From: an uncultured delta proteobacterium
Lineage (GTDB): Bacteria > Desulfobacterota > Binatia > UBA9968
DNA length: 64,000 bases
Assembly: GCA_963771465.1 (NCBI GenBank)
Contig: CAVYTU010000001.1
Location: 1 to 64,000 of the forward strand
Reading direction: 5' to 3'
A program made the position numbers and the translations under genes. The notes beneath the pieces are model-generated. The model was not told the DNA's origin. It worked only from the letters and a program-made list of their open reading frames with translations, and searched no databases. Positions 1-64,000 of this stretch are shown here, in pieces (position 1 is the stretch's first letter; every line of letters starts with the position of its first letter).

Positions 1-1558
1 CCGGGGCCACCGGGATGTCGAGATCGCGCTTCATGGCGTAGGCCAGCGACTGGTGATGCAGCGCGATGTAGATGGTCTCGTCGCTCAGCGTCTTCCAGAT
101 CTCGGCGATCGTCGCGTTGCGCTTGGCCGCGTTCGACCTCGCTGGTCAGGCTCTGGATCTTCTTGTCGACGTCGGGATTGGAGTAGCCCGTGGCGTTCCA
201 GGCGCCGTCCTTGCCCGAGCGGGTGTGGTAGAGGAACGAGAAGATGTAGTGGGAGTCGTAGGTCGGCACGCCCCAGCCCAGCAGATAGAACTCGGTCTCC
301 GGCGGCTGCTTCTGGATCAGCGTGAAGTGCGGCCCCTTCGGCTGCGCCACCAGGTTCACCTTGATGCCGATCTTGGCCAGCATCGCGGTGGCCGCCTGGC
401 AGATACCCTCGTCGTTGATGTAGCGGTCGTTGGGGCAGTTGAGCGTCACCTGGAAGCCGTCCGGATAGCCGGCGTCCTTGAGCAGCGCCTTGGCCTTGTC
501 GAGGTCGACCTTGGGCAGGGCATCGAGCTCCTTGGTGTAGCCATTGACGAACGGCGGGGCGATCACGCCGGCCGGCACCGACTGGCCGCGCATCACCGCG
601 CGCTTGATGGCCTCGCGGTCGATCGCCATGTTGACCGCCTGGCGCACCCGTTTGTCGGCGAACGGGTTCTTGCCCTTGACGTTGGAGGTCTTGAGCTCCG
701 GCGAGGCAACGTCCATGCCGAGGAAGATGGTGCGGTTCTCGGGGCCCGAGATTGACCTTGAGGCTGGCGTTCTTCTCGAGCCGGTCGATGTCCTGCACCG
801 GCACGTCCTGGACGAAATCGATCTCGCCGGAGAGCAGAGCTGCGACGCGCGTGGCGTCGGACTTGATCGTCAGGTAGGTGATCTCGGTGATGCCGAGCGG
901 AAACTCGGCCTTGCCCCAGTAGGCGTCGTTGCGCTTGAGCACCGTCTTCACGTCTTGCTCGCGCGAGACCAGCACGTAGGCGCCGGTGCCGTTGGCGTTG
1001 CGGACGGCGAAGTTGTCTTCCTTGTCCTTGTAGTCCTGGACCGTGATGGTGTTGTTGGCCTCGGCCCACTCCTTGTCCATCATGTAGAGGTTGGTCAGGT
1101 AGTTGGGCACCAGCGGATTGGGCCCCTTGGTCTTGATCAGCACCGTGCTGTCGTCGACCTTGCTGACCTTGTCGATGGAGGTGAGAAGGCCCTTCATGTC
1201 GGAGGTCGGCTGCAGGGCGCGCTCTAGCGAGAACACCACGTCGTCGGCGTTGAAGGCGTTGCCGTCGTGGAACTTGACGCCCTCGCGCAGCTTGAACTCC
1301 CAGATCGTCGGATCGTCCTCCCGGATCTGCCAGGAGGGGCGAGCGTCGGCAGCAGCTTGCCGGTGCGGTCGCGCACGATCAGCGGCTCGTAGATCTGGTG
1401 CAGCAGGTTGTGGGTCGGGCTCTCGTTCTGCGCATGCGGGTCGAGCGTCAGGGCATCGCCCGAGCGGGCCCACTTGATGGCACGAGCATCGGCAGCGCCG
1501 GCGACCATCACGAGCGCCGTGCACAGCGTCGCGGTCTTAAGGTCGTTCGCCAGGACAT
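1..1558 (-). CDS. ABC transporter substrate-binding protein, family 5 (DppA/OppA-like); runs off the left edge and contains apparent frameshifts
   Basis: Pieces in different frames assemble into one family-5 SBP: ...AIKWARSGDALTLDPHAQNE..., WEFKLREGVKFHDG, GTGAY, KSDATRVAALLSGEID, NPFADKRVRQA. GGAGG RBS upstream of ATG at 1558. Frameshifts near 1540, 1340 and 745. Paralog of 3639-5225. Confidence 0.85.
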
Positions 1559-1592
1559 GGGACCCTCCACCATTGCAATACCTGAGCGGATA

Positions 1593-2582
1593 CTAGCGCA
1601 GCTTCGGGTTGAGCGCATCGCGCAGCCAGTCGCCCAGCAAATTCACTGCCAGCGCCAGGATGGCCAGGGTCAGGCCCGGAAAGGCCACCATCCACCAGGA
1701 GCCCGAGAACAGATACTTGTTGCCGATCTGGATCATGGTGCCGAGCGAGGGCTCCGTCGGCGGCAGGCCGACGCCTAGAAACGACAGCGTCGCCTCGGTG
1801 ATGACGGCCAGCGCCAGATTGATGGTGGCGATCACCAGCACCGGCCCCAGCACATTGGGCAGGATGTGCTGGAACATGATCTTGAGGGGTCGCAGGCCGA
1901 TCAGGCGGGCCGCCTCGACGTACTCCTTGTTGCGCTCCACCAGCGTCACGCTGCGCACCGTGCGCGCATACTGCACCCAGAACGACAAGCCGATGGCCAG
2001 CACCAGGATCCAGAACTTGTTGCCCTCGATGCGGTAGTTCCGGAAGATCGCCAGCACCACGCCGTCGATCAGCAGCGCGGTGAGGATGGCGGGAAAAGTC
2101 AGTTGCACGTCGGCGATGCGCATGATCACCGTGTCGATGCGGCCGCCGACATAGCCGGCCCACAGGCCGAGCGACAGGCCGATGCCGACGGCCAGCAGCA
2201 CCGAGCAGATGCCGATCAGCATGGACGAGCGGGTGCCGTAGAGAATGGTGGAGAGGATGTCGCGGCCCTGGTCGTCCGTGCCCAGGGGGAAGCTTCGGTC
2301 GCCGCCCTTCTCCCAGGCCGGGGGCGTATTGGCATCGAGCAGGCTCAGCGACTTAAGGTCGTAGGGGTCGTGCGGCGCGATGAGGGGCGCCAGGAACGCC
2401 GCGCTTACCATCGCCACCGTCAGCAGGGCGGCCAGCACGACTAGCTTGGAGCGCAGGAAGCTGTGCAGCAGGTCGCTATCGAAGAAGGCGGCCATCCGCC
2501 CTCGCCCCGGAGGCCGAGCGCCTTGCGCTTGCGCGGGCGGCGCCGCCTTCAGATCGTGGGAGAGCGGTGCAAGCTCGTTCAT
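1593..2582 (-). CDS. Peptide/nickel ABC transporter permease (DppC-like)
   Basis: PLGTDDQGRDILSTILYG, EYVEAARLIG EAA loop, HILPN, LSFLGVG, C-terminal GDWLRDALNPK. Start MNELAP at 2582. Confidence 0.9.
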   Translation of the reverse strand: MNELAPLSHDLKAAPPAQAQGARPPGRGRMAAFFDSDLLHSFLRSKLVVLAALLTVAMVSAAFLAPLIAPHDPYDLKSLSLLDANTPPAWEKGGDRSFPLGTDDQGRDILSTILYGTRSSMLIGICSVLLAVGIGLSLGLWAGYVGGRIDTVIMRIADVQLTFPAILTALLIDGVVLAIFRNYRIEGNKFWILVLAIGLSFWVQYARTVRSVTLVERNKEYVEAARLIGLRPLKIMFQHILPNVLGPVLVIATINLALAVITEATLSFLGVGLPPTEPSLGTMIQIGNKYLFSGSWWMVAFPGLTLAILALAVNLLGDWLRDALNPKLR

Positions 2583-2587
2583 TGGCC

Positions 2588-3566
2588 TCACACGCCCCGG
2601 CCGTAGATGCGGATGCGCGGGTCGACGCGCACATAGATCAGGTCGACGATGAAGTTGATGAGCACGAACAGGAAGGCCACCAGCATGAGATAGGCGGCCA
2701 TCACGGGAATGTCGGCATTCTGCACCGCCTGGATGAACATCAGCCCCATGCCCGGCCACTGGAACACGGTCTCGGTGATGATGGCGAAGGCGATGATGGC
2801 GCCGAGCTGCAGGCCGATCACGGTGATCACCGGGACCAGCGTGTTTCTCAGCGCGTGCCCGAAGTTGACGGCGCGCTGGGTGAGCCCGCGCGCGCGGGCG
2901 AACTTGATGTAGTCGGTGCGCAGCACCTCCAGCATCTCCGAGCGTACCAGCCGCGTCACCAGCGTCATCTGGAAGAGGCCCAGCGTCACCGCCGGCAGGA
3001 TCAGCGCCTTGAGGCCGGAGGTCGTCAGCAGGCCCGTGCGCCAGAAGCCGATGCGCACCACCTCGCCACGGCCGAAGGACGGCAGCACGCCCAGCATGAC
3101 GGCGAAGACGTAGATCAGCAGGATGCCGATCAGGAAGGTCGGCAGCGAGATGCCGATCAGCGAAACGGTGAGGAAGATCTTGGACAGCCAGCTGTCGCGG
3201 TGGATGCCGGTGTAGACGCCCATCGGGATGCCGAGCGCGACGGCGAACAAGGCGGCCACGAAGGCGAGCTCGAGGGTGGCCGGCGCGCGCTCGGAGATGA
3301 TGGTCGTGACCGGCTGCTTCATCTGATAGGAGATGCCGAACTCGAAGCGCGCCGCGTTGGCCACGAAACGGGCGAATTGGATGGGGACCGGGTCGTCGAG
3401 GCCCAGCTCCTGGCGCAGCCGCTGACGATCCTCCAGCGAGGTGTCCTGCCCCACCATCTGGTTGACGGGGTCGCCGACGAAGCGGAACAGCGACGAAGGC
3501 CAGAAGCGCCACCGTCACCATGACGAAGGCCGCCTCGAGCAGCCGGCGGATGGCGAATGCGAGCAT
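2588..3566 (-). CDS. Peptide/nickel ABC transporter permease (DppB-like); one apparent frameshift near 3490
   Basis: N-terminus MLAFAIRRLLEAAFVM in one frame; GDPVNQMVG...LGLDDP...DYIKFARARGL...ETVFQWPGMG...DLIYVRVDPRIR in another. Confidence 0.88.
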
Positions 3567-3638
3567 GTGCTACGCGAATGCTGCGTTGAGCGAAGCCGGC
3601 GCCGGGGATATTTGACGCTCCGGCGCCGGCTCCGGTTT

Positions 3639-5225
3639 CTATTGCATCTTCGTCCAGTAGAAGAGGATCTGGTTGTCGGCGCGCAGCACCATCTGCTCCA
3701 CCTTCTTCGACACGCCCCAGATCAGCGACTGCTGATGCAGCGGGATGAGCCCGACCTCCTCGTGGTTGATTCGGAAGGCCTCGGCGATCAGCTCGTCGCG
3801 CTTCTTGGTGTCGGATTCGACGAGGATCAGCTTGTTGAGCTCTGTTATCCTTGGATTGCACCAACCGCCCAGATTGAAAGCGGCGCCTTTGCCGTCGGCG
3901 TCGCGGCAGCCGATGATGTTCTCGAGAATGTTCCAGCTGTCGAGCGAACCCGGCGTCCAGCCCAGCAGACTGAAGGAGCTGTCGTACTTGCTGGTTGCCA
4001 AAACCTTCTGAAAATACTTTGCCTTCGGCTGGGCGTTGAGCTTCACCTTGATGTCGATGCGCGACAGCATCTGCGCCACGGCCTGGCAAATGCCCTCGTC
4101 GTTGACGTAGCGGTCGTTGGGGCAGTCCATCACCACCTCGAAGCCGTCGGGGTAGCCGGCTTCCGTCAGCAGCTTCTTTGCCGCGGCCACATCGTAGGGG
4201 TGGCGCTTGAACTCGGCCGCGCGGGCATAGAGCAGCGGCGAGATCATGAGCGCCGAGTTGACCGACATGCCGCGCATGACCTTGGTGTGGATCGCCTCCA
4301 TGTCGATCGCCTGGTAGAAGGCTTTGCGCACGCGCGCATCCTTGAACGGGTTCTTGCCCTTGACGCTGGAGTAGAGCAGCTCCTCGCGCATAGAATCCAT
4401 GTTCAGGAAGATGGTCCTGATCTCGGGGCCGATCATCGCCGTCGCATTGGCGCTACTCTTGAGCCGGTCGATGTCCTGCACCGGCACCGGGTCCATCATG
4501 TCGATGTCGCCGGACAGCAGTGCCGCGACCCGCGTGGCGTCCGACTTGATGGTTTGGAAGGTGACCTCGGTCAGGTTGTGCTCGGGCTTGCCCCACCAGC
4601 TCGGGTTGGGCTTGTACACCGTCTTCACGCCGGGCTCATGGCTGACGATGACGAACGGCCCGGTGCCGTTCGACTTGAGCGCGAACGGGTTGAGGGAGGT
4701 CGCCGAGGACATCTGCGCCTGCACGGCGCCGTTGGCCTCCGCCCACTTCTTGGACATCATGTACCAGGTGTCCCATTCCGCATGCAGGATGGGATTGGGC
4801 GAGGTCAGGATGAAGTCGACCGTGTGGTCGTCGACCTTCACGGCTTTCATGGTCGCGGGTGCACGCGACTTCATTTGTGACCCGAGGGAGTGCATGCGCT
4901 CGGTCGAGAAGACGACATCGTCGGCGGTGAAGTCCTCGCCGCCGTGGAACTTCACGCCCTTGCGCAGGTGGAAGCGCCACTTGAGCGGGTCGACGATCTC
5001 CCAGCGCTCGGCCAGGCCCGGGATGATCTTGAGGTCCTTGTCGCGCTTGGTCAGCCCCTCGTAGACGTTCCCGAGCGCGCCGAGCGTGAAGCTCTCGTTC
5101 AGGGTGTAGGGATCGAGCGCATTGAGGTCGCCTTGGAAGGCGTATCGGAAGGTCTTGGCTGCGGCTGGAGTGGCGGCAACGGCGAGCGCGAGCGCGCCCG
5201 CCACGGCCAGGGTCTTGAGCTTCAT
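3639..5225 (-). CDS. ABC transporter substrate-binding protein, family 5
   Basis: Signal peptide (MKLKTLAVAGALALAVAATPAAA), LDPY, YEGL, WRFHLRKGVKFH, GTGPF, NPFKDARVRKA, LLTEAGYPDGF. Confidence 0.92.
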   Translation of the reverse strand: MKLKTLAVAGALALAVAATPAAAKTFRYAFQGDLNALDPYTLNESFTLGALGNVYEGLTKRDKDLKIIPGLAERWEIVDPLKWRFHLRKGVKFHGGEDFTADDVVFSTERMHSLGSQMKSRAPATMKAVKVDDHTVDFILTSPNPILHAEWDTWYMMSKKWAEANGAVQAQMSSATSLNPFALKSNGTGPFVIVSHEPGVKTVYKPNPSWWGKPEHNLTEVTFQTIKSDATRVAALLSGDIDMMDPVPVQDIDRLKSSANATAMIGPEIRTIFLNMDSMREELLYSSVKGKNPFKDARVRKAFYQAIDMEAIHTKVMRGMSVNSALMISPLLYARAAEFKRHPYDVAAAKKLLTEAGYPDGFEVVMDCPNDRYVNDEGICQAVAQMLSRIDIKVKLNAQPKAKYFQKVLATSKYDSSFSLLGWTPGSLDSWNILENIIGCRDADGKGAAFNLGGWCNPRITELNKLILVESDTKKRDELIAEAFRINHEEVGLIPLHQQSLIWGVSKKVEQMVLRADNQILFYWTKMQ

Positions 5226-5406
5226 GGCATCCCCTTGCGATACACGCGCCTTGGCGCTGGAAACGGTGGGGGGATATTGGCTGAAGTCTCAGGCGCGGTC
5301 CAGCGCTGCGACGCCGGGCGCACTCTTGACCAGGGCCGCCTCGGCGCCCTACGCAAGCTCACGAGAGGGGCGCGGCAACGGCAGCGCACCATGAGGACGT
5401 AAAGGC

Positions 5407-6231
5407 ATGCAGAGCGACACAAAGGATAGCGCGGCCAACCTGACCCGGGGCTGGGAGGTGGTGATCGGCCTGGAGGTGCACGCGCAAGTCGCGTCCCATG
5501 CAAAGCTGTTTTCGGGCGCGTCCACCGAGTTCGGCGGCGCGCCCAATAGCCATGTCTCCCTCGTCGATGCGGCCATGCCCGGCATGCTGCCGGTGATCAA
5601 CGAGGCGTGCGTCGCCCAGGCCGTGCGCACCGGCTTGGGGCTGAACGCAAAGGTCAACCTGGCCTCCGTGTTCGACCGCAAGAACTACTTCTATCCCGAC
5701 CTGCCACAGGGCTATCAGATCTCGCAATACAAGCAGCCGATCGTCGGCGAGGGCGAGGTGGAGGTCGATGTCGACGGCGAGACACTGAAGGTGGGGATCG
5801 AGCGGCTGCACCTGGAGCAGGACGCGGGCAAGTCGATCCACGACCAGCATCCCGAGTCCTCCTACATCGATCTCAACCGCTCCGGCGTGGCGCTGATGGA
5901 GATCGTCTCCAGGCCCGACCTGCGCTCCGCCAAGCAGGCGCAGGCCTACGTCTCCAAGCTCCGGACCATCCTGCGCTACCTCGGCACCTGCGACGGCGAC
6001 ATGGAGAAGGGCAACCTGCGCGCCGACGTCAACGTCTCCGTGCGACGCCCCGGCGCGGACCTCGGCACCCGCTGCGAGATCAAGAACGTCAACTCGATCC
6101 GCTTCATCGGCCAGGCCATCGACGCGGAGGCGCGCCGCCAGATCGACATCATCGAGGACGGCGGCACCATACAGCAGGAGACGCGCCTCTTCGATCCGGC
6201 GAAGGGCGTCACGCGCTCCATGCGAGCATGA
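5407..6231 (+). pseudogene. gatB: Aspartyl/glutamyl-tRNA amidotransferase subunit B, truncated at ~273 aa by the junction
   Basis: [76 protein letters not shown]...TRSMR. The expected SKE...DYRYFP and C-terminal half are missing. Confidence 0.93.
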
Positions 6232-6234
6232 TCT

Positions 6235-6531
6235 ATCTTCACGACGCTTGCCGGCGGCTTTGTCCATCGGAAAAATGCCGGTCAGGTTTTCGATCGAATC
6301 ATTGAGCACGCTAATGAGAACCGGCAAGAACAGGACCAGGTTAAGCGACTGACGTTCCACAAATTGCGACATACGTTTGCGTCGCTTCTGTTGTCCAAGG
6401 GCAAAGACATTACCGAGGTAAGCCGGCTTCTGGGACATGGGGATTGCGCGATCACGCTCAAGGTCTACAGTCACTTCGTGCCGCGTAAAACGACCACGAT
6501 GCAAGATTTGGCATCGAGTATTTTGTCATGA
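6235..6531 (+). pseudogene. Tyrosine recombinase/integrase, C-terminal catalytic fragment (no 5' part)
   Basis: Own translation, not in the ORF track: IFTTLAGGFVHRKNAGQVFDRIIEHANENRQEQDQVKRLTFHKLRHTFASLLLSKGKDITEVSRLLGHGDCAITLKVYSHFVPRKTTTMQDLASSILS*. Contains HxLRH, LGH and the catalytic Tyr. Confidence 0.9.
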
Positions 6532-6725
6532 CGCCACAAAACATCGACAAGCTCGACGATCAGCTGTCAACTGACAAGGCGGCGAACGGATGATTCGAGG
6601 CGTTATAATCAGGCGTCTTAGCGTTCGGAATGGTGTATCTTGCGAGTGCCTGGTTTTTTTTCGGTGCGGTTCACCCATGCGGGATTTATAAAACACTTGT
6701 GCGCCGGGAATTGGATAAGGAGTTT

Positions 6726-6899
6726 ATGTACAACCGGGAGATAAAAAAGAATCGGCGGGATTATCTTAACTGGGTTAGTGAAGCCCGCAAAGCCAAGGAC
6801 GAAAGACTTGAAAGGCACACAAAAGAGGCTGACAAATGGTCCCCACTTGAATGTGTCGAAGGGAGTTTTAAGCAAAAATTTATGCCGAAAGGACTCTAG
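6726..6899 (+). CDS. Small hypothetical protein (57 aa) at the end of the integrative element
   Basis: AAGGAG RBS shortly before ATG 6726; charged helical-looking sequence; no family recognised. Confidence 0.3.
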   Translation: MYNREIKKNRRDYLNWVSEARKAKDERLERHTKEADKWSPLECVEGSFKQKFMPKGL

Positions 6900-6956
6900 A
6901 TGAAATGGACAAAAGGAAGATGAAACCCTGATTGCAGCGTCTAAGTTTCGATTCAC

Positions 6957-6975
6957 GTGTCCACGATGTGTCCAT
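6957..6975. repeat. Direct repeat GTGTCCA-N4-GTGTCCA, candidate integrase arm-type binding sites
   Basis: GTGTCCAC GAT GTGTCCAT, 11-bp period, ~105 bp from the att core. Confidence 0.45.
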
Positions 6976-7080
6976 CGCGCTAGTTAATTTGAGTTTGTGT
7001 CAGGTGAGTGAATGGCGAAAAACGTGGTAAAATCAAGGTCGCATTGTCTCACAAAACTTGATAATACCGGCTGCAACCTT

Positions 7081-7125
7081 CTTCGAATCTGAGGGTTGGC
7101 GGTTCAAATCCGTCCGGGCGCGCCA
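7081..7125 (+). mobile_element. att site: 3' half of tRNA-Arg(TCG) marking the end of an integrative element
   Basis: CTTCGAA-TCTGA-GGGTT-GGCGG-TTCAAAT-CCGTC-CGGGCGC-GCCA reads as anticodon loop, T-arm, acceptor 3' strand and CCA. No matching 5' half upstream. Integrase ends 550 bp upstream. Confidence 0.8.
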
Positions 7126-7188
7126 TTAAGCTGATATGAAAAATCTATGATCTGCGGCAGATTGGCTGTGGTGAATTGGGGTTAGTGC

Positions 7189-7461
7189 ATGGCGGAAGCA
7201 AGCTACAAAGGCAAGCTCGTCGAGGTCGAAATTCACACCGACACTTATAAGATTCGCGGCACGCTGTTTATTCCGCTGGTGGGCAAGGGGGGATATGGCG
7301 CGCGCTTGTCGGATTTTCTCAACAATCCCGAAAAGCATTTTCTGGCCTTGACCAATGCAAAAGTGACCGCACTTCCTGACCCTGAGGAAGAGTGGGAAGC
7401 GCCCTTCGTCGCGGTCAACAAGAATGCGGTCACTATGGTCCGGGCGATCAAAGGAGAATAA
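7189..7461 (+). CDS. Conserved small beta-rich hypothetical protein (DUF6812-like)
   Basis: VEIHTDTYKIRGTLF...RLSDFLN...FLALTNAKV...FVAVNKNAV pattern. Confidence 0.65.
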   Translation: MAEASYKGKLVEVEIHTDTYKIRGTLFIPLVGKGGYGARLSDFLNNPEKHFLALTNAKVTALPDPEEEWEAPFVAVNKNAVTMVRAIKGE

Positions 7462-7468
7462 GCGGCGA

Positions 7469-7894
7469 ATGGATAGCGCGCCGCGCAAGCGCATCAACGT
7501 TGTCGCCGGTCTGATATTTCGCGATGGCCGCTTGCTGGCTTGTCAGCGCCATGAGAAATCAGCCTTTCCGCTCAAATGGGAGTTTCCCGGCGGCAAAGTT
7601 GAGAGCGGCGAATCGGACACTGACGCGTTGCGCCGCGAGCTCAAAGAAGAGCTGGGTATTTCTGTCGGTGCGATGACATTCTTCCATGAGCACGAACATG
7701 CCTATCCGGACGGACCGGATGTGTCACTGCGTTTCTTTAAGATCTTGTCATTCGATCAAGAAGTGACCAATCTGGTTTTTCAGCGCATCGAGTGGCTTGA
7801 TTTGTCCGAGCTTCCAAGCCGTGACTTTTTGGCAGGCGATGTCCCTTTAATCCAAATACTCGCTCAGAGCGGCGATAGGCCGACGCCTGGCTAG
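7469..7894 (+). CDS. NUDIX (d)NTP pyrophosphohydrolase, MutT/NudG-like
   Basis: Nudix box WEFPGGKVESGESDTDALRRELKEELGI; HAYPD; FLAGD. Confidence 0.9.
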   Translation: MDSAPRKRINVVAGLIFRDGRLLACQRHEKSAFPLKWEFPGGKVESGESDTDALRRELKEELGISVGAMTFFHEHEHAYPDGPDVSLRFFKILSFDQEVTNLVFQRIEWLDLSELPSRDFLAGDVPLIQILAQSGDRPTPG

Positions 7895-7945
7895 GCGATT
7901 TGTTGCGCCCTGCACGAATTGTCGCAAGGCGTACCAAAAGAAAGT

Positions 7946-7974
7946 TTGACATGAACAGGGGGTGCCGTTATCCT
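7946..7974 (+). promoter_or_regulatory. sigma70-type promoter for the transglycosylase-pgsA unit
   Basis: TTGACA-17 nt-TATCCT. Confidence 0.55.
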
Positions 7975-7998
7975 ATCGCTGGTTTTCACCGAAATCTC

Positions 7999-8613
7999 AT
8001 GATCAACCCGAAGAAATTTCTGGCAACCGCCATCGGTTTGGTGGCGATGTTCGCTGCCGCCGAGTCTTTTGCCGATGTCTATGCCTACAAGGATAAGCAA
8101 GGCGTTTTGACTTTCACCAACGTGCCGAATCATTCGGGCTATCGCCGGGTGCTAAAAGAAAGCGGCGGACCGGTGGGCAATGGTTCGATAACCACTGCAT
8201 CTTACGAGGAGCTAATTCGGTTGGTCTCCGACCGCCATAGCGTTGATGCCGATCTCATACGCGCGGTGATCAAGGCGGAATCCGACTTCAATTCCAACGC
8301 CCGCTCAAATAAAGGAGCCATGGGGCTCATGCAGTTGATGCCCGATACCGCTCGGCTGCATAACGTCAACGACGCTTACGATCCCAACGAAAACGTCGAC
8401 GGCGGCGTGCGCCATTTAAAAATGCTCCTCGAACGCTACCAAGGGGATTTCACGCTATCATTGGCCGCCTACAATGCCGGCAGCGGTGCGGTGGAAAAGC
8501 ACGGCGGCATACCGCCTTTCGCCGAAACCCGAGAGTACGTTCGACGCGTGCTTCGTTTTTATGATTCCTATCGCGGCGGCCCACAGCAGTCTCTGCATCA
8601 GTTTCGCCCATAA
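7999..8613 (+). CDS. Lytic transglycosylase (SLT domain) with N-terminal DUF4124
   Basis: Signal peptide, DVYAYKDKQGVLTFTNVP, AVIKAESDF, GAMGLMQLMP, AAYNAG, ETREYV. Confidence 0.92.
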   Translation: MINPKKFLATAIGLVAMFAAAESFADVYAYKDKQGVLTFTNVPNHSGYRRVLKESGGPVGNGSITTASYEELIRLVSDRHSVDADLIRAVIKAESDFNSNARSNKGAMGLMQLMPDTARLHNVNDAYDPNENVDGGVRHLKMLLERYQGDFTLSLAAYNAGSGAVEKHGGIPPFAETREYVRRVLRFYDSYRGGPQQSLHQFRP

Positions 8614-8619
8614 GTAATC

Positions 8620-9216
8620 TTGATCGGACTCCTCTTCGAGCCTCATGTGTTTTGGACGCTGCCGAACCTGCTCAGTTTGTTTCGCATCCTGATTATTCCG
8701 GTACTGGTCTATTTACTGTCGTTTAGTGATCCGAAATCAGCGCTTTTGGCAGCCGGATTATTTCTCATCGCAGCAATCACCGATTATTTTGACGGCTATT
8801 TGGCGCGGCGCAACAAGAGCGTCTCGGATGTCGGCAAGATCCTCGATCCACTGGCGGACAAACTCATGGTTGCGTCGGCGCTGATCATGCTCGCGGCGAT
8901 GGATCGCCCGAATGAACCTAGCGTGCCGGCGTGGTTGGTGGTCATCATCTTGGCGCGCGAGAGCGCGGTGACCGTCATTCGGGGCATCGCGCTCGCCGAA
9001 GGGATCGTCATGCACGCAGAGAGTTTGGGTAAGTATAAATTTGTTCTCCAAGCCTATGCCGTCGTCGGTTTGCTGATCCATTATCGTTATTGGGGCTTGG
9101 ATTTTTATGCCGCTGGTTTATATTTCTTAATGCTCTCCGCGGTGATCGCGCTTTGGTCCGGCGTTAACTACCACGTGCAATTTTTTCGCCTGCGCGGCGC
9201 GCAAATAAGCCATTGA
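8620..9216 (+). CDS. pgsA: CDP-diacylglycerol--glycerol-3-phosphate 3-phosphatidyltransferase
   Basis: LPNLLSLFRI, DYFDGYLARR...GKILDPLADK CDP-alcohol phosphotransferase motif; followed by tRNA-Gly as in many Proteobacteria. Confidence 0.92.
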   Translation: MIGLLFEPHVFWTLPNLLSLFRILIIPVLVYLLSFSDPKSALLAAGLFLIAAITDYFDGYLARRNKSVSDVGKILDPLADKLMVASALIMLAAMDRPNEPSVPAWLVVIILARESAVTVIRGIALAEGIVMHAESLGKYKFVLQAYAVVGLLIHYRYWGLDFYAAGLYFLMLSAVIALWSGVNYHVQFFRLRGAQISH

Positions 9217-9229
9217 CCTGACGGCGAAA

Positions 9230-9258
9230 TTGACAACGGCGAACCGATCAGGTAGAAA
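9230..9258 (+). promoter_or_regulatory. sigma70-type promoter of tRNA-Gly
   Basis: TTGACA-17 nt-TAGAAA, 10 nt before the tRNA. Confidence 0.6.
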
Positions 9259-9268
9259 ACCAGTCGAT

Positions 9269-9345
9269 GCGGGTGTAGCTCAGTTGGCTAGAGCGTATGC
9301 TTGCCAAGCATAAGGTCGTCGGTTCGACCCCGATCACCCGCTCCA
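9269..9345 (+). tRNA. tRNA-Gly(GCC)
   Basis: GCGGGTG acceptor pairs with CACCCGC-TCCA; D-arm AGCTCAGTTGGCTAGAGC; anticodon arm TATGC-TTGCCAA-GCATA; T-loop GTTCGAC. Confidence 0.97.
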
Positions 9346-9468
9346 TTCTTCCTTCCTTCAAAGCAGAGTCATCGGTTATCAACTCTATTTAGATTGTCGA
9401 TTCGTCTCTTTCTCTGGATCGCGATAGACGTTTCGAAAATGTCAGTGCCATTATCCAAAGTAAATTAC

Positions 9469-9497
9469 TTGACATATAAAATATATCACTATAAATA
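9469..9497 (+). promoter_or_regulatory. AT-rich candidate sigma70 promoter for the UbiD-cupin-ABC operon
   Basis: TTGACA followed by TATAAATA within an unusually AT-rich intergenic patch. Confidence 0.45.
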
Positions 9498-9650
9498 AAT
9501 CTTAACCCAACCAAAAAATTGCCGTTCAACTAGCATTAGAGTGCTCCAGTGTTCTGCACACGGGTATTCAAATGGAAATCGAGAGTCCCCTGGACGAAAA
9601 ACTCGATGAGGTCTGCGAACCGCTTATTCATCAGAAAGGAACGAACTGAA

Positions 9651-11234
9651 ATGGCAGAAACCTACTACACCGACTTCCGCGACTACCTGCGCGTGCTGGA
9701 AGAGCGCGGCAAGCTGCATCGTTGGTCCCGGCCGGTCAACAAGGATAGCGAGCTGATGCCGCTCATGCGGCTTCAATATCGCGGCATTGCCGACGATCAA
9801 CGACAAGCTTTTCTTTACGAAAATGTCTTCGATAGCCGCGGCAAACAACACGATATCCGCGTCGCCACCGGTGTCTATGGTTCGTCACGGGAAATCGCCG
9901 CACTTGGTCTGGGTTGTAATGAGCCGTTGGAGATCTACGAGAAGTGGCGCAATGCACTGGCCAAACCGATCGAACCACGCCGCGTCGCCAACGCGCCGGT
10001 TCAAGAAGTCGTCCTCACCGGCGATAAGCTCAAAGCCTTCGGCGTGACCGGACTGCCGGCGCCGGTAGAGGAGCCGGGATTTAGCGGCGGCATCCGTGCG
10101 ACCGCGCCCTTTATCACCGTCGATCCGCAGTCGGGCGTGCGCAATGTCGGCATGTACAGTGGCCATTTTCGTGGCGAAACTCATCTCATCGCCGGCATCG
10201 CGCCGGTGCACCACGCGATGCTCTATCATCATCGCAGCGCTGCCGCGGATAAAAAACCTCTTCCAGTCGCCATCGTCCTCGGCTCATTGCCTGATGTGAC
10301 GTTTGTCTCGGCGGCGAATTTACCCTATGGCGTCGACGAACTAGCGGTTGCCGGTGGTATTCGCGGTCGACCGGTCGACGTTGTGCAGTGCAAAACCATT
10401 CCACTGGAAGTGCCCGCTGAAGCGGAAATTATCATCGAGGGCGAAATTTCCATCGACCGAAAAGAGCGCGGTGAACCGTTTAGCGATTATCCAGGCTATC
10501 TAATGGTCGAGCGGGGATTGCGTCCCGTCATAGATATAAAAGCGATTACCATGAGGCGAGACGCGATCTTTACGGCGATTCTCGTCGGTTTGCCGCCGAG
10601 CGAATCCAACGGAATTTCCCGCACCTGCCGGGAAATGATGCTCTACAACTTTCTTAAGTATAGCTGCGCCATGCCCGAGGTGCTCGAAGTTTCTTGCCCC
10701 GAAATGGGCGGCGGTTGGAACTGGTGGGTCATACGTATGCGAAAGAGCCACGCGAGCAAGCCAAAACAAGCGCTGCACGCTGCTGCGGGAATGGACCCGA
10801 CCAGCAAGATGATCATCGTCGTCGATGAGGATATCGATCCCAAAGATCCGGACATGGTCATGTGGGCTTTGAGTTTTGCTATGCAGCCGCATCGCGATGT
10901 CGAGATCATTACTGGCCGTGTGCCGCTGTTAGATCCTTCAGCTCATTCGTTAATGACGGGTCCCGAAGATCGTTTCTATCCACCACCGGTGGGCTGTTCC
11001 GGTCTCCTAATCGATGCGACGCGCAAAGGGCCATTCCCGCCCGTCGGATTGCCTAAAAAAACTTACATGGAGAACGCCCTTAGAATTTGGCAGGAAGCGA
11101 AAATGCCGAAGCTCAATTTGAAAACCCCTTGGTATGGTTATCCCCTCGGTCTGTGGGATGACGAAGACGATGGGTTGGCTGAGAAAGTTGTCCAGGGCGA
11201 GTATTTCCAATCTAAGCAATTGAAAGGACGCTAG
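9651..11234 (+). CDS. UbiD-family (prFMN-dependent) decarboxylase, atypical active site
   Basis: YTDFRDYLRVLEERGKL, DELAVAGG, VPAEAEIIIEG, KMIIVVDEDIDP, LIDATRK. NxGxYR appears as NVGMYS and EGPFGE as GEPFSD. Confidence 0.9.
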   Translation: MAETYYTDFRDYLRVLEERGKLHRWSRPVNKDSELMPLMRLQYRGIADDQRQAFLYENVFDSRGKQHDIRVATGVYGSSREIAALGLGCNEPLEIYEKWRNALAKPIEPRRVANAPVQEVVLTGDKLKAFGVTGLPAPVEEPGFSGGIRATAPFITVDPQSGVRNVGMYSGHFRGETHLIAGIAPVHHAMLYHHRSAAADKKPLPVAIVLGSLPDVTFVSAANLPYGVDELAVAGGIRGRPVDVVQCKTIPLEVPAEAEIIIEGEISIDRKERGEPFSDYPGYLMVERGLRPVIDIKAITMRRDAIFTAILVGLPPSESNGISRTCREMMLYNFLKYSCAMPEVLEVSCPEMGGGWNWWVIRMRKSHASKPKQALHAAAGMDPTSKMIIVVDEDIDPKDPDMVMWALSFAMQPHRDVEIITGRVPLLDPSAHSLMTGPEDRFYPPPVGCSGLLIDATRKGPFPPVGLPKKTYMENALRIWQEAKMPKLNLKTPWYGYPLGLWDDEDDGLAEKVVQGEYFQSKQLKGR

Positions 11235-11236
11235 CA

Positions 11237-12352
11237 GTGGCGAAACGAAATACCAGTTATGAAATGTGGCTCAAGGAAGAGGGGATTCCAGTCTTCGAAG
11301 GCTACGGCGTCGAGGATGTCACCGAGTTGCCGCTCAAAGCTTGGCAGCGTACTGGCGGCAGGGGCGCTTACATCGATCTCAAAGGCATGGAAGGGTTTAC
11401 CGGCATGTACATCGGTGAGATCCCTGCAGGCGACGCGCTCAACCCGGAACATCATCTCTATGAAGAGCTGATCTACGTCATCCAAGGCGTCGGTGCGACC
11501 GAGATTTGGTCCGCCGGCGACGAGAAAGGCAAAATGCATTTCGAATGGCAGCAGGGCAGCCTGTTCGCGATACCGCTCAATACGCGCCATCGCATGATCA
11601 ACGGCAGCAGAGATCCGGCAATTTTCTTGGCCGTGACAAGCGCGCCGTTGATGATCGACTTGCTGCACAACCTGCCGTTCGTCATGGGCAGCGATTATAA
11701 ATTCGACGACCGTTTTGACGCCCAGCATAACTATTTCGTGCCGACAAACTCGCGCCGGGAGATCGGCGGCTTTATCAACTGGGAAACCAATTTTATCGCT
11801 GATGCGCGCGGCGCGCTGGTCGATCCGTCCGAGGCGAAAGGCTTCGGCGTCAAGATTACTTCGTTCGATATGGGCGGCAGCACTTTGGTTGGCCATATCG
11901 CTGAGTGGCCGGTGGGACGTTATCATAAGGCGCACTTTCATCAGGGCGGCGCGATCTTACTCATTCTGCGCTCACAAGGTTACACGCTCATGTGGCCGCC
12001 TGAGGCGGGTATTCGCCCGTACCGATCAGGTCACGCTGATCAAGTCGTGAAGGTCGATTGGCGCGAAGGCAGCGTCTTCAGTCCGCCGAGCGGCTGGTTC
12101 CATCAACATTTCAATACCGGCGACGAGAAAGCCCGCCAACTGGCGTTTCGCTACAGCGGCCAGTCGGGTAAATATCTGCTCGGTTGTTGGCGCGCCATCA
12201 ACAAAGAAGGAGTTCGCACCAGCGTGCGCGAAGGCGGCACGATGATCGAGTACGAGGACGAAGATCCGCAGATTCGCGCCGATTTCGAACGCGCGATCAA
12301 ACAAGTCAGCGTGCCGATGGCGATGCCGCAGTTCGATTACGTCGGTCTTTAG
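11237..12352 (+). CDS. Bicupin protein (gentisate 1,2-dioxygenase-like fold)
   Basis: Two cupin modules: EHHLYEELIYVIQGVG...AIPLNTRH and KAHFHQGG...SPPSGWFHQHFN. Confidence 0.8.
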   Translation: MAKRNTSYEMWLKEEGIPVFEGYGVEDVTELPLKAWQRTGGRGAYIDLKGMEGFTGMYIGEIPAGDALNPEHHLYEELIYVIQGVGATEIWSAGDEKGKMHFEWQQGSLFAIPLNTRHRMINGSRDPAIFLAVTSAPLMIDLLHNLPFVMGSDYKFDDRFDAQHNYFVPTNSRREIGGFINWETNFIADARGALVDPSEAKGFGVKITSFDMGGSTLVGHIAEWPVGRYHKAHFHQGGAILLILRSQGYTLMWPPEAGIRPYRSGHADQVVKVDWREGSVFSPPSGWFHQHFNTGDEKARQLAFRYSGQSGKYLLGCWRAINKEGVRTSVREGGTMIEYEDEDPQIRADFERAIKQVSVPMAMPQFDYVGL

Positions 12353-12357
12353 GCGCC

Positions 12358-13483
12358 ATGCGATTTGCATCACGGACGATACATTGGATTGTAATTTTGT
12401 GCGCCTTGTTGTTTGTGCGGGGGTTCGCTCGGCGCAAACAGTAAAGCCAGGCTGGCAAGCGGAGTGGGACAAGACCGTCGAGCTAGCCAAGAAGGAAGGC
12501 AAGGTCGTTGTGTCGATGCCGGCGAGCGCCGGAGCTGCGCGCGGCCATCGAGCGTCTATTTGAGAAGCGCTACGGCATCGACGTCGAACCGGTCGTCGGC
12601 CGGGCATCGACCGTGGTGCGCAAGATGGTCGACGAGGCCAAAGCCGGTGTGCGTTACGTCGATCTGCACATGGGTGGCAGTGAGTCGGTGGTAACGGGGA
12701 TGTTGCCTGAGGGCATCGTCGGATCCACTGGAGTCCCACATGCTGCTGCCCGAAGTCAAAGAGTCGAAACAGTGGTGGGGCGGCCATATCTGGGTCGACA
12801 GTGCAAAAAAGTTTGTCTACTCCACTTTGGCCTATCAGCCGGAGAGTCTGTGGTTCAATTCCCAGCTGATGAAAGCCGAAGACGTGCGCAGCTTCGACGA
12901 CCTGCTCCATGAAAAGTTAAAAGGCAAAATCGGATTTCTCGATCCGCGCACACCCGGTTCGGGTGCGTCGCTGTGGTCCTACCTTCGTGAGGTGAAGGGC
13001 GAGGATTACCTGCGCAAGCTGGTCGGACAGAAGCTGTCCTTGAGCCGGGACCAACGGGTGCTGGCGGAAATTCTCGCCAAAGGGAAAATCGCATTTGTGC
13101 TCGGCCTGACTTATTATTCCTACGCGCCATTCATCAAAGCGGGTCTGCCGGTAGAGCCGCTGCCGGTACCCAAGGAAGGTCTCTACGTCTCCGGCGGCAG
13201 CGGTCATTTAGTCGTCTTGAAGAATGCGCCCCATGTCAACGCGACCAAGCTTTTCTTAAATTGGTTTCTCAGCCAGGAAGGCCAGGAAGTTTACAGCCGC
13301 GCCATGCATCAGCCCACGCGCCGATTGGACGTCGATGCCAAATGGCTGCGCGAGTTCGGCGTTATTCCTGCGAAAGACAGCTTGACATTGGAACAATATT
13401 ACAAGCGTGAAAATCAGTCGGAAGAGAAAATAAATCGTCTGCGCGAACCGGCGGCGGCGCTGGCGAGGAAACTGCTCGGCTAG
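12358..13483 (+). CDS. ABC substrate-binding protein (AfuA/PotD-like fold); apparent frameshifts near 12425, 12531 and 12720
   Basis: Reassembled pieces: signal peptide, EWDKTVELAKKEGKVVV, FEKRYGIDVE, DPRTPGSG, APHVNATKLFLNWFLSQEGQ. Close paralog of the next gene. Confidence 0.82.
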
Positions 13484-13493
13484 GAGGCAAGTC

Positions 13494-14600
13494 ATGATGC
13501 GAGCGCTGGTCGCCTCACTCATTCAAATCCTTTTGGTCATGTTTTCCACTGACTTACTGGCCCAATCCAAGCCATCCGAGTGGGATAAAATTCTCGAAGC
13601 CGGCAAAAAGGAAGGTAAGGTCGTCGCTTCGATCCCGCCGACGCCGGAGTTGCGCAAACTCATGGAGATCGCATTTACGCGCCGCTACGGCATCGCGACC
13701 GAGTTCGTGCCGGCGCGCGGCGGCGCGATCATTCAGCGCATGGTCAGCGAAGCCAAAGCCAATACGCAATATTTCGATCTCCATATCGGCGGCACCGAAT
13801 CCGTCGTGACCGGACTCTTGCCGGAAAATGTTCTGGATGCGGTGGACCCGTACCTTATTCTTGCCGAAGTGCGCGATCCCAAGTACTGGTGGGGCGGCCA
13901 TATCTACATCGACAATGCCAAGCGCTATGTTTACAACTTCGTCGCCTATCAGACCGTGAGCCTGTGGAGCGATCCCAATCAGTACAAGCCTGCGGAGTTC
14001 AAATCCTTCGACGATCTGCTTAGCGCCAAACTGCAAGGCAAGATCGGTATCAGCGATCCGCGCACGCCGGGCTCCGGCTCGTCTTTGTGGTCCTACATGC
14101 ATTACACTAAAGGCGAGGAGTTTCTGCGCAAACTGGTGGCGCAAAAACTTTTTATCACGCGTGATTTGCGCCTGCTGGCGGAGAACTTGGCGCGCGGAAA
14201 AATCGCCGTCACCGCGGGCATCGGCTACTCCGAGTTTCAACCCTTTATCAAAGCCAATCTCCCGGTCGTGCCGCTGCCGGTACCCAAAGAAGGGCTTTAC
14301 GTCAGTGGCGGCTATGGTCATCTGACGATTCTCAAAAACCCGCCCCATCCCAACGCGACCAAAGTTTTTGTTAACTGGCTGCTCAGCCGCGACGGCCAGG
14401 AAGTATTTGCCAGGGGCATGGGTGTGGGCAGCCGGCGTCTCGAGATCGATACCAAGTGGCTTAAAGAATACGGCGTCATCGCCGCCAAGGATTTTTTGGC
14501 GCCTGCGGATTTCTCCAAATACGAAAACCAATCGGAAGAGAAAATAAACAAGATTCGCGAACCCGCGGCGATTTTTGCGCGCAAGCTGCTTGGTTCTTAA
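13494..14600 (+). CDS. ABC substrate-binding protein (AfuA/PotD-like fold)
   Basis: Signal peptide, EWDKILEAGKKEGKVV, PPHPNATKVFVNWLLSRDGQ. Confidence 0.88.
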   Translation: MMRALVASLIQILLVMFSTDLLAQSKPSEWDKILEAGKKEGKVVASIPPTPELRKLMEIAFTRRYGIATEFVPARGGAIIQRMVSEAKANTQYFDLHIGGTESVVTGLLPENVLDAVDPYLILAEVRDPKYWWGGHIYIDNAKRYVYNFVAYQTVSLWSDPNQYKPAEFKSFDDLLSAKLQGKIGISDPRTPGSGSSLWSYMHYTKGEEFLRKLVAQKLFITRDLRLLAENLARGKIAVTAGIGYSEFQPFIKANLPVVPLPVPKEGLYVSGGYGHLTILKNPPHPNATKVFVNWLLSRDGQEVFARGMGVGSRRLEIDTKWLKEYGVIAAKDFLAPADFSKYENQSEEKINKIREPAAIFARKLLGS

Positions 14601-14619
14601 ATGGCGAAAAGGAAGCTTG

Positions 14620-16089
14620 ATGGCATTCGAAGATTTACGCGACTGGATCAATGACCTCGACGAGCGCCGCGATTTAAAGCGCATCGGCGCCGAAGTCGAT
14701 TGGGATGAAGAGTTGGGCGCGATCACCCGCGAGGTGTCGAGCCAGGCGGGGCCGGCGTTGCTCTTCAATAACATCAAAAATCATCGCCATAGTTTCTGCC
14801 GCCGCTTGTTCACCAACGGCACCGGCACCCGCGAGCGGGTGTGCCGTTTCATCGGCGTGCCCGAAACGACGACGTATCGTGAGATGGTGCCGATTTTCAA
14901 AGACCGGTTTTCGCGGCCGTTAAAACCGGTCAACGTTACCAAGGGAGCGGTGAAAGAGAATATTTTGCGCGGCGATGAGATCGATCTCAATCAAATTCCC
15001 GTGCCGAAATGGAACCCGTTGGACGGCGGCCGCTATATCATGACTTCGGCGACGGTGATCACGCGCGATCCCGATACCGGCGTGCTCAACGGCGGCACCT
15101 ACCGCGGCATGATCACGGGCAAGAACACCATCGGTGTTTTGCTGGCGATGACTCAAGGTTGGGGCAAGCATTTCAGCAAATACAAGAATCTCGGCCAGGA
15201 GATGCCTGTCGCCGTTGTCATCGGCTGGGACCAGACCTTATTTCTCGCCGCGTCGACGCCGGTAAACTACCCCGAATACGAGATGGCCGGCTCGCTGCGC
15301 GGCGCGCCGGTGGAACTGGTCAAGTGTGAATTGAGCGATCTGCTCGTGCCTGCGAGCGCGGAAATGGTCTTGGAGGGGTTTGTCTCGCCGGATCCCAAGA
15401 CTCACACGCTCGAAGGACCGTTCAGCGAATATCCCGGCTACTACGGCGGCAGCAAATCGCCCAAGCACACGATCCGGGTCGAATGCATCAGCCATCGCGA
15501 CGATCCGATCTTTCATGGCTGCTTGACCGGCGCTAGTCCGGGGCGGACCAACGAAGGCACCACATGGACGCCAGCGACTTTTTCAGCCATGGCCTGGCAC
15601 TATCTTGAACAAGCCGGCGTGCCTAACATCACCGACGTGTGGCGCGGCAAATGGCCCGAAACCATGCGCGTGCAGATTCGCAAATCACACCGGGGTCACG
15701 CCCAGCAAGTCGCCGCCGCGCTCTGGGGTTGCCATCTCGGCAACTACGCCGCCAAGCATGTGATCGTCGTCGATGACGATATCGATATTCACGATTGGGA
15801 AGCGATCGAGTGGGCGCTTTGCTATCGGGTCAATGCCGGCTTGGGCGACGTGTCATTTTTCTCGGGCACGAGCGGCTCTATGCTCGATCCGAGCGTTCCT
15901 TTGGAAGACCGCAACTCGGTCAAATACGGCCACGGTCTTTGGACTCGCATGTTGATCGACGCGACGATCAATTGGCAGCTGCAGCCCCAGGAGCAATACG
16001 GCGGCAATCGTTATCCCGCCGTGGGCACTGCCATCTCTGACGAGATGGCCGCCAAGCTCAAAAGAAGATGGAACGAGTATGGACTCTAA
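14620..16089 (+). CDS. UbiD-family decarboxylase
   Basis: FEDLRDWI, GPALLFNNIK, DGGRYI, NGGTYR, EGPFSEYPGYY, VIVVDDDIDI, MLIDAT. Confidence 0.92.
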   Translation: MAFEDLRDWINDLDERRDLKRIGAEVDWDEELGAITREVSSQAGPALLFNNIKNHRHSFCRRLFTNGTGTRERVCRFIGVPETTTYREMVPIFKDRFSRPLKPVNVTKGAVKENILRGDEIDLNQIPVPKWNPLDGGRYIMTSATVITRDPDTGVLNGGTYRGMITGKNTIGVLLAMTQGWGKHFSKYKNLGQEMPVAVVIGWDQTLFLAASTPVNYPEYEMAGSLRGAPVELVKCELSDLLVPASAEMVLEGFVSPDPKTHTLEGPFSEYPGYYGGSKSPKHTIRVECISHRDDPIFHGCLTGASPGRTNEGTTWTPATFSAMAWHYLEQAGVPNITDVWRGKWPETMRVQIRKSHRGHAQQVAAALWGCHLGNYAAKHVIVVDDDIDIHDWEAIEWALCYRVNAGLGDVSFFSGTSGSMLDPSVPLEDRNSVKYGHGLWTRMLIDATINWQLQPQEQYGGNRYPAVGTAISDEMAAKLKRRWNEYGL

Positions 16090-17224
16090 GGCGAGCAAGC
16101 TCGCTATGACGCCGCTGCGGGCGAAAAGTTCTTACGAACGCTTCTTGATCAGCGAAGGCGTGCCGATAGTCGGCGGATTCGGCGTCAACGCGGTGCGAGA
16201 TATGCCCATGGCGCCCTGGCGGCGCTTGGGTTGCGACGGCGCTTATTTCAACTTTTTCGGCTCGGATGGCTTCACCGGTATGTACGCCGGCAAGATCGCC
16301 CCCGGCGGAGCGACTTCGCCGGAACGCCATCTCTACGAGAAAGTGATTTATATTCTCCAAGGCCAAGGCGTGGCCGAATTTCAGCAACGCAATGGCGTGC
16401 CCCAGAATCTGCTCTGGCAAACCGGAAGTTTGTTTTCACCGCCGATGAACACGTTACACCGGCTGATGAATTATTCGGATCAGCCGGCGCTGTTTTTGGC
16501 GGTCACCACGGCGCCCATGGCGCTCGATCTTTATCGCAACGAAGAGTTTATTTTTCACAGTGATTTTGTCTTCAGCGATCGCTACGACGGCGCCGTCGAT
16601 TATTTCGCGCCGAGCGACGGCCTATATCTAGACATGAATCAGCGCCAGTGGGTACATCAGACCAACTTCGTTTCCGACGTGCGCGAAATTCGCCGCGGTG
16701 GACAGGCTGGCAAAAGAGGCCGGATCAAAATCACGCGCTTTGAAATTGCTAATAATAGTTTAATCGGCCAACTGGTTGAATGGCCGGTAGGCCGCTATCG
16801 TAAAGCCCATTGCCGCGGCGGCGGCGTCTCGCTGGTGATTTTGCGTTCTTCGGGCTATTCGCTTATGTGGCCGAGCGAGCTCGGCACACAGCCCTACAAG
16901 AATGGCCTCGCCGATCAGGTCGTACGACTGGACTGGGCACCTGGCAGTGTCTTTAGCCCGCCGCCAAATTGGTTCCAACAACACTTCAACACCGGCGCCG
17001 AACCGGCGCAGACGTTGGCGTTTTATTGTGGCAGCAGGAAGTTTCCCATGAGCCGTGGCATGGCAAGAGCCAACGCGGTGCGCCAGTCGACGGCGAAACC
17101 AGCCGGCAAGTTGCTCGAGTTTGACGGCGATGATCCCTCGATCCGGCGCATGTACGAAGCTGAGTTGGCGAGAAAAGGTATCAGCCCGGACGCGAACTTC
17201 GAAGTTGTCGCCACTCACGATTGA
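16079..17224 (+). CDS. Bicupin protein, paralog of 11237-12352 with substituted His residues
   Basis: Collinear with cupin 1 (GFTGMY, EWPVGRY, SPPPNWFQQHFNTG). Confidence 0.78.
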   Translation: MDSKASKLAMTPLRAKSSYERFLISEGVPIVGGFGVNAVRDMPMAPWRRLGCDGAYFNFFGSDGFTGMYAGKIAPGGATSPERHLYEKVIYILQGQGVAEFQQRNGVPQNLLWQTGSLFSPPMNTLHRLMNYSDQPALFLAVTTAPMALDLYRNEEFIFHSDFVFSDRYDGAVDYFAPSDGLYLDMNQRQWVHQTNFVSDVREIRRGGQAGKRGRIKITRFEIANNSLIGQLVEWPVGRYRKAHCRGGGVSLVILRSSGYSLMWPSELGTQPYKNGLADQVVRLDWAPGSVFSPPPNWFQQHFNTGAEPAQTLAFYCGSRKFPMSRGMARANAVRQSTAKPAGKLLEFDGDDPSIRRMYEAELARKGISPDANFEVVATHD

Positions 17225-17274
17225 AGATTTCCTCACGTCCCCGTATAAGTGCGTCAATCCGCACAGGCTAGATC

Positions 17275-19023
17275 ATGAGCGATAAATCCCGAACGATGCA
17301 GCCGTCGGTGGCGCTTGAGCGCCCGGCGCTGTATCCCAAACGGACGTTTCAGATGCCGCCGCCGCTGGTGCTCATGCTTATCGTCGTGGTTGGATTTCTG
17401 GTTCTCACGCCGCTGTTCTTGATGATCCTCAATAGTTTTCAAACCGCGCGGCCCGGCCAGCCGATCGTCTGGGGCATTGACGGTTGGACCAAGGCTTTCT
17501 CGACGCCGGGAATCGTCAAAGCGATGACCAACACGGTGACGCTGGCGCTGACACGCCAAGCGATTGCGCTGTTGATTGGCGCGTTTTTCGCCTGGCTGAT
17601 CGCGCGCACCGATATACCGATGAAGGGCACTTTGGAGTTTTTTTTCTGGCTGTCCTTCTTTCTGCCGGCGCTGCCGGAGACTATGGGTTGGATACTCTTG
17701 CTCGATCCGAAATATGGACTGATGAATCAGGGGCTGATCAGTTTGGGTGTGCTCAGCCAGCCAGTTTTCAACATCTATTCGTTTTGGGGCATCGTCTGGG
17801 CGCACCTAGGCGGCACGGTGAGCGTCAAAGTGATGTTGCTCGCGCCGGCGTTTCGTAATCTCGACGCGGTGTTGGAAGAAGCGTCGAAAATTTCCGGCGC
17901 CAGCGGCACGAGAACTTTTTTTCACATCGTCATCCCGGTCATGATGCCGGCGATACTAGTGACGACGATCCTCGGACTGATTCGCTCCTTGGAAGCCTTC
18001 GAGATCGAGCTTCTGCTCGGCACGCCCATCGGTTTGCAGGTTTACTCGACCAAGATTCACGAGCTGGTCACCTGGGAGCCGCCGCAGTTCGCGCCGGCGA
18101 TGGCGCTCAGCACGTTATTTCTCGGCGCGCTCCTGCTGATGGTGGCGTTCCAGCGAAAATTTATCAGCGGTCGGAGTTACGAAACCATCACCGGGCGGGG
18201 TTTTAGCATTCGGCCGACACCGTTGGGACGCTGGCGTTATCCGGCATTTTTTTTAGTCTTGCTATTTGCCGTCTTCATTACCTTGGTGCCAACCACGCTC
18301 TTGGTCATGGGCACCTTCATGAAGCTTTTTGGCTTCTTCAACATCGTCGAGCCGTGGACTATGGACAACTGGCGCACGACATTGAGCGATCCGGTGTTGA
18401 TGCGCTCGATCTGGAATACCTTGGCGATCGGCCTCGGTTCGGGTTTGGTAGGAGTCATTTTCTATTCCCTGATCGCTTATGTCGTCGTCAAGACGCGCCA
18501 TCCGGGTCGCGGCCTGCTCGATTTTCTTTCCTGGCTGCCCTGGTCGGTGCCGGGCATTCTCTTAGGCGTGGCGTTATTGTGGACTTTCTTGCAGACCAAA
18601 ATATTTCTGCCGATCTATGGCACGATTTATATCTTAATGATCGCCATGGTGATCAAGAGCATGCCGTTCGGCGCGCAGATGATCAAAAGCGTGCTGATCC
18701 AGCTCGGCAGCGATCTCGAAGAAGCCTCCAAGGTTTGCGGCAGCACCTGGCTGCAAACTTTCCGGCGGATTATTTTTCCCCTGATCACGCCGGCGCTGAT
18801 CACCGTCGCTTTGGTGGGCTTTATTTCGGCCGCGCGCGACATCAGCACCGTGGTTTTGTTAGGTTCGGGAAAATCGCGCACGCTGTCGCTCTTGATGCTC
18901 GACTTTGCCGCCGGCGCTGAGTTTGAGAAAGCTACGGTGGTCGCCGTGATCATCGTCGGTCTAGTCGTCGGCGCGGCGCTATGCGCTCGTGCTCTCGGCG
19001 GTCATGTCGGCGTGAGGGAATGA
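17275..19023 (+). CDS. ABC transporter permease, duplicated-domain FbpB/ThiP type
   Basis: ~12 TM segments with two EAA loops (LEEASKISGAS, LEEASKVCGST). Confidence 0.9.
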   Translation: MSDKSRTMQPSVALERPALYPKRTFQMPPPLVLMLIVVVGFLVLTPLFLMILNSFQTARPGQPIVWGIDGWTKAFSTPGIVKAMTNTVTLALTRQAIALLIGAFFAWLIARTDIPMKGTLEFFFWLSFFLPALPETMGWILLLDPKYGLMNQGLISLGVLSQPVFNIYSFWGIVWAHLGGTVSVKVMLLAPAFRNLDAVLEEASKISGASGTRTFFHIVIPVMMPAILVTTILGLIRSLEAFEIELLLGTPIGLQVYSTKIHELVTWEPPQFAPAMALSTLFLGALLLMVAFQRKFISGRSYETITGRGFSIRPTPLGRWRYPAFFLVLLFAVFITLVPTTLLVMGTFMKLFGFFNIVEPWTMDNWRTTLSDPVLMRSIWNTLAIGLGSGLVGVIFYSLIAYVVVKTRHPGRGLLDFLSWLPWSVPGILLGVALLWTFLQTKIFLPIYGTIYILMIAMVIKSMPFGAQMIKSVLIQLGSDLEEASKVCGSTWLQTFRRIIFPLITPALITVALVGFISAARDISTVVLLGSGKSRTLSLLMLDFAAGAEFEKATVVAVIIVGLVVGAALCARALGGHVGVRE

Positions 19024-19081
19024 TTTGATGATCGGTTTTCCGTCTTCCTGTTCCAACAGATGGCCACCTTCGTGTTCTCGC

Positions 19082-19140
19082 AAACACGAGGCGCCGGAGA
19101 TTCTCGCGCTGTACGAAGCAGAAATGAAAAAAGCCATCTT
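19082..19140 (+). pseudogene. Possible remnant of a third cupin C-terminus
   Basis: KHEAPEILALYEAEMKKA resembles the cupin C-termini DDPSIRRMYEAELARK and EDEDPQIRADFERAIKQ. Confidence 0.35.
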
Positions 19141-19205
19141 ACCCTTTCGCAGACCGGCGCTTCGGCCGGTTATCGGTACATCCCGGCCGTCGCGGTTCGC
19201 ATCTC

Positions 19206-19234
19206 TTGACCGTTGGGGTTTACTCCATTAGTCT
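19206..19234 (+). promoter_or_regulatory. sigma70-type promoter; the predicted start site falls at or near the GTG at 19242 (possibly leaderless)
   Basis: TTGACC-17 nt-TAGTCT, with GTG 7 nt downstream. Confidence 0.45.
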
Positions 19235-19241
19235 TGCGAAC

Positions 19242-19595
19242 GTGTCGGCCAGAAACGCCATCGCAAACTTTATTCGCCAGCCATTTTCGGCTGGCTGGAT
19301 TCTTTTACTCTTCTTACTGCTTATTGTTTTTTGCCCCGAGCCGGCGCAGCCGGCGCCCGATGATTGTTTGCCATCGGCGGCTAACCGCATTGCCAACACC
19401 AAAGCCGTAAGATCCTTCAGCCCGGTCCGGGGGGAAAGAGCTGACGCTCTTAAGTTGGCTCTGGCAATCCGCGGCGTCGCATTTACCGCACTATTTCAAC
19501 GGCTTTTTGTTCTCGTCGAGCCGTCTCAGTATTCTTTCCAACAATTCTTCACCGGCTATCGATCCGTCCGCGGGCCGCCGCATCTGCCACGTTAG
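19242..19595 (+). CDS. Small membrane/secreted protein ending in RGPP (candidate arrest peptide)
   Basis: Hydrophobic stretch WILLLFLLLIVFC; C-terminus YRSVRGPPHLPR*. Confidence 0.5.
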   Translation: MSARNAIANFIRQPFSAGWILLLFLLLIVFCPEPAQPAPDDCLPSAANRIANTKAVRSFSPVRGERADALKLALAIRGVAFTALFQRLFVLVEPSQYSFQQFFTGYRSVRGPPHLPR

Positions 19596-19704
19596 TTCGC
19601 ATCGCTGGTTGTTCAACGCGATTAACTTACGTTCTACCTGGGTCTGATGCCGCCACAAGGCGGTCGCAGCGCGGGGGAGCGAGCCTGCTGTTCAGAGGTA
19701 TTCA

Positions 19705-20130
19705 ATGAACGAATTTGGACGTGGTATCGGATACGATTTGCTCGCCGCGGAGGAAATCTTTGGCACCAGCCGCCACAAGGGCGGTATTTCTGCGGAGAAA
19801 GAGTTGATGCTGGCGATCCTCGCCGATGCTATCGATTGCGTGTGGAAATATTCCCGAGCACAAGACGGGCGGTCGGCGCGTTTGTGCCGCGACGCACGTC
19901 TTTGGCTGTTCGCCAATGATGGGATGGAGACGTTTTCATTTCTCAATGTTTGCGACGCCTTGAGTTTGGATCCGTCGTATATTCGGCGCGGCATCGTCGA
20001 TGGCATGGAAAGTCGAAGTAACCAACGACCGTTAGAAGTTAGCCTGCAAAAACCCCGGCTGCGCCGAACGAGTCGTAATTTTAAGCGTGGGACGCGCAGC
20101 AAAGCTCGCGCGCGGCCGCTCAAGGTTTAG
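19705..20130 (+). CDS. Conserved hypothetical protein
   Basis: GAGG RBS; EKELMLAILADAIDC...ARLWLF...FSFLNVCDALSLDPSYIRRG pattern with basic tail. Confidence 0.7.
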   Translation: MNEFGRGIGYDLLAAEEIFGTSRHKGGISAEKELMLAILADAIDCVWKYSRAQDGRSARLCRDARLWLFANDGMETFSFLNVCDALSLDPSYIRRGIVDGMESRSNQRPLEVSLQKPRLRRTSRNFKRGTRSKARARPLKV

Positions 20131-21260
20131 GGCGCGCCGCAGAATCTGACCGTGTTGTCGAAGAGGATTTGACGTTTTTGCGCGTCGGACAAATCGGCTC
20201 GCTCAAGGATTTCGCTGGCGGCATTGTCGCGTCCTTCGCCATGCGGATAGTCGGAGGAAAACAAAATATGCTCGGCGCCGACCAAACCGATTTCTTGTAG
20301 CAGCAATGGGTCGTCCGCCTCCGGCGCGATAAAAAATCGTCCCGACTTGAGGTATTCTTCGATGGCTTTTTCCGGCAGCCTGCCCATGGCGCGCACGGTT
20401 GGGTCGCTGCGATAACTGGGCAGGTAATGGTCCAAGCGGCCGACGACGTAAAACAACCACTCGGCGCCGAACTCTAGGAACGCCACCTTCAAATCCTGAT
20501 AGCGATCGAGCATGCCTTGAGCGACGATGGCGACGAATCCCAACTGCGCCGGCATGCCCATGGCGATGACGTGCGCTTCGAGGCGAGTCTCGACCAACTG
20601 ATCGAACGGCGGGTAGCTTCGGCCCATGTGGACGCACAGCGGCAAACCCGTGCGCGCGAACTCATCCCAGATCGGCGTGAAGCTTTTGTGCGATAACAGC
20701 CGTTCGCCCACGGTACCGAAGACCACCGCCGCGCTGGCGCCAAGCCGCTGCATTTCGCTAAGCGCGGCAAGCGCTTCATCGGTATCTCTGAGCGGCAGCA
20801 GGCCGGCCCATTTCAAGCGTTGCGCATTCGCTTGGCATTGCCGGCCGGCGTAGCGGTTGTAGGCACGAAACATCGCCGCTTCAAAAAAGGGATCGTTGCC
20901 CATGCATGCGTAAAGACTGGACGGGAAAAGTAGTTGCGCATCGATGCCAAGGGCGTCCAAATCTTTGAGCCGCAGTTCCGGCTTGGACAAATCCAAGGAT
21001 CCAAAACCCTCTTTCGGCGCGCCGAACTCCGCCATCACCGTCGCCGGTGTATTGGCGCCTTGGGCGCCGGGACCGTAGGCGTGGGGCTCCATGCGGCCTT
21101 CGATGAGCCAACCCGTGCGGCGAATTCCCGCACCATCCGCGTCGGCAATTTCTAGCGGCCGTGGTCGGCGCGCCGCATACTCCGGTGGCAAATCCTGCCA
21201 CATCTTCGGTCCCATCATGACGTGGGCGTCGGCATCGAAAATTTTATAACCATTAATCAT
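20127..21260 (-). CDS. Amidohydrolase-2 family metallo-hydrolase/decarboxylase
   Basis: IFDADAHV, PLCVHMG, FLEFGAEW, ILFSSDYPHGE. Confidence 0.9.
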   Translation of the reverse strand: MINGYKIFDADAHVMMGPKMWQDLPPEYAARRPRPLEIADADGAGIRRTGWLIEGRMEPHAYGPGAQGANTPATVMAEFGAPKEGFGSLDLSKPELRLKDLDALGIDAQLLFPSSLYACMGNDPFFEAAMFRAYNRYAGRQCQANAQRLKWAGLLPLRDTDEALAALSEMQRLGASAAVVFGTVGERLLSHKSFTPIWDEFARTGLPLCVHMGRSYPPFDQLVETRLEAHVIAMGMPAQLGFVAIVAQGMLDRYQDLKVAFLEFGAEWLFYVVGRLDHYLPSYRSDPTVRAMGRLPEKAIEEYLKSGRFFIAPEADDPLLLQEIGLVGAEHILFSSDYPHGEGRDNAASEILERADLSDAQKRQILFDNTVRFCGAP

Positions 21261-21293
21261 GGCGGTTGCTTAGCGATTCGCCACGGATGATTT

Positions 21294-22742
21294 CTAAAGT
21301 AATTCCTTTTGCCACTTCTCAGTGATCTTCTGCTTGAGCTCCGCGCTGAGGGCGTTGACGGGCGGAAAGCGATCGCGCCAGGCGTAGGGCCGGCAGGCAT
21401 TGAGAATCGCCCGGCTGTTGACGAAGTTGCCGGCGGCGCGTTGGTCGGGATGCATCGCCGGATCGAGGGGAGTGCTCCAGCAACCGTCGATGATGGTGAT
21501 CGCTGATTTGGGATCGCAGCGCGTCGACACCGCCCAGATCACGTCGCTCATGTTCGACGGATCGATGTCCTCGTCGACGACAATGACGAAGCGGCCATGA
21601 TAATTGCCGCCGCGCGAAGCGAGCGCCGCCAAGCCGGCCTGCTGGGCGTGGCCGTGGTAGCGTTGTTTGACCGACACGATGATAAAGGGCGCACCGCCGG
21701 CAGCCGCTGAGCTGCCGATGGAACACCACACGCCTTTGATGTCCGGCACGTCGGCCTTTTCTAAATAATTCCAGATCGCCGCGGCGCCGATCGGCACGCC
21801 GAAAGTCACGAACGGCGGCCGCAACGGCGGTGCGCCGCAGAGAATCGGATCATTGCGATAGTAAACCCGTTTGACCCGGATGACCGGCTCTTTGGCCGCG
21901 CCGTGGGCGTAGTAGCCGGGCCATTCGCCGAACGGACCTTCCATCTGCATCTGTTCTTGGGGCGGCGGCACTTCGCCTTCGATGGCGATCTCGGCCGTCG
22001 CCGGTATCGGCAAGCCGGTGAGCTCGCCGCGAATCACGTCGATGGGCGCACCGCGCAGCCCGCCGTAGTAATCGAACTCCGACATGCCGTAGGGCATCGA
22101 CTGACCGGCGACCAAGAATAGTAGCGGGTCCTGGCCGAAGGTGACCACCACGGGACAGCTTTTGCCGTTCTCCCAATATTTCTCGCGCATGATGCGCGCG
22201 TGATGGCCGGGCGAGACGTAAAGGCCCAGCGTGTTCTTATCGTGAATTTGCACCCGGTAGATGCCGACATTGACCCAGCCGCCTTCTTCCGGCTCGCCGG
22301 TGATGACGCAATCGGCGGTGCCGATATAGCGGCCGCCGTCGAGCTCATGCCAGTGCGGCGTGGGAAAGATCGTCATATCGACTTCGGCGCCAGTCCTTAC
22401 GTTCTCTAAAATCGGTCCATTGGTAACCACGCGCGGCGCAATGGGTTTGACGCCTTTGAGCAGCTCTTTCCACTTGGCGATAAGTTCAATCGGCTTGGCA
22501 TCGGCGGGCATGCCGACGGTCAAGCTCGAACGCGACGGCGTGCTGATCAGATTCGCCGCGACGCGAAAGTTCGGCGTGTAACCGGGCACCTGATCGAAGA
22601 GCACCAGCGGCGAAGGTTCTTTGAACGCGAACATCTCGGTCAGCGCGCCGATCTCCAACTCCCAGTGCGCGCCGTGAATCTCTTTCACCTGGCCCAGTTC
22701 GCGCGCTGCGTCGATGAATTCCCGTAAATCGTTGAACGGCAT
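21294..22742 (-). CDS. UbiD-family decarboxylase
   Basis: FNDLREFI, DGGRYIGT, NVGIYRVQ, EGPFGEWPGYY, VIVVDEDIDP. Confidence 0.93.
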   Translation of the reverse strand: MPFNDLREFIDAARELGQVKEIHGAHWELEIGALTEMFAFKEPSPLVLFDQVPGYTPNFRVAANLISTPSRSSLTVGMPADAKPIELIAKWKELLKGVKPIAPRVVTNGPILENVRTGAEVDMTIFPTPHWHELDGGRYIGTADCVITGEPEEGGWVNVGIYRVQIHDKNTLGLYVSPGHHARIMREKYWENGKSCPVVVTFGQDPLLFLVAGQSMPYGMSEFDYYGGLRGAPIDVIRGELTGLPIPATAEIAIEGEVPPPQEQMQMEGPFGEWPGYYAHGAAKEPVIRVKRVYYRNDPILCGAPPLRPPFVTFGVPIGAAAIWNYLEKADVPDIKGVWCSIGSSAAAGGAPFIIVSVKQRYHGHAQQAGLAALASRGGNYHGRFVIVVDEDIDPSNMSDVIWAVSTRCDPKSAITIIDGCWSTPLDPAMHPDQRAAGNFVNSRAILNACRPYAWRDRFPPVNALSAELKQKITEKWQKELL

Positions 22743-22750
22743 GACTAGTA

Positions 22751-22839
22751 ATGGAAAATTGAAAATGGAGAATGGATAATGATTGGTCGGAAATGCGATC
22801 CATCGCTCGTTCTTGCATTCTCCATTATCAATTCTCCAT
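22751..22839. repeat. Heptamer-based inverted repeat (24-bp arms, 22/24 match)
   Basis: ATGGAAAATTGAAAATGGAGAATG ... CATTCTCCATTATCAATTCTCCAT filling the intergenic gap. Confidence 0.8.
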
Positions 22840-22841
22840 TT

Positions 22842-23636
22842 CTAAAAGTGGCCCAGTTCTTTCGAATGTTTATAAATACCGTCATGGAACATGGCGACAC
22901 ATTCAGCATTGGTGAGGCAGCAGTACTCCGGGCCCCAGCCGGGGCGGTACCAAGTGTTGCCGTCTTGCAGCAGGCGCTCAAAAATTTGCCGCGCTACCTC
23001 GCCATGCGCCATCAGGCCGTCCAAGTGTTCGTGCAGGTCGGCTTCTTCGTGGACTTGAAAATAATGCAGGTCGGCGTCTTTGACTTTGTATTTGCTCAAC
23101 AACGCTTCGCGCCAACGTTTGGACCAGTGGCCGAACATTTCTTCATTTAGCGACCGTGCCCACCACTCGATCATACTGCCTTCATAAACCAGGCCGCGGG
23201 CAAATTCCGTCAAGGCGCGGCACTCGGCGTAGACTTGGCAGTTGATCATCTCGTCGAGGGATACGCCGAATTGCTCTCCCTGTTGGATCAGCACTTCAAT
23301 ATGGCCGGGGATTTTGGGATTGACCAGCTCATCGCTGATCTTGCCGACGTAGGGAGCGAGCAGGTCGCGGTGACGCGCGAAGATACCCTGATGACGCTGA
23401 TAGATGATCAGGTGAAAATTATTCACCTCCACTGGATAGCTGTACCAGTTGCGCCAGAAGAGCTTGATGGTCTCGAACGGCAACTTCCCCTCGGCAAGAT
23501 CGCGCATGAACGCACCGGCGAAAATCTTTTCGTTCCACAGCGCATACATGCGATGCTTGATCTCGTCGGTAAAAGCCTTCGCCTCGACGACGGAAAGTTT
23601 TTTGCCAATTTCCAATGTTAGAGGTTGCTGATTCAT
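22842..23636 (-). CDS. Heme-oxygenase-like helical bundle protein (TenA/PqqC/CADD, HDO superfamily)
   Basis: FMRDLAEGKLP, DELVNPKIPGHIE, NEE, YFQVHEEADLHEH...H candidate metal ligands. Confidence 0.7.
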   Translation of the reverse strand: MNQQPLTLEIGKKLSVVEAKAFTDEIKHRMYALWNEKIFAGAFMRDLAEGKLPFETIKLFWRNWYSYPVEVNNFHLIIYQRHQGIFARHRDLLAPYVGKISDELVNPKIPGHIEVLIQQGEQFGVSLDEMINCQVYAECRALTEFARGLVYEGSMIEWWARSLNEEMFGHWSKRWREALLSKYKVKDADLHYFQVHEEADLHEHLDGLMAHGEVARQIFERLLQDGNTWYRPGWGPEYCCLTNAECVAMFHDGIYKHSKELGHF

Positions 23637-23669
23637 AATTGACTTACTTGCTGCTGCTTGAGTAGTCGA

Positions 23670-23777
23670 AAATCCCCCTCGATCCCCCTTTTTCAAAGGG
23701 GGTGTACTTCAAGATTCAGGTCGTAGGTTATGCGCTCTCCGAAAACCCCTCTTTGTAAAGAGGGGGAGGGGAGATTT
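23670..23777. repeat. REP/REPIN-like doublet of palindromes
   Basis: AAATCCCCCT...CCCCCTTTTTCAAAGGGGG and CCCCTCTTTGTAAAGAGGGG...AGGGGAGATTT in inverted arrangement. Confidence 0.75.
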
Positions 23778-23788
23778 CTGCTTTGCTT

Positions 23789-24706
23789 TTACGCCTTAAA
23801 GCCGGCTTGCGCTAAACCTTCTTTCAGATCGGCTCTGTCCTTATCCGTGAACGGCGGCGTTTCCCAGCGCGGAAAACGTTCCACCGGTAAACCGCGGAGT
23901 TTCATCAATTCGCAAAACACGCCGCGGCCGTGGCTACGCAGATATTTGCCGACCACTTGCATGAGCCGGGTGAGCAAATCATGTTCTTTTCGCGCGGCTT
24001 TGAGATCATCGGCTTTGAGGGCTTCGTACATTTTGACGCAGGCCTCGGGAAACGGTGTTGACGGCGGATGGATCGCGCCGCGCACGCCGACGGAATAGCC
24101 GGTGTAAAGCGAGAAAATTCCGCCGGGAAAAACTCCCGTGGTTTTCGGCAATTGATACACGTAGCCGAGGAGCTTGTCGTAGGCGATGAAGGAAACTTTG
24201 ATGCCGGCGAGCGAATTGGGCGCGATCGCCTCGATGATCTTGTTCGCTTTGGCCGGCGTGATTTCGACCCAAGTCGTCTCGGTGTTGTCGTAGATAAACA
24301 TCGGCGTGCCGGGAACGGATTGGGCGATCGCCTTGTAGTGAGCGTATACTTCCCAGTCGTCGTGCGGATAATAATAGGGTGGCACGACGCCGACGGCATC
24401 GACGCCCAAACTGACGGCGTGTTTGGCCAACTCGATGGATGAGAGCGTATTGGCGGTGCCGATATGCATGACCACCGGCACGCGGCCTTTAACCCGATTG
24501 ACGATCTGCTCGGCGACTTTTTTGCGCTCGTCGATCTCCATGACCATGCCTTGGCCGTGGGTGCCCAAGGGAAAAAATCCATGCACACCCGCATCCAAGT
24601 AGAAGTCGATGATCGCATCGGTCGCTTTGTGATCGATGGCGCCGTCGTGTTTGAACGCTACCGGCATCGGCATCAATATACCTTCGATTTGTCTATGGCT
24701 CGCCAT
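23789..24706 (-). CDS. DHDPS/NAL-family class I aldolase
   Basis: GFFPLGTHGQG, VVPPYYY, MFIYDN, Schiff-base Lys in GIKVS. Start MASHRQ with AGGAG RBS. Confidence 0.88.
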   Translation of the reverse strand: MASHRQIEGILMPMPVAFKHDGAIDHKATDAIIDFYLDAGVHGFFPLGTHGQGMVMEIDERKKVAEQIVNRVKGRVPVVMHIGTANTLSSIELAKHAVSLGVDAVGVVPPYYYPHDDWEVYAHYKAIAQSVPGTPMFIYDNTETTWVEITPAKANKIIEAIAPNSLAGIKVSFIAYDKLLGYVYQLPKTTGVFPGGIFSLYTGYSVGVRGAIHPPSTPFPEACVKMYEALKADDLKAARKEHDLLTRLMQVVGKYLRSHGRGVFCELMKLRGLPVERFPRWETPPFTDKDRADLKEGLAQAGFKA

Positions 24707-24838
24707 AATTGCTCCTTTCGGATTGAGACGGTTGCGGGATTCGTTGGTATCCATAGCGCATCCGATTTTTGAATTCCACCCCGGTATCGTTAAGCGAAAA
24801 AAGATGGTAAATCTAATAAAAAATTTCAGGAGGTAGCG

Positions 24839-25351
24839 ATGGCGGAAAAGAATCCAGTGGTTTTGATGTCGACGAGCATGGGCAACATTCGTATCGAGTT
24901 GGATGCGACCCATGCGCCCATATCTTCGAAGAATTTTGTCGATTACGTCAACTCCGGGCACTACGACGGGCTTATTTTTCATCGAGTGATCCCCGGGTTT
25001 ATGATTCAAGGCGGCGGCATGGACGCCGGCATGAACGAAAAGAAAAACAAATCGCCGATCAAAAACGAAGCGGCCAACGGGCTAAAAAATAATCTCGGCA
25101 CCCTCGCCATGGCGCGCACCAACGTGGTCGACAGCGCCACCTCGCAGTTTTTCATCAACGTCAAAAATAACGATTTTCTCAATCACCGCAGTACGGCGCC
25201 GGCGGAGTTTGGCTACGCCGTGTTCGGCAAGGTCATCGAAGGCATGGACGTCGTCCATAGCATCGAGAAAGTGCGGACCGGTAACAAAGGCGGGCATCAG
25301 GATGTGCCGGTGGATGCCGTGATGATTAATTCAGCGAAGGTAGAAGAATAG
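24839..25351 (+). CDS. Cyclophilin-type peptidyl-prolyl cis-trans isomerase (PpiA/PpiB)
   Basis: [39 protein letters not shown]. Confidence 0.95.
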
Positions 25352-25365
25352 AAGACGAGTGTTTC

Positions 25366-26121
25366 TTATGCGGTCCAGACTGCTTTTGGATCGTATTTTC
25401 GAACCGCCGAAAGTTCATCGCGGCTTGGCGCGGCGGTTTCATGTATCTCGCTTGAAATCTGCACTGGCCAGCCGGTTTCGTTGCTAATCTGCTCAACGGA
25501 AACCCCGGGATGGGATGAATCAAGCACCATCTCGTGGGTTTCCGCGTGGAAAGAAAAAATCCCCATACTCGTGATCACGCGGCGCGGACCGCCGCCGGTC
25601 AGGCCGTGGCGCGCGCGCCAATCGCCGCCATCGCCATAACCCGGCGACGTGATGTACTGGACCTTGTCGACGAACCGGCGCCGTTCGTGATTCATGATAA
25701 TGATGCAGCGCCGCGCCATGGTGGCGATGTCGGCGGCGCCGCCGCTGCCAGGCAGCCGCGTGCGCCCGCCGTTGTCTTCGACCCAGTGAGTGTTCAAATT
25801 GCCAAAGCGGTCGATCTCCGCACCGCCGATAAAGCCGAGATCGACGCGCCCGCTCTGCAACAAATACATGACATCGTTCAATCCGCCGCACCAAAGCGCC
25901 CGCGCGATATTAGGCGGATCGCTCATGGTGTAGATGGACTCCAGCGCCGGCCAATCGCGAATGACGCCGTTTTCAAATATGCCGATGGCATTGGGCGCGT
26001 GAGTTTCTTTGGCGACAGCGAAACCCAACAGAGGGAGCCGCATACCGACGAAGACTTTATCGCCGTCGCGAATTTCGCGAGCAGCGGCGGCGACCATCAA
26101 CTCTCGTCGCGTATAACTCAT
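25366..26121 (-). CDS. Family I CoA-transferase beta subunit (GctB/CatJ-like)
   Basis: Catalytic Glu in IFENG; GFIGGAEIDRFGNLN; RLPGSGGAADI. Confidence 0.9.
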   Translation of the reverse strand: MSYTRRELMVAAAAREIRDGDKVFVGMRLPLLGFAVAKETHAPNAIGIFENGVIRDWPALESIYTMSDPPNIARALWCGGLNDVMYLLQSGRVDLGFIGGAEIDRFGNLNTHWVEDNGGRTRLPGSGGAADIATMARRCIIIMNHERRRFVDKVQYITSPGYGDGGDWRARHGLTGGGPRRVITSMGIFSFHAETHEMVLDSSHPGVSVEQISNETGWPVQISSEIHETAAPSRDELSAVRKYDPKAVWTA

Positions 26122-26132
26122 AGCAGTTTGTT

Positions 26133-26180
26133 GTTCAGAGTCTGGAGTCTACCGTTAACTCCGGACACTCGACTCTGAAC
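26133..26180. repeat. Intergenic hairpin
   Basis: GTTCAGAGTC...GACTCTGAAC perfect 10-bp arms. Confidence 0.6.
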
Positions 26181-26186
26181 TAGTCT

Positions 26187-26621
26187 CTACGCTTTATTGA
26201 ACGCGTCGATTCCCGCTTGAACGATCTGCCGGTCCACTGCGGCCGGGGCGCCGCTAAAGCCAACACCGCCGATGCACTGGCCGTCGACGGTGAGCGGTAA
26301 ACCGCCTTCGATGCTGATATGGTAACCCGGCCCGATAGCGAGGGTTTGCGCCAACACTTGGTGATCGGGAATCTCGCTGCCGTCGCGACCGGTCTTTCCG
26401 GTCGCCGCTGTCGTCAAAGCAGCGCAGCGCGCTTTCGCTTGGGCGATCAGCGTGTTGTGTGTCCGCCCGTTGGTCATGCGCTTGAACGCCATTAAATGAG
26501 CGCCGGCATCGACGACACAGATGCTGCCAATTTGTTTTAACTCCTTGGCCTTTTCGATGGCTGCGTTGACGATGATGTCGCAACCTTCTTGAGATAGTTT
26601 CGCCGTCGCAACGGTTTTCAT
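26187..26621 (-). CDS. GlcG/HbpS/PduOC-family heme-binding protein
   Basis: ICVVDAGAHL, IAQAKA, GGLPL...IGGVGFSGA...D..I..AGI. Confidence 0.88.
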   Translation of the reverse strand: MKTVATAKLSQEGCDIIVNAAIEKAKELKQIGSICVVDAGAHLMAFKRMTNGRTHNTLIAQAKARCAALTTAATGKTGRDGSEIPDHQVLAQTLAIGPGYHISIEGGLPLTVDGQCIGGVGFSGAPAAVDRQIVQAGIDAFNKA

Positions 26622-26649
26622 GATTCGCCTCCTTAGATTTTCTTAACAA

Positions 26650-27561
26650 TTAGTAGTTGAAGCTCACCGCCGGCGCAAACAAATCCTCTTGGGGCCGGAG
26701 CTTGTTCACACGATCTTCGCCGAGCATGTGGAGAAGCCCGTCGTGATCAGCGACCCCGAGCACCCACTTTTGTAGCCATTGCTCGAAGCCTTCGCGAGTG
26801 CGCGTGGCTCTATGGTATTCAAAATAGAAATCATCGTCGCGCCGCGCGTAGCCCTGCGCCGGCGAGGGATACGATCCTAGCGGTTGGTGCACCACACTGG
26901 AGACTAGAAAGCCTGGGATCAACGTGCGATTGGGATCGCGCAATATCAGCTCGTGATCGACGATCTCCTCGCAGGTAAGGATAACTTTCTTCGCCGCGAA
27001 CGCCGCTTCGCGCATGACGCCGAAATTGCCCCAGACATGAGCGTTGCCTTCGCAATCGGCGCGCTGAACGTGGAGGATAGTCAGGTCGGGATGAATGGCG
27101 CGAACGGCGAGCAGCTGATCGCCGGTGAACGGACAAGTGATAGAACGAAACTGCGGCCAAGCAGCAAAATCGCTGCCTTTGATCGATCGCGTCGGCAAAT
27201 AGGGCAAGCCGCTCGCAGCGGCCTGAAGCGCCAAACCGATGGTGAAATTGGAATGCTCTTCGATCTCGATTGGTCTCGGTATGTCGAGTTCCGCCGCGCG
27301 ACGATGATTATGGCCTAACCCAGCGGCGACGTTGCCGACCCATGAGGCGATGATTTTTTTGACGCAGCCGGGGCCGATGAGCTGATCGAACTGCATATCG
27401 GAGATCGGCCCGATGAGCGTCAATCCTGACTTCTTTTGTCGAATGATCTCATGGCTCGCCGCGAACGGGATGAGCGATTCCAAAGCGCAGCCCATGGCGA
27501 TCGACATACCGTCTTGTACGTCGGTCGCGATGGCGTCATGAAGTGAGCGGAGCTTATCCAT
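26650..27561 (-). CDS. Family I CoA-transferase alpha subunit (GctA/CatI-like)
   Basis: IPFAASHEIIRQ, ALQAAASGLPYLP, PDLTILHVQRAD..GNA, ILTCEEIV. Confidence 0.9.
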   Translation of the reverse strand: MDKLRSLHDAIATDVQDGMSIAMGCALESLIPFAASHEIIRQKKSGLTLIGPISDMQFDQLIGPGCVKKIIASWVGNVAAGLGHNHRRAAELDIPRPIEIEEHSNFTIGLALQAAASGLPYLPTRSIKGSDFAAWPQFRSITCPFTGDQLLAVRAIHPDLTILHVQRADCEGNAHVWGNFGVMREAAFAAKKVILTCEEIVDHELILRDPNRTLIPGFLVSSVVHQPLGSYPSPAQGYARRDDDFYFEYHRATRTREGFEQWLQKWVLGVADHDGLLHMLGEDRVNKLRPQEDLFAPAVSFNY

Positions 27562-27712
27562 GCTCAATCTGTATCTGGTAGAAAATTTCACTTCAACCGT
27601 TTTATGCAGCAAACGAACGACAAGCCGATCGTCATTCCAAAAAAACCATTTGCATTGATGGCGCGGTTTATCGCAGTAATAGGGAACCAGGCGAGATTTC
27701 GAGGAGGCGATT

Positions 27713-28447
27713 ATGTACGGATGGCGCGGACGGATCGGCCACATTTCACCGACGGCGTGTGTGGAGATATTTCCCTACGAGTTCTATCGCGCGGCCCCGG
27801 AGGGCGTAACCTTGGTGATAGCGAATCTGGTCATCCGCGATGCGCGGGAATCGGCCGAGGTTGAAGCGTCCTGGGCCAAGTTCGATACCGCCATCGAGGA
27901 TCTTAAGCAGACCCACGTCGATCATTTGACTCTCAGCGGCGCACCGCTGGTGCTGGCCAAAGGCGTCGACCGCCACCGCGAGCTGCTGAAGCATTTGCGC
28001 GAACGCGCCGGCGTCCCGATCAGTACGAGTCCGCGTTCGTTTGCCGACGGATTGAAACATTTGAACGCAGTGAAACTCGCCGTGGCGACTTCGTTTATCC
28101 CGGCGCATAACGAACTGGTGAAAGCCTTTTTGTTATCCGAAGGTTTCGATGTTCTAGGCATCGAGAGTTTGGACACTGGCATGACCTCGATCGAGAAAGC
28201 GATGCTCTCGCCGAGTCAGGTGTTTCGCCACGTGAGAAGCGTCGGGCGCAAGTATCCCAATGCCGATGCGGTGCTGATAACCTCTTCAGCTTGGCCGACG
28301 TTGACGGTTATCCAGGCTTTGGAAGACGATCTTGGCAAGCCGGTGGTGAGCAGTTCGCTGGGGCAAATCTGGGAGCCGCTCAGGACACTTGGGATCAAGA
28401 CGAAAATTGCTGGCTTTGGCGCTTTGCTCAAAACGTTGGAAGGGTAG
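27713..28447 (+). CDS. Maleate isomerase/arylmalonate decarboxylase (Asp/Glu racemase) fold protein lacking both catalytic Cys
   Basis: YGWRGRIGHISP, APEGV, LAVATSF, ADAVLITSSAWPT, LEDDLGKPVVSS, FGALL. Confidence 0.82.
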   Translation: MYGWRGRIGHISPTACVEIFPYEFYRAAPEGVTLVIANLVIRDARESAEVEASWAKFDTAIEDLKQTHVDHLTLSGAPLVLAKGVDRHRELLKHLRERAGVPISTSPRSFADGLKHLNAVKLAVATSFIPAHNELVKAFLLSEGFDVLGIESLDTGMTSIEKAMLSPSQVFRHVRSVGRKYPNADAVLITSSAWPTLTVIQALEDDLGKPVVSSSLGQIWEPLRTLGIKTKIAGFGALLKTLEG

Positions 28448-28456
28448 GGAGACAAC

Positions 28457-29479
28457 ATGCGCGTAACCACAGAATTCACCCACCTAATCAAAACAATCTC
28501 CCTCGTCGTTCTTTCAGCTCTATGGCTGCCGAATTTAACCGATGCCGCACAGAGCAAGCCGATGATCAAAGTCGTCGCCGGTTACGGCTCCACCGACGGC
28601 GCTATCGCGCCATTGTGGTTTGCCAAGGAAACCAAACTGTTCGAGAAACGCGGCTTGGATGTGCTGCTAGTCGGTATGGGCACCGGATCGGTGTCGCTGC
28701 GCGCGTTGATCGCAAAAGATCTCGAGATCGCATCGCTCTCAGGCTCCGGATTGGTTCAAGCGGCCTTGCAAGGAGCCGACACGGTAATCCTATCCGCCGC
28801 GCTTAACGGCTTTGTCTTCAAAGTATTCGGTGCACCAGAAATGACCAGCCCGGCACACCTCAAGGGAAAGAAGTTGGGGGTCAGCCGTTACGGCGCCACG
28901 TCCGACTTTGCCATCCGACTGGCACTCAAGAAATGGGGACTCAATCCCGACCGCGACGTGAGCATCTTGCAGGTCGGTACCTCCCAGGACACAGTGCGCG
29001 CCATGCAAACCAAGATGCTCGACGCCGGCGTGCTCAGCGGCACATCCTCTTTGGTGGCGCGGAAAGCCGGTTTCCGCGAGTTGGGCGACCTGGCGGATTT
29101 GGGATTGCACTATCCGATGGCGCCCATCGGTACGACGCGCTCTTTCCTGCAAAAAAATGAAGCCGTTGCCAGAGAGTTCATGCTCGCCTACATCGAGGCG
29201 ATCCACGACTTCAAACGCAACAAGGAAACCGCGCTCGCCGTGCTCAAGAAATACACCCGTAACGATGATCGCGAAGTGCTCGAAGATAGTTACACCAACT
29301 TTGCGAATAAATATTTACCGCTGCCAATTCCCACGCGCGAGGGCATTCAAACGATTCTCGCGGAACTGGCCGGCACCGTGCCAACGGCGAAAAGTGCCGA
29401 CCCCGATCAATTCGTCGCGTACAAGCTCGCGAGAGAAATCGAAGCGAGTGGGTTTATTAAGAAATTGTACGAGAAATAA
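28457..29479 (+). CDS. ABC substrate-binding protein, NMT1/SsuA/TauA-like
   Basis: Signal peptide, LFEKRGLDV, LKGKKLGVSRYGATSD, WGLNPDRDV. Confidence 0.88.
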   Translation: MRVTTEFTHLIKTISLVVLSALWLPNLTDAAQSKPMIKVVAGYGSTDGAIAPLWFAKETKLFEKRGLDVLLVGMGTGSVSLRALIAKDLEIASLSGSGLVQAALQGADTVILSAALNGFVFKVFGAPEMTSPAHLKGKKLGVSRYGATSDFAIRLALKKWGLNPDRDVSILQVGTSQDTVRAMQTKMLDAGVLSGTSSLVARKAGFRELGDLADLGLHYPMAPIGTTRSFLQKNEAVAREFMLAYIEAIHDFKRNKETALAVLKKYTRNDDREVLEDSYTNFANKYLPLPIPTREGIQTILAELAGTVPTAKSADPDQFVAYKLAREIEASGFIKKLYEK

Positions 29480-29668
29480 CTGCCGCTTCTGATGAATGTT
29501 TGAGAGTCTCTTGGTGGACGACTGGGCATGGTCCCAACAGGTCAAGTCAGAACTCATATCCTAAGCGCTCTCCTTGGCGAGTTCTTATTCTGGACACAAA
29601 CGTGTCTGGGAAGTATGTTCTATAGTGTGTGTGGTCAGAGATTACTAAGAGATTCACGGAGTTTAATC

Positions 29669-30205
29669 ATGCAGAAACTATCCTGTGCGTTGTCTCTCGT
29701 TGTGCTCCTGTTCGCTGGCAATGCATGCAAAAAGTCCACCGAAATTACCGATCCCAAGCAGGTTGCCGATATCAGCCAGACTCACCCCTTTGTCATCGTT
29801 GATAATACGATGGTTCGCACCGGTCCCGGACAGCAATTTAAAACCATTGCGATGGTTCGGCGAGACGCTAAAGTCCACGTGGTAGGCCGGGATGGGGATT
29901 GGCTACTCATCGTATCTAAACTCGGCAATCCGCCCGGCTACATCGAGATGAAGTCCGTAAGAGCCGGCACCGGTGAAGAACAAGACTATGCCTCGGCGCA
30001 GGTTGACGGTCCCTGGGAGTTGCTGGCGGACACCCAAGTACGCAGCGGTCCTGGTTCTGAGAATAAGGTCGTCGCCGAGGTAAAGAAAGGCATGAAGATA
30101 AATGTTATAGGCGAAGAAAAAGGCTGGCTGAAAGTTGAATCTAAGTCGGGTAACCTGCCGGGTTATGTCGAAAAGAGCCAGGCCAAGCCGCTGCCGGGTA
30201 AGTAA
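29669..30205 (+). CDS. Exported protein/lipoprotein with tandem bacterial SH3 domains
   Basis: Signal peptide ending AGNAC; two repeats VRTGPG...WLLIVSKLGNPPGYI and VRSGPG...WLKVESKSGNLPGYV. Confidence 0.8.
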   Translation: MQKLSCALSLVVLLFAGNACKKSTEITDPKQVADISQTHPFVIVDNTMVRTGPGQQFKTIAMVRRDAKVHVVGRDGDWLLIVSKLGNPPGYIEMKSVRAGTGEEQDYASAQVDGPWELLADTQVRSGPGSENKVVAEVKKGMKINVIGEEKGWLKVESKSGNLPGYVEKSQAKPLPGK

Positions 30206-30364
30206 ACGGTTTTAGAATTTGGACCACAAGCCGCTCTATCCTGAAGCATTGCTTCGCAAGTCTTGAATTTGCGCCCGGCTAAATAGTGGAGTGGGGAAAC
30301 TGGCGATGGGCTGGCCGGATCGCCTGTTGTTAATGACACCGAAAGGAGTCTGATAACCGGACGT

Positions 30365-31822
30365 TCACGTTGTTCGACCGGCAGAAATCGACAGTCCGTC
30401 TTTTCGAATATGAATATGGCCGATATCTCGCTTCTGGAGCAGCTCCTCGACTAACTTCACCAACGGTTTGCGCGCATCCAAATATTCTTTTCTTGGCGGT
30501 GCCGACTTCATTGCGTCGACGAATTCAGGGCCGGCGTAGTAACGCATGATCAGCTCTTCATCTGATATATTCGGTCCGCCGTACTGCTTGCGTACTTCCT
30601 CCAGTGGCGTATGCGGTATTTGAAAACCCTCCATCTCTCGCGCGCGGGTGCGGTCGAGAATCTTCGCTTTCACTTCCGGGTCCATGTACTCGGCGCCTTC
30701 TTTACCCCACAGGCCAAGCGCATATTGAATTACCTGATCGGTCACTTCTTTGTAGCGCTCTCCGGTCATGATGTTGATCGCGGCTTGGCTGCCGACGAAC
30801 TGCGCGAAGGGCGTGACCATGATCGGATAGCCGAGCTCGGCGCGCACTTGGACGATTTCTTCGAGCACCGCCTGCATCCTGTCCTCTTTGCCGAGCATCT
30901 TTAGCTGATGGCGCAGGTTGGAAATCATACCGCCGGGTACTTGGTGGCGGTACCAGCCTTGATCGTATTCCCGCGGCGCGCCGATCGGCAATCCTGCTTC
31001 AGCGGCGCAAAGGCGAAAATGCTGTTCCACGGGCGCCAGCACGTTTTCATTGACTAGCGGCTTGTAACCCAGCGCGCGCAGATTGCTCACGACGTTGAAC
31101 ACCGACGGCTGTGCCGAGCCATTGGCCAGCGGCGGTATCGACGTGTGAACGATGTGGATGCCGGCCTTCACGGCTTCGAGAACGTTAAAGGGTGCCAGGC
31201 CGTTGTTGCAGTGAGCGTGAAATTCTACGGGTATGCCGTTAGCGTTCTCAAGAATTAACTTCGCCAAGGTAAAAGTCCGGTCCGGTGTGAGCATGCCGGC
31301 GACATCTTTGAAACAGAGACGATAAGGTTTCATCGCCGCTGCTTCGCGGGCTTTGCGCGCGTAGTATTCGTCAGTATGGCGCGGCGAGATAGAAAAGATA
31401 ATGTTGACGACCGAGCGCATGCCCATGCCGCTAAGCTCGTCAACTTCGCTCTTCAATTCGTCGTAATCGTTCCACGGGTCGGAGAGCCGGGTCATATTGA
31501 TGCCGTAGCCGATAACAAGTTTTAGCAGCAGGCGAGGAATGCACAGCGGGCTCAGAGTGAAACCACCCGTGAGGCCGCCGTGATAACGAAGCTGGGTATT
31601 TTTGATTTCCTTGTGACCGTAGCGCACCCAGTCCCAGGGATTGTCGCGTTGCTCGCGAATGACTTTCTTGAACCGGCCGGCAACGAAAAATTCCATGGCG
31701 TCGAAGCCGGCTTGGTCCATATGACGCAGCGCCGGATGCATCATGCCCGTGGTCATGTTGTGCGCCCACAGACTCGTGTTGCCATCGCGCAGAGTGGTAT
31801 CGACGATGCGGATTTCTTCCAT
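30365..31822 (-). CDS. Stand-alone carboxyltransferase (pyruvate carboxylase B/OadA/transcarboxylase 5S-like) without biotinyl domain
   Basis: DTTLRDG, FKDVAG, HAHCN, QVPGGMISN, LGYPIMVTPFAQFVG. No AMKM biotinylation motif. Confidence 0.88.
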   Translation of the reverse strand: MEEIRIVDTTLRDGNTSLWAHNMTTGMMHPALRHMDQAGFDAMEFFVAGRFKKVIREQRDNPWDWVRYGHKEIKNTQLRYHGGLTGGFTLSPLCIPRLLLKLVIGYGINMTRLSDPWNDYDELKSEVDELSGMGMRSVVNIIFSISPRHTDEYYARKAREAAAMKPYRLCFKDVAGMLTPDRTFTLAKLILENANGIPVEFHAHCNNGLAPFNVLEAVKAGIHIVHTSIPPLANGSAQPSVFNVVSNLRALGYKPLVNENVLAPVEQHFRLCAAEAGLPIGAPREYDQGWYRHQVPGGMISNLRHQLKMLGKEDRMQAVLEEIVQVRAELGYPIMVTPFAQFVGSQAAINIMTGERYKEVTDQVIQYALGLWGKEGAEYMDPEVKAKILDRTRAREMEGFQIPHTPLEEVRKQYGGPNISDEELIMRYYAGPEFVDAMKSAPPRKEYLDARKPLVKLVEELLQKRDIGHIHIRKDGLSISAGRTT

Positions 31823-31972
31823 GATTCCTCCGCGGGTTCTTTATTTGCCGAGCAATAGCGCACATGGATGGATCAAGACAAGTGAATTGCTGAATCTCTG
31901 CGGATTCTTTCCTTGACAGTTCAGATTGAGGACGGTTATGACAGCGCAAGAAATGAGAGCGAAGGTGGAACT

Positions 31973-32929
31973 ATGATTCGGATCAAGGCTAGTATCATTG
32001 TCATCGGACTGTCCTTCGTTATTCCAGTTGGCGGCCCATTCGCTCAGCAAAAACCCAAGCTCAAACCGCTGCACATCGCGCTGGCGAATAACTCGGTCAG
32101 CATGGCCGCGATCTACGTCGCCAAACATCTCGGTATTTTTGAAAGCTACGGCTACGATGCGCGTGTACTGGTTCTCGAGCCGCGTGCTGGCCTGGCGGCG
32201 TTGTTGGCCGGCGAGTTGGATTTTTACACCGCGATCGGTTCGACGGCGCGGGCGGCGTTGCGCGGCGTGCCGGTGCGGGTCGGCTTGGTCGCACTCAATC
32301 GATCCGACTTCATGCTGGTCGCCAGTAAAGAAATTCAAACTATCGAACAGATCAAGGGCAAACTGGTCGGCGGCTACACGCCGCAGGGGACGGTGAACGT
32401 CATCTTGGCGGAACTGCTTCGGCGCAAGGGCTTACGTGCGGACGAGTACAAAATCATCAATTCAGGTACTGCTCGCGCGGCCGCGCTGATGAGCGGCAAC
32501 GTGCCGGTTGCGCTGGTCAATAGTGTCGAGACCGTGAAGCTTGTGAAGCAGGGTTTTCACGTGCTAGCGCGGGCGGCGGATGATCTGGAAATGCCGCAGA
32601 GCGGTCTCGGCATGTCGATCGGGTCGATCCAAGCGAAGCGCGAATTTCTCCGCCCCGGCGTGCAAGCCGTGCTCGACGCGATTCGCGTGATTGTGAATCA
32701 GAAAGACAAGACTGCGGCGGTGCTGATGAAGCAATTGGCTTTATCACAAGACGAGGCCAATTTCGTCTACGACGCCATTCGTCCAGGTTGGGCCCTCGAC
32801 GGCAGACCCACTGCCGGAGCACTAAAGCTTGACGCTGAACTGTCCCGACGTGATATGGGATTGAAAGAACTGCCGAGGCCGGAGCAGACCTACGATTTCT
32901 CGATGTTGGATGAACTGGCCAATAGGTAA
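31973..32929 (+). CDS. ABC substrate-binding protein, NMT1/SsuA-like
   Basis: Signal peptide, YVAKHLGIF, AALLAGELDF, IKGKLVG. Confidence 0.85.
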   Translation: MIRIKASIIVIGLSFVIPVGGPFAQQKPKLKPLHIALANNSVSMAAIYVAKHLGIFESYGYDARVLVLEPRAGLAALLAGELDFYTAIGSTARAALRGVPVRVGLVALNRSDFMLVASKEIQTIEQIKGKLVGGYTPQGTVNVILAELLRRKGLRADEYKIINSGTARAAALMSGNVPVALVNSVETVKLVKQGFHVLARAADDLEMPQSGLGMSIGSIQAKREFLRPGVQAVLDAIRVIVNQKDKTAAVLMKQLALSQDEANFVYDAIRPGWALDGRPTAGALKLDAELSRRDMGLKELPRPEQTYDFSMLDELANR

Positions 32930-32966
32930 ATCGCAGAATACTGATCGTAAAGAAGCGGAGGATTAC

Positions 32967-33806
32967 ATGCAGTCGGTTTCCAAGGGATATCCAGTCGCAT
33001 GGAGCATGCTATTCATTGTGGCATTTCTCTTAACCATGGCGTTTCCGGATGGGACGGCGTTAGGAAACGACCAGAATAGCCTAGCGCAGTGGCTTTCGGC
33101 GTCGCATCGTACGCCGGGCAATGTAGTGCGCGATGTTCATCGCCATCCGGTCGAGACACTGACGTTCTTTGGCGTCAACGATAACAGCACGGTCGTGGAA
33201 ATACTGCCGGGCAGCAGAGGATACTATCTGGAGCTCCTCGCGCCCTATCTAAAAGCGCGCGGCGTTTACATCGCGGCGAACCGCGACGAGTTAGCCGCGC
33301 CGCAGTATCTCGCCGACCATCAAAAATTCTTGGCGCGGCTCAAAGAAGACGAGGCGATTTTCGCCAAGGTACAAGTGACTAAATTCAACGCCGATCGCCA
33401 CGATATCGCCCGCGCGGGGAGCGCCGATTTCGTCCTGACGTTTCGCAACTTACACAATTGGATGGAGCGCCACGAGATCGACGGTGCGTTGCGTGCTTTC
33501 CACAAAGCGCTCAAGCCGGGCGGAGTGCTGGGCGTCGTCGATCATCGCGGCCGCACCGATATGTCACAGGAAGCGCAAATGAAGCTAGGTTACGTGCGTG
33601 AGGATGTCGCCATCAAGTTAATCGAAAAAGCCGGTTTCAAACTCGCGGCCACGTCAGAGGTCAATGCCAATCCTAAAGACACGAAGGATTATCCTCAAGG
33701 CGTGTGGACGTTGCCGCCGAGCTATCGCCTAGGCGACAAGGACCGCGCACGATACCAAGCCATTGGTGAGAGCGACCGTTTCACGCATAAGTTTGTAAAG
33801 CACTAG
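32967..33806 (+). CDS. Exported class I SAM-dependent methyltransferase-like protein (COG4798 type)
   Basis: RDVHRHPVETLTFFG, VVEILPG, LTFRNLHNW, LKPGGVLGVVDHR, GVWTLPP, IGESDR. Confidence 0.88.
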   Translation: MQSVSKGYPVAWSMLFIVAFLLTMAFPDGTALGNDQNSLAQWLSASHRTPGNVVRDVHRHPVETLTFFGVNDNSTVVEILPGSRGYYLELLAPYLKARGVYIAANRDELAAPQYLADHQKFLARLKEDEAIFAKVQVTKFNADRHDIARAGSADFVLTFRNLHNWMERHEIDGALRAFHKALKPGGVLGVVDHRGRTDMSQEAQMKLGYVREDVAIKLIEKAGFKLAATSEVNANPKDTKDYPQGVWTLPPSYRLGDKDRARYQAIGESDRFTHKFVKH

Positions 33807-33945
33807 CTCCGACCGTCTGTACTGCTCGCTGTTCTCCAGCAGCGCATGATTCCCCAGCGTTGACAGAATCGCATGGCTTCGGATAAGTTCGGGCGCAATT
33901 TGCCGGTTGGCGCCTCACTCACCACTATTATCGGAGGTATTGTGC

Positions 33946-34785
33946 ATGTTCTGCACCCAGTGCGGTAATCAAGTAGAAATAGGAAAAAACTTCTGCCGAA
34001 AGTGTGGCGCTAAAGTCGCTAACCCCGCCCAACACGCGCCCGATAACTCTTCCTCAGACTTGGAGAGCTATTCTTCTAAAACCGTTATTCAAACTCCCAC
34101 GCACGTCACCCCGGCGCCGAACCGAATCAGAGACGTTGAAACGGTGGCTACACAAACACGACACGGCGGCGCAGGAGTCGGTAAACCGGCAATGATTATC
34201 GCTGGCGTTGTAGCTATCATCGCACTGGGCGCGGGTGTTTACTTCGGTACGGATTTGTTGCGCCAAGCGCCGCAACAACCGCCTGCCATCGATGCGCCGA
34301 TACCACCGCCTGCGCTGCCTGAGGCGCCGCCAGCGGAAACCGCACAGGCTCCAAGCGAGAGTAAAGAAAGCGACCTGTGGGAGCCAATACAACCGCCGCC
34401 CGCCGGACCGCAGCCTCCGATTCATGCCGAACCCCGTGCGCCAGCGCCACTCGCACCTGCAAATCCGGTTGCTCCAAACGAAGCGCCCGCGCCGCTTCCT
34501 GGCGCACCGCGTGACCGTGGCGAACAGCCGCAGCCGACCCGGCCGGCGCCACCAGCTCAAGTTCGACTCACACCGTCTGTCGGCACTTTTGAAACGATTC
34601 GATCGACGACCGTGTTTGCCCAACCGTCGACTTCATCGAAGATTGTCTCGAACATCGATCGCGGCATTCGCGTAAATGTTGTCGCATCGAATGCCCAATG
34701 GCTGGAGCTGCGGTCGCGTTTTGGCAATCCGCCGGGATATATCCGGCGCGAACATACCCGACCCCTTGGCCGAGCTGATCAATGA
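33946..34785 (+). CDS. Zinc-ribbon/TM/Pro-rich linker/SH3 protein
   Basis: MFCTQCG...FCRKCG; TM AMIIAGVVAIIALGAGVYF; Pro-rich region; C-terminal WLELRSRFGNPPGYI. Confidence 0.8.
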   Translation: MFCTQCGNQVEIGKNFCRKCGAKVANPAQHAPDNSSSDLESYSSKTVIQTPTHVTPAPNRIRDVETVATQTRHGGAGVGKPAMIIAGVVAIIALGAGVYFGTDLLRQAPQQPPAIDAPIPPPALPEAPPAETAQAPSESKESDLWEPIQPPPAGPQPPIHAEPRAPAPLAPANPVAPNEAPAPLPGAPRDRGEQPQPTRPAPPAQVRLTPSVGTFETIRSTTVFAQPSTSSKIVSNIDRGIRVNVVASNAQWLELRSRFGNPPGYIRREHTRPLGRADQ

Positions 34786-34938
34786 GTGAGAATTTCACGG
34801 CGCGAGAAATCAAAAATACCCCAAACCGTATCAGCTGAAAATATCGAAACAGCCATGCTCACGTTGATGGTTACGAGTCACCATTGAACTCATTATCGTT
34901 CAGTCAACATTGCTACCGATGAAAAGGAGAAATCAATA

Positions 34939-36072
34939 ATGGCCGTTGCCGCTCATTTGAAATCCATGGATCTGCTCATGTTCGCACGCGCTTCGGAAGG
35001 ATTGACTCACGTCCGCGGCATGGTCGTCAGTTTTCTCGCTTTCGTTATCGGCGGAGCATTTATTGTTTTGGGACTCTACGTCGCGACGTCGACAACCAAC
35101 GTCATGGGGCGAATATTTTTGCTCTTTTGCTGGTTGATGTATGCGCTCATCGCCGGCACCGGTGTTTCGGCCACCGGCATTATGTTGCTCGATAAAGCGC
35201 GCGAATCCCAGCCCCGCTCTTCAAGCGATGCGCTGATTTTCGGTTTGATCTGTCTGCTCAAGCTGTGGCTCATCGGCTTGGGCATGTTTATTGCCGGCCT
35301 ACTCGTCATGCTGGTGCCCGCTGTGGTTTATTTTATTTGCAAAATTCCCGGGGTCGGGCCGCTGCTGCTTTTTTTCGCTCATCCGGTTCTCGTCCTCTGC
35401 GCCGGCGCGTTGATCTTTTTTACTTCCATCTTCATGACCTTAATCGTGCCCGCCTTGTGGGACGGGGATACGATCGCGCAAGCGGCCGCGAAGACCATTG
35501 CGATTTTAAAAGAACGCGCCGTGGCGACGGTGCTCTATTTGCTCGTGATGGGAGTCGTGACGGCGATAATTTTGGGTATCATGGCTGCGGTGATTCTGCC
35601 GGGTTTCGTTTCCATGACCGGCTTGGCTACAAGCATCATCGGCGCCAAGCTCGCCGGTGGTGTGTCGATGTTGAGCAACCTTCCCTATGCAATGATGTAT
35701 CTCACCAGCGGCGAGAGCGGCCACATGGTGGCGCTGGCATTGGCAACTGCCATGTTATTCATGCTCGGCGTCGCGGCGGCGCTCCAGGTACAACTCATGG
35801 GCATTAATCTGGTTTATCTCGGAGCTTCCGAAGGCGTCGACACCAGTGGCGCGGCAAACATGCTCAAGCGCCAATTCGATCAGGCGAAAGCAAAAGCCGA
35901 TGAGGCTAAGCAGCGCGCTACCGCGGCAGCGGAACGAGCGCGGCAAGCCGCGCAGCAAGCGCGCGCTACCCAGTTGCCCACGCAAGCTGAAGCTAATAAT
36001 TGTCCCAAGTGCAATGCAGCTTATTCGGTCGATGATGTGTTCTGCGAGAACTGTGGGCAAAAATTGAAATAA
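34939..36072 (+). CDS. Polytopic membrane protein with C-terminal coiled coil and zinc ribbon
   Basis: ~7 hydrophobic segments; AKAKADEAKQRA; CPKC...FCENCG. Confidence 0.8.
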   Translation: MAVAAHLKSMDLLMFARASEGLTHVRGMVVSFLAFVIGGAFIVLGLYVATSTTNVMGRIFLLFCWLMYALIAGTGVSATGIMLLDKARESQPRSSSDALIFGLICLLKLWLIGLGMFIAGLLVMLVPAVVYFICKIPGVGPLLLFFAHPVLVLCAGALIFFTSIFMTLIVPALWDGDTIAQAAAKTIAILKERAVATVLYLLVMGVVTAIILGIMAAVILPGFVSMTGLATSIIGAKLAGGVSMLSNLPYAMMYLTSGESGHMVALALATAMLFMLGVAAALQVQLMGINLVYLGASEGVDTSGAANMLKRQFDQAKAKADEAKQRATAAAERARQAAQQARATQLPTQAEANNCPKCNAAYSVDDVFCENCGQKLK

Positions 36073-36112
36073 TTCGTTGCACGACCACCAAGCGATTTTT
36101 TCAGCGTCTGCA

Positions 36113-36550
36113 TCAAGCCTCGGGTTTGAATTTCGGCAGCCAGACTTTCTCCGAAGCTTTCTCGAACTGGACCGTGACTTTCATGCCAAGCTTCACGTCT
36201 TCTACCGGGCAACCGATGATATTGGTTATCAAGCGCGGGCCCTCTGCCAAGTCGACCCAGGCGATGACGTAAGGAATATCCGGTTCGAAGGATTTAGAAG
36301 CGGCACGGCCGACGACTTGCCGTATGACCGTGAACGAATAGACCTCGCCTTTGCCACTCATCGGCGTCCACTCGACTTTTTCGCTGCCGCACTCGTTGCA
36401 CGACGGTCGCGGCGTCCAGACCCAGGCGTTGCAGTCATGGCAACGTTGAATGATCAGTTTCTGTTGCGCCGCGGCGTCCCAGAAGGGTTTTGCTTCGGTA
36501 GTGATCGCGGGAAGGGGTTTGCTGACATCGAGTTCTGCCATGATTGTCAC
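36113..36550 (-). CDS. DUF35/ChsH2-type Zn-ribbon + OB-fold protein
   Basis: PFWDAA, QRCHDC...PRPSCNEC, GEVYSFTV, PYVIAWVDLAEGPR. Confidence 0.92.
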   Translation of the reverse strand: MTIMAELDVSKPLPAITTEAKPFWDAAAQQKLIIQRCHDCNAWVWTPRPSCNECGSEKVEWTPMSGKGEVYSFTVIRQVVGRAASKSFEPDIPYVIAWVDLAEGPRLITNIIGCPVEDVKLGMKVTVQFEKASEKVWLPKFKPEA

Positions 36551-37740
36551 ATTTCATTTCCTAGAATAGCCACTGCGCAGCAGCCGAGATTTTTGCCGTA
36601 GGGCAGTACGCCCAAGCCCGAGATCAAGCCAATCTTGGCATTTGGCACTTGCCGGTCGCCGCCTTCGCCGCGCAGTTGGCGCACACCTTCGAGAATATGA
36701 TGCACTCCGCCCGCGGTCGACGGTTGGCCGCAGTTAATGATCCCGCCGCCGGTTTGAATCGGCAGTTGGCCCTTAAATGTAAAATCGGTGCTCTCGAAAA
36801 ACTTGAGATCGCCTTTGTCGCAAAAACCGAGATCTTCGATCTGCAGATAGACGACGATGATGTAGTCGTCGTAGAGTTCGAGAAAATTAATGTCCTTGTG
36901 CTTTACACCGGCCATCGCCATGGCGACGCGCCCGGCGTCTTTGACGCCCATGGTCAGCGCATCGGAACCGGCTCGCGGGCCGTAGGATGGATTGCTGCGC
37001 TCGCCGAAGCCTTTCACCCAAATCGGCTTCTTACGCAGCGTTTTGGCGCGTTCGGGCGAAGCCAAGATGTATGCCTTGCCGCCGTTGGCCGGCATGACGC
37101 AATCGAGCAAGCGCACCGGATCGGCGACTAGACGAGAATTTTTATAATCGTCGACGGTGATCGGTTTACGCAGATAGCCGAGCGGATTCAAGCTCGCGTG
37201 ATAGCGGCCGGCCACGGCGATCTTGCCGAGATGATCGAGGGTGGTGCCGTATTCATGCATGTGGCGGCGCATGACCATGGCGATCTTGCTGTTGGGTCCC
37301 ATTGTTCCGTAGGGAATTTCCCAGTCGCGCATGTCGCCGGGCTGAATGCCGCCGCCCCAGTGCTCGGAAAACGGCGCGGCGGCGCCGATGACGAGGGCGA
37401 GATCGATGAAACCGGCGTTGATCGCCGCGGACATTCCGCCGATTAGAGAGACCGCGCCGGCGCCGCCAGTAGCGCCACCGAGCAAGAAGCCCGGCGTGAT
37501 GCCAAGAATCTCGGAGACTTCTTCCGGCCAGAACGGTTGCGGATACGCGGTGGGAATCGTCACACCCAAACCCTGACCTTGAAAGTCCTTGAGGCTCAAG
37601 CCGGCGTCTTCCAACGCCAGATGCATCGCCCAGGAAAGATATTCAGCGCTCGATTTGCGCGGCTCGCCGGGCTTGGAGCCGAGGCGATCGGTCGGCGTAT
37701 CGCCGATACCAACGATTGCTGCTTTGTTTGTTATGCTCAT
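36547..37740 (-). CDS. Thiolase-like protein (SCP-x/Ltp2-type) paired with DUF35
   Basis: AAIVGIG, RHMHEYGTT, ASLNP, LLDC...NGG, ELYDDY, QTGGG, EGVRQLRG. Nucleophilic Cys site reads GATGGAG. Confidence 0.88.
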   Translation of the reverse strand: MSITNKAAIVGIGDTPTDRLGSKPGEPRKSSAEYLSWAMHLALEDAGLSLKDFQGQGLGVTIPTAYPQPFWPEEVSEILGITPGFLLGGATGGAGAVSLIGGMSAAINAGFIDLALVIGAAAPFSEHWGGGIQPGDMRDWEIPYGTMGPNSKIAMVMRRHMHEYGTTLDHLGKIAVAGRYHASLNPLGYLRKPITVDDYKNSRLVADPVRLLDCVMPANGGKAYILASPERAKTLRKKPIWVKGFGERSNPSYGPRAGSDALTMGVKDAGRVAMAMAGVKHKDINFLELYDDYIIVVYLQIEDLGFCDKGDLKFFESTDFTFKGQLPIQTGGGIINCGQPSTAGGVHHILEGVRQLRGEGGDRQVPNAKIGLISGLGVLPYGKNLGCCAVAILGNEM

Positions 37741-37871
37741 GATCAATCCAATTGTTTTCAGCCGGACCATAGGACAGCGCTGTTCTCATTTCAAGGATAA
37801 ACTTGCTCGGCTTGACAGCCGTGTGACGTGCCGGTACCACTGCTTGAAAGACTCGGACGGATTGGACGAAT

Positions 37872-38876
37872 ATGACCAATGAATCGCAAAAACTCTTGCT
37901 CGGTTTCGCCATCCTAGTTCTCTCGCTGCTGCCAATACCTCGTCCAGTGCAGGCGCAGAAATTTGTTCACGCCTACTCGTCGATCAGCGCGCTCAACGCA
38001 ACCTTCTGGATTATCCAAGACGCCGGCATCGCCAAACAAGAAGGCCTCGATACTGAGTTGGTGTATATTCCAAGCTCATCGACCGTGGCGCAGGCGACGC
38101 TCGCTGGCGAGGTCGTGATCTCCCCGGCCAACGGTCAGGTGATCGCGGATGTCGGACTTCAAGGCGGCGATTTGATCGCCATGGGCGGCATCACCAACGT
38201 CGTTGCATTCTACATCATGGCCACGCCGGAGATTAAAACCATTGCCGATTTGAAAGGAAAAACCGTTGGCGTCACTCGTTTCGGCTCATCCGGCGACGTC
38301 GGTATGCGAATGTTTTTAACCAAATACGGCCTGGAGCCGGTCAAAGATGTGCCGATGATTCAGCTCGGCGGGCTGCCGGAAATCGCCGCGGCGATGGGCA
38401 AGCGCACCGTGCATGCCTCGGCATTTTCCCAACCCATGGCCTACGTCGCCCAACAGGGCGGCGCGCATTCGCTGGCGAATCTGGCGAAAGAAAACATACC
38501 GTTTCTCCACGTCGGCGTGACCACGACGCGTAAATTCATGCGCGAACGGCGCGCCCAGGCCAAGGCCTATCTGCGCGCCTACGGCCGCGCGGTGCACTTC
38601 ATGCACACCAGAAAGGAAGAAACCAAAGCGATTGTTACCAAATACACCAAAATCAAAGATCAAGGCATGCTCGACGGCACTCTGACTTATGGTTACGACT
38701 TCATCGAAAAAGTGCCGCTGGTAAAACCCGCCGGCTTTCAAGTTACGCTGGACGACATCGCCAAGAAAAATCCAAAAGCTAAGACGGCCAAGCCGGAGCA
38801 ATTCTACGACAACAGTTTGGTGCAGGAGCTGATCGACGAAGGTTTCTTCGTGAAACTGTGGGGGAGAATACCGTGA
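37872..38876 (+). CDS. ABC substrate-binding protein, NMT1/SsuA-like
   Basis: Signal peptide; DLKGKTVGVTRFGSSGD; YGLEPVKDV. Confidence 0.88.
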   Translation: MTNESQKLLLGFAILVLSLLPIPRPVQAQKFVHAYSSISALNATFWIIQDAGIAKQEGLDTELVYIPSSSTVAQATLAGEVVISPANGQVIADVGLQGGDLIAMGGITNVVAFYIMATPEIKTIADLKGKTVGVTRFGSSGDVGMRMFLTKYGLEPVKDVPMIQLGGLPEIAAAMGKRTVHASAFSQPMAYVAQQGGAHSLANLAKENIPFLHVGVTTTRKFMRERRAQAKAYLRAYGRAVHFMHTRKEETKAIVTKYTKIKDQGMLDGTLTYGYDFIEKVPLVKPAGFQVTLDDIAKKNPKAKTAKPEQFYDNSLVQELIDEGFFVKLWGRIP

Positions 38877-39889
38877 GCCAAATTCGTAAACGTGCTCGTG
38901 GTTCGATCGGCTGGTGCGCCGCTGCACTATTAGTACTCGTAGTGAATCACTCGCAGGCCCATGCCCAGAAGCTGGTCATCGCCTGGACTTCCGTCAGCGC
39001 CTTCAACTCGCCGTTTTGGATCATGCCGGAGGTGGGATTTTACAAGCAGGAAGGTTTGGATGTCGACACGATCTTCATCCTCAGCTCGCCCACGGCCGCG
39101 AAGGCGACGTTGGCCGGCGATATCGCCATCAGCGCGCAGAATAGCCAGGTGGTCGCCGATTCCGGTCTTGCCGGCGGCGATTTGGTCGCCATCGGCGCGG
39201 CGGTCAACATGGTACCTTTTTATCTGATGTCCACGCCCGAGATCAGGACGATCGCTGATCTCAAAGGCAAATCGGTTGGCATCTCGCGATTCGGCGCAGC
39301 GAGCGATTTCGGCACCCGGATGTTCCTTGCCAAACATGGCTTGGAAGCCAACAAAGATGTCGCCTTCGTGCAGATCGGCGGCCAGCCCGAGATCGCCGCG
39401 GCGCTGGCAAAAAAACTGATCGCCGCCGCAGCCATGTCTCAGCCGATGGCCGCCGTCGCTGAACAGCAAGGCGCGCGGCTGCTCGCTAACATGGTCAAAG
39501 ACGAAATTCCCTTTGTCCACTTGGCCATCACCACGACCCGGCGCTTCATCAAGGACAAACGGCCGCAAGCCAAAGCGTTCATGCGCGCCTACGCGCGAGC
39601 AATGCACTTCCTCTACACGCGCAAGGAAGAAAGCCTGATAATATTTCAAAAATATACCAAGGTGAAAGATGCCAAGATTTTAGAAAGCACACTCAAGTAC
39701 GGCTATGAGTTCATGGAGAAAGTACCGCTGGTCAAAGCGGCCGGGTTCCAAGTGACATTGGACGAAATCGGCCGCAGCAATCCCAAGGCGAAACAAGCCA
39801 AGGCGCAGCAGTTTTTCGACAACAGCCTGATTCAAGAACTCCTCGACGAGGGTTTTTTCACCAAGCTTTGGGGCAAGAGTCCGCTCTAG
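38873..39889 (+). CDS. ABC substrate-binding protein, NMT1/SsuA-like (tandem paralog of the preceding gene)
   Basis: DLKGKSVGISRFGAASD; near-identical C-terminus EKVPLVK.AGFQVTLD...DNSL.QEL.DEGFF.KLWG. Confidence 0.88.
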   Translation: MSQIRKRARGSIGWCAAALLVLVVNHSQAHAQKLVIAWTSVSAFNSPFWIMPEVGFYKQEGLDVDTIFILSSPTAAKATLAGDIAISAQNSQVVADSGLAGGDLVAIGAAVNMVPFYLMSTPEIRTIADLKGKSVGISRFGAASDFGTRMFLAKHGLEANKDVAFVQIGGQPEIAAALAKKLIAAAAMSQPMAAVAEQQGARLLANMVKDEIPFVHLAITTTRRFIKDKRPQAKAFMRAYARAMHFLYTRKEESLIIFQKYTKVKDAKILESTLKYGYEFMEKVPLVKAAGFQVTLDEIGRSNPKAKQAKAQQFFDNSLIQELLDEGFFTKLWGKSPL

Positions 39890-39970
39890 ACTTTTCCACT
39901 GCCGCCAGCCGCGGGATTCGCTCCGCGATCAACATTCTGCTAAAATTTCGCTGGTTGCTTAACTATTTCA

Positions 39971-41884
39971 ATGCCCCTTTTGCGTCTGGAAAACATCTCC
40001 CATGCCTACGGCCATGTGCCGTTGCTCACTGATGTCGACTTTCAAGTCGATGCCGGCGAGCGCGTCTGTTTGATCGGCCGCAACGGCACCGGCAAGACGA
40101 CATTGTTTCGCGTGATTACCGGCAGTCTGACGCCGGACGAGGGCGAAGTTTGGCGCGTGGAAACCATGCGCGTCGCACATCTCGAGCAGGAAGTGCCACC
40201 GGATACCGAGCAAACGATCTTCGAAGTCGTCGCCGAAGGCCTTGGCGAGTTGGGCGCGCTGCTCGCTCAGTATCACAACCTGACGCATCATCCCGAATTG
40301 GCCAATCGCGACTCCTTACGCGCGTTGGCACAGCTCCAGACGCGCATCGAGACGCTCGATGGCTGGAACATCAATCAGAAAGTCGAAACCGTGCTTACGC
40401 GCTTGAATCTCCCCGAAGACAAGCTTCTCGCCGATTGCTCCGGCGGTACCCGGCGCCAAGTCATGCTGGCGCGGGCACTGGTCAGCGAGCCGGATTTGCT
40501 GTTGCTCGACGAACCGACCAACCATCTCGATATCAACGCCATCACCTGGCTGGAAAAGTATTTGCTCAATTACAACGGCGCGGTCATGTTCATCACCCAT
40601 GACCGCACCTTCGTGCGCCGACTGGCGACGCGCATCGTCGAACTCGACCGCGGCAAGCTAACTTCCTTTCCCGGCGACTTCGATGGCTATCTGCAAAAGA
40701 AAGACGAGCTTTTGGAAATCGAAGAGCGCGCCGCCGCCAAGTTCGATAAGAAGCTCGCTGAGGAAGAAGTCTGGATTCGCCGCGGCGTCAGAGCGCGACG
40801 CACACGCAATGAAGGTCGGGTGCGCGTGCTGCAAGCGCTGCGCAAGGAAAAAGCCGAACGCCTCGACGCCCAGAGCAAAGCGCGATTCAGCATCGATGCC
40901 GGCGCCGCTTCCGGCAAGTTGGTCGTCGACGTGCGCCGAGTGAGTTTTCGCTATGGTGAGAATACGATCATTCGCGATCTTTCGACCCGTATTCTGCGCG
41001 GCGATCGGGTCGGCATCATCGGCCCCAACGGCTCCGGTAAAAGCACGTTGCTAAAGCTTATTCTCGGCGAGCTCGAGCCGACGACTGGAGAAGTGGTTCT
41101 CGGCACGCGACTACAATTGGCTTACTTCGATCAGCACCGGCGCATGCTCGATGCGGACAAAACCGTGCGGGAAAATCTCAGCGACTCGGATTACGTCACT
41201 GTCCGAGGCCGTTCGCGCCATGTGATCGGCTATTTAAAAGACTTTCTCTTTCCACCCCAGCGTATCGATTCGCCGGTACAAGCACTCTCCGGCGGAGAAC
41301 GGAATCGGCTGTTGCTGGCAAAGATCTTTACGCAATCGGCGAATATGATGGTGCTCGATGAACCGACCAATGATTTGGACGTCGACACGCTGGAGCTGCT
41401 GGAAGAACTGCTGTCCGAATACGAGGGAACGCTGCTGATCGTCAGCCACGACCGAACCTTTCTCGACAACGTCGTCACCAGTACTTTGGTGTTCGAAGGC
41501 GACGGAACGTTTAACGAATACGCCGGCGGCTACGACGACTGGGAACGTTACCAGCGGCAAATTCCCGAAGCCACCACGACGACCAAGCCGCCCGTAACGG
41601 CGCGACCCGTGGCGAGTCCAATGGAAGCAAGGCTGAGCGACAAGCCGCGCAAACTAAGCTACAAGGAACAGCGCGAGCTGGAAGCATTGCCGGGCAAGAT
41701 CGAGGCGCTGGAAAGCGAGCAGGCTGAGCTTCACAGCCGCTTGGGCCAGCCCGATTTCTATCGGCAAGCCGGCGCTAAGATCACGGCAACCATGGAGCGA
41801 ATCGAAGCGGTGAAGAGTGACCTCGAAGCGTGCTATGAACGCTGGCAGACGCTGGAGTCGATCGCTCCAACTGCGGATCGATAG
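39971..41884 (+). CDS. uup: ABC-F family ATPase Uup
   Basis: Two ABC domains (GRNGTGKT, GPNGSGKS), DEPTNHLD and DEPTNDLD, EEVWIRRGVRARRTRNEGRVR linker, KLSYKEQRELE C-terminal domain. Confidence 0.92.
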   Translation: MPLLRLENISHAYGHVPLLTDVDFQVDAGERVCLIGRNGTGKTTLFRVITGSLTPDEGEVWRVETMRVAHLEQEVPPDTEQTIFEVVAEGLGELGALLAQYHNLTHHPELANRDSLRALAQLQTRIETLDGWNINQKVETVLTRLNLPEDKLLADCSGGTRRQVMLARALVSEPDLLLLDEPTNHLDINAITWLEKYLLNYNGAVMFITHDRTFVRRLATRIVELDRGKLTSFPGDFDGYLQKKDELLEIEERAAAKFDKKLAEEEVWIRRGVRARRTRNEGRVRVLQALRKEKAERLDAQSKARFSIDAGAASGKLVVDVRRVSFRYGENTIIRDLSTRILRGDRVGIIGPNGSGKSTLLKLILGELEPTTGEVVLGTRLQLAYFDQHRRMLDADKTVRENLSDSDYVTVRGRSRHVIGYLKDFLFPPQRIDSPVQALSGGERNRLLLAKIFTQSANMMVLDEPTNDLDVDTLELLEELLSEYEGTLLIVSHDRTFLDNVVTSTLVFEGDGTFNEYAGGYDDWERYQRQIPEATTTTKPPVTARPVASPMEARLSDKPRKLSYKEQRELEALPGKIEALESEQAELHSRLGQPDFYRQAGAKITATMERIEAVKSDLEACYERWQTLESIAPTADR

Positions 41885-41897
41885 TCACGCCCAAGCA

Positions 41898-42131
41898 ATG
41901 ACATCTTGCAAACATTCAACTCTCGAACTCATCCCAGAGCGCAAGAGCACGGTTCGATGCAAGCATTGTCATCTCACCATGTCCGCCGAGGACTTGGGCG
42001 ATAGTTATTGTCCCGAATGTTTCGATAGGCTCGGCGCAAAGCACTACGAGTTTGAATCCGTATCGGCTGCCGACGGCAAGGTGGTACGTTATCGCTGCGA
42101 GGAATGCGGCGCGATCATTGCGACGAGCTAA
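41898..42131 (+). CDS. Small Cys-rich zinc-binding protein
   Basis: CKH, RCKHC, YCPEC, YRCEEC motifs in 77 aa. Confidence 0.7.
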   Translation: MTSCKHSTLELIPERKSTVRCKHCHLTMSAEDLGDSYCPECFDRLGAKHYEFESVSAADGKVVRYRCEECGAIIATS

Positions 42132-42159
42132 TCAATCCCGTGATGAAAGGACGAAACCG

Positions 42160-42633
42160 ATGACTGACGATAAGGACACACTCGTATTAGCGGCGGAAGA
42201 ATTGGAACGACTTTGGGCCGAGCATCTCAAAGGTGAGTTCGAGACCCGAGATGTCGAGGCGACGCTGGCGACAATGGTCGAGGATGCCTACGTCAATCAC
42301 ATGCCGGTCAATACCGGCGCGCGTGGCAAGCAGGCGTTACGCGCTTTTTACCGTGATGACTTTATTCCGTCATGGCCTGAGGATGTCCAGATGACGCCGG
42401 TGAATCGCGTCGTCGGTGCGGCACAGTTGGTCGACGAGTTGCACTGCGAGTTCACCCATAGCCGGCCGATGCCGTGGTTTTTGCCGAACGTGGCTCCAAC
42501 GCACAAACGAATTTCGGTGGACTTCGTCGTGGTCGTGCAATTTCGCGGCGACAAGCTCGCCTGCGAACGGATCTATTGGGATCACGCCGGAGTGCTACGA
42601 CAAGCTGGACTTCTTAAGGACGACTTCGTGTAG
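42160..42633 (+). CDS. SnoaL-like/NTF2-fold ester cyclase
   Basis: WAEHLKGEF, DVEATLATM, YVNHMP, VDE, ERIYWD. Confidence 0.85.
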   Translation: MTDDKDTLVLAAEELERLWAEHLKGEFETRDVEATLATMVEDAYVNHMPVNTGARGKQALRAFYRDDFIPSWPEDVQMTPVNRVVGAAQLVDELHCEFTHSRPMPWFLPNVAPTHKRISVDFVVVVQFRGDKLACERIYWDHAGVLRQAGLLKDDFV

Positions 42634-42651
42634 GATTACTACCTAGAATCA

Positions 42652-43374
42652 TCATTGTGCCGGCCAGGTCGATAGCAGCCTGCCATAGTTATTAACGGAA
42701 CTCTTAACGCCAAGCATCGATAGCATGTTCCAAATCATCGCCGGATTGCTGGCGATCACCGGTACGTTGAGCGCATCTTCAACTCTCTGGAGGATCGGCA
42801 ACGGGTCCATGGTGGCGCCTTGAAAGTAGATCGCATCCGCTGGTGGATGACTTTGATAGGTCTTAACCACCAAATCGAAAAGTTGTTCGGCGGTAAGATC
42901 GACACCGGAGCCGGCTTTCCGCCCTTCGAACGCCGGTCCGAGGTAAACGGTAAAACCGATAGCGTTGAGATGATCTTTGATTACCGCATCCGATTTGGCA
43001 TCGAAGGGCGTCATCAAAAGCACGGACTTCGCGGCGAAGACTTTGAGCGCGGCGACCGCTGACGAAACCGCGGTCGCGACGGGAAGGCGAATGGCCTCGC
43101 TGACTTTCACATCGATGCCGGGATTGAACAAGCCGATGAATCCGCCGGTCAGGATCAATCCTGCGACTTCATTTCGTTTCACAAAGTCGGTCGCGATGGC
43201 AATCACCTGATCCGCTTTGCCAGCTAAATCCTGATACGATTCGCCTAACAGACCGAGGCCTTCGTGAATCAGCGAGACACCGGGCGGAAGCAGATTGTCG
43301 ACATGTTTAAAGTGCGGCCGGTTCGGCGTCGCCGGGGACAGTAAGCCGAGGCGGATATCTTGCTTGGTTGCCAT
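42652..43374 (-). CDS. Maleate isomerase/AMDase (Asp/Glu racemase) fold protein with no cysteine
   Basis: RLGLLSP, LPPGV, LLMTPF, ADAIYFQGAT, EDALNVPVIASN.A.IW, YGRLL. Confidence 0.8.
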   Translation of the reverse strand: MATKQDIRLGLLSPATPNRPHFKHVDNLLPPGVSLIHEGLGLLGESYQDLAGKADQVIAIATDFVKRNEVAGLILTGGFIGLFNPGIDVKVSEAIRLPVATAVSSAVAALKVFAAKSVLLMTPFDAKSDAVIKDHLNAIGFTVYLGPAFEGRKAGSGVDLTAEQLFDLVVKTYQSHPPADAIYFQGATMDPLPILQRVEDALNVPVIASNPAMIWNMLSMLGVKSSVNNYGRLLSTWPAQ

Positions 43375-43540
43375 TGCTCTCTCCAATTGGAACAGCTCGG
43401 CTATAACATGAAAAAGCGTAATGGGTGAAGAGTGGCGCGATCGATCGACGCCGCTTAAGTATTCATCGCCGTATGAGATTGACCCGAAGACGTCAATCTC
43501 GCATAGTCGAAATTCACAATTCGTGAGAGCGGAGGTTCTC

Positions 43541-44539
43541 GTGCAGTTTCGTATCGCTGCGGTCGATTTGGTTAGCAACACCTGTTTCCCCGCGTTGGCG
43601 GCAGATGAGTTGGGTTTTTTCAAAAGCGAAGGATTGGATGCGCGCATCGAGCTCGTCCCCATGCTCGGTGCAACCAAGGCGTTACGCCAAGGTAGCGCCG
43701 ATGCGATGATCGCCGGCTCGGTGTTCGATATCCTCACCGAATTTCCCAACTGGAAGGGGGCAAAAATCGCCGTCACGCTGTCGCAAGGCGCGCCCTGGCT
43801 GCTGGTGGTACGAGCCAATCTCGACGCCAGGCGCGGCGATTTGAATGCTCTCAAAGGCCTGCGTATCACGGCGGCCAAAGGTCCTGACCTGGTACTCAAG
43901 CAATTGCTGAAAAGCGGCGGCTTCGAAGTCGGCCGCGATGTCGAAATCGTCGAACTGCCAGGCGCAAAGTCGCGTGACGTATCCTTTGGCGTGTTTGCTG
44001 CGCGGGCGCTGGAAGCGGGTCAGATCGACGGCTTTTGGGCCAATGCCATGGGCGGAGAGACGGCAACGACCAGCGGCGCGGGAAAAATTCTCATCGACGT
44101 GCGTCGCGGCGATGATCCGGCCGAGATTCGTTTCTGTACCTTCGCTGGCATGGCAACCACCGATAATTTTATCGCTCGCGAACCCGAGGCTATGGCTGCG
44201 GCGGTGCGCGCGATTGTCAAAGCGCAAAAGGCGTTGCGCGCCGATCCGTCACTGGCGCGCCAAGTCGGCCAACGCAAGTTTCCCAAGGACGCTGCGGAAC
44301 TAATCGCTAACGTGGTCGCCCGTGACGTGGAATTCTACGATCCGATCATCCGAGAAGAAATGGTTTCAAAAATGAACCGCTTCGCGCAAACCGTCGGGCA
44401 GCTGTCCGGACCGGTGGCCTTTGAGGACGTTGTGGCCGTGCGCTATCGGGAACTGTGGCGGCTTGTAAAGATTGTCAACCGTGTTCTGTGCGGAGAAGAA
44501 ATTTTCCTATCCGCTATCTACCAACTTGGAACTCGTTGA
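43541..44539 (+). CDS. NMT1/SsuA-like binding-protein fold without an obvious signal peptide
   Basis: GGAGG RBS before GTG; ADELGFFKSEGLD, LKGLRI, GQIDGFW. Confidence 0.8.
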   Translation: MQFRIAAVDLVSNTCFPALAADELGFFKSEGLDARIELVPMLGATKALRQGSADAMIAGSVFDILTEFPNWKGAKIAVTLSQGAPWLLVVRANLDARRGDLNALKGLRITAAKGPDLVLKQLLKSGGFEVGRDVEIVELPGAKSRDVSFGVFAARALEAGQIDGFWANAMGGETATTSGAGKILIDVRRGDDPAEIRFCTFAGMATTDNFIAREPEAMAAAVRAIVKAQKALRADPSLARQVGQRKFPKDAAELIANVVARDVEFYDPIIREEMVSKMNRFAQTVGQLSGPVAFEDVVAVRYRELWRLVKIVNRVLCGEEIFLSAIYQLGTR

Positions 44540-45233
44540 GTACGCTTTCGAAAGTGTCAAAATCCGCCAGCGTTCTTAACGCAGCGAAAGTCGGAAATAT
44601 CATCGGCAGCTCATTGTTGTTGAACATCTGCATCGCACGGTCTGGGGTGAGCCAAAGACTATGCGCGACTTCGTAGGAAGTCGACAGCGGTGTTTGTCCT
44701 TGGGGTAGCGCGGCAATAAAAAAGCGCGTCTCGAAACGCATGGCAACTTGCGATGGCGTTTGCCAATAGGAAAAGTGGGCTAGGCTGCCGAGATCGCAGC
44801 TGAGCTGTTCGCTTTCGAGCAATTCGACAAAGGTGAGCGATTTCTTCAGCAGCGCTGCGTGTTTTTTTGCCAACTGGACCGAGCGGTTGGTATCGAGGGT
44901 TAACGGCGCACCGGATCGTTCCGCGGCCAGCAGCACGCCAACTTCTTCAAAAACTTCTCTGACGCCGGCGATCCAAAAACCCATCGCTTCAACCGGCCTG
45001 TAATGGGCGCCGAGAATTTTCCGCGCCTGCTTCGCTGTCAGGCCGGTAGAGCGTTCGATCATGCGCGCGGCGAAATCGTCTTTCGTGACCGTGCCGCCGG
45101 GATAGCAGTACATTCCGCCTAAAAAGGGCATGCCGTCGGGACGGCGCGTCAGGAAAACTTCAAAGCCGCGACCTTCCGCGGGTCGAAGTAGGATAACCGT
45201 CGCCGCTTGTTTAGGTTTACGAGTTTCAGTCAT
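44514..45233 (-). CDS. NUDIX hydrolase (NUDT19/LACTB2-associated type)
   Basis: PKQAATVILLR, YCYPGG, GVREVFEEVGVLL, WQTP...RFETRFF, IFPT. Confidence 0.85.
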   Translation of the reverse strand: MTETRKPKQAATVILLRPAEGRGFEVFLTRRPDGMPFLGGMYCYPGGTVTKDDFAARMIERSTGLTAKQARKILGAHYRPVEAMGFWIAGVREVFEEVGVLLAAERSGAPLTLDTNRSVQLAKKHAALLKKSLTFVELLESEQLSCDLGSLAHFSYWQTPSQVAMRFETRFFIAALPQGQTPLSTSYEVAHSLWLTPDRAMQMFNNNELPMIFPTFAALRTLADFDTFESVLNEFQVGR

Positions 45234-45994
45234 CGAACGTGCAAGATGATTTCGGAATCGAAAGCATTTCTGCAGGGCGCGCCGAGACAGTGAAAGGTTT
45301 CGAATTGCGAGCGCGCCTGCGAGAGAAATATTACGCTCGATGAAACCGTCCCGGAAGTTTCCCGATGCACGCAGATGGCGTCGCCGGGATTATCCGAGCC
45401 GTCGCCCAGCGAATGATCGCTGAGAATAGATTGCAACGCCGCCAGCCATTGCTTGGGTTGCGTATCATTCTCGCTCAAGGGATTCATCAAGCTGGCGAAG
45501 CGCTCGTGGGCGCGCTTGGCTTTGGCCGAATTGAGGTCAAAGTCCGCCGCGCTGCTGAAAACATGCAAGCCGGGTTGTAAAACTTGCGTGATTATCTTCG
45601 GGTCATCGTTGTAGGCGATATAAGCGTTGTGCTTGTCGGCGAAAACGATGGTGAAGGGATTGTATCGATATCGGTCCGCATCGATGCGCTGGCGGGCTGC
45701 GTTGGCTGACTCCAATTGCAACAGTTCCATGCACAGCGCGCCGCGTGAACGCGCCACGGTTGCCGGCAGCGCATCGCCGTTGATGCGCCGGTTGAGAATG
45801 CCAACCATGACGCCCGCGTCGTTCACGCCGAGCCATGTGCCGCCGGCGCGCAGATCTTTGCCGGCGATGATTTTGGGTTCATCGTCCATTAGCACCGGCG
45901 GCGCCGATGGCCGGTCAAAATGTTCATCCCGGTTAGCCGCGACCACCATCGGGTACGCGTCGAAGCAACGAAAGTAAAGCGCCAACGTACACAC
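45230..45994 (-). CDS. NRDE/TANGO2 family protein
   Basis: (M)CTL N-terminus, AANRDE...RPS, AGGTWLGVN, SRG, GTVSSS. Confidence 0.9.
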   Translation of the reverse strand: MCTLALYFRCFDAYPMVVAANRDEHFDRPSAPPVLMDDEPKIIAGKDLRAGGTWLGVNDAGVMVGILNRRINGDALPATVARSRGALCMELLQLESANAARQRIDADRYRYNPFTIVFADKHNAYIAYNDDPKIITQVLQPGLHVFSSAADFDLNSAKAKRAHERFASLMNPLSENDTQPKQWLAALQSILSDHSLGDGSDNPGDAICVHRETSGTVSSSVIFLSQARSQFETFHCLGAPCRNAFDSEIILHVR

Positions 45995-46105
45995 AACGTC
46001 TTCCATTACAGAATGCTTGCAGTTTCCGCAATCGCTCCGCCCCACCCGTTATTTGTTGTTGCGAAATGATTATGTTAGCCTCGCAGAAAATCGGAAAGGA
46101 CAACT

Positions 46106-47065
46106 ATGTTTCAATCGGTCGACGAAGTGATCTCAGGCTTGGCCAAGGAGAAGTATCTGTGCAACAAAAACGTCGCCACGGTGGTGTATCTGGGCACGTC
46201 GTTGGAAAAACCGCTGCTGGTCGAAGGTCCGGCGGGGGTAGGGAAGACCGAGTTGGGAAAAGTTCTCGCCGATTCGCTGGGCTTGGAGTTGATTCGCTTG
46301 CAATGTTACGAGGGGCTCGACGAGGCCAAGGCTTTATACGAATGGGAGTACGCCAAGCAACTGCTCTACACGCAAATCCTCAAAGATAAGATCGGCGAGA
46401 TACTCCAAGGTGCCAAGACGCTCCAAGAAGCGGTCGACCACGTCGCCAATCAGGACGGCGTGTTTTTCTCGGATCGGTTTCTTTTGCCGCGTCCGTTACT
46501 GCGCGCGCTGCTGTCAGAAAAGCGCGTGGTTTTGTTAATTGACGAAATCGATAAGTCCGACGCCGAATTTGAAGCCTTCTTGCTCGAAATTTTGAGCGAC
46601 TTCCAGATCACCGTGCCCGAGATCGGCACGCTCAAGGCCAAGCATATTCCGTTGGTCGTGCTCACCAGCAATAACAGCCGGGAAATGTCCGATGCGCTCA
46701 AGCGCCGCTGCCTTCATCTCTATTTGGATTTTCCCGATCCCGAACGGGAGAAGGAAATTATCAAGCTCAAAGTCCCCGGCGTCGGCAATAAGTTGGCCGA
46801 CGAAGTCGTGCGTTTGCTGCACCGGCTACGCAAGCTCGATCTAAAAAAGACCCCGAGCATCAGCGAAACGCTCGACTGGGTGCGCGCCCTGACGCTGCTC
46901 AACATCAAAGAGCTGGATAATGAATTGGTCGAGCAGACCCTGTCGACACTCATGAAGTACGAAGCCGACGTTCGTAAAGCTCATCAAGAGCTCAAAGCCT
47001 TCCTCGCCGAAAAGCAGGCGCAGCAGCCAAGCGCCGGCGGCAGCGAAAAGGATCACTTGCACTAA
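46106..47065 (+). CDS. MoxR-family AAA+ ATPase (CoxD-like)
   Basis: LLVEGPAGVGKTE, RLQCYEGLD..KALYEW, LLIDEIDKSD, LTSN..REMSDALKRRC, PSISETLDW. Confidence 0.92.
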   Translation: MFQSVDEVISGLAKEKYLCNKNVATVVYLGTSLEKPLLVEGPAGVGKTELGKVLADSLGLELIRLQCYEGLDEAKALYEWEYAKQLLYTQILKDKIGEILQGAKTLQEAVDHVANQDGVFFSDRFLLPRPLLRALLSEKRVVLLIDEIDKSDAEFEAFLLEILSDFQITVPEIGTLKAKHIPLVVLTSNNSREMSDALKRRCLHLYLDFPDPEREKEIIKLKVPGVGNKLADEVVRLLHRLRKLDLKKTPSISETLDWVRALTLLNIKELDNELVEQTLSTLMKYEADVRKAHQELKAFLAEKQAQQPSAGGSEKDHLH

Positions 47066-47077
47066 GGTTTTTCACCA

Positions 47078-48485
47078 ATGGAAGCGCGCGTTATCGAATT
47101 CGCCAACGTGCTCCGCCGTAATGGCATCCGTGTTTCGTTGTCGGAAAACATGGATGCCTTTCGCGCGCTTGGGCTGCTCGGCATCGCCGATCCGCTGCTG
47201 TTTCGCAACGCTTTGCGCGCGACCCTGGTGAAACGCACCGGCGACGTGAAACCCTTCGAAGAACTCTTCGATTATTTCTTTCTCGGTATCGGCCAAGCGC
47301 TCGACGCGCTCGACCGCAAGATCATGGACGAGCTCGGTCTCACGCCGGAGCAATTTCAGGAGATGCTCGAACAGATCCAAAAGCTGCTGAAAGAGATGGA
47401 AGGGGACTTATCCGAGCTCACCAAAGCGCTCTTACAAAACAATCGCGGCGAGCTCGAGCGTTTGCTGCGCCAGGCGATGGAGCAGGAGATGCAAAACGGC
47501 ACGCCGGAAAGCCTGCGCCATACGCCGTACACGCGCATGATGATGCGCGCTCCAGCTCGACCGGGTGCAAAGCGAGATCGAACGCTTCAAGGGTATGTTG
47601 CAGATGCTCGGCGAGACCGGCGAAGATTTGCAAAACGTCATGCGCTATCTGGATGAACGTATGCGCGATCTGAACCGGCTGTTGCGCGAGATCATCCAGC
47701 AGGAGCAGCGCAAACAAGGCGCCGAACCGCGCGACTACAGCCAGCGCAGCGCGTTGGCCGACAAGAGCTTTTCGTTTTACACCGAAGACGATATCCGGCG
47801 CATGAACGATGCCGTCGCGCGCTTGGCCCAGCGGCTAAAGAATCGCCTGTCGGTACGGCGCAAGAAAGCCGCGCGCGGCCGTTTCAACGTCAAAGAGACG
47901 CTGCGTAAAAACTTACAATACGGCGGCGTACCTTTCGACATTCAGCTCGACCGGCGCAAGAAGACCAAGCCGCAGGTGATGGTGCTATGCGATATTTCCG
48001 ACTCGGTGTTGAACGCATCGCGCTTTATGTTGCAGTTCGTTTACTCGGTGCAGGATCTCTATTCCAAAGTCCGTAGCTTCGTCTTCGTCGCCGATATCGG
48101 CGAGGTGACAAAATTGTTCGAAGAACACGAGATCTCGACGGCGGTGGAGAAGGCGCTCAAAGGCGATGTGATCGATGTTTTTTCCCATTCCAACTTTGGC
48201 CGCGCCTTCGAACAGTTTCATCGAAACTTTTTTCCGGCTATCACGACAAAAACCACCGTGCTGATCATCGGCGACGGTAGAAATAATTACAACCGGCCCA
48301 GCGACTGGGTGCTGCGCGAGATCAAGCGAAAAGCCAAACAGCTGATCTGGCTTAACCCGGAAAGCCGCATGACTTGGGGCATCGGCGACAGCGAGATGCC
48401 GCGCTATGCGCCGCATTGCCATATCGCCGAGGAATGCCGCAGCATCAATCAGCTCTACAAGATCGTCGATTTGATCGCGCCGTGA
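47078..48485 (+). CDS. VWA-domain CoxE-like protein; apparent frameshift near 47550
   Basis: N-terminal FANVLRRNGIRVS; MIDAS-like LCDISDSV; SNFGRA; IIGDGRNNY; WLNPE...WGIGDS. Confidence 0.85.
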
Positions 48486-48490
48486 CCGTC

Positions 48491-49858
48491 ATGGCAAAGA
48501 AACTCTTCATCCAAACCTACGGCTGCCAGATGAACCAGTACGATTCCGAGCGCATCGCTCAGGTGATGACCCGGAGCGGCTATGTTCAGACCGAGCGCAT
48601 CGATGCGGCGGATTTGATTTTGCTCAACACGTGCAGCGTCCGCGATAAGGCTGAACAAAAAGTATACAGCGCGCTTGGCAACTGGAAGGAATTCAAAGAC
48701 CATCGCGATGGTGTGATCATCGGTGTCGGCGGCTGCGTCGCGCAGCAGGAAGGCGAAAACCTTTTAAAACGCGTCCCCCATCTGGATATCGTGTTCGGCA
48801 CCCATAACATTCATAAGTTGCCTGAGTTGGTCGAACAGGTTGAATCCGAGCGCGCCCGGCCGGTTGAAGTGACTTTTTACCGCGACCCGGCATACATGGA
48901 AGATGTCGATGGCAGAACGCAAGTCCATGGGGCGAAAGCCTATGTGACGATCATGCAGGGCTGCAACAAAGTCTGTAGCTTTTGCATCGTGCCCCATGTG
49001 CGCGGCCGCGAGGTCAGCCGTCCGAGCGCAAAAATTATCGCCGAGATCGAATCGTTGGTCGCCCAAGGCGTCAAAGAAGTGATGCTCTTGGGCCAGAACG
49101 TCAACTCCTACGGCAAGCTTACCCCAGGTGAATGGAGCTTCGCCGAGCTTTTGCGCCGCGTCGACGCGATCGACGGTTTAGAGCGCATTCGCTTCACGAC
49201 GTCGCATCCACAAGATTTGTCATCGGAGTTGATCGAGGCTTTCGCCAACTGCGCGCATTTATGCGAACATCTCCATTTACCGGTTCAATCAGGCTCAGAC
49301 AGCGTCCTCGCGCGCATGCGCCGCGGCTACACGCGGCAGGAATATTTGGACCGTCTCATGCGCTTGCGCGATCGCTGTCCACAAGTCGTGTTCAGCACCG
49401 ATATTATCGTCGGCTTTCCAAGAGAAACCGACGCCGAATTCGCACAGACTCTAGAATTGCTAGAGTCAGTCAAGTATGATGAAATCTACTCGTTCATGTA
49501 TTCACCTCGGCCACAGACAGTCGCAGCGAAACTCTTTGACGACGACGTTCCCAAGGGCGTTAAAAAAGAACGTCTAACGAAAGTGCAAACGTTGCAGCGG
49601 GAAATATCGCTGGGAAAGAATCGCCAGCGTATCGGTGAGCGCGAGGAAATATTCTTCGACGGCCCCTCGAAGCTTAAAAACGGACAATTGATGGGACGCA
49701 CGCGCACGAATCGAATTGTCAATGTTGCGGCACCAGCGAGTCTCATCGGACAGATTGTTCCAGTGAGAATCACCAGCGCCACTGCTAACTCGTTGCTCGG
49801 TGAAGTGTTGTGGGATAAGTCTGGGGCGGACTCGCAGTTGGAAGGGAACAGGCTATGA
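48491..49858 (+). CDS. miaB: tRNA-2-methylthio-N6-isopentenyladenosine synthase
   Basis: QTYGCQMN, NTCSVRDKAE, GCVAQ, radical SAM GCNKVCSFC, LLGQNVNSY, TTSHP, TRAM domain. Confidence 0.96.
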   Translation: MAKKLFIQTYGCQMNQYDSERIAQVMTRSGYVQTERIDAADLILLNTCSVRDKAEQKVYSALGNWKEFKDHRDGVIIGVGGCVAQQEGENLLKRVPHLDIVFGTHNIHKLPELVEQVESERARPVEVTFYRDPAYMEDVDGRTQVHGAKAYVTIMQGCNKVCSFCIVPHVRGREVSRPSAKIIAEIESLVAQGVKEVMLLGQNVNSYGKLTPGEWSFAELLRRVDAIDGLERIRFTTSHPQDLSSELIEAFANCAHLCEHLHLPVQSGSDSVLARMRRGYTRQEYLDRLMRLRDRCPQVVFSTDIIVGFPRETDAEFAQTLELLESVKYDEIYSFMYSPRPQTVAAKLFDDDVPKGVKKERLTKVQTLQREISLGKNRQRIGEREEIFFDGPSKLKNGQLMGRTRTNRIVNVAAPASLIGQIVPVRITSATANSLLGEVLWDKSGADSQLEGNRL

Positions 49859-50382
49859 GCAAAAAGGAAGACACCATCGAGATGTCGGTTGGCGGATTAA
49901 CCTTGGATCCAGTGACCAAAACCCCGATTGTGATTTTGAAAGATACCGAGAACAAGCTCAATTTGCCGATCTGGATCGGCTTGCTCGAAGCGACCGCGAT
50001 GGCGACCGAGATCGAAGGCATAAAGATGGCTCGGCCGATGACTCACGACCTGCTCAAAACCATCTTGGGCGAATTCGGCTGCGCCGTCGAATCGGTGGAG
50101 ATAACCGAGCTCAAAGAAAACACTTATTATGCGTCGGTCAATTTGAGCGTCGCCGGCCGCCAAGTCATGATCGATTCGCGGCCGAGCGATGCGATCGCTC
50201 TGGCGCTGCGGACCAAGAGTCCGATTTACGTCGCTAAAGCTGTCCTTGAGGCATCGAGCGTATTGCAGCAAAGCGATGAAGGTAAAGAACCGCCGGTAGA
50301 AAACATTTCCAATGTATCCCAAGAAAAATGGTCCGAGATTCTCGAAAAAATGGGCCCGGGCGATTTTAAGTATAAGCAATAG
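49855..50382 (+). CDS. Bifunctional nuclease (DUF151/BFN)
   Basis: LPIWIG..EA.A, RPMTHDL, IDSRPSDAIALALR. Confidence 0.92.
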   Translation: MSKKEDTIEMSVGGLTLDPVTKTPIVILKDTENKLNLPIWIGLLEATAMATEIEGIKMARPMTHDLLKTILGEFGCAVESVEITELKENTYYASVNLSVAGRQVMIDSRPSDAIALALRTKSPIYVAKAVLEASSVLQQSDEGKEPPVENISNVSQEKWSEILEKMGPGDFKYKQ

Positions 50383-50466
50383 CCTAGAATCGTACCGCCG
50401 GTCTAGCCGACTTTCATGGCGAACCTTTCCGCGCACCCTGAAAAGTATTTCACGACGCAAGGGAAC

Positions 50467-51151
50467 ATGGCTACTGCAAGCAAAAGAATATCTAGAAAAG
50501 AACTGCGCCAACCGGATTCGTTTCAACTTGGCACAGAAAAAGCGCTTGAATTCTATAAAGGTCATCAAGCGCTAGTGATTCAGCGGTATCGCTGCGTTGA
50601 TTGTTATCCTGTTGGCGATCTGGGGTTGGCAAGTCTACAAGGACAATCAGAACGTCACCGCATCTATTGAGTTCAATAAAGCGTTGGTAGCCTACCAAGA
50701 AAACAAATATCCCGAAGCGCTTGCCGCTTTTGAAAAAGTTCAAACTTACCGATGGTCGCGTTATGCGAGTTTATCGCACTTGTACCAGGCGAATATCTAT
50801 TTGGCGACCAACGATCTCGACAAAGCGCTCAATTCGGGTCAGCGAGCCGTGACGGCGACCAAACCAAATACGATGTTTCGCCAACTCGCACTGATGGCGT
50901 TGGCAGCCGCCGAAGAGCGCAAGAATCAATGTAAGACTGCGATCGAGCATTTCAACGAAGCACAAAAGATCGCAGGACCATTACAAAGCAGCGCGATATT
51001 GGGCAAAGCTCGATGCGCGGAGCAAATTGGCGACAAAGCCGCAGCGATCGCTGCGTACAAGGACTACGTGAAAGAGAATCCCGGTTCGCCAATGGGGCTC
51101 AAGCTTACTGAGTTGGAATCGGCCAGCGTGGCTCAGCCAGCGGCTAAGTGA
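50467..51151 (+). CDS. YfgM-like membrane-anchored TPR protein; apparent frameshift near 50580
   Basis: RKELRQPDSF N-terminus in one frame; TM plus TPR-like helices in the next. Confidence 0.75.
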
Positions 51152-51297
51152 TTCCAAGGCATCATGAGGTTACGTCTGATAAGAAATATTATGTAAACTA
51201 AAAGATATACCGTGTAATTCACTCCATCAACATCCCCTCAATAATATCCGAAGCGCCCTTCTCCTCATCTCCGCGACCGTAACGGAATCACTTAACG

Positions 51298-52455
51298 CTA
51301 GAAATAGCGCCATAGCCACCATTTCTCAAAACCGATTTTAGCCCAGTAGATTAACTTTGAAGGACCCAGCGTTCTTGGGTCTGTTACTCCGAATGGCGGC
51401 CAGCCGGTCGGATAAGTCGTTCGATTTGCCGCGGCGCGTCCAGCGCCGAACGCCAGCAGTCATATGGTATGGAGCCATAGATCGACCGGCCGTCCTTTGC
51501 CGGTGATCTCGACGGCCAGATTCTGCGCCAGCACGTCGGCTTCTTGATGCGCCACGCCGCCGGCTTTTGACGCCGGCATATCGGCGCAATCGCCGATTGC
51601 GTAAACGTTGTCCCATTTGGTTTGCAACGTGTCGTAGTCAACGCGGATGCCCGTTTCCGTATCGGCGAGGCCGCTGTCGAGTAAAACCTGAGCCGGCCGA
51701 TGTGGCGGCACCATGACCAACAGATCGTAGGAAATATTGTAATTATACAAACCTTGGACGATTTTCTTTTCCGGATCGATGGCACGCACCACGAACTCAT
51801 AATTCTGCTTGATGCCGCGACGCTTGCTTTCCGCGTCCATCCACACGACCGGATCATGGGCTTCGCCAGTGGGCTCGGCCTCACGGGTAAAATACTCGAT
51901 CTCGACGCGATCGCGAATGCCTTTGTGACGGAAATAGCCGTCGAGCATCCACTGCGCCTCATAGGGCGCCGGCGGGCAGCGATAAGGACCAAGCGGTACG
52001 CCGACAACTACCCTGCCACCGCGAAAACTCGCCAGGCTGTCACGCAAGCGAACCGCTGACTCCATTTCCCAAGGATGCTGCGACGATTCGGCGAAGCCAG
52101 AAACCAAATCGGGTCGCGTCTGCAAGCCGAGAGAAACGATGAGATAGTCGTAGCTTATTTTTTCTTTTTCCAGGGCGATTTCTTGGCGCACGGGATCGAT
52201 GCCGTTGATCTCAGATTGAACTACTCTAACGTTGCGTTTTTCGAGAATTTTTAGACTGCGGCTGATATCGTGCGGCTGGCGCTCGCCGAGCATGACAAAA
52301 AGAAATGCCGGCATAAAAATATGATCAGGGCGGCGGTCGATTAGAATAACGTCATGATCGGCGCCGAGCTTGCGACCCAACTGCGTCGCGGCCACGACAC
52401 CGCCGCAGCCGCCGCCCAAAATGACGATTTTCTTGCGTCGCGATAAAAGTTGCAT
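51298..52455 (-). CDS. Sulfide:quinone oxidoreductase/FCSD-like FAD flavoprotein with in-frame UGA (probable selenocysteine 332), 385 aa
   Basis: GGGCGG Rossmann motif, YDYLIVSLG, Cys160 in PYRCPPAPYE, VPPH, NVYAIGD, PASKAG. After the TGA at 51460-51462 the frame continues LLAFGAGRA...KLIYWAKIGFEKWWLWRYF to TAG, matching the family C-terminal amphipathic helix. Confidence 0.85.
51427..51458 (-). promoter_or_regulatory. Candidate bacterial SECIS hairpin
   Basis: After UGA: c-UGCUG-gcguuc-GGCGC-uggac-GCGCC-g-CGGCA. The apical loop begins 17 nt after the UGA with G at its second position. Confidence 0.6.
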
Positions 52456-52463
52456 GTCGAAAA

Positions 52464-52664
52464 TTACGCCAGGTTTTCCTTGTCGCCGAAGCGCTGCTTT
52501 GAGCGTTGAGCCAAGCCTTGCAGGTTTCTCAATCGCTGCTCGCGCCAGAGCCTCTGTTCTTTTTTACCGTCGGCAGTGAGCTCTTTGCCGAAACCGGAGG
52601 TCGAGCGCAAAAGCCAAATCATCAGCTTGTCAGAAAGGTCTTTAATCCATTCCATAAGGTTCAT
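52464..52664 (-). CDS. Small hypothetical protein directly upstream of the SQR-like gene
   Basis: MNLMEWIKDLSDKLMIWLLR...; fills the gap between operon genes; amphipathic N-terminus. Confidence 0.45.
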   Translation of the reverse strand: MNLMEWIKDLSDKLMIWLLRSTSGFGKELTADGKKEQRLWREQRLRNLQGLAQRSKQRFGDKENLA

Positions 52665-52719
52665 CCGCACACACTTCGGCAGGTTAGAAATCTAGCGGGC
52701 ATTATTACCGATTATTAAG

Positions 52720-53688
52720 CTATCTGAGGAAAGTATCGATTTGCCTTAGCTTTTCGCTGGCATCGAGCAAACCTTGCGGGGTTGGGCCCGCTTCGCCGAT
52801 CAGTCCGACTTGACGCAGAAACTGACCGATCTGTTCATGGTCGCGCGGACTGACAGGCGTGTAAGGACGGCAGGGATTACCGATATCGACGCCGAAATGT
52901 TTCATCGCCGACTTCATCACCGGCGGCAAGCCATAGGCGCCCCACTTGCCCGGGAACAAGGCATAGCAGCGTGCCCAAAAGCGCGCCGTGTCCAGATCGC
53001 CGGCGCGAAATGCTTTGACGATCTGCGCGCCGATACGAGTGCCTGGAGGCGGCATGGTCGCACCCGATCCACCGAGCATCAACGTCACCAGCAACGGCTG
53101 CATTGTCGTGAAATAATGGCCGCGGCCAGCGAGCTCGATTTGCTCGATCAATCGCGAGATTTTCGTAATGTCCCGTGAGCTTTCCTTGAAGTAACGAATA
53201 TTATCGATCTCGCTGATCTTGACGAAGGCATCCTGCGGCGGATCGGCGCCTGGCCCGGGATTGTGATAGCAAGTAACCGGCAACGGACTCGCCGACGCCA
53301 CTTGGGTGTAGAACTCCATCAGCTCCGCGATGGTCGGTTGCCCGCCCCAGGGGCGAAGCGGCATCAGCACTTGAATAAAATCGCCGCCCACTTTCGCCGA
53401 GTAGTCGGCCAGTTCGATGACTTCGCGTGGCGCCGGGCTGGAGCAACCGAGTATCACGGGAACACGTTTGGCGATCATTTCGGTGGCGACTTTGAGAACT
53501 TCTTTGCGCTCGTCGCGCGACAGCATTGTGTATTCGGCCGCCTCGACCGCGGCGACGGTGATCGCGTCGCAGTCAGGCACGAGAAATTCAATTTCTTTTT
53601 CGAGCGCCTTGTAGTCGATCCGATCCTGTTCGTCGAAAGGCGTCAGGCATGCGCCGATGATCCCGCTGATGGGTTTGGTTGTTGCCAT
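52720..53688 (-). CDS. DHDPS/NAL-family aldolase/lyase
   Basis: GIIGACLTPF, EAAEYTMLS..ER, CYHNP, Schiff-base Lys in YFKESS. Confidence 0.85.
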   Translation of the reverse strand: MATTKPISGIIGACLTPFDEQDRIDYKALEKEIEFLVPDCDAITVAAVEAAEYTMLSRDERKEVLKVATEMIAKRVPVILGCSSPAPREVIELADYSAKVGGDFIQVLMPLRPWGGQPTIAELMEFYTQVASASPLPVTCYHNPGPGADPPQDAFVKISEIDNIRYFKESSRDITKISRLIEQIELAGRGHYFTTMQPLLVTLMLGGSGATMPPPGTRIGAQIVKAFRAGDLDTARFWARCYALFPGKWGAYGLPPVMKSAMKHFGVDIGNPCRPYTPVSPRDHEQIGQFLRQVGLIGEAGPTPQGLLDASEKLRQIDTFLR

Positions 53689-53692
53689 AACG

Positions 53693-54349
53693 CTAATTCA
53701 AAACTTCCGCGATGATGCGCGCGTGGCCGGCATCGCTGCCTTTGATGCGTAGCGGCAGCGCCATGATGCGCGTGCGTTTGCCGATGATGCTGCCGATATT
53801 GGTGACGTTCTCCGCGATCAAGACATTATTGCCGAGCAGTGTGCGATGCACCGGAAAATCAAATCCCTTGGGTCTCAGCGGCGTCGGCAGATCGACGGTG
53901 ATGCAATCGATGCCGAACATCTTGATGCCCTTCTTGACCATCCATTCGGCGGCGTCGACGGAAAGATAAGGATGCAGATTGTAATCCGGGCTATCGAACT
54001 TCTCGTCCCAGCCTGTGTGAAGCATGAGAATATCGCCGCGATTGACCTCGACCCCGGACGATTCGAAATCCTTGGCCGTCACTTCTTCGCCGCCGTTCTT
54101 CTTCACGCTGACCACCGCGCCGGTGCCGACGAAGGCGTCTATGGGCAATTCGTCGATCGATTTGCCATTGGCAACGATGTGAATCGGCGCGTCGACGTGA
54201 GTGCCGGCGTGGCACGGCAACGAGAGTTCCGTCACGTTCAGCGGATGGCCCTTTTCCAAGCTCAAAAATTTTGTTACATGAACATCCGGTAAGATCGGAA
54301 TCTTCGGCATGCCGTCATAAATCACCCTAGATAGATCGATCATTTCCAT
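53693..54349 (-). CDS. Cyclase-family metal hydrolase (kynurenine formamidase-like)
   Basis: IDLS, HAGTHVDAPIH, LHTGW, GIDC..VD, VHRTLLG, IAENV, ALPLRI.G.D. Confidence 0.92.
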   Translation of the reverse strand: MEMIDLSRVIYDGMPKIPILPDVHVTKFLSLEKGHPLNVTELSLPCHAGTHVDAPIHIVANGKSIDELPIDAFVGTGAVVSVKKNGGEEVTAKDFESSGVEVNRGDILMLHTGWDEKFDSPDYNLHPYLSVDAAEWMVKKGIKMFGIDCITVDLPTPLRPKGFDFPVHRTLLGNNVLIAENVTNIGSIIGKRTRIMALPLRIKGSDAGHARIIAEVLN

Positions 54350-54365
54350 GGCCGATTCTCCTTCG

Positions 54366-55106
54366 TCATTTTCCCCCGCGCCAGCGCGCGTAGAGAGGAT
54401 CTTTATCGACAAACGCGCGCTTGATACCGTCGAAGGCGAGCCAAAACTGATCCAACGTCTTCTGCACCGAAGCGCGCACGGCGACCTGCTGCGGTTCGCT
54501 TACTGCATAACGTTCCACAGCTAGCGGTCCAACTTTCATATGTTCTTCGTCGACACCCATATGCAAAGTCCAGTAGCGAATATCTTCAGACTCGCGATTG
54601 AAACCGTAATGCTTGGTGAGCCCATTGACGATGCGAGTCATGCGCTCGTTCGCAGTTCCTTCGAGGCAGAATCCCTGACACGCATATAGCTCCAACCAAC
54701 TGCGTTGGAACATCAACAATTCGCGCCAATCGAGAAAGGCTTGGGTCTCGGGAGTCGGCTCAACCCGATCGAGCTCTTCTTTGCTCCAGCCACCGGCTTT
54801 GGCGAAACGAATGAAAAGCTGCTTATGGCTATCGGTTCCAGTGATCTCCCCTGTCCCCTCCTCGACAACATTCTCAATCCACATCTTTTCCAACTCGGGA
54901 TCGTCAGGACAGCGCGCCAGCATCGCCGCGATCGGTTTCGGAAAGGGTTTTGGGAAGAACAAATAAAACTGTCCAATGAAACCCTTGAGCGCATCGCGAT
55001 CGAGTTTGCCTTCCTCGATCATGGCGATAATCGGATGATCCTTCGAATGCTTAGCGCGCACTATCTGCTGGATCTCTTTAATAAACTCCGTGCTCGATTT
55101 TGCCAT
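54366..55106 (-). CDS. TenA/PqqC/CADD-like heme-oxygenase-like diiron protein (HDO)
   Basis: HP, EGKL, ENVVEEG...SHKQLF, LE, YWTLHMGVDEEH: the E/H/E/H-x3-D-x2-H ligand set typical of CADD-like proteins. Confidence 0.82.
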   Translation of the reverse strand: MAKSSTEFIKEIQQIVRAKHSKDHPIIAMIEEGKLDRDALKGFIGQFYLFFPKPFPKPIAAMLARCPDDPELEKMWIENVVEEGTGEITGTDSHKQLFIRFAKAGGWSKEELDRVEPTPETQAFLDWRELLMFQRSWLELYACQGFCLEGTANERMTRIVNGLTKHYGFNRESEDIRYWTLHMGVDEEHMKVGPLAVERYAVSEPQQVAVRASVQKTLDQFWLAFDGIKRAFVDKDPLYARWRGGK

Positions 55107-55610
55107 GAAGCTTAACTCCCAAAATTAACCGCCTGTTGCAACGACCCGGCAAGCTTTGAACTCACGGGATGAGAACTAGTAATCCGTCGTGCCAAATTGC
55201 TGGATAGTATGAACTCTTACCACAAGGGAAAATCAGAGAAAAGCGAGTCGCCGCAATTGTTATTCCCGCGCTAATCGGCGCGCTGGACTCTATCGTGACT
55301 GAGCTCCGTTCTTAACTTAAGATTGCGGCGCAAGCTGAAATTAAAAAACTACTGTTGCCGTTATCGTCCGAGCGGTCCATCCCATCAAACCAAGTTCATA
55401 CATTAGACAACTATCATAGTGGCAGATTACCAGAGTGATCACCGCACCTACGTAAAAATAACCTGCGAGCGGGTAAAGATTGCTCTAGGGTCGACCCATC
55501 GAAGCGTGTAAGTCGTTGTATCATCGCGACTTGGTTATTTCTCCTGTTATCGGTCCAAGTTTTGCTCAACAAATGCCTATAGCGCTCGATAGAAAAGGGG
55601 ATCGTTCGAG

Positions 55611-55841
55611 ATGACCAATAGCGAAATTGCCGACGCTTGGGCGGAACACTACCCCAAACGCCACGATCGGCAGGTTTCGCAGCAGGTTTGCACTCTGATC
55701 AGTGAATTGGTCCGCGCCAAAAGCAACTTGGACTCATCATACATTAGCCCTGGGTTCAGGGTTATCGTCGTATTGGATACGATTGGAATTCCGGGAGAAC
55801 AATTCGAGACAGTCAAAGGCGAAGAAACCGCACGTCGTTAA
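55611..55841 (+). CDS. Small hypothetical protein (PKRHD family, copy 1)
   Basis: RBS-like AAGGGGG; homologous to the convergent ORF 55995-56237. Confidence 0.65.
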   Translation: MTNSEIADAWAEHYPKRHDRQVSQQVCTLISELVRAKSNLDSSYISPGFRVIVVLDTIGIPGEQFETVKGEETARR

Positions 55842-55994
55842 ACTCTCGGGTGATGTACTTCTTTTTCTCTGTTTTTTTGGTGGCAAAGGGACCGAAAGCT
55901 TTCGGTAAAATCCCCAACAAGCTTCGCAGTACTCAGGACGAACGAAAAACAATTCGGACGTAGGAAAAATTGCATTCGTCGGTACGCGCCTCCA

Positions 55995-56237
55995 TCACAA
56001 GAATGCGTCCTCGGTTTCTTTTGCAAACTCAAAGAACTCGTCCTTGGGAACTTTGAAATGCCCGAGAGCGTGATGGAGTTTATCCGACCAAGAGCCGTAG
56101 GGTATTATCTTATTCGCTCGTCCGGTAATGATGTAATACATCGTAGCGCAGACGGTCTTCGAGCGTTCACTGTCGTGACGTTTGGGGAAGTTTATCGCCC
56201 ATAGGCGTGCGACTTCCTCGTCGGCGATTTGGACCAT
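55995..56237 (-). CDS. Small hypothetical protein (PKRHD family, copy 2)
   Basis: GAGGAG RBS; shares E(I/V)A..WA..(Y/F)PKRHD...S..VC with copy 1. Confidence 0.65.
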   Translation of the reverse strand: MVQIADEEVARLWAINFPKRHDSERSKTVCATMYYIITGRANKIIPYGSWSDKLHHALGHFKVPKDEFFEFAKETEDAFL

Positions 56238-56351
56238 GCACTCCTCAGTCGCTTTAACGTGCTCGTTTCGCCACTCCTTATAACATAGCTGGCCGGCAAG
56301 AAAGCAACCGCATTCTTCAGATATCGGAGATCTTTCTAGTGAGGCAACAAC

Positions 56352-56379
56352 AAAAAAGCCCTTGATTTCTCAAGGGCTT
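56352..56379 (-). terminator. Rho-independent terminator
   Basis: Minus strand AAGCCCTTGA-GAAA-TCAAGGGCTT-TTTT. Confidence 0.8.
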
Positions 56380-56384
56380 GAAAG

Positions 56385-56428
56385 TGGATCGAGTGATCGG
56401 GTCGAACCGATGATCTTCTATTTAGCAA
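56385..56428 (-). mobile_element. Degenerate 3' half of tRNA-Gly (probable old att site)
   Basis: Minus strand TTGCTAAATAG-AAGATCATCGGTTCGACCC-GATCACTCGATCCA vs tRNA-Gly TTGCCAAGCAT-AAGGTCGTCGGTTCGACCCCGATCACCCGCTCCA (29/34 over the last 34 nt). Confidence 0.6.
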
Positions 56429-56896
56429 ACACAAAAAGCATGGGAAGCGACGATGAAAGTTCTTTTGAATCAACCCAGAGATTCGCTGCTCTTCCCTCTT
56501 GCTACTGACAAAAAGTGAAAACTTTTTCAGTTTTCTACCGGTCAGTGAATCCAAAAAAGCCGCTATCGCATGCATACTGATCATTGTCATCGGTTCCCCT
56601 GTCATCGCAGAGCGAATTCTTAAGATTGAACGGTAGGAGGTACCGTTACGGTTCAGTGAATTGGTTCGTAGGAAATAGTTTTCAATTATTTACCTGACCT
56701 TCCAGATGAGCGGCCGTCGGACATGGCTCCGCCCCTTTCGAACCCACAGCAGGGCGCTCGATGCTTCAATGCAAAATACTGTTAGTTAGTTGGGGACTGC
56801 CGGGCGGTTGCCGGCAGGTGAGAAACCAGGTGGGAAGAGGACACTCGCGCAGTTCGATACCCACGGAACAAAAAGAACGCGCGCCAAACGGGCGGC

Positions 56897-58531
56897 TTAG
56901 TCGATGACGATCCGATTACGTACTTCCTTGACGCCGGGAACGCTCAGCGCGGCGCGCACCGCGGCCAACTTCTGGCGCGGCGAGGCTACCCGGCCTTCAA
57001 GATATACCAAACCATCATCGACCCGGGACACTTGCACACCGAGAATGGCGCGATCGTGAATTGCCTTGTAAATTTCAAGTTCCAATCGTTGTTCTAACAC
57101 GGCGGCATCGCCCGATGATCGCACCGGCGTAGATGATTTTATGATTGCGCGTTTGTTGGCCGCGACTTGGGACGACGACTTCGCTGGCGTCTCGACTTTT
57201 CGATCGCTCCCTGGTGTGGCTGTGCCGTCGTGGCCCAAAACAACGTCGGAGTCTGCATGGTTGTTCAAGCTTTCCGTAAGCGGCGCTGTCTCGGGCGAAA
57301 TTTCTGTTGGATTCGGTGTCAGCGCCTGTGCCGGTCGCGCGCTTCCATTGGCACGGCCGAAGCCCGTCCAATGTTCAAAGTAAGCACTGATGGCCGGTAG
57401 CGACAACAACTTTTCCTGCACAGCGAAGAACAGCAACGTGCCGATCAGCAGAGACAAGACGAAAATACTGGCATAATTCCGCGTATGCACGGCGCGACGT
57501 TTGCGGGAGTGAGCAGAGCGGTAACCCATGTCCATCACCAACGGTTCGAACTGCGGTGCCGTGTCGATTGCGCTCGGCGGCCTTTCCCAAACCGGGCGAA
57601 ACTCCTGCGCGCGAGCCCCCTGGGTCGCTGAGCCAACTTCGGCAGCAACCGGCACTTCGGAAATATCGACGAGTTGCAGTTCTTGCGCCGCCTCAACGAT
57701 GTCGTCCACCGACACCCAGCGGCGTCCAGCGGCGCAGGCGATCAACAACGCATTATCGCAGATAACGTTGACAAGCCGAGGTATCCCTTTCGAATAGCGC
57801 GCAATCCGTTTGACGCACTCGCTGTCGAATAAGTCGCGGCGCGTGTACTTAACCGTCTTCAATCGCGAAGCGATGTATAAACCGACGTCGCTTTCCTCCA
57901 AGGGGCGGATTCGGCAGCGCAGCGCCACCCGCTGTTTAAGCTGGACTAGTTCGGGACGATCCAATTTTTCCACCAAACCCGGCTGACCGACTAGAATAAT
58001 TTGGATCAGCTTTTCGGTATCGGTTTCGAGGTTAGAAAGCAGCCGCAACTCTTCGAGCATCGTGATGCTCATGCTTTGGGCTTCGTCGACCATGAGGGTG
58101 ACGATGTGACCTTTTTCGAGCTGCTCGATCAGAAAATCATACAACTGCATCATCATGGACAACCGGTCACCGTCGGCTACGGGAGTCATACCCAAATCGC
58201 GCAACACGCCACGCAAAAGCTCGAGGAAGCTAAGATGTGGATCAAATACGCAGGCGCTGTGAACATGGGTTTCGAGGCTATTGATCAGCCGTTTCAAAAC
58301 CGTCGTTTTGCCGGTACCCGCTTCACCAGTGACGACAATAAAACCTTTGCGCGCGTCGATTCCATAACGCACCGTGGCGAAGGCTTCTTCATAACACGAG
58401 TTGACGAAGAAAAATCGCGAATCCGGAGTGACATTGAATGGTGATTCGCTAAATCCGAAGTGTTCGTTGTACATATGACTTAAGGATATTGATTTTGGTT
58501 TATAGTTTTCAGTTTCAGTCGAGCTGCTCAT
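56897..58531 (-). CDS. ExeA/GspA-like AAA ATPase with TM and C-terminal BON domain
   Basis: HFGFSESPFNVTPD..FFF, GEAGTGKTT, VDEAQ, ILVGQP, GIPRLVNVICDNALL; tail VYLEGRV...AALSVPGVKEVRNRI. Confidence 0.88.
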   Translation of the reverse strand: MSSSTETENYKPKSISLSHMYNEHFGFSESPFNVTPDSRFFFVNSCYEEAFATVRYGIDARKGFIVVTGEAGTGKTTVLKRLINSLETHVHSACVFDPHLSFLELLRGVLRDLGMTPVADGDRLSMMMQLYDFLIEQLEKGHIVTLMVDEAQSMSITMLEELRLLSNLETDTEKLIQIILVGQPGLVEKLDRPELVQLKQRVALRCRIRPLEESDVGLYIASRLKTVKYTRRDLFDSECVKRIARYSKGIPRLVNVICDNALLIACAAGRRWVSVDDIVEAAQELQLVDISEVPVAAEVGSATQGARAQEFRPVWERPPSAIDTAPQFEPLVMDMGYRSAHSRKRRAVHTRNYASIFVLSLLIGTLLFFAVQEKLLSLPAISAYFEHWTGFGRANGSARPAQALTPNPTEISPETAPLTESLNNHADSDVVLGHDGTATPGSDRKVETPAKSSSQVAANKRAIIKSSTPVRSSGDAAVLEQRLELEIYKAIHDRAILGVQVSRVDDGLVYLEGRVASPRQKLAAVRAALSVPGVKEVRNRIVID

Positions 58532-60141
58532 TACTTAAGCCGTTCAAAAAACGCATCTTCTTTATGGACGTAGCCCTCGGCGATTCCCCTCTCCCGCGAT
58601 CGTATCAGCATATAATCGCCGCGCCGCTCGACCAATTGAATACGTGTGCCGGCGTGCAGGGTCGTGACGATATCGGCTTCCGATGTCGGTTGTTTGCGCA
58701 CGAAGGAATCGTCAACGACCAGGTAATCGATAAGTGCCCGATTGGCGGATGCGGTATTCACCCGCTCGTTATCGCCGTGCCGGACATTTTTTGAGCGGGT
58801 CTGGGGCGTCACGAGATCTGGTGTGGACGAAAAGTCGGAACTGGCAATGCTGTCGCGCTCACGAGTCATCGGCAGGCGACTTTGGTTTGCCGGAACTGGC
58901 GCGGGCGTTTGTCGCCGTGGCACGGGAATCTCGATCCTTACATCATCGGCGCTTTCTTCGCGCGCTATGAACACCCGGTAAATCCGCCCCGGAAGCGGCG
59001 CAATCACTTGTGTCACCCTGGTAAGATTAGCGCTCATCGGTTCAAATGAATCAGGCCTCTGCTGTGTCGCGATCACCCCGGCGATGATCAATGCAAGTAT
59101 GGCGAATCCTAATATCAGCCCTGCCCTTTTGCTCTCGGGGGGGCCGGATAGCTCGGGACGTGCCTGTGGAACAATCGGCGGCACGGTCGTGATATCCGAC
59201 CGCGAAAACTCCTCGGCTCGATCATCGGCCATTTCATCAATGACCGTTAGTACGCGATTGTCCACCGGAACGGCCGCGCTCCGTGCCCCCGGCAGCGTCG
59301 GCTCTTTCAGCGCCCAAGGCATCCTATGAGCTGGCAATACGGCAAGTTGTAAATCCTCTGCGACTTCGTCGATAGTTTCGACTCCAACGTGGCGCTGCGA
59401 CGTGGCGCATGCGATCAGCAGAGCGTTATCGCAAATAACATTGATCAGCCGAGGAATGCCAGATGAAAATGCCGTGATCCGTTTGATCGCCGGCGTTCTA
59501 AAAATCGTCTCCCCGCTGTATCCTGCCACCCGCAACCGGTATTCGATATAAGAACGAATCTCTTCACTCTCCAGCGCCCGTAGCTTGGAGCGCAGCGTCA
59601 CGCGTTGCCTGAGATCAAACGACGGCGTTGATAATCGCGTGTCGAGGAGCGGCTGACCGACCAACACGACCTGCAAAAGCCGCTCGTCGTTCTTTTGGAG
59701 ATCCGAAAGCAGCCCTAGTTCATCGAGCATCGCATCGTCGAGATCCTGGGCTTCGTCGAGTAGCAGCGTGACGATGCAGTTCTGTTCGTGTTGATTGACG
59801 AGATAGCTGTTAAGTTCCTGCACCATCGTCACGCGATCGGGAGAGCACGGTGACAAACCAAAGGCGCCCAAGGCGCACTGCAACAATTCACCAAAAGTCA
59901 CATGGGGGTCGAGAATGCACGCTGTATGCACACGACTGGGAGAGTTCTGAATGAAACGCTTGAGCAGCGTGGTTTTACCGGTACCGGCTTCGCCTGTGAT
60001 GACGATTATCCCCTTGCGCTGCTCGATACCGTGGCAGAGCGTCGCGAATGCCTCCTGAAGCGACGCGTTGAGGAAAAAAAATCGCGGGTCAGGAGTCAGA
60101 TTGAAAGGCGATTCGCGTAGATTGAAATAGTCCTCGTACAT
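58531..60141 (-). CDS. ExeA/GspA-like AAA ATPase with TM and C-terminal SH3-like domain
   Basis: YFNLRESPFNLTPDPRFFF, GEAGTGKTT, LDEAQ, GIPRLINVICDNALL; tail VRKQPT...LHAGTRI...GYV. Confidence 0.88.
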   Translation of the reverse strand: MYEDYFNLRESPFNLTPDPRFFFLNASLQEAFATLCHGIEQRKGIIVITGEAGTGKTTLLKRFIQNSPSRVHTACILDPHVTFGELLQCALGAFGLSPCSPDRVTMVQELNSYLVNQHEQNCIVTLLLDEAQDLDDAMLDELGLLSDLQKNDERLLQVVLVGQPLLDTRLSTPSFDLRQRVTLRSKLRALESEEIRSYIEYRLRVAGYSGETIFRTPAIKRITAFSSGIPRLINVICDNALLIACATSQRHVGVETIDEVAEDLQLAVLPAHRMPWALKEPTLPGARSAAVPVDNRVLTVIDEMADDRAEEFSRSDITTVPPIVPQARPELSGPPESKRAGLILGFAILALIIAGVIATQQRPDSFEPMSANLTRVTQVIAPLPGRIYRVFIAREESADDVRIEIPVPRRQTPAPVPANQSRLPMTRERDSIASSDFSSTPDLVTPQTRSKNVRHGDNERVNTASANRALIDYLVVDDSFVRKQPTSEADIVTTLHAGTRIQLVERRGDYMLIRSRERGIAEGYVHKEDAFFERLK

Positions 60142-60238
60142 TGTCGTGTGCCGCGCTATGAGTATCGGTCGTGACGACGATCTAAAGGCGCATTAAATTG
60201 TGGAATTTGGTGACGGCCAGAGTAGGACGGACTGCCGG

Positions 60239-61765
60239 TTATTCCTTGAACACCTTCTTGTCCAAACCATATAATCGCATCTTACGGGAAAGCGTACGCA
60301 CGCCAATGCGGCAGATTTTTGCGGTCAGACCGACGTTACCGTCGAAAACTTTCAGTTTCTGGGAAATGTAGAACTTCTCCCTTTCCCGCAGCCAGTGACG
60401 CAGCGAACCCGAAGTGGCAATTTCGCTCCTATCTTGGCCTGAATCGAGAGTCCCGGCGGGCAGTATGACATTTTCGATGATCCTACCGGGTGCCAACATG
60501 ATCGCGTGATCGAGCACATTCTGCAGCTCGCGAATGTTGCCTGGCCACGAATAGTCCATCAATTGGCTCAGCACTTTAGTCGACACATTGACGATCCGCT
60601 TACTCTTCGCCATCGGATGATCCTGCAAATAGTTCTGAATCAGCAATGGAAGATCGATTTGACATTCGCGCAACGGGATGAGGTGGATCGGCAGCGCATT
60701 AATCTTCTCATAAAAATCCGCTCTCATAGTCCCTTTGGCAACATTGGCTTTAAGCGATGCGCTGCTGCCAGCGACCAGGCGGATATCGACGTGGACACTA
60801 TCAGCGGCGCCGCCGCACCGAAGCCTTCGCGCTTCGATCAGTCGCAACATCGTTTCTTGCACCGCCAGCGGCATTCTGTCGATCTCGTCGACGAACAGCG
60901 TGCCGCGGTGCGCTGCTGCAATCTTTCCGGGTATAGCTATTCGGTATCCGTTTAGCGCACCCGATTCAGATCCGAATAGCTCACGCTCCAGCATCTCTTC
61001 TGAGAAATCCGCGCAACTAATGGCCACGAACGGGCCGTTGCGGCGCGCGCTACGATGATGAATCGCATGGGCGACCAATTCCTTGCCGGTGCCGGGTTCC
61101 CCGTGCACCAGGACGGTGGCGTCATTGGGCGACGCCAAGCGGATGATTTCGAAGACACGCTGCATCTGCGGCGTCTGACTCAACATTTCGCTGAACTGAT
61201 AGCGCTCCTTTAGCCAGCGCCGCAGCTGACGAATCTCCATGGCCGCTCGAGTACCTTCCAGCGCAGCGCGGGTTGATTCCAACACCGCTTCCGGATCGAA
61301 AGGCTTGGAGACGAAATCTCGGGCGCCGAGTTTTAACACATCCACGGCGGTCTGAATTTCGGCATCGCCGGTAATTGCGATAACCGGGAGCTCGGGATAT
61401 TTTTGACATGTTCGCGAGATAAACTGCACACCCTCCATGCCCGGCAGCTTGAGATCGGTGATGACAAAATCAATATCGTCCTCTTCGAGCCGGTGCAGCG
61501 CCTCTTCCGCGGAGGATAGCGTGACCACCGAATAGCCGCTTTCCGCGTACGCGCGTTGCAACTGTTGGCGCGTCGCTGGGTCGTCGTCAACGACCATCAC
61601 GTTAGGGCGCGGTCCGTCATCGGCACGAGGCGCGCTGCAAATTTGACTTTCGTTTGTGTGCGGCTCCGGCGAAACAAGAGCCACGCCGTCCATCCAGGCT
61701 CGCGCTGCTTCAGACGGCGCGGCATACTGCCACTTTGGCAACATCAAATAGCCACCTTCCGACAC
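60239..61765 (-). CDS. NtrC-family response regulator (REC-AAA-Fis HTH) with degenerate GAFTGA; start uncertain
   Basis: VVDDD, ITDLKLPG, KPF, GEPGTGKE, FVDEID, WPGNIRELQN, HTH. GAFTGA is replaced by GALNGY. Confidence 0.9.
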   Translation of the reverse strand: MSEGGYLMLPKWQYAAPSEAARAWMDGVALVSPEPHTNESQICSAPRADDGPRPNVMVVDDDPATRQQLQRAYAESGYSVVTLSSAEEALHRLEEDDIDFVITDLKLPGMEGVQFISRTCQKYPELPVIAITGDAEIQTAVDVLKLGARDFVSKPFDPEAVLESTRAALEGTRAAMEIRQLRRWLKERYQFSEMLSQTPQMQRVFEIIRLASPNDATVLVHGEPGTGKELVAHAIHHRSARRNGPFVAISCADFSEEMLERELFGSESGALNGYRIAIPGKIAAAHRGTLFVDEIDRMPLAVQETMLRLIEARRLRCGGAADSVHVDIRLVAGSSASLKANVAKGTMRADFYEKINALPIHLIPLRECQIDLPLLIQNYLQDHPMAKSKRIVNVSTKVLSQLMDYSWPGNIRELQNVLDHAIMLAPGRIIENVILPAGTLDSGQDRSEIATSGSLRHWLREREKFYISQKLKVFDGNVGLTAKICRIGVRTLSRKMRLYGLDKKVFKE

Positions 61766-62140
61766 CCGGACACTGTGCCAGGGGTCTGATCAGATTAAAA
61801 AAGTCCCCAATTGTCGTGCTAGTTTTTAGACAGAATAGCGCTTTGGGCGGCGCACCATTTGCAACTCAACCCCTTGGCTCAGTCAGTCCGCTAAGATGAA
61901 CTTACCATTATGTATGTGGAATCCTGATAGATTTACCGCAGACGACAAAGCTGGGATTTACGCACCGAGAAACCGGCAGGTTCAGGCGGCGAACACAGCC
62001 CCCGGGTGTGTTATCAGCTATCGTTGATTGCACTTAACAAAGCTACGGTGCGATCTATGCGAGCTAACAAGTCAAAAAATCGGCCACCGTCGCGCCAACC
62101 AACTCGGCGCTCACGGGTGCAGCGATCTTAACCGCTTGAG

Positions 62141-62335
62141 CTATGCATGCACGCGATGGTCGTCGTGATAAGAATCGCCCGGCACATTTTTGGCCGTAAG
62201 CCCGAGCCGCCGCGCCTCAAGGAAGCAGTAATAGCAGACCGTCAGATCGAGAAGGAGTAGTCCGCCATCTTGGCTCATCACGCGGTACGTCTTGCCGTTA
62301 GTCAATCCGCCGCAACGCTGACATTCACAATTCAT
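62141..62335 (-). CDS. Small putative zinc-binding protein
   Basis: CQRCG...VCYYC in 64 aa. Confidence 0.5.
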   Translation of the reverse strand: MNCECQRCGGLTNGKTYRVMSQDGGLLLLDLTVCYYCFLEARRLGLTAKNVPGDSYHDDHRVHA

Positions 62336-62569
62336 GATGGAACAAGACCGCAAAGAATGTGCCACCAGCTTGCGACTAATATCGCTTTTAAAAACCGTCG
62401 GCAACAAAAGCACTTACGGTCAGAGTGCCATCCTACGTCTGATAATCCCATCAATTCTGACCGGTTTTACCGACAGATTGGTTTGGCATACAGAGGAAAA
62501 TTACTATCGAGCTGACCCAACGAATAATTCTCCCCGTTCTGCGGCGTCATCCATACTTTGTTCGTTCTA

Positions 62570-63934
62570 TTAGAGCAACGCAACGTTGGTTTGGCCAAGG
62601 TCCTTCACTGCGTTACGTGTGTCGAAGATCAACGGGCTAAATTTTGCGATCATCGCATAGTCAAAAATGGAGTGATCAGTCAGAATGGCGATCAGATCCA
62701 TCGACTGCATAAGCTGGGGAGTCAGCTCTTGTGAGTCGATCAATTTTTCATTGACGGAAATTGTCGGAACGTAGGGATCACAAAAGTGAATCTCGGCACC
62801 TTTCTCGTCCAAACCGGCGAGAATCTGCAGCGCCGGCGACTCGCGTACGTCGTTGGTGTTGCGTTTATAGGCGACCCCCAAAGCCAATATCTTCGCGCCG
62901 TTCAAACATTTGTGCTTCTCGTTGAGCGCGTCGCTGATGCAGCGGATGACAAACGCCGGCATTTGACTGTTAATTTGGCGGGCGAGTTCGATCAGCCGCG
63001 GCTCGCAGCCTTTCATGCGCGCTTTCCAAGTCAGGTAATAGGAACCGACCGGAATGTGGTGGCCGCCGAGTCCGGGACCTGGATAAAACGGCATAAACCC
63101 AAACGGTTTTGATTTTGCTGCTTCGATCACTTCCCAAACGTTGATGCCGAAGCTGTGACAGGTCAACGCCATTTCATTAGCCAGCGCGATATTCACGCTG
63201 CGAAAAGTATTTTCCAGCAGCTTCACCATTTCGGCGCAGTCGGTGGACGACACCTTGAGCACCTGGTCGATGAACTGCCGGTAGAACGCCTGCGCCACAT
63301 CGGCGCACCGCGGTGTAATTCCACCGACGACTTTGGGAATACTCCTAGTTCTATAGATCTGATTACCGGGATCGATGCGCTCCGGCGAATAAGCCAAGAA
63401 GAAATCGCTTCCCACTTTGAGACCCGATTCGTTCAGAATCGGTAAAACCACTTCGCGAGTCGTGCCCGGATAAGTCGTGCTCTCGAGAATGATCAACTGG
63501 CCAGGGCGAATGTGATTGCGGATCACCTCAACGCCAGCGATCACGTAAGACAGTTCGGGATCTTTGTTTTTTCCGAGCGGCGTCGGTACGCAGATATTGA
63601 TCGTGTCGAGATCACCCACCGCCGCCAACGACTGGGTCGCCCGAAGTTTTTTCTCTGCGACGAAAGACGCGATCATTTCGCTGGGCACGTCTGGGATATC
63701 GGAAATCCCGGCATTGATCGAGTTGACTTTTTCTTTGTTGAAGTCGATGCCGGTGACCTGGAATCCCGCGTTGGCCATCTCGACGGCCAAAGACAACCCA
63801 ACGTAGCCCAAGCCAATGACGCCTACCTTGGCCGTGTGACCGCGGATCCGGCGCTTGAGCTCCCGCATCAGACGGGGCGCTTGCACCTCAACGGATTCGG
63901 CATGAATCAAAGTTGTCTCACGCTTAGCCGCCAT
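62570..63934 (-). CDS. UDP-glucose/GDP-mannose dehydrogenase family protein (WbpA/WecC-like), catalytic Cys replaced by His
   Basis: GLGYVG, ICVPTP, LESTTYPGTT, SPERIDPG, KLLENTFR.VNIA, LGVAYK...D.RESP. GPGLGGHHIPVGS instead of GGHCIPVDP. Confidence 0.9.
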   Translation of the reverse strand: MAAKRETTLIHAESVEVQAPRLMRELKRRIRGHTAKVGVIGLGYVGLSLAVEMANAGFQVTGIDFNKEKVNSINAGISDIPDVPSEMIASFVAEKKLRATQSLAAVGDLDTINICVPTPLGKNKDPELSYVIAGVEVIRNHIRPGQLIILESTTYPGTTREVVLPILNESGLKVGSDFFLAYSPERIDPGNQIYRTRSIPKVVGGITPRCADVAQAFYRQFIDQVLKVSSTDCAEMVKLLENTFRSVNIALANEMALTCHSFGINVWEVIEAAKSKPFGFMPFYPGPGLGGHHIPVGSYYLTWKARMKGCEPRLIELARQINSQMPAFVIRCISDALNEKHKCLNGAKILALGVAYKRNTNDVRESPALQILAGLDEKGAEIHFCDPYVPTISVNEKLIDSQELTPQLMQSMDLIAILTDHSIFDYAMIAKFSPLIFDTRNAVKDLGQTNVALL

Positions 63935-64000
63935 GAAATATCCTTCTAAAAACGGGTTGCATCGGAATTTTCAGCCAATTTTGCAATATCGCTAAAAGCA

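Follow-up and report, generated by a model that had tools for sequence, protein, structure and literature searches.

A predicted selenoprotein of Binatia-type bacteria: an SQR-like flavoprotein with selenocysteine at the second redox cysteine position

The closest described relatives of the flavoprotein reported here are the sulfide:quinone oxidoreductases (SQRs) and the flavocytochrome c sulfide dehydrogenases (FCSDs). In human mitochondrial SQOR, a type II enzyme, Cys201 and Cys379 carry a catalytic trisulfide, and the roles of these residues are described in the available portion of PMC11039317. Two redox cysteines are likewise found in type I SQRs (Aquifex aeolicus, PDB 3hyv; Acidithiobacillus ferrooxidans, 3t31; and others) and in FCSDs (1fcd, 3vrd, 5n1t), and in the SQRs of A. 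ferrooxidans and C. maquilingensis the second of them is followed by a Phe of the quinone site (PMC9666304). Replacement of a redox Cys by selenocysteine (Sec, U) has already been predicted within this group: the accessible text of Xiao & Zhang 2025 (PMC12013277) reports a selenoprotein among the NAD(P)/FAD-dependent oxidoreductases of Desulfosediminicola, a deep-Sep prediction that is listed with the motif HxxU in the accessible part of the review PMC13188914 and is represented by the NCBIfam model NF049943 ("type III SQR, selenoprotein subtype"). Sec also replaces a redox Cys in another enzyme of the pyridine-nucleotide-disulfide-oxidoreductase fold, as outlined in the portion of its source available to us; that enzyme belongs to a different family (the protein described here matches TIGR03385 weakly, at 38.6 bits), and its Sec position and motif differ. 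Our literature search, part of which covered partial texts, found no characterised Sec-containing SQR, nothing joining selenocysteine, UGA, SQR and sulfide oxidation, and nothing joining Binatia with selenocysteine or Binatota with selenoproteins; the deep-Sep supplement, which perhaps lists TGA-containing homologues from other taxa, lay outside this search.

The window, a stretch of 64,000 nucleotides from an uncultured bacterium of the Binatia (GenBank assembly GCA_963771465.1, contig CAVYTU010000001.1), carries on its minus strand a gene that starts with an ATG at 52455 and, in frame translation, reads ...WLHTI-TGA at 51462-51460, the TGA being codon 332 (Table 1). Past this codon the same frame stays open for 53 codons, LLAFGAGRAAANRTTYPTGWPPFGVTDPRTLGPSKLIYWAKIGFEKWWLWRYF, until a TAG at 51300-51298. 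The in-frame TGA and the open extension had both been pointed out in a preliminary description of this DNA, which took them to reveal an SQR-like flavoprotein that has a redox pair of Cys and Sec and is truncated by gene callers, and every test that we ran upheld this core proposal. The sequence evidence argues strongly that this is a real selenoprotein gene, for an SQR-like flavoenzyme in which the second catalytic Cys is replaced by Sec. As a whole, the locus is best explained, with high probability, by a 385-residue FAD-dependent flavoprotein of the SQR family with U332, recoded through SelB and a hairpin and working by an SQOR-like mechanism.

Table 1. Features of the predicted selenoprotein gene in the window
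Feature	Position	Strand	Basis or content
Predicted selenoprotein CDS, SQR-family FAD flavoprotein	51298..52455	(-)	385 codons + TAG; TGA read as U
GGGCGG dinucleotide-binding (FAD) motif, residues 14-19	52399..52416	(-)	alignment + Pyr_redox_2
Cys160 codon, first redox cysteine, in RCPPAPYE	51976..51978	(-)	alignment
Predicted Sec codon UGA (codon 332), second redox cysteine position	51460..51462	(-)	TGA conservation + Cys alignment
Post-UGA coding segment, codons 333-385	51301..51459	(-)	3 beta strands + C-terminal helix
SECIS-like hairpin CGGCGC-UGGAC-GCGCCG	51432..51448	(-)	RNAalifold consensus, codon constraint, bSECIS model
C-terminal helix, residues 367-384, IYWAKIGFEKWWLWRY	51304..51357	(-)	structure model + conservation

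Read through the TGA, the product compares closely with the known enzymes. It matches the Pfam families Pyr_redox_2 (PF07992, residues 9-151) and FCSD_central (PF21706), and in the GGGCGG motif G14 and G19 are invariant and G16 and G18 nearly so in our protein alignment (A3). As the preliminary description had proposed, Cys160 corresponds to the first redox cysteine and the UGA to the second: by sequence alignment (offset 40) C160 equals human SQOR Cys201 and U332 equals Cys379, and the same two positions are equivalent to the redox cysteines of type I SQRs and FCSDs. Of 132 aligned rows, 120 have Cys at the C160 column, which is invariant in alignment A3, and 108 have it at the U332 column, with the query counted as C. 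The AF2 model (pLDDT 93.3) folds the post-UGA segment at high confidence, and the top 22 PDB fold matches among those listed are all SQRs or FCSDs (TMq 0.82-0.86). The best sequence match among solved structures is human SQOR (6oi5, 6oi6, 8dhk; E 2.5e-35), the fold of which agrees at TMq 0.82-0.85 with about 25% identity; it differs in being eukaryotic and mitochondrial and in having Cys at 379 where the window protein has Sec, and, of the two, SQOR is the one for which the trisulfide is described. Type I SQRs and FCSDs match at TMq 0.82-0.86 with 20-25% identity and differ in the residue that follows the second redox position, which is Leu (Leu333) in the window protein and Phe in theirs. The C-terminal helix is both modelled and strongly conserved, with F376 in FEKWW, and by analogy with SQRs it may be an amphipathic membrane anchor. 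The lack of an adjacent cytochrome c gene argues against identity as an FCSD: a scan of eight neighbouring ORFs gave no match to a cytochrome c family.

These likenesses suggest that the window protein would oxidise sulfide as an SQR. An unlikely alternative, though one to be weighed seriously, is that it is a true Sec-containing flavoprotein of the SQR fold that catalyses a reaction other than sulfide:quinone oxidoreduction, acting on a persulfide, a polysulfide, a CoA-persulfide, selenide or another thiol. The genomic context is in keeping with such a reaction, as a DHDPS-family gene, a cyclase-family gene and a Haem_oxygenas_2/TenA-like gene make up the conserved neighbourhood, in which no sulfur-oxidation, sulfur-transfer or persulfide-dioxygenase genes were found. 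So are the identity of just 21-26% to characterised SQRs, the Leu in place of the quinone-site Phe, and the fact that NDH-2 and CoA-persulfide reductase have the same fold (TMq 0.66-0.77); as regards selenide, PDB entry 3sz0 is a complex of the A. ferrooxidans SQR with sodium selenide and a preprint, in the part accessible, reports that hydrogen selenide is oxidised by SQOR. Against this stand the retention of both SQR redox positions, the restriction of the top sequence and fold matches to SQRs and FCSDs, the conservation of a C-terminal helix typical of monotopic SQRs and the name of the nearest curated family, type III SQR, a label that the window protein takes solely from NF049943.

If the protein does act as an SQR, its mechanism, including the sulfide substrate, the quinone acceptor and any kinetic benefit, can be drawn from its homology with the human enzyme SQOR. 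The flavin would be flanked by Cys160 and Sec332, which would hold a bridging sulfane sulfur as a mixed Se-S(-S) species, which sulfide would open. The Cys160 side would then hand electrons to FAD and on to the membrane quinone, and the residue-332 side would keep the outgoing sulfane sulfur, give it to an acceptor and re-attack the flavin adduct. Since a selenolate surpasses a thiolate as a nucleophile and as a leaving group alike, precisely these last two steps, sulfur release and re-attack, should speed up. That Sec could change sulfide/polysulfide or selenide chemistry, as the preliminary description proposed, is a speculation.

The case for Sec at residue 332 begins with the conservation of its codon. 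Codon 332 is TGA in all 45 orthologous loci of related genomes (68-92% identity), which span three families of one order, in 79 of 80 genome-contig loci, the remaining one being incomplete, and in 80 of 80 loci from metagenomes; none of these three sets contains a TGC or TGT at this codon. The relatives with TGA or TGC that the preliminary description had proposed to look for are hence, at orthologous loci, TGA forms only. The terminal stop, by comparison, varies among TAA, TAG and TGA in the 45 orthologues, and this variation beside an unvarying TGA, together with the constraint on the stem codons described below, indicates that the conserved UGA is more than chance. The 53 codons after the UGA are under purifying selection: their median dN/dS is 0.084 (907 pairs), against 0.104 (754 pairs) upstream, with synonymous variation and invariant residues. 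A Cys form is known as protein: P0105, a 385-aa orthologue with HTIC at the site and 71% identity. A metagenome scan seeded with it returned TGA forms only, at 70-76% identity, and did not recover its DNA.

Downstream, SelB with Sec-tRNA(Sec) would bind a GC-rich hairpin with a GG-containing loop, 11 nt past the codon, and so recode the UGA as Sec. The stem CGGCGC/GCGCCG, 6 bp long, is formed by 51448-51443 and 51437-51432 and encloses the loop UGGAC (51442-51438), which places the loop 17 nt from the UGA. Across 44 distinct sequences RNAalifold keeps this upper hairpin alone, with a 5-nt loop of the pattern NGGNC in which GG is invariant and an MFE of -8.4 to -11.9 kcal/mol (-10.6 kcal/mol in the window). 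The GC hairpin of the preliminary description thus exists, but its conserved stem has 6 bp and begins 11 nt past the UGA, where that description had it follow at once, and the lower stem UGCUG/CGGCA described with it can form in the window and is absent from the consensus of the 44 sequences. The available text of PMC13188914 models bacterial SECIS elements (bSECIS) with an apical loop of 3-9 nt, a G in its first two positions, an upper stem of 4-16 bp, a UGA-to-loop distance of 16-37 nt and an MFE <= -7.5 kcal/mol; the window hairpin, in answer to the SECIS search suggested earlier, lies within all four constraints of that model. No Rfam family matched 51100-52800 at a limit of E <= 1, and a promoter and terminator scan gave three promoter-like sites, where 1.3 were expected, and none of them convinces.

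The evidence for this hairpin is one of conservation and not of raw stability, as the 63-nt region folds no better than its shuffles (z 0.84). Compensatory double changes were seen in none of the six stem pairs among the 44 sequences; in the absence of covariation, constraint on synonymous sites was used instead as the test of the hairpin. Among 92 codons for invariant residues, each at least 4-fold degenerate, the stem codons R340, G337 and A341 have the three lowest codon entropies. All five single-sided changes found in the stem are G-U compatible; pair 18-34 is broken in one of the 44 sequences, and a G-A mismatch interrupts the stem of one locus from the metagenomes (L146). The Cys orthologue P0105 has EPGK at the site of the hairpin-coding GAGR of the Sec forms, and going by these amino acids alone it appears to have lost the hairpin.

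The source genome holds the machinery that the preliminary description had proposed to look for. Contig C14 carries selA (614 bits), selB (359 bits) and selD (376 bits) at 197319-201637, all above their cut-offs, selD itself containing a TGA, and a tRNA-SeC(tca) lies on contig C13. It is against this complete set that one must judge the reading of the UGA as some other amino acid, through a code change (TGA as Trp or Gly) or near-cognate readthrough with no Sec involved. A reassigned codon would likewise give a conserved in-frame TGA and a conserved downstream frame, but 18 of the 45 orthologues use TGA as the terminator of this same gene, homologues show Cys at the column and not Trp or Gly, and the codon is followed by a SECIS-like hairpin with constrained synonymous sites, all of which makes such decoding very improbable. 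The insertion of selenium at the UGA is what the combined data suggest. That the TGA is a real stop, arisen by nonsense mutation or sequencing error, with a 331-residue product and an accidental or decaying frame behind it, agrees with the length given by gene callers and databases for 118 of the 120 best matches and has a next to negligible probability, since the TGA recurs without exception in the intact orthologues examined, across three families of one order, the downstream frame is under the selection reported above, truncation would cost the modelled fold three strands and its C-terminal helix, and DNA contigs from two soil runs (X1, X2) span the codon with none of their 40 listed differences (a further 35 are unlisted) at 51460-51462. 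Contigs from RNA libraries cover parts of the gene (X15, 51200-51416 and 51613-52067; X16, 51527-51774), none of them across the UGA, and are no proof of transcription.

With Sec at residue 332 as the preferred reading, the comparison with NF049943 becomes the most informative one. The preliminary description had hinted at possible novelty, a hint that gives way to the prediction of 2025. The two groups have superfamily and fold in common and an identical Sec column (DGHAT-U-MVV in the NF049943 members L232 and L234-L237, WLHTI-U-LLA in the window), both have His at -3 (HxxU), Cys-containing paralogues or orthologues exist for both, and both are known as predictions alone in the sources as far as these are accessible. 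Nevertheless, against NF049943 the window protein reaches 265.5 bits (259.3 on the genome), below the 525-bit cut-off, whereas true members score 596-680 bits, and it is about 33% identical to one of them (P0158). A branch with SH-aLRT 99 splits the two clades, with Cys forms on either side. The SECIS elements are different as well, that of NF049943 having an 8-bp stem (CGAGAAGG/CCUUCUCG) with a GGUC loop that starts 17 nt after the UGA, unlike the 6-bp GC stem at 11 nt in the window, and C-termini and host group also differ, the window clade being one of Binatia-type MAGs. On the strength of the sub-cut-off score, the well-supported split and the different SECIS, we take the window clade for a second and probably independent Sec lineage. 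It may be, although we put this forward tentatively and hold it to be somewhat doubtful, that the persulfide Cys of SQRs is a recurrent hot spot of Cys-to-Sec replacement, at which the Binatia-type clade and NF049943 arrived independently, each with a SECIS of its own. Three other truncated protein clusters, P0163, P0185 and P0224, likewise stop at this column and are possible further Sec cases.

The window clade occurs in Candidatus Binatia-type MAGs, an abundant soil lineage. When the window protein was searched across the phylum, matches at E <= 1e-60 outside its own order came from just 4 of 250 genomes, with 38-39% identity and no stop. The truncation expected of gene callers is what public databases show: 118 of the 120 best protein matches end at 331 aa, under names that include "sulfide:quinone oxidoreductase" and "FAD/NAD(P)-binding oxidoreductase". 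As NF049943, the sole curated model of this kind, misses the window clade, pipelines relying on it are unlikely to repair these entries.

For a selenoproteome specialist the gene opens no new category and extends the 2025 prediction as might be expected. Two lineages that share the Sec position and differ in their SECIS elements would nonetheless provide a compact example of convergent recoding. Moreover, Sec would stand here in place of the SQOR residue by which, in the human enzyme, the sulfane sulfur is borne and passed on, and a clean natural comparison of U and C in the trisulfide mechanism therefore becomes possible, for which the 71% identical P0105 could provide the Cys side. If a mixed seleno-(tri)sulfide bridge does form, these proteins would represent naturally occurring Se-S versions of the SQR mechanism, and the fixation of a Sec variant across a whole order of soil bacteria would point to a selective advantage, which may lie, for example, in low-sulfide scavenging or in resistance to over-oxidation in oxic soils.

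The minus-strand gene similar to sulfide:quinone oxidoreductase (SQR) is very probably a genuine selenoprotein gene. Its reading in the preliminary description as a hidden selenoprotein truncated by gene callers proved correct: the in-frame TGA and the open frame beyond it are both present, and truncation in public databases is systematic, with 118 of the best 120 matches ending at 331 residues. The readthrough product of 385 residues contains Pyr_redox_2 (68 bits) and FCSD_central (33 bits) domains, and its best match among sequences of solved structures is human SQOR (E 2.5e-35), with A. ambivalens SQR, flavocytochrome c sulfide dehydrogenase (FCSD) flavoproteins and A. aeolicus SQR also matched. 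When aligned to human SQOR, C160 (RCPPAP) lies opposite the Cys of VKCAGAP and U332, the residue encoded by the TGA, opposite the Cys of YTSCPL, at positions 161 and 339 of the human chain by counting (40 lower than Cys201 and Cys379, respectively); U332 falls, as had been proposed, on the second redox Cys. The AlphaFold2 model (29-row alignment; mean pLDDT 93.3, pTM 0.92) most resembles the folds of A. aeolicus SQR (TMq 0.85) and A. ferrooxidans SQR (0.84-0.86), human SQOR (0.82-0.85) and FCSD (0.82-0.86), with NDH-2 lower at about 0.75. Because this model places U332 in the middle of a strand (328-335), with two strands (341-348, 358-366) and a helix (367-384) after it, the post-UGA segment is predicted to be integral to the fold.

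According to the mechanistic account of human SQOR in PMC11039317, sulfide opens the trisulfide that bridges the two cysteines (Cys379-S-S-S-Cys201); the persulfide on Cys201 engages FAD, the sulfane sulfur of Cys379-SSH passes to an acceptor, and attack of the Cys379 thiolate on the flavin adduct re-forms the trisulfide. The position of Cys379 is held by Sec332 in the window protein. Compared with a thiolate, a selenolate has a lower pKa, greater nucleophilicity and better leaving-group ability. Sec332 should therefore favour the hand-off of sulfane sulfur as well as the re-attack on the flavin adduct. We infer selenium insertion at U332, sulfide as the substrate and quinone as the acceptor. 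A physiological reaction other than sulfide:quinone oxidoreduction is unlikely but retains appreciable weight, because Leu333 occupies the place of the quinone-site Phe of other SQRs (PMC9666304) and because the gene context is silent on sulfur metabolism, to which neither the three conserved upstream genes nor the downstream neighbours point. Between the SQR-like gene and the DHDPS-family gene there is a gap of 264 nt. The conserved synteny of the upstream trio may reflect mere common descent.

Coordinates and properties of the SQR-like gene, its surroundings and related loci of the source genome
Feature	Position	Strand	Remarks
SQR-like ORF, first part	ATG 52455 to TGA 51462-51460	minus	331 codons, ends ...DLWLHTI
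SQR-like ORF, post-UGA part	to TAG 51300-51298	minus	frame open for 53 further codons
SECIS-like hairpin	51448-51432	minus	starts 11 nt and loop 17 nt past UGA; RNAalifold consensus
DHDPS-family gene	52720-53688	minus	upstream; adjoins SQR-like gene in 36/36 loci checked
Putative cyclase-family gene (PF04199)	53693-54412	minus	upstream; in 33/36 loci
Haem_oxygenas_2/TenA-like gene (iron enzyme)	54366-55106	minus	upstream; in 34/36 loci
Two adjacent AAA_22 ATPase-domain genes	56897-60141	minus	one with C-terminal BON, the other with bacterial SH3 domain
TPR, bifunctional-nuclease-domain and MiaB-like protein genes		opposite to SQR-like gene	downstream
selA-selB-selD cluster	contig C14:197319-201637		outside window; selA 614, selB 359, selD 376 bits
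tRNA-SeC, anticodon tca	contig C13
Remoter SQR/NDH-2-like match	contig C11:214843-215880		no internal stops; 125 bits to NF049943
Remoter SQR/NDH-2-like match	contig C13:222417-222800		no internal stops; 46 bits to NF049943

At a threshold of E <= 1e-40, the SQR-like gene was matched in 53 of 61 genomes (60 related genomes and the window's own), spread over three families of one order. Each of the 49 matches reaching query residue 385 contains one internal TGA, one of them with an additional TAG, and the four listed matches that lack a stop all end before residue 326. Of these loci, 46 were cut out, and LHTI-TGA-LL is present in all 45 orthologues that remain once L030, which ends before the C-terminus, is set aside. 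A scan of genome contigs returned 215 relatives, the best 80 of which, partly overlapping the 45 loci, present TGA at the site in 79 cases, the other (L120) being cut before it; a metagenome scan seeded with P0105, a Cys orthologue, returned 250, and the best 80 all carry TGA. Neither TGC nor TGT was found at codon 332 in any DNA of these three sets. The residues 3' of the UGA are nearly invariant and their codons free to vary, with four codons apiece at, for example, G364, P365 and L381. Median pairwise Nei-Gojobori dN/dS over the 45 sequences, with dS saturated in many pairs, is 0.084 for codons 333-385 (907 of 990 pairs usable) and 0.104 for codons 1-331 (754 pairs usable).

Of the relatives that carry a name, most are MAGs called "Candidatus Binatia bacterium", with Deltaproteobacteria and Syntrophobacter among the older labels; the few labelled Acidobacteriota read HTL-U-LL. 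The sequencing runs containing the window's stretch are recorded as soil, rhizosphere and sediment metagenomes. Selenocysteine insertion is congruent with the source genome (6.9 Mb, 19 contigs), in which selA, selB, selD and tRNA-Sec are all present. Since the selD match has one in-frame TGA, the genome probably encodes a Sec-containing SelD as well. TGA is unlikely to have been reassigned throughout the lineage, given that this codon is the terminal stop of the SQR-like gene itself in 18 of the 45 orthologues (TAA in 11, TAG in 16).

Alignment of 44 distinct sequences, from 3 nt before the UGA through 57 nt after it, yields with RNAalifold a single consensus helix (columns 18-23 with 29-34, CGGCGC/GCGCCG, loop NGGNC), which alone folds at -10.6 kcal/mol in the window and at -8.4 to -11.9 over the set. 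The GC hairpin of the preliminary description is the conserved element, whereas the lower stem proposed with it (UGCUG/CGGCA) pairs in the window but is not conserved. The hairpin agrees with all four bacterial SECIS constraints of the model quoted in the legend of Fig. 2 of the 2026 review PMC13188914. No stem pair presents a double change among the 44 sequences; all five single changes are compatible with G-U pairing, and pair 18-34 is broken in one sequence. Among the 92 codons of the gene with an invariant residue and at least 4-fold degeneracy, the lowest codon entropies belong to R340 (CGC 45/45), G337 (GGC 44/45) and A341 (GCC 43/45), which are precisely the stem-forming codons, and codons vary at loop residues A338 and G339 and at the flanking A342 and A343. 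Constraint on the hairpin is thus visible at synonymous sites, not as covariation. In P0105, the sole full-length Cys orthologue found (385 aa, 71% identical, HTIC-LLAFEPGKAA), the hairpin-encoding GAGR residues are lost, so that the protein sequence suggests loss of the hairpin itself. Codon 331, directly before the UGA (51463-51465), is ATA (Ile) in all 45 Binatia-type orthologues, with zero codon entropy, and TTG or CTA (Leu) in loci labelled Acidobacteriota; the invariant ATA could reflect an influence of sequence context on recoding or termination.

The protein belongs to a known kind, SQR-type flavoproteins with Sec, whose prediction dates from 2025; a table in PMC13188914 lists the family, with motif HxxU, and credits it to Xiao & Zhang 2025 (deep-Sep). 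The window protein, however, scores 265.5 bits against the 525-bit cut-off of the corresponding NCBIfam model, NF049943. Among 401 genomes sampled from the window's phylum, 22 together contain 25 matches above that cut-off, of which nine have one TGA and 16 none. The TGA of five Sec members (L232 and L234-L237), within DGHAT-U-MVVTGYEKGS, shares the alignment column of U332 and a His at -3, but their hairpin is unlike that of the window: CGAGAAGG-GGUC-CCUUCUCG, of 8 bp and with its start 17 nt past the UGA. It is shared by these Sec copies. Three genomes of the sample (G360, G433 and G332) hold Cys and one-TGA paralogues together, both above the cut-off.

Among 1.84 billion cluster representatives searched, the window clade (57% identity or more) is followed, after a gap, by full-length relatives at only 31-39%, and 250 genomes of the phylum outside the window's order yielded no more than four matches (E <= 1e-60), 38-39% identical and without a stop. 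In an alignment of 132 rows (query, P0105 and the 130 representatives that are 300 aa or longer), the U332 column holds Cys in 108, counting the query read as C; five rows end exactly there (P0122, P0158, P0163, P0185 and P0224), and in the remaining 19 the column holds a different residue or a gap, or the row is short. P0158, although truncated, reaches the NF049943 cut-off (525.3 bits), and nine other representatives scanned fall below it. A quick maximum-likelihood tree was built on the first 331 query positions of 86 rows, namely the first 85 Cys/Sec rows in list order and one later truncated row, leaving out 27 Cys rows with lower scores and the 19 rows without Cys or Sec. The window clade (query, P0105 and P0122) has support 100, and a branch with SH-aLRT 99 splits it from P0158, with Cys forms on either side. 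Well-supported branches force at least five changes of the Sec label, assigned to P0122, P0163, P0185 and P0224 from truncation at the column only. The last three, SQR-like clusters in different regions of the tree, may be additional unannotated Sec lineages. Because the SECIS elements differ, the split is deep and Cys forms are interspersed, we favour the view that Sec replaced Cys at this residue independently in the window clade and in NF049943. The window clade is a new, probably independent lineage of Sec-containing SQR-type flavoproteins, one that the curated model NF049943 does not take in.
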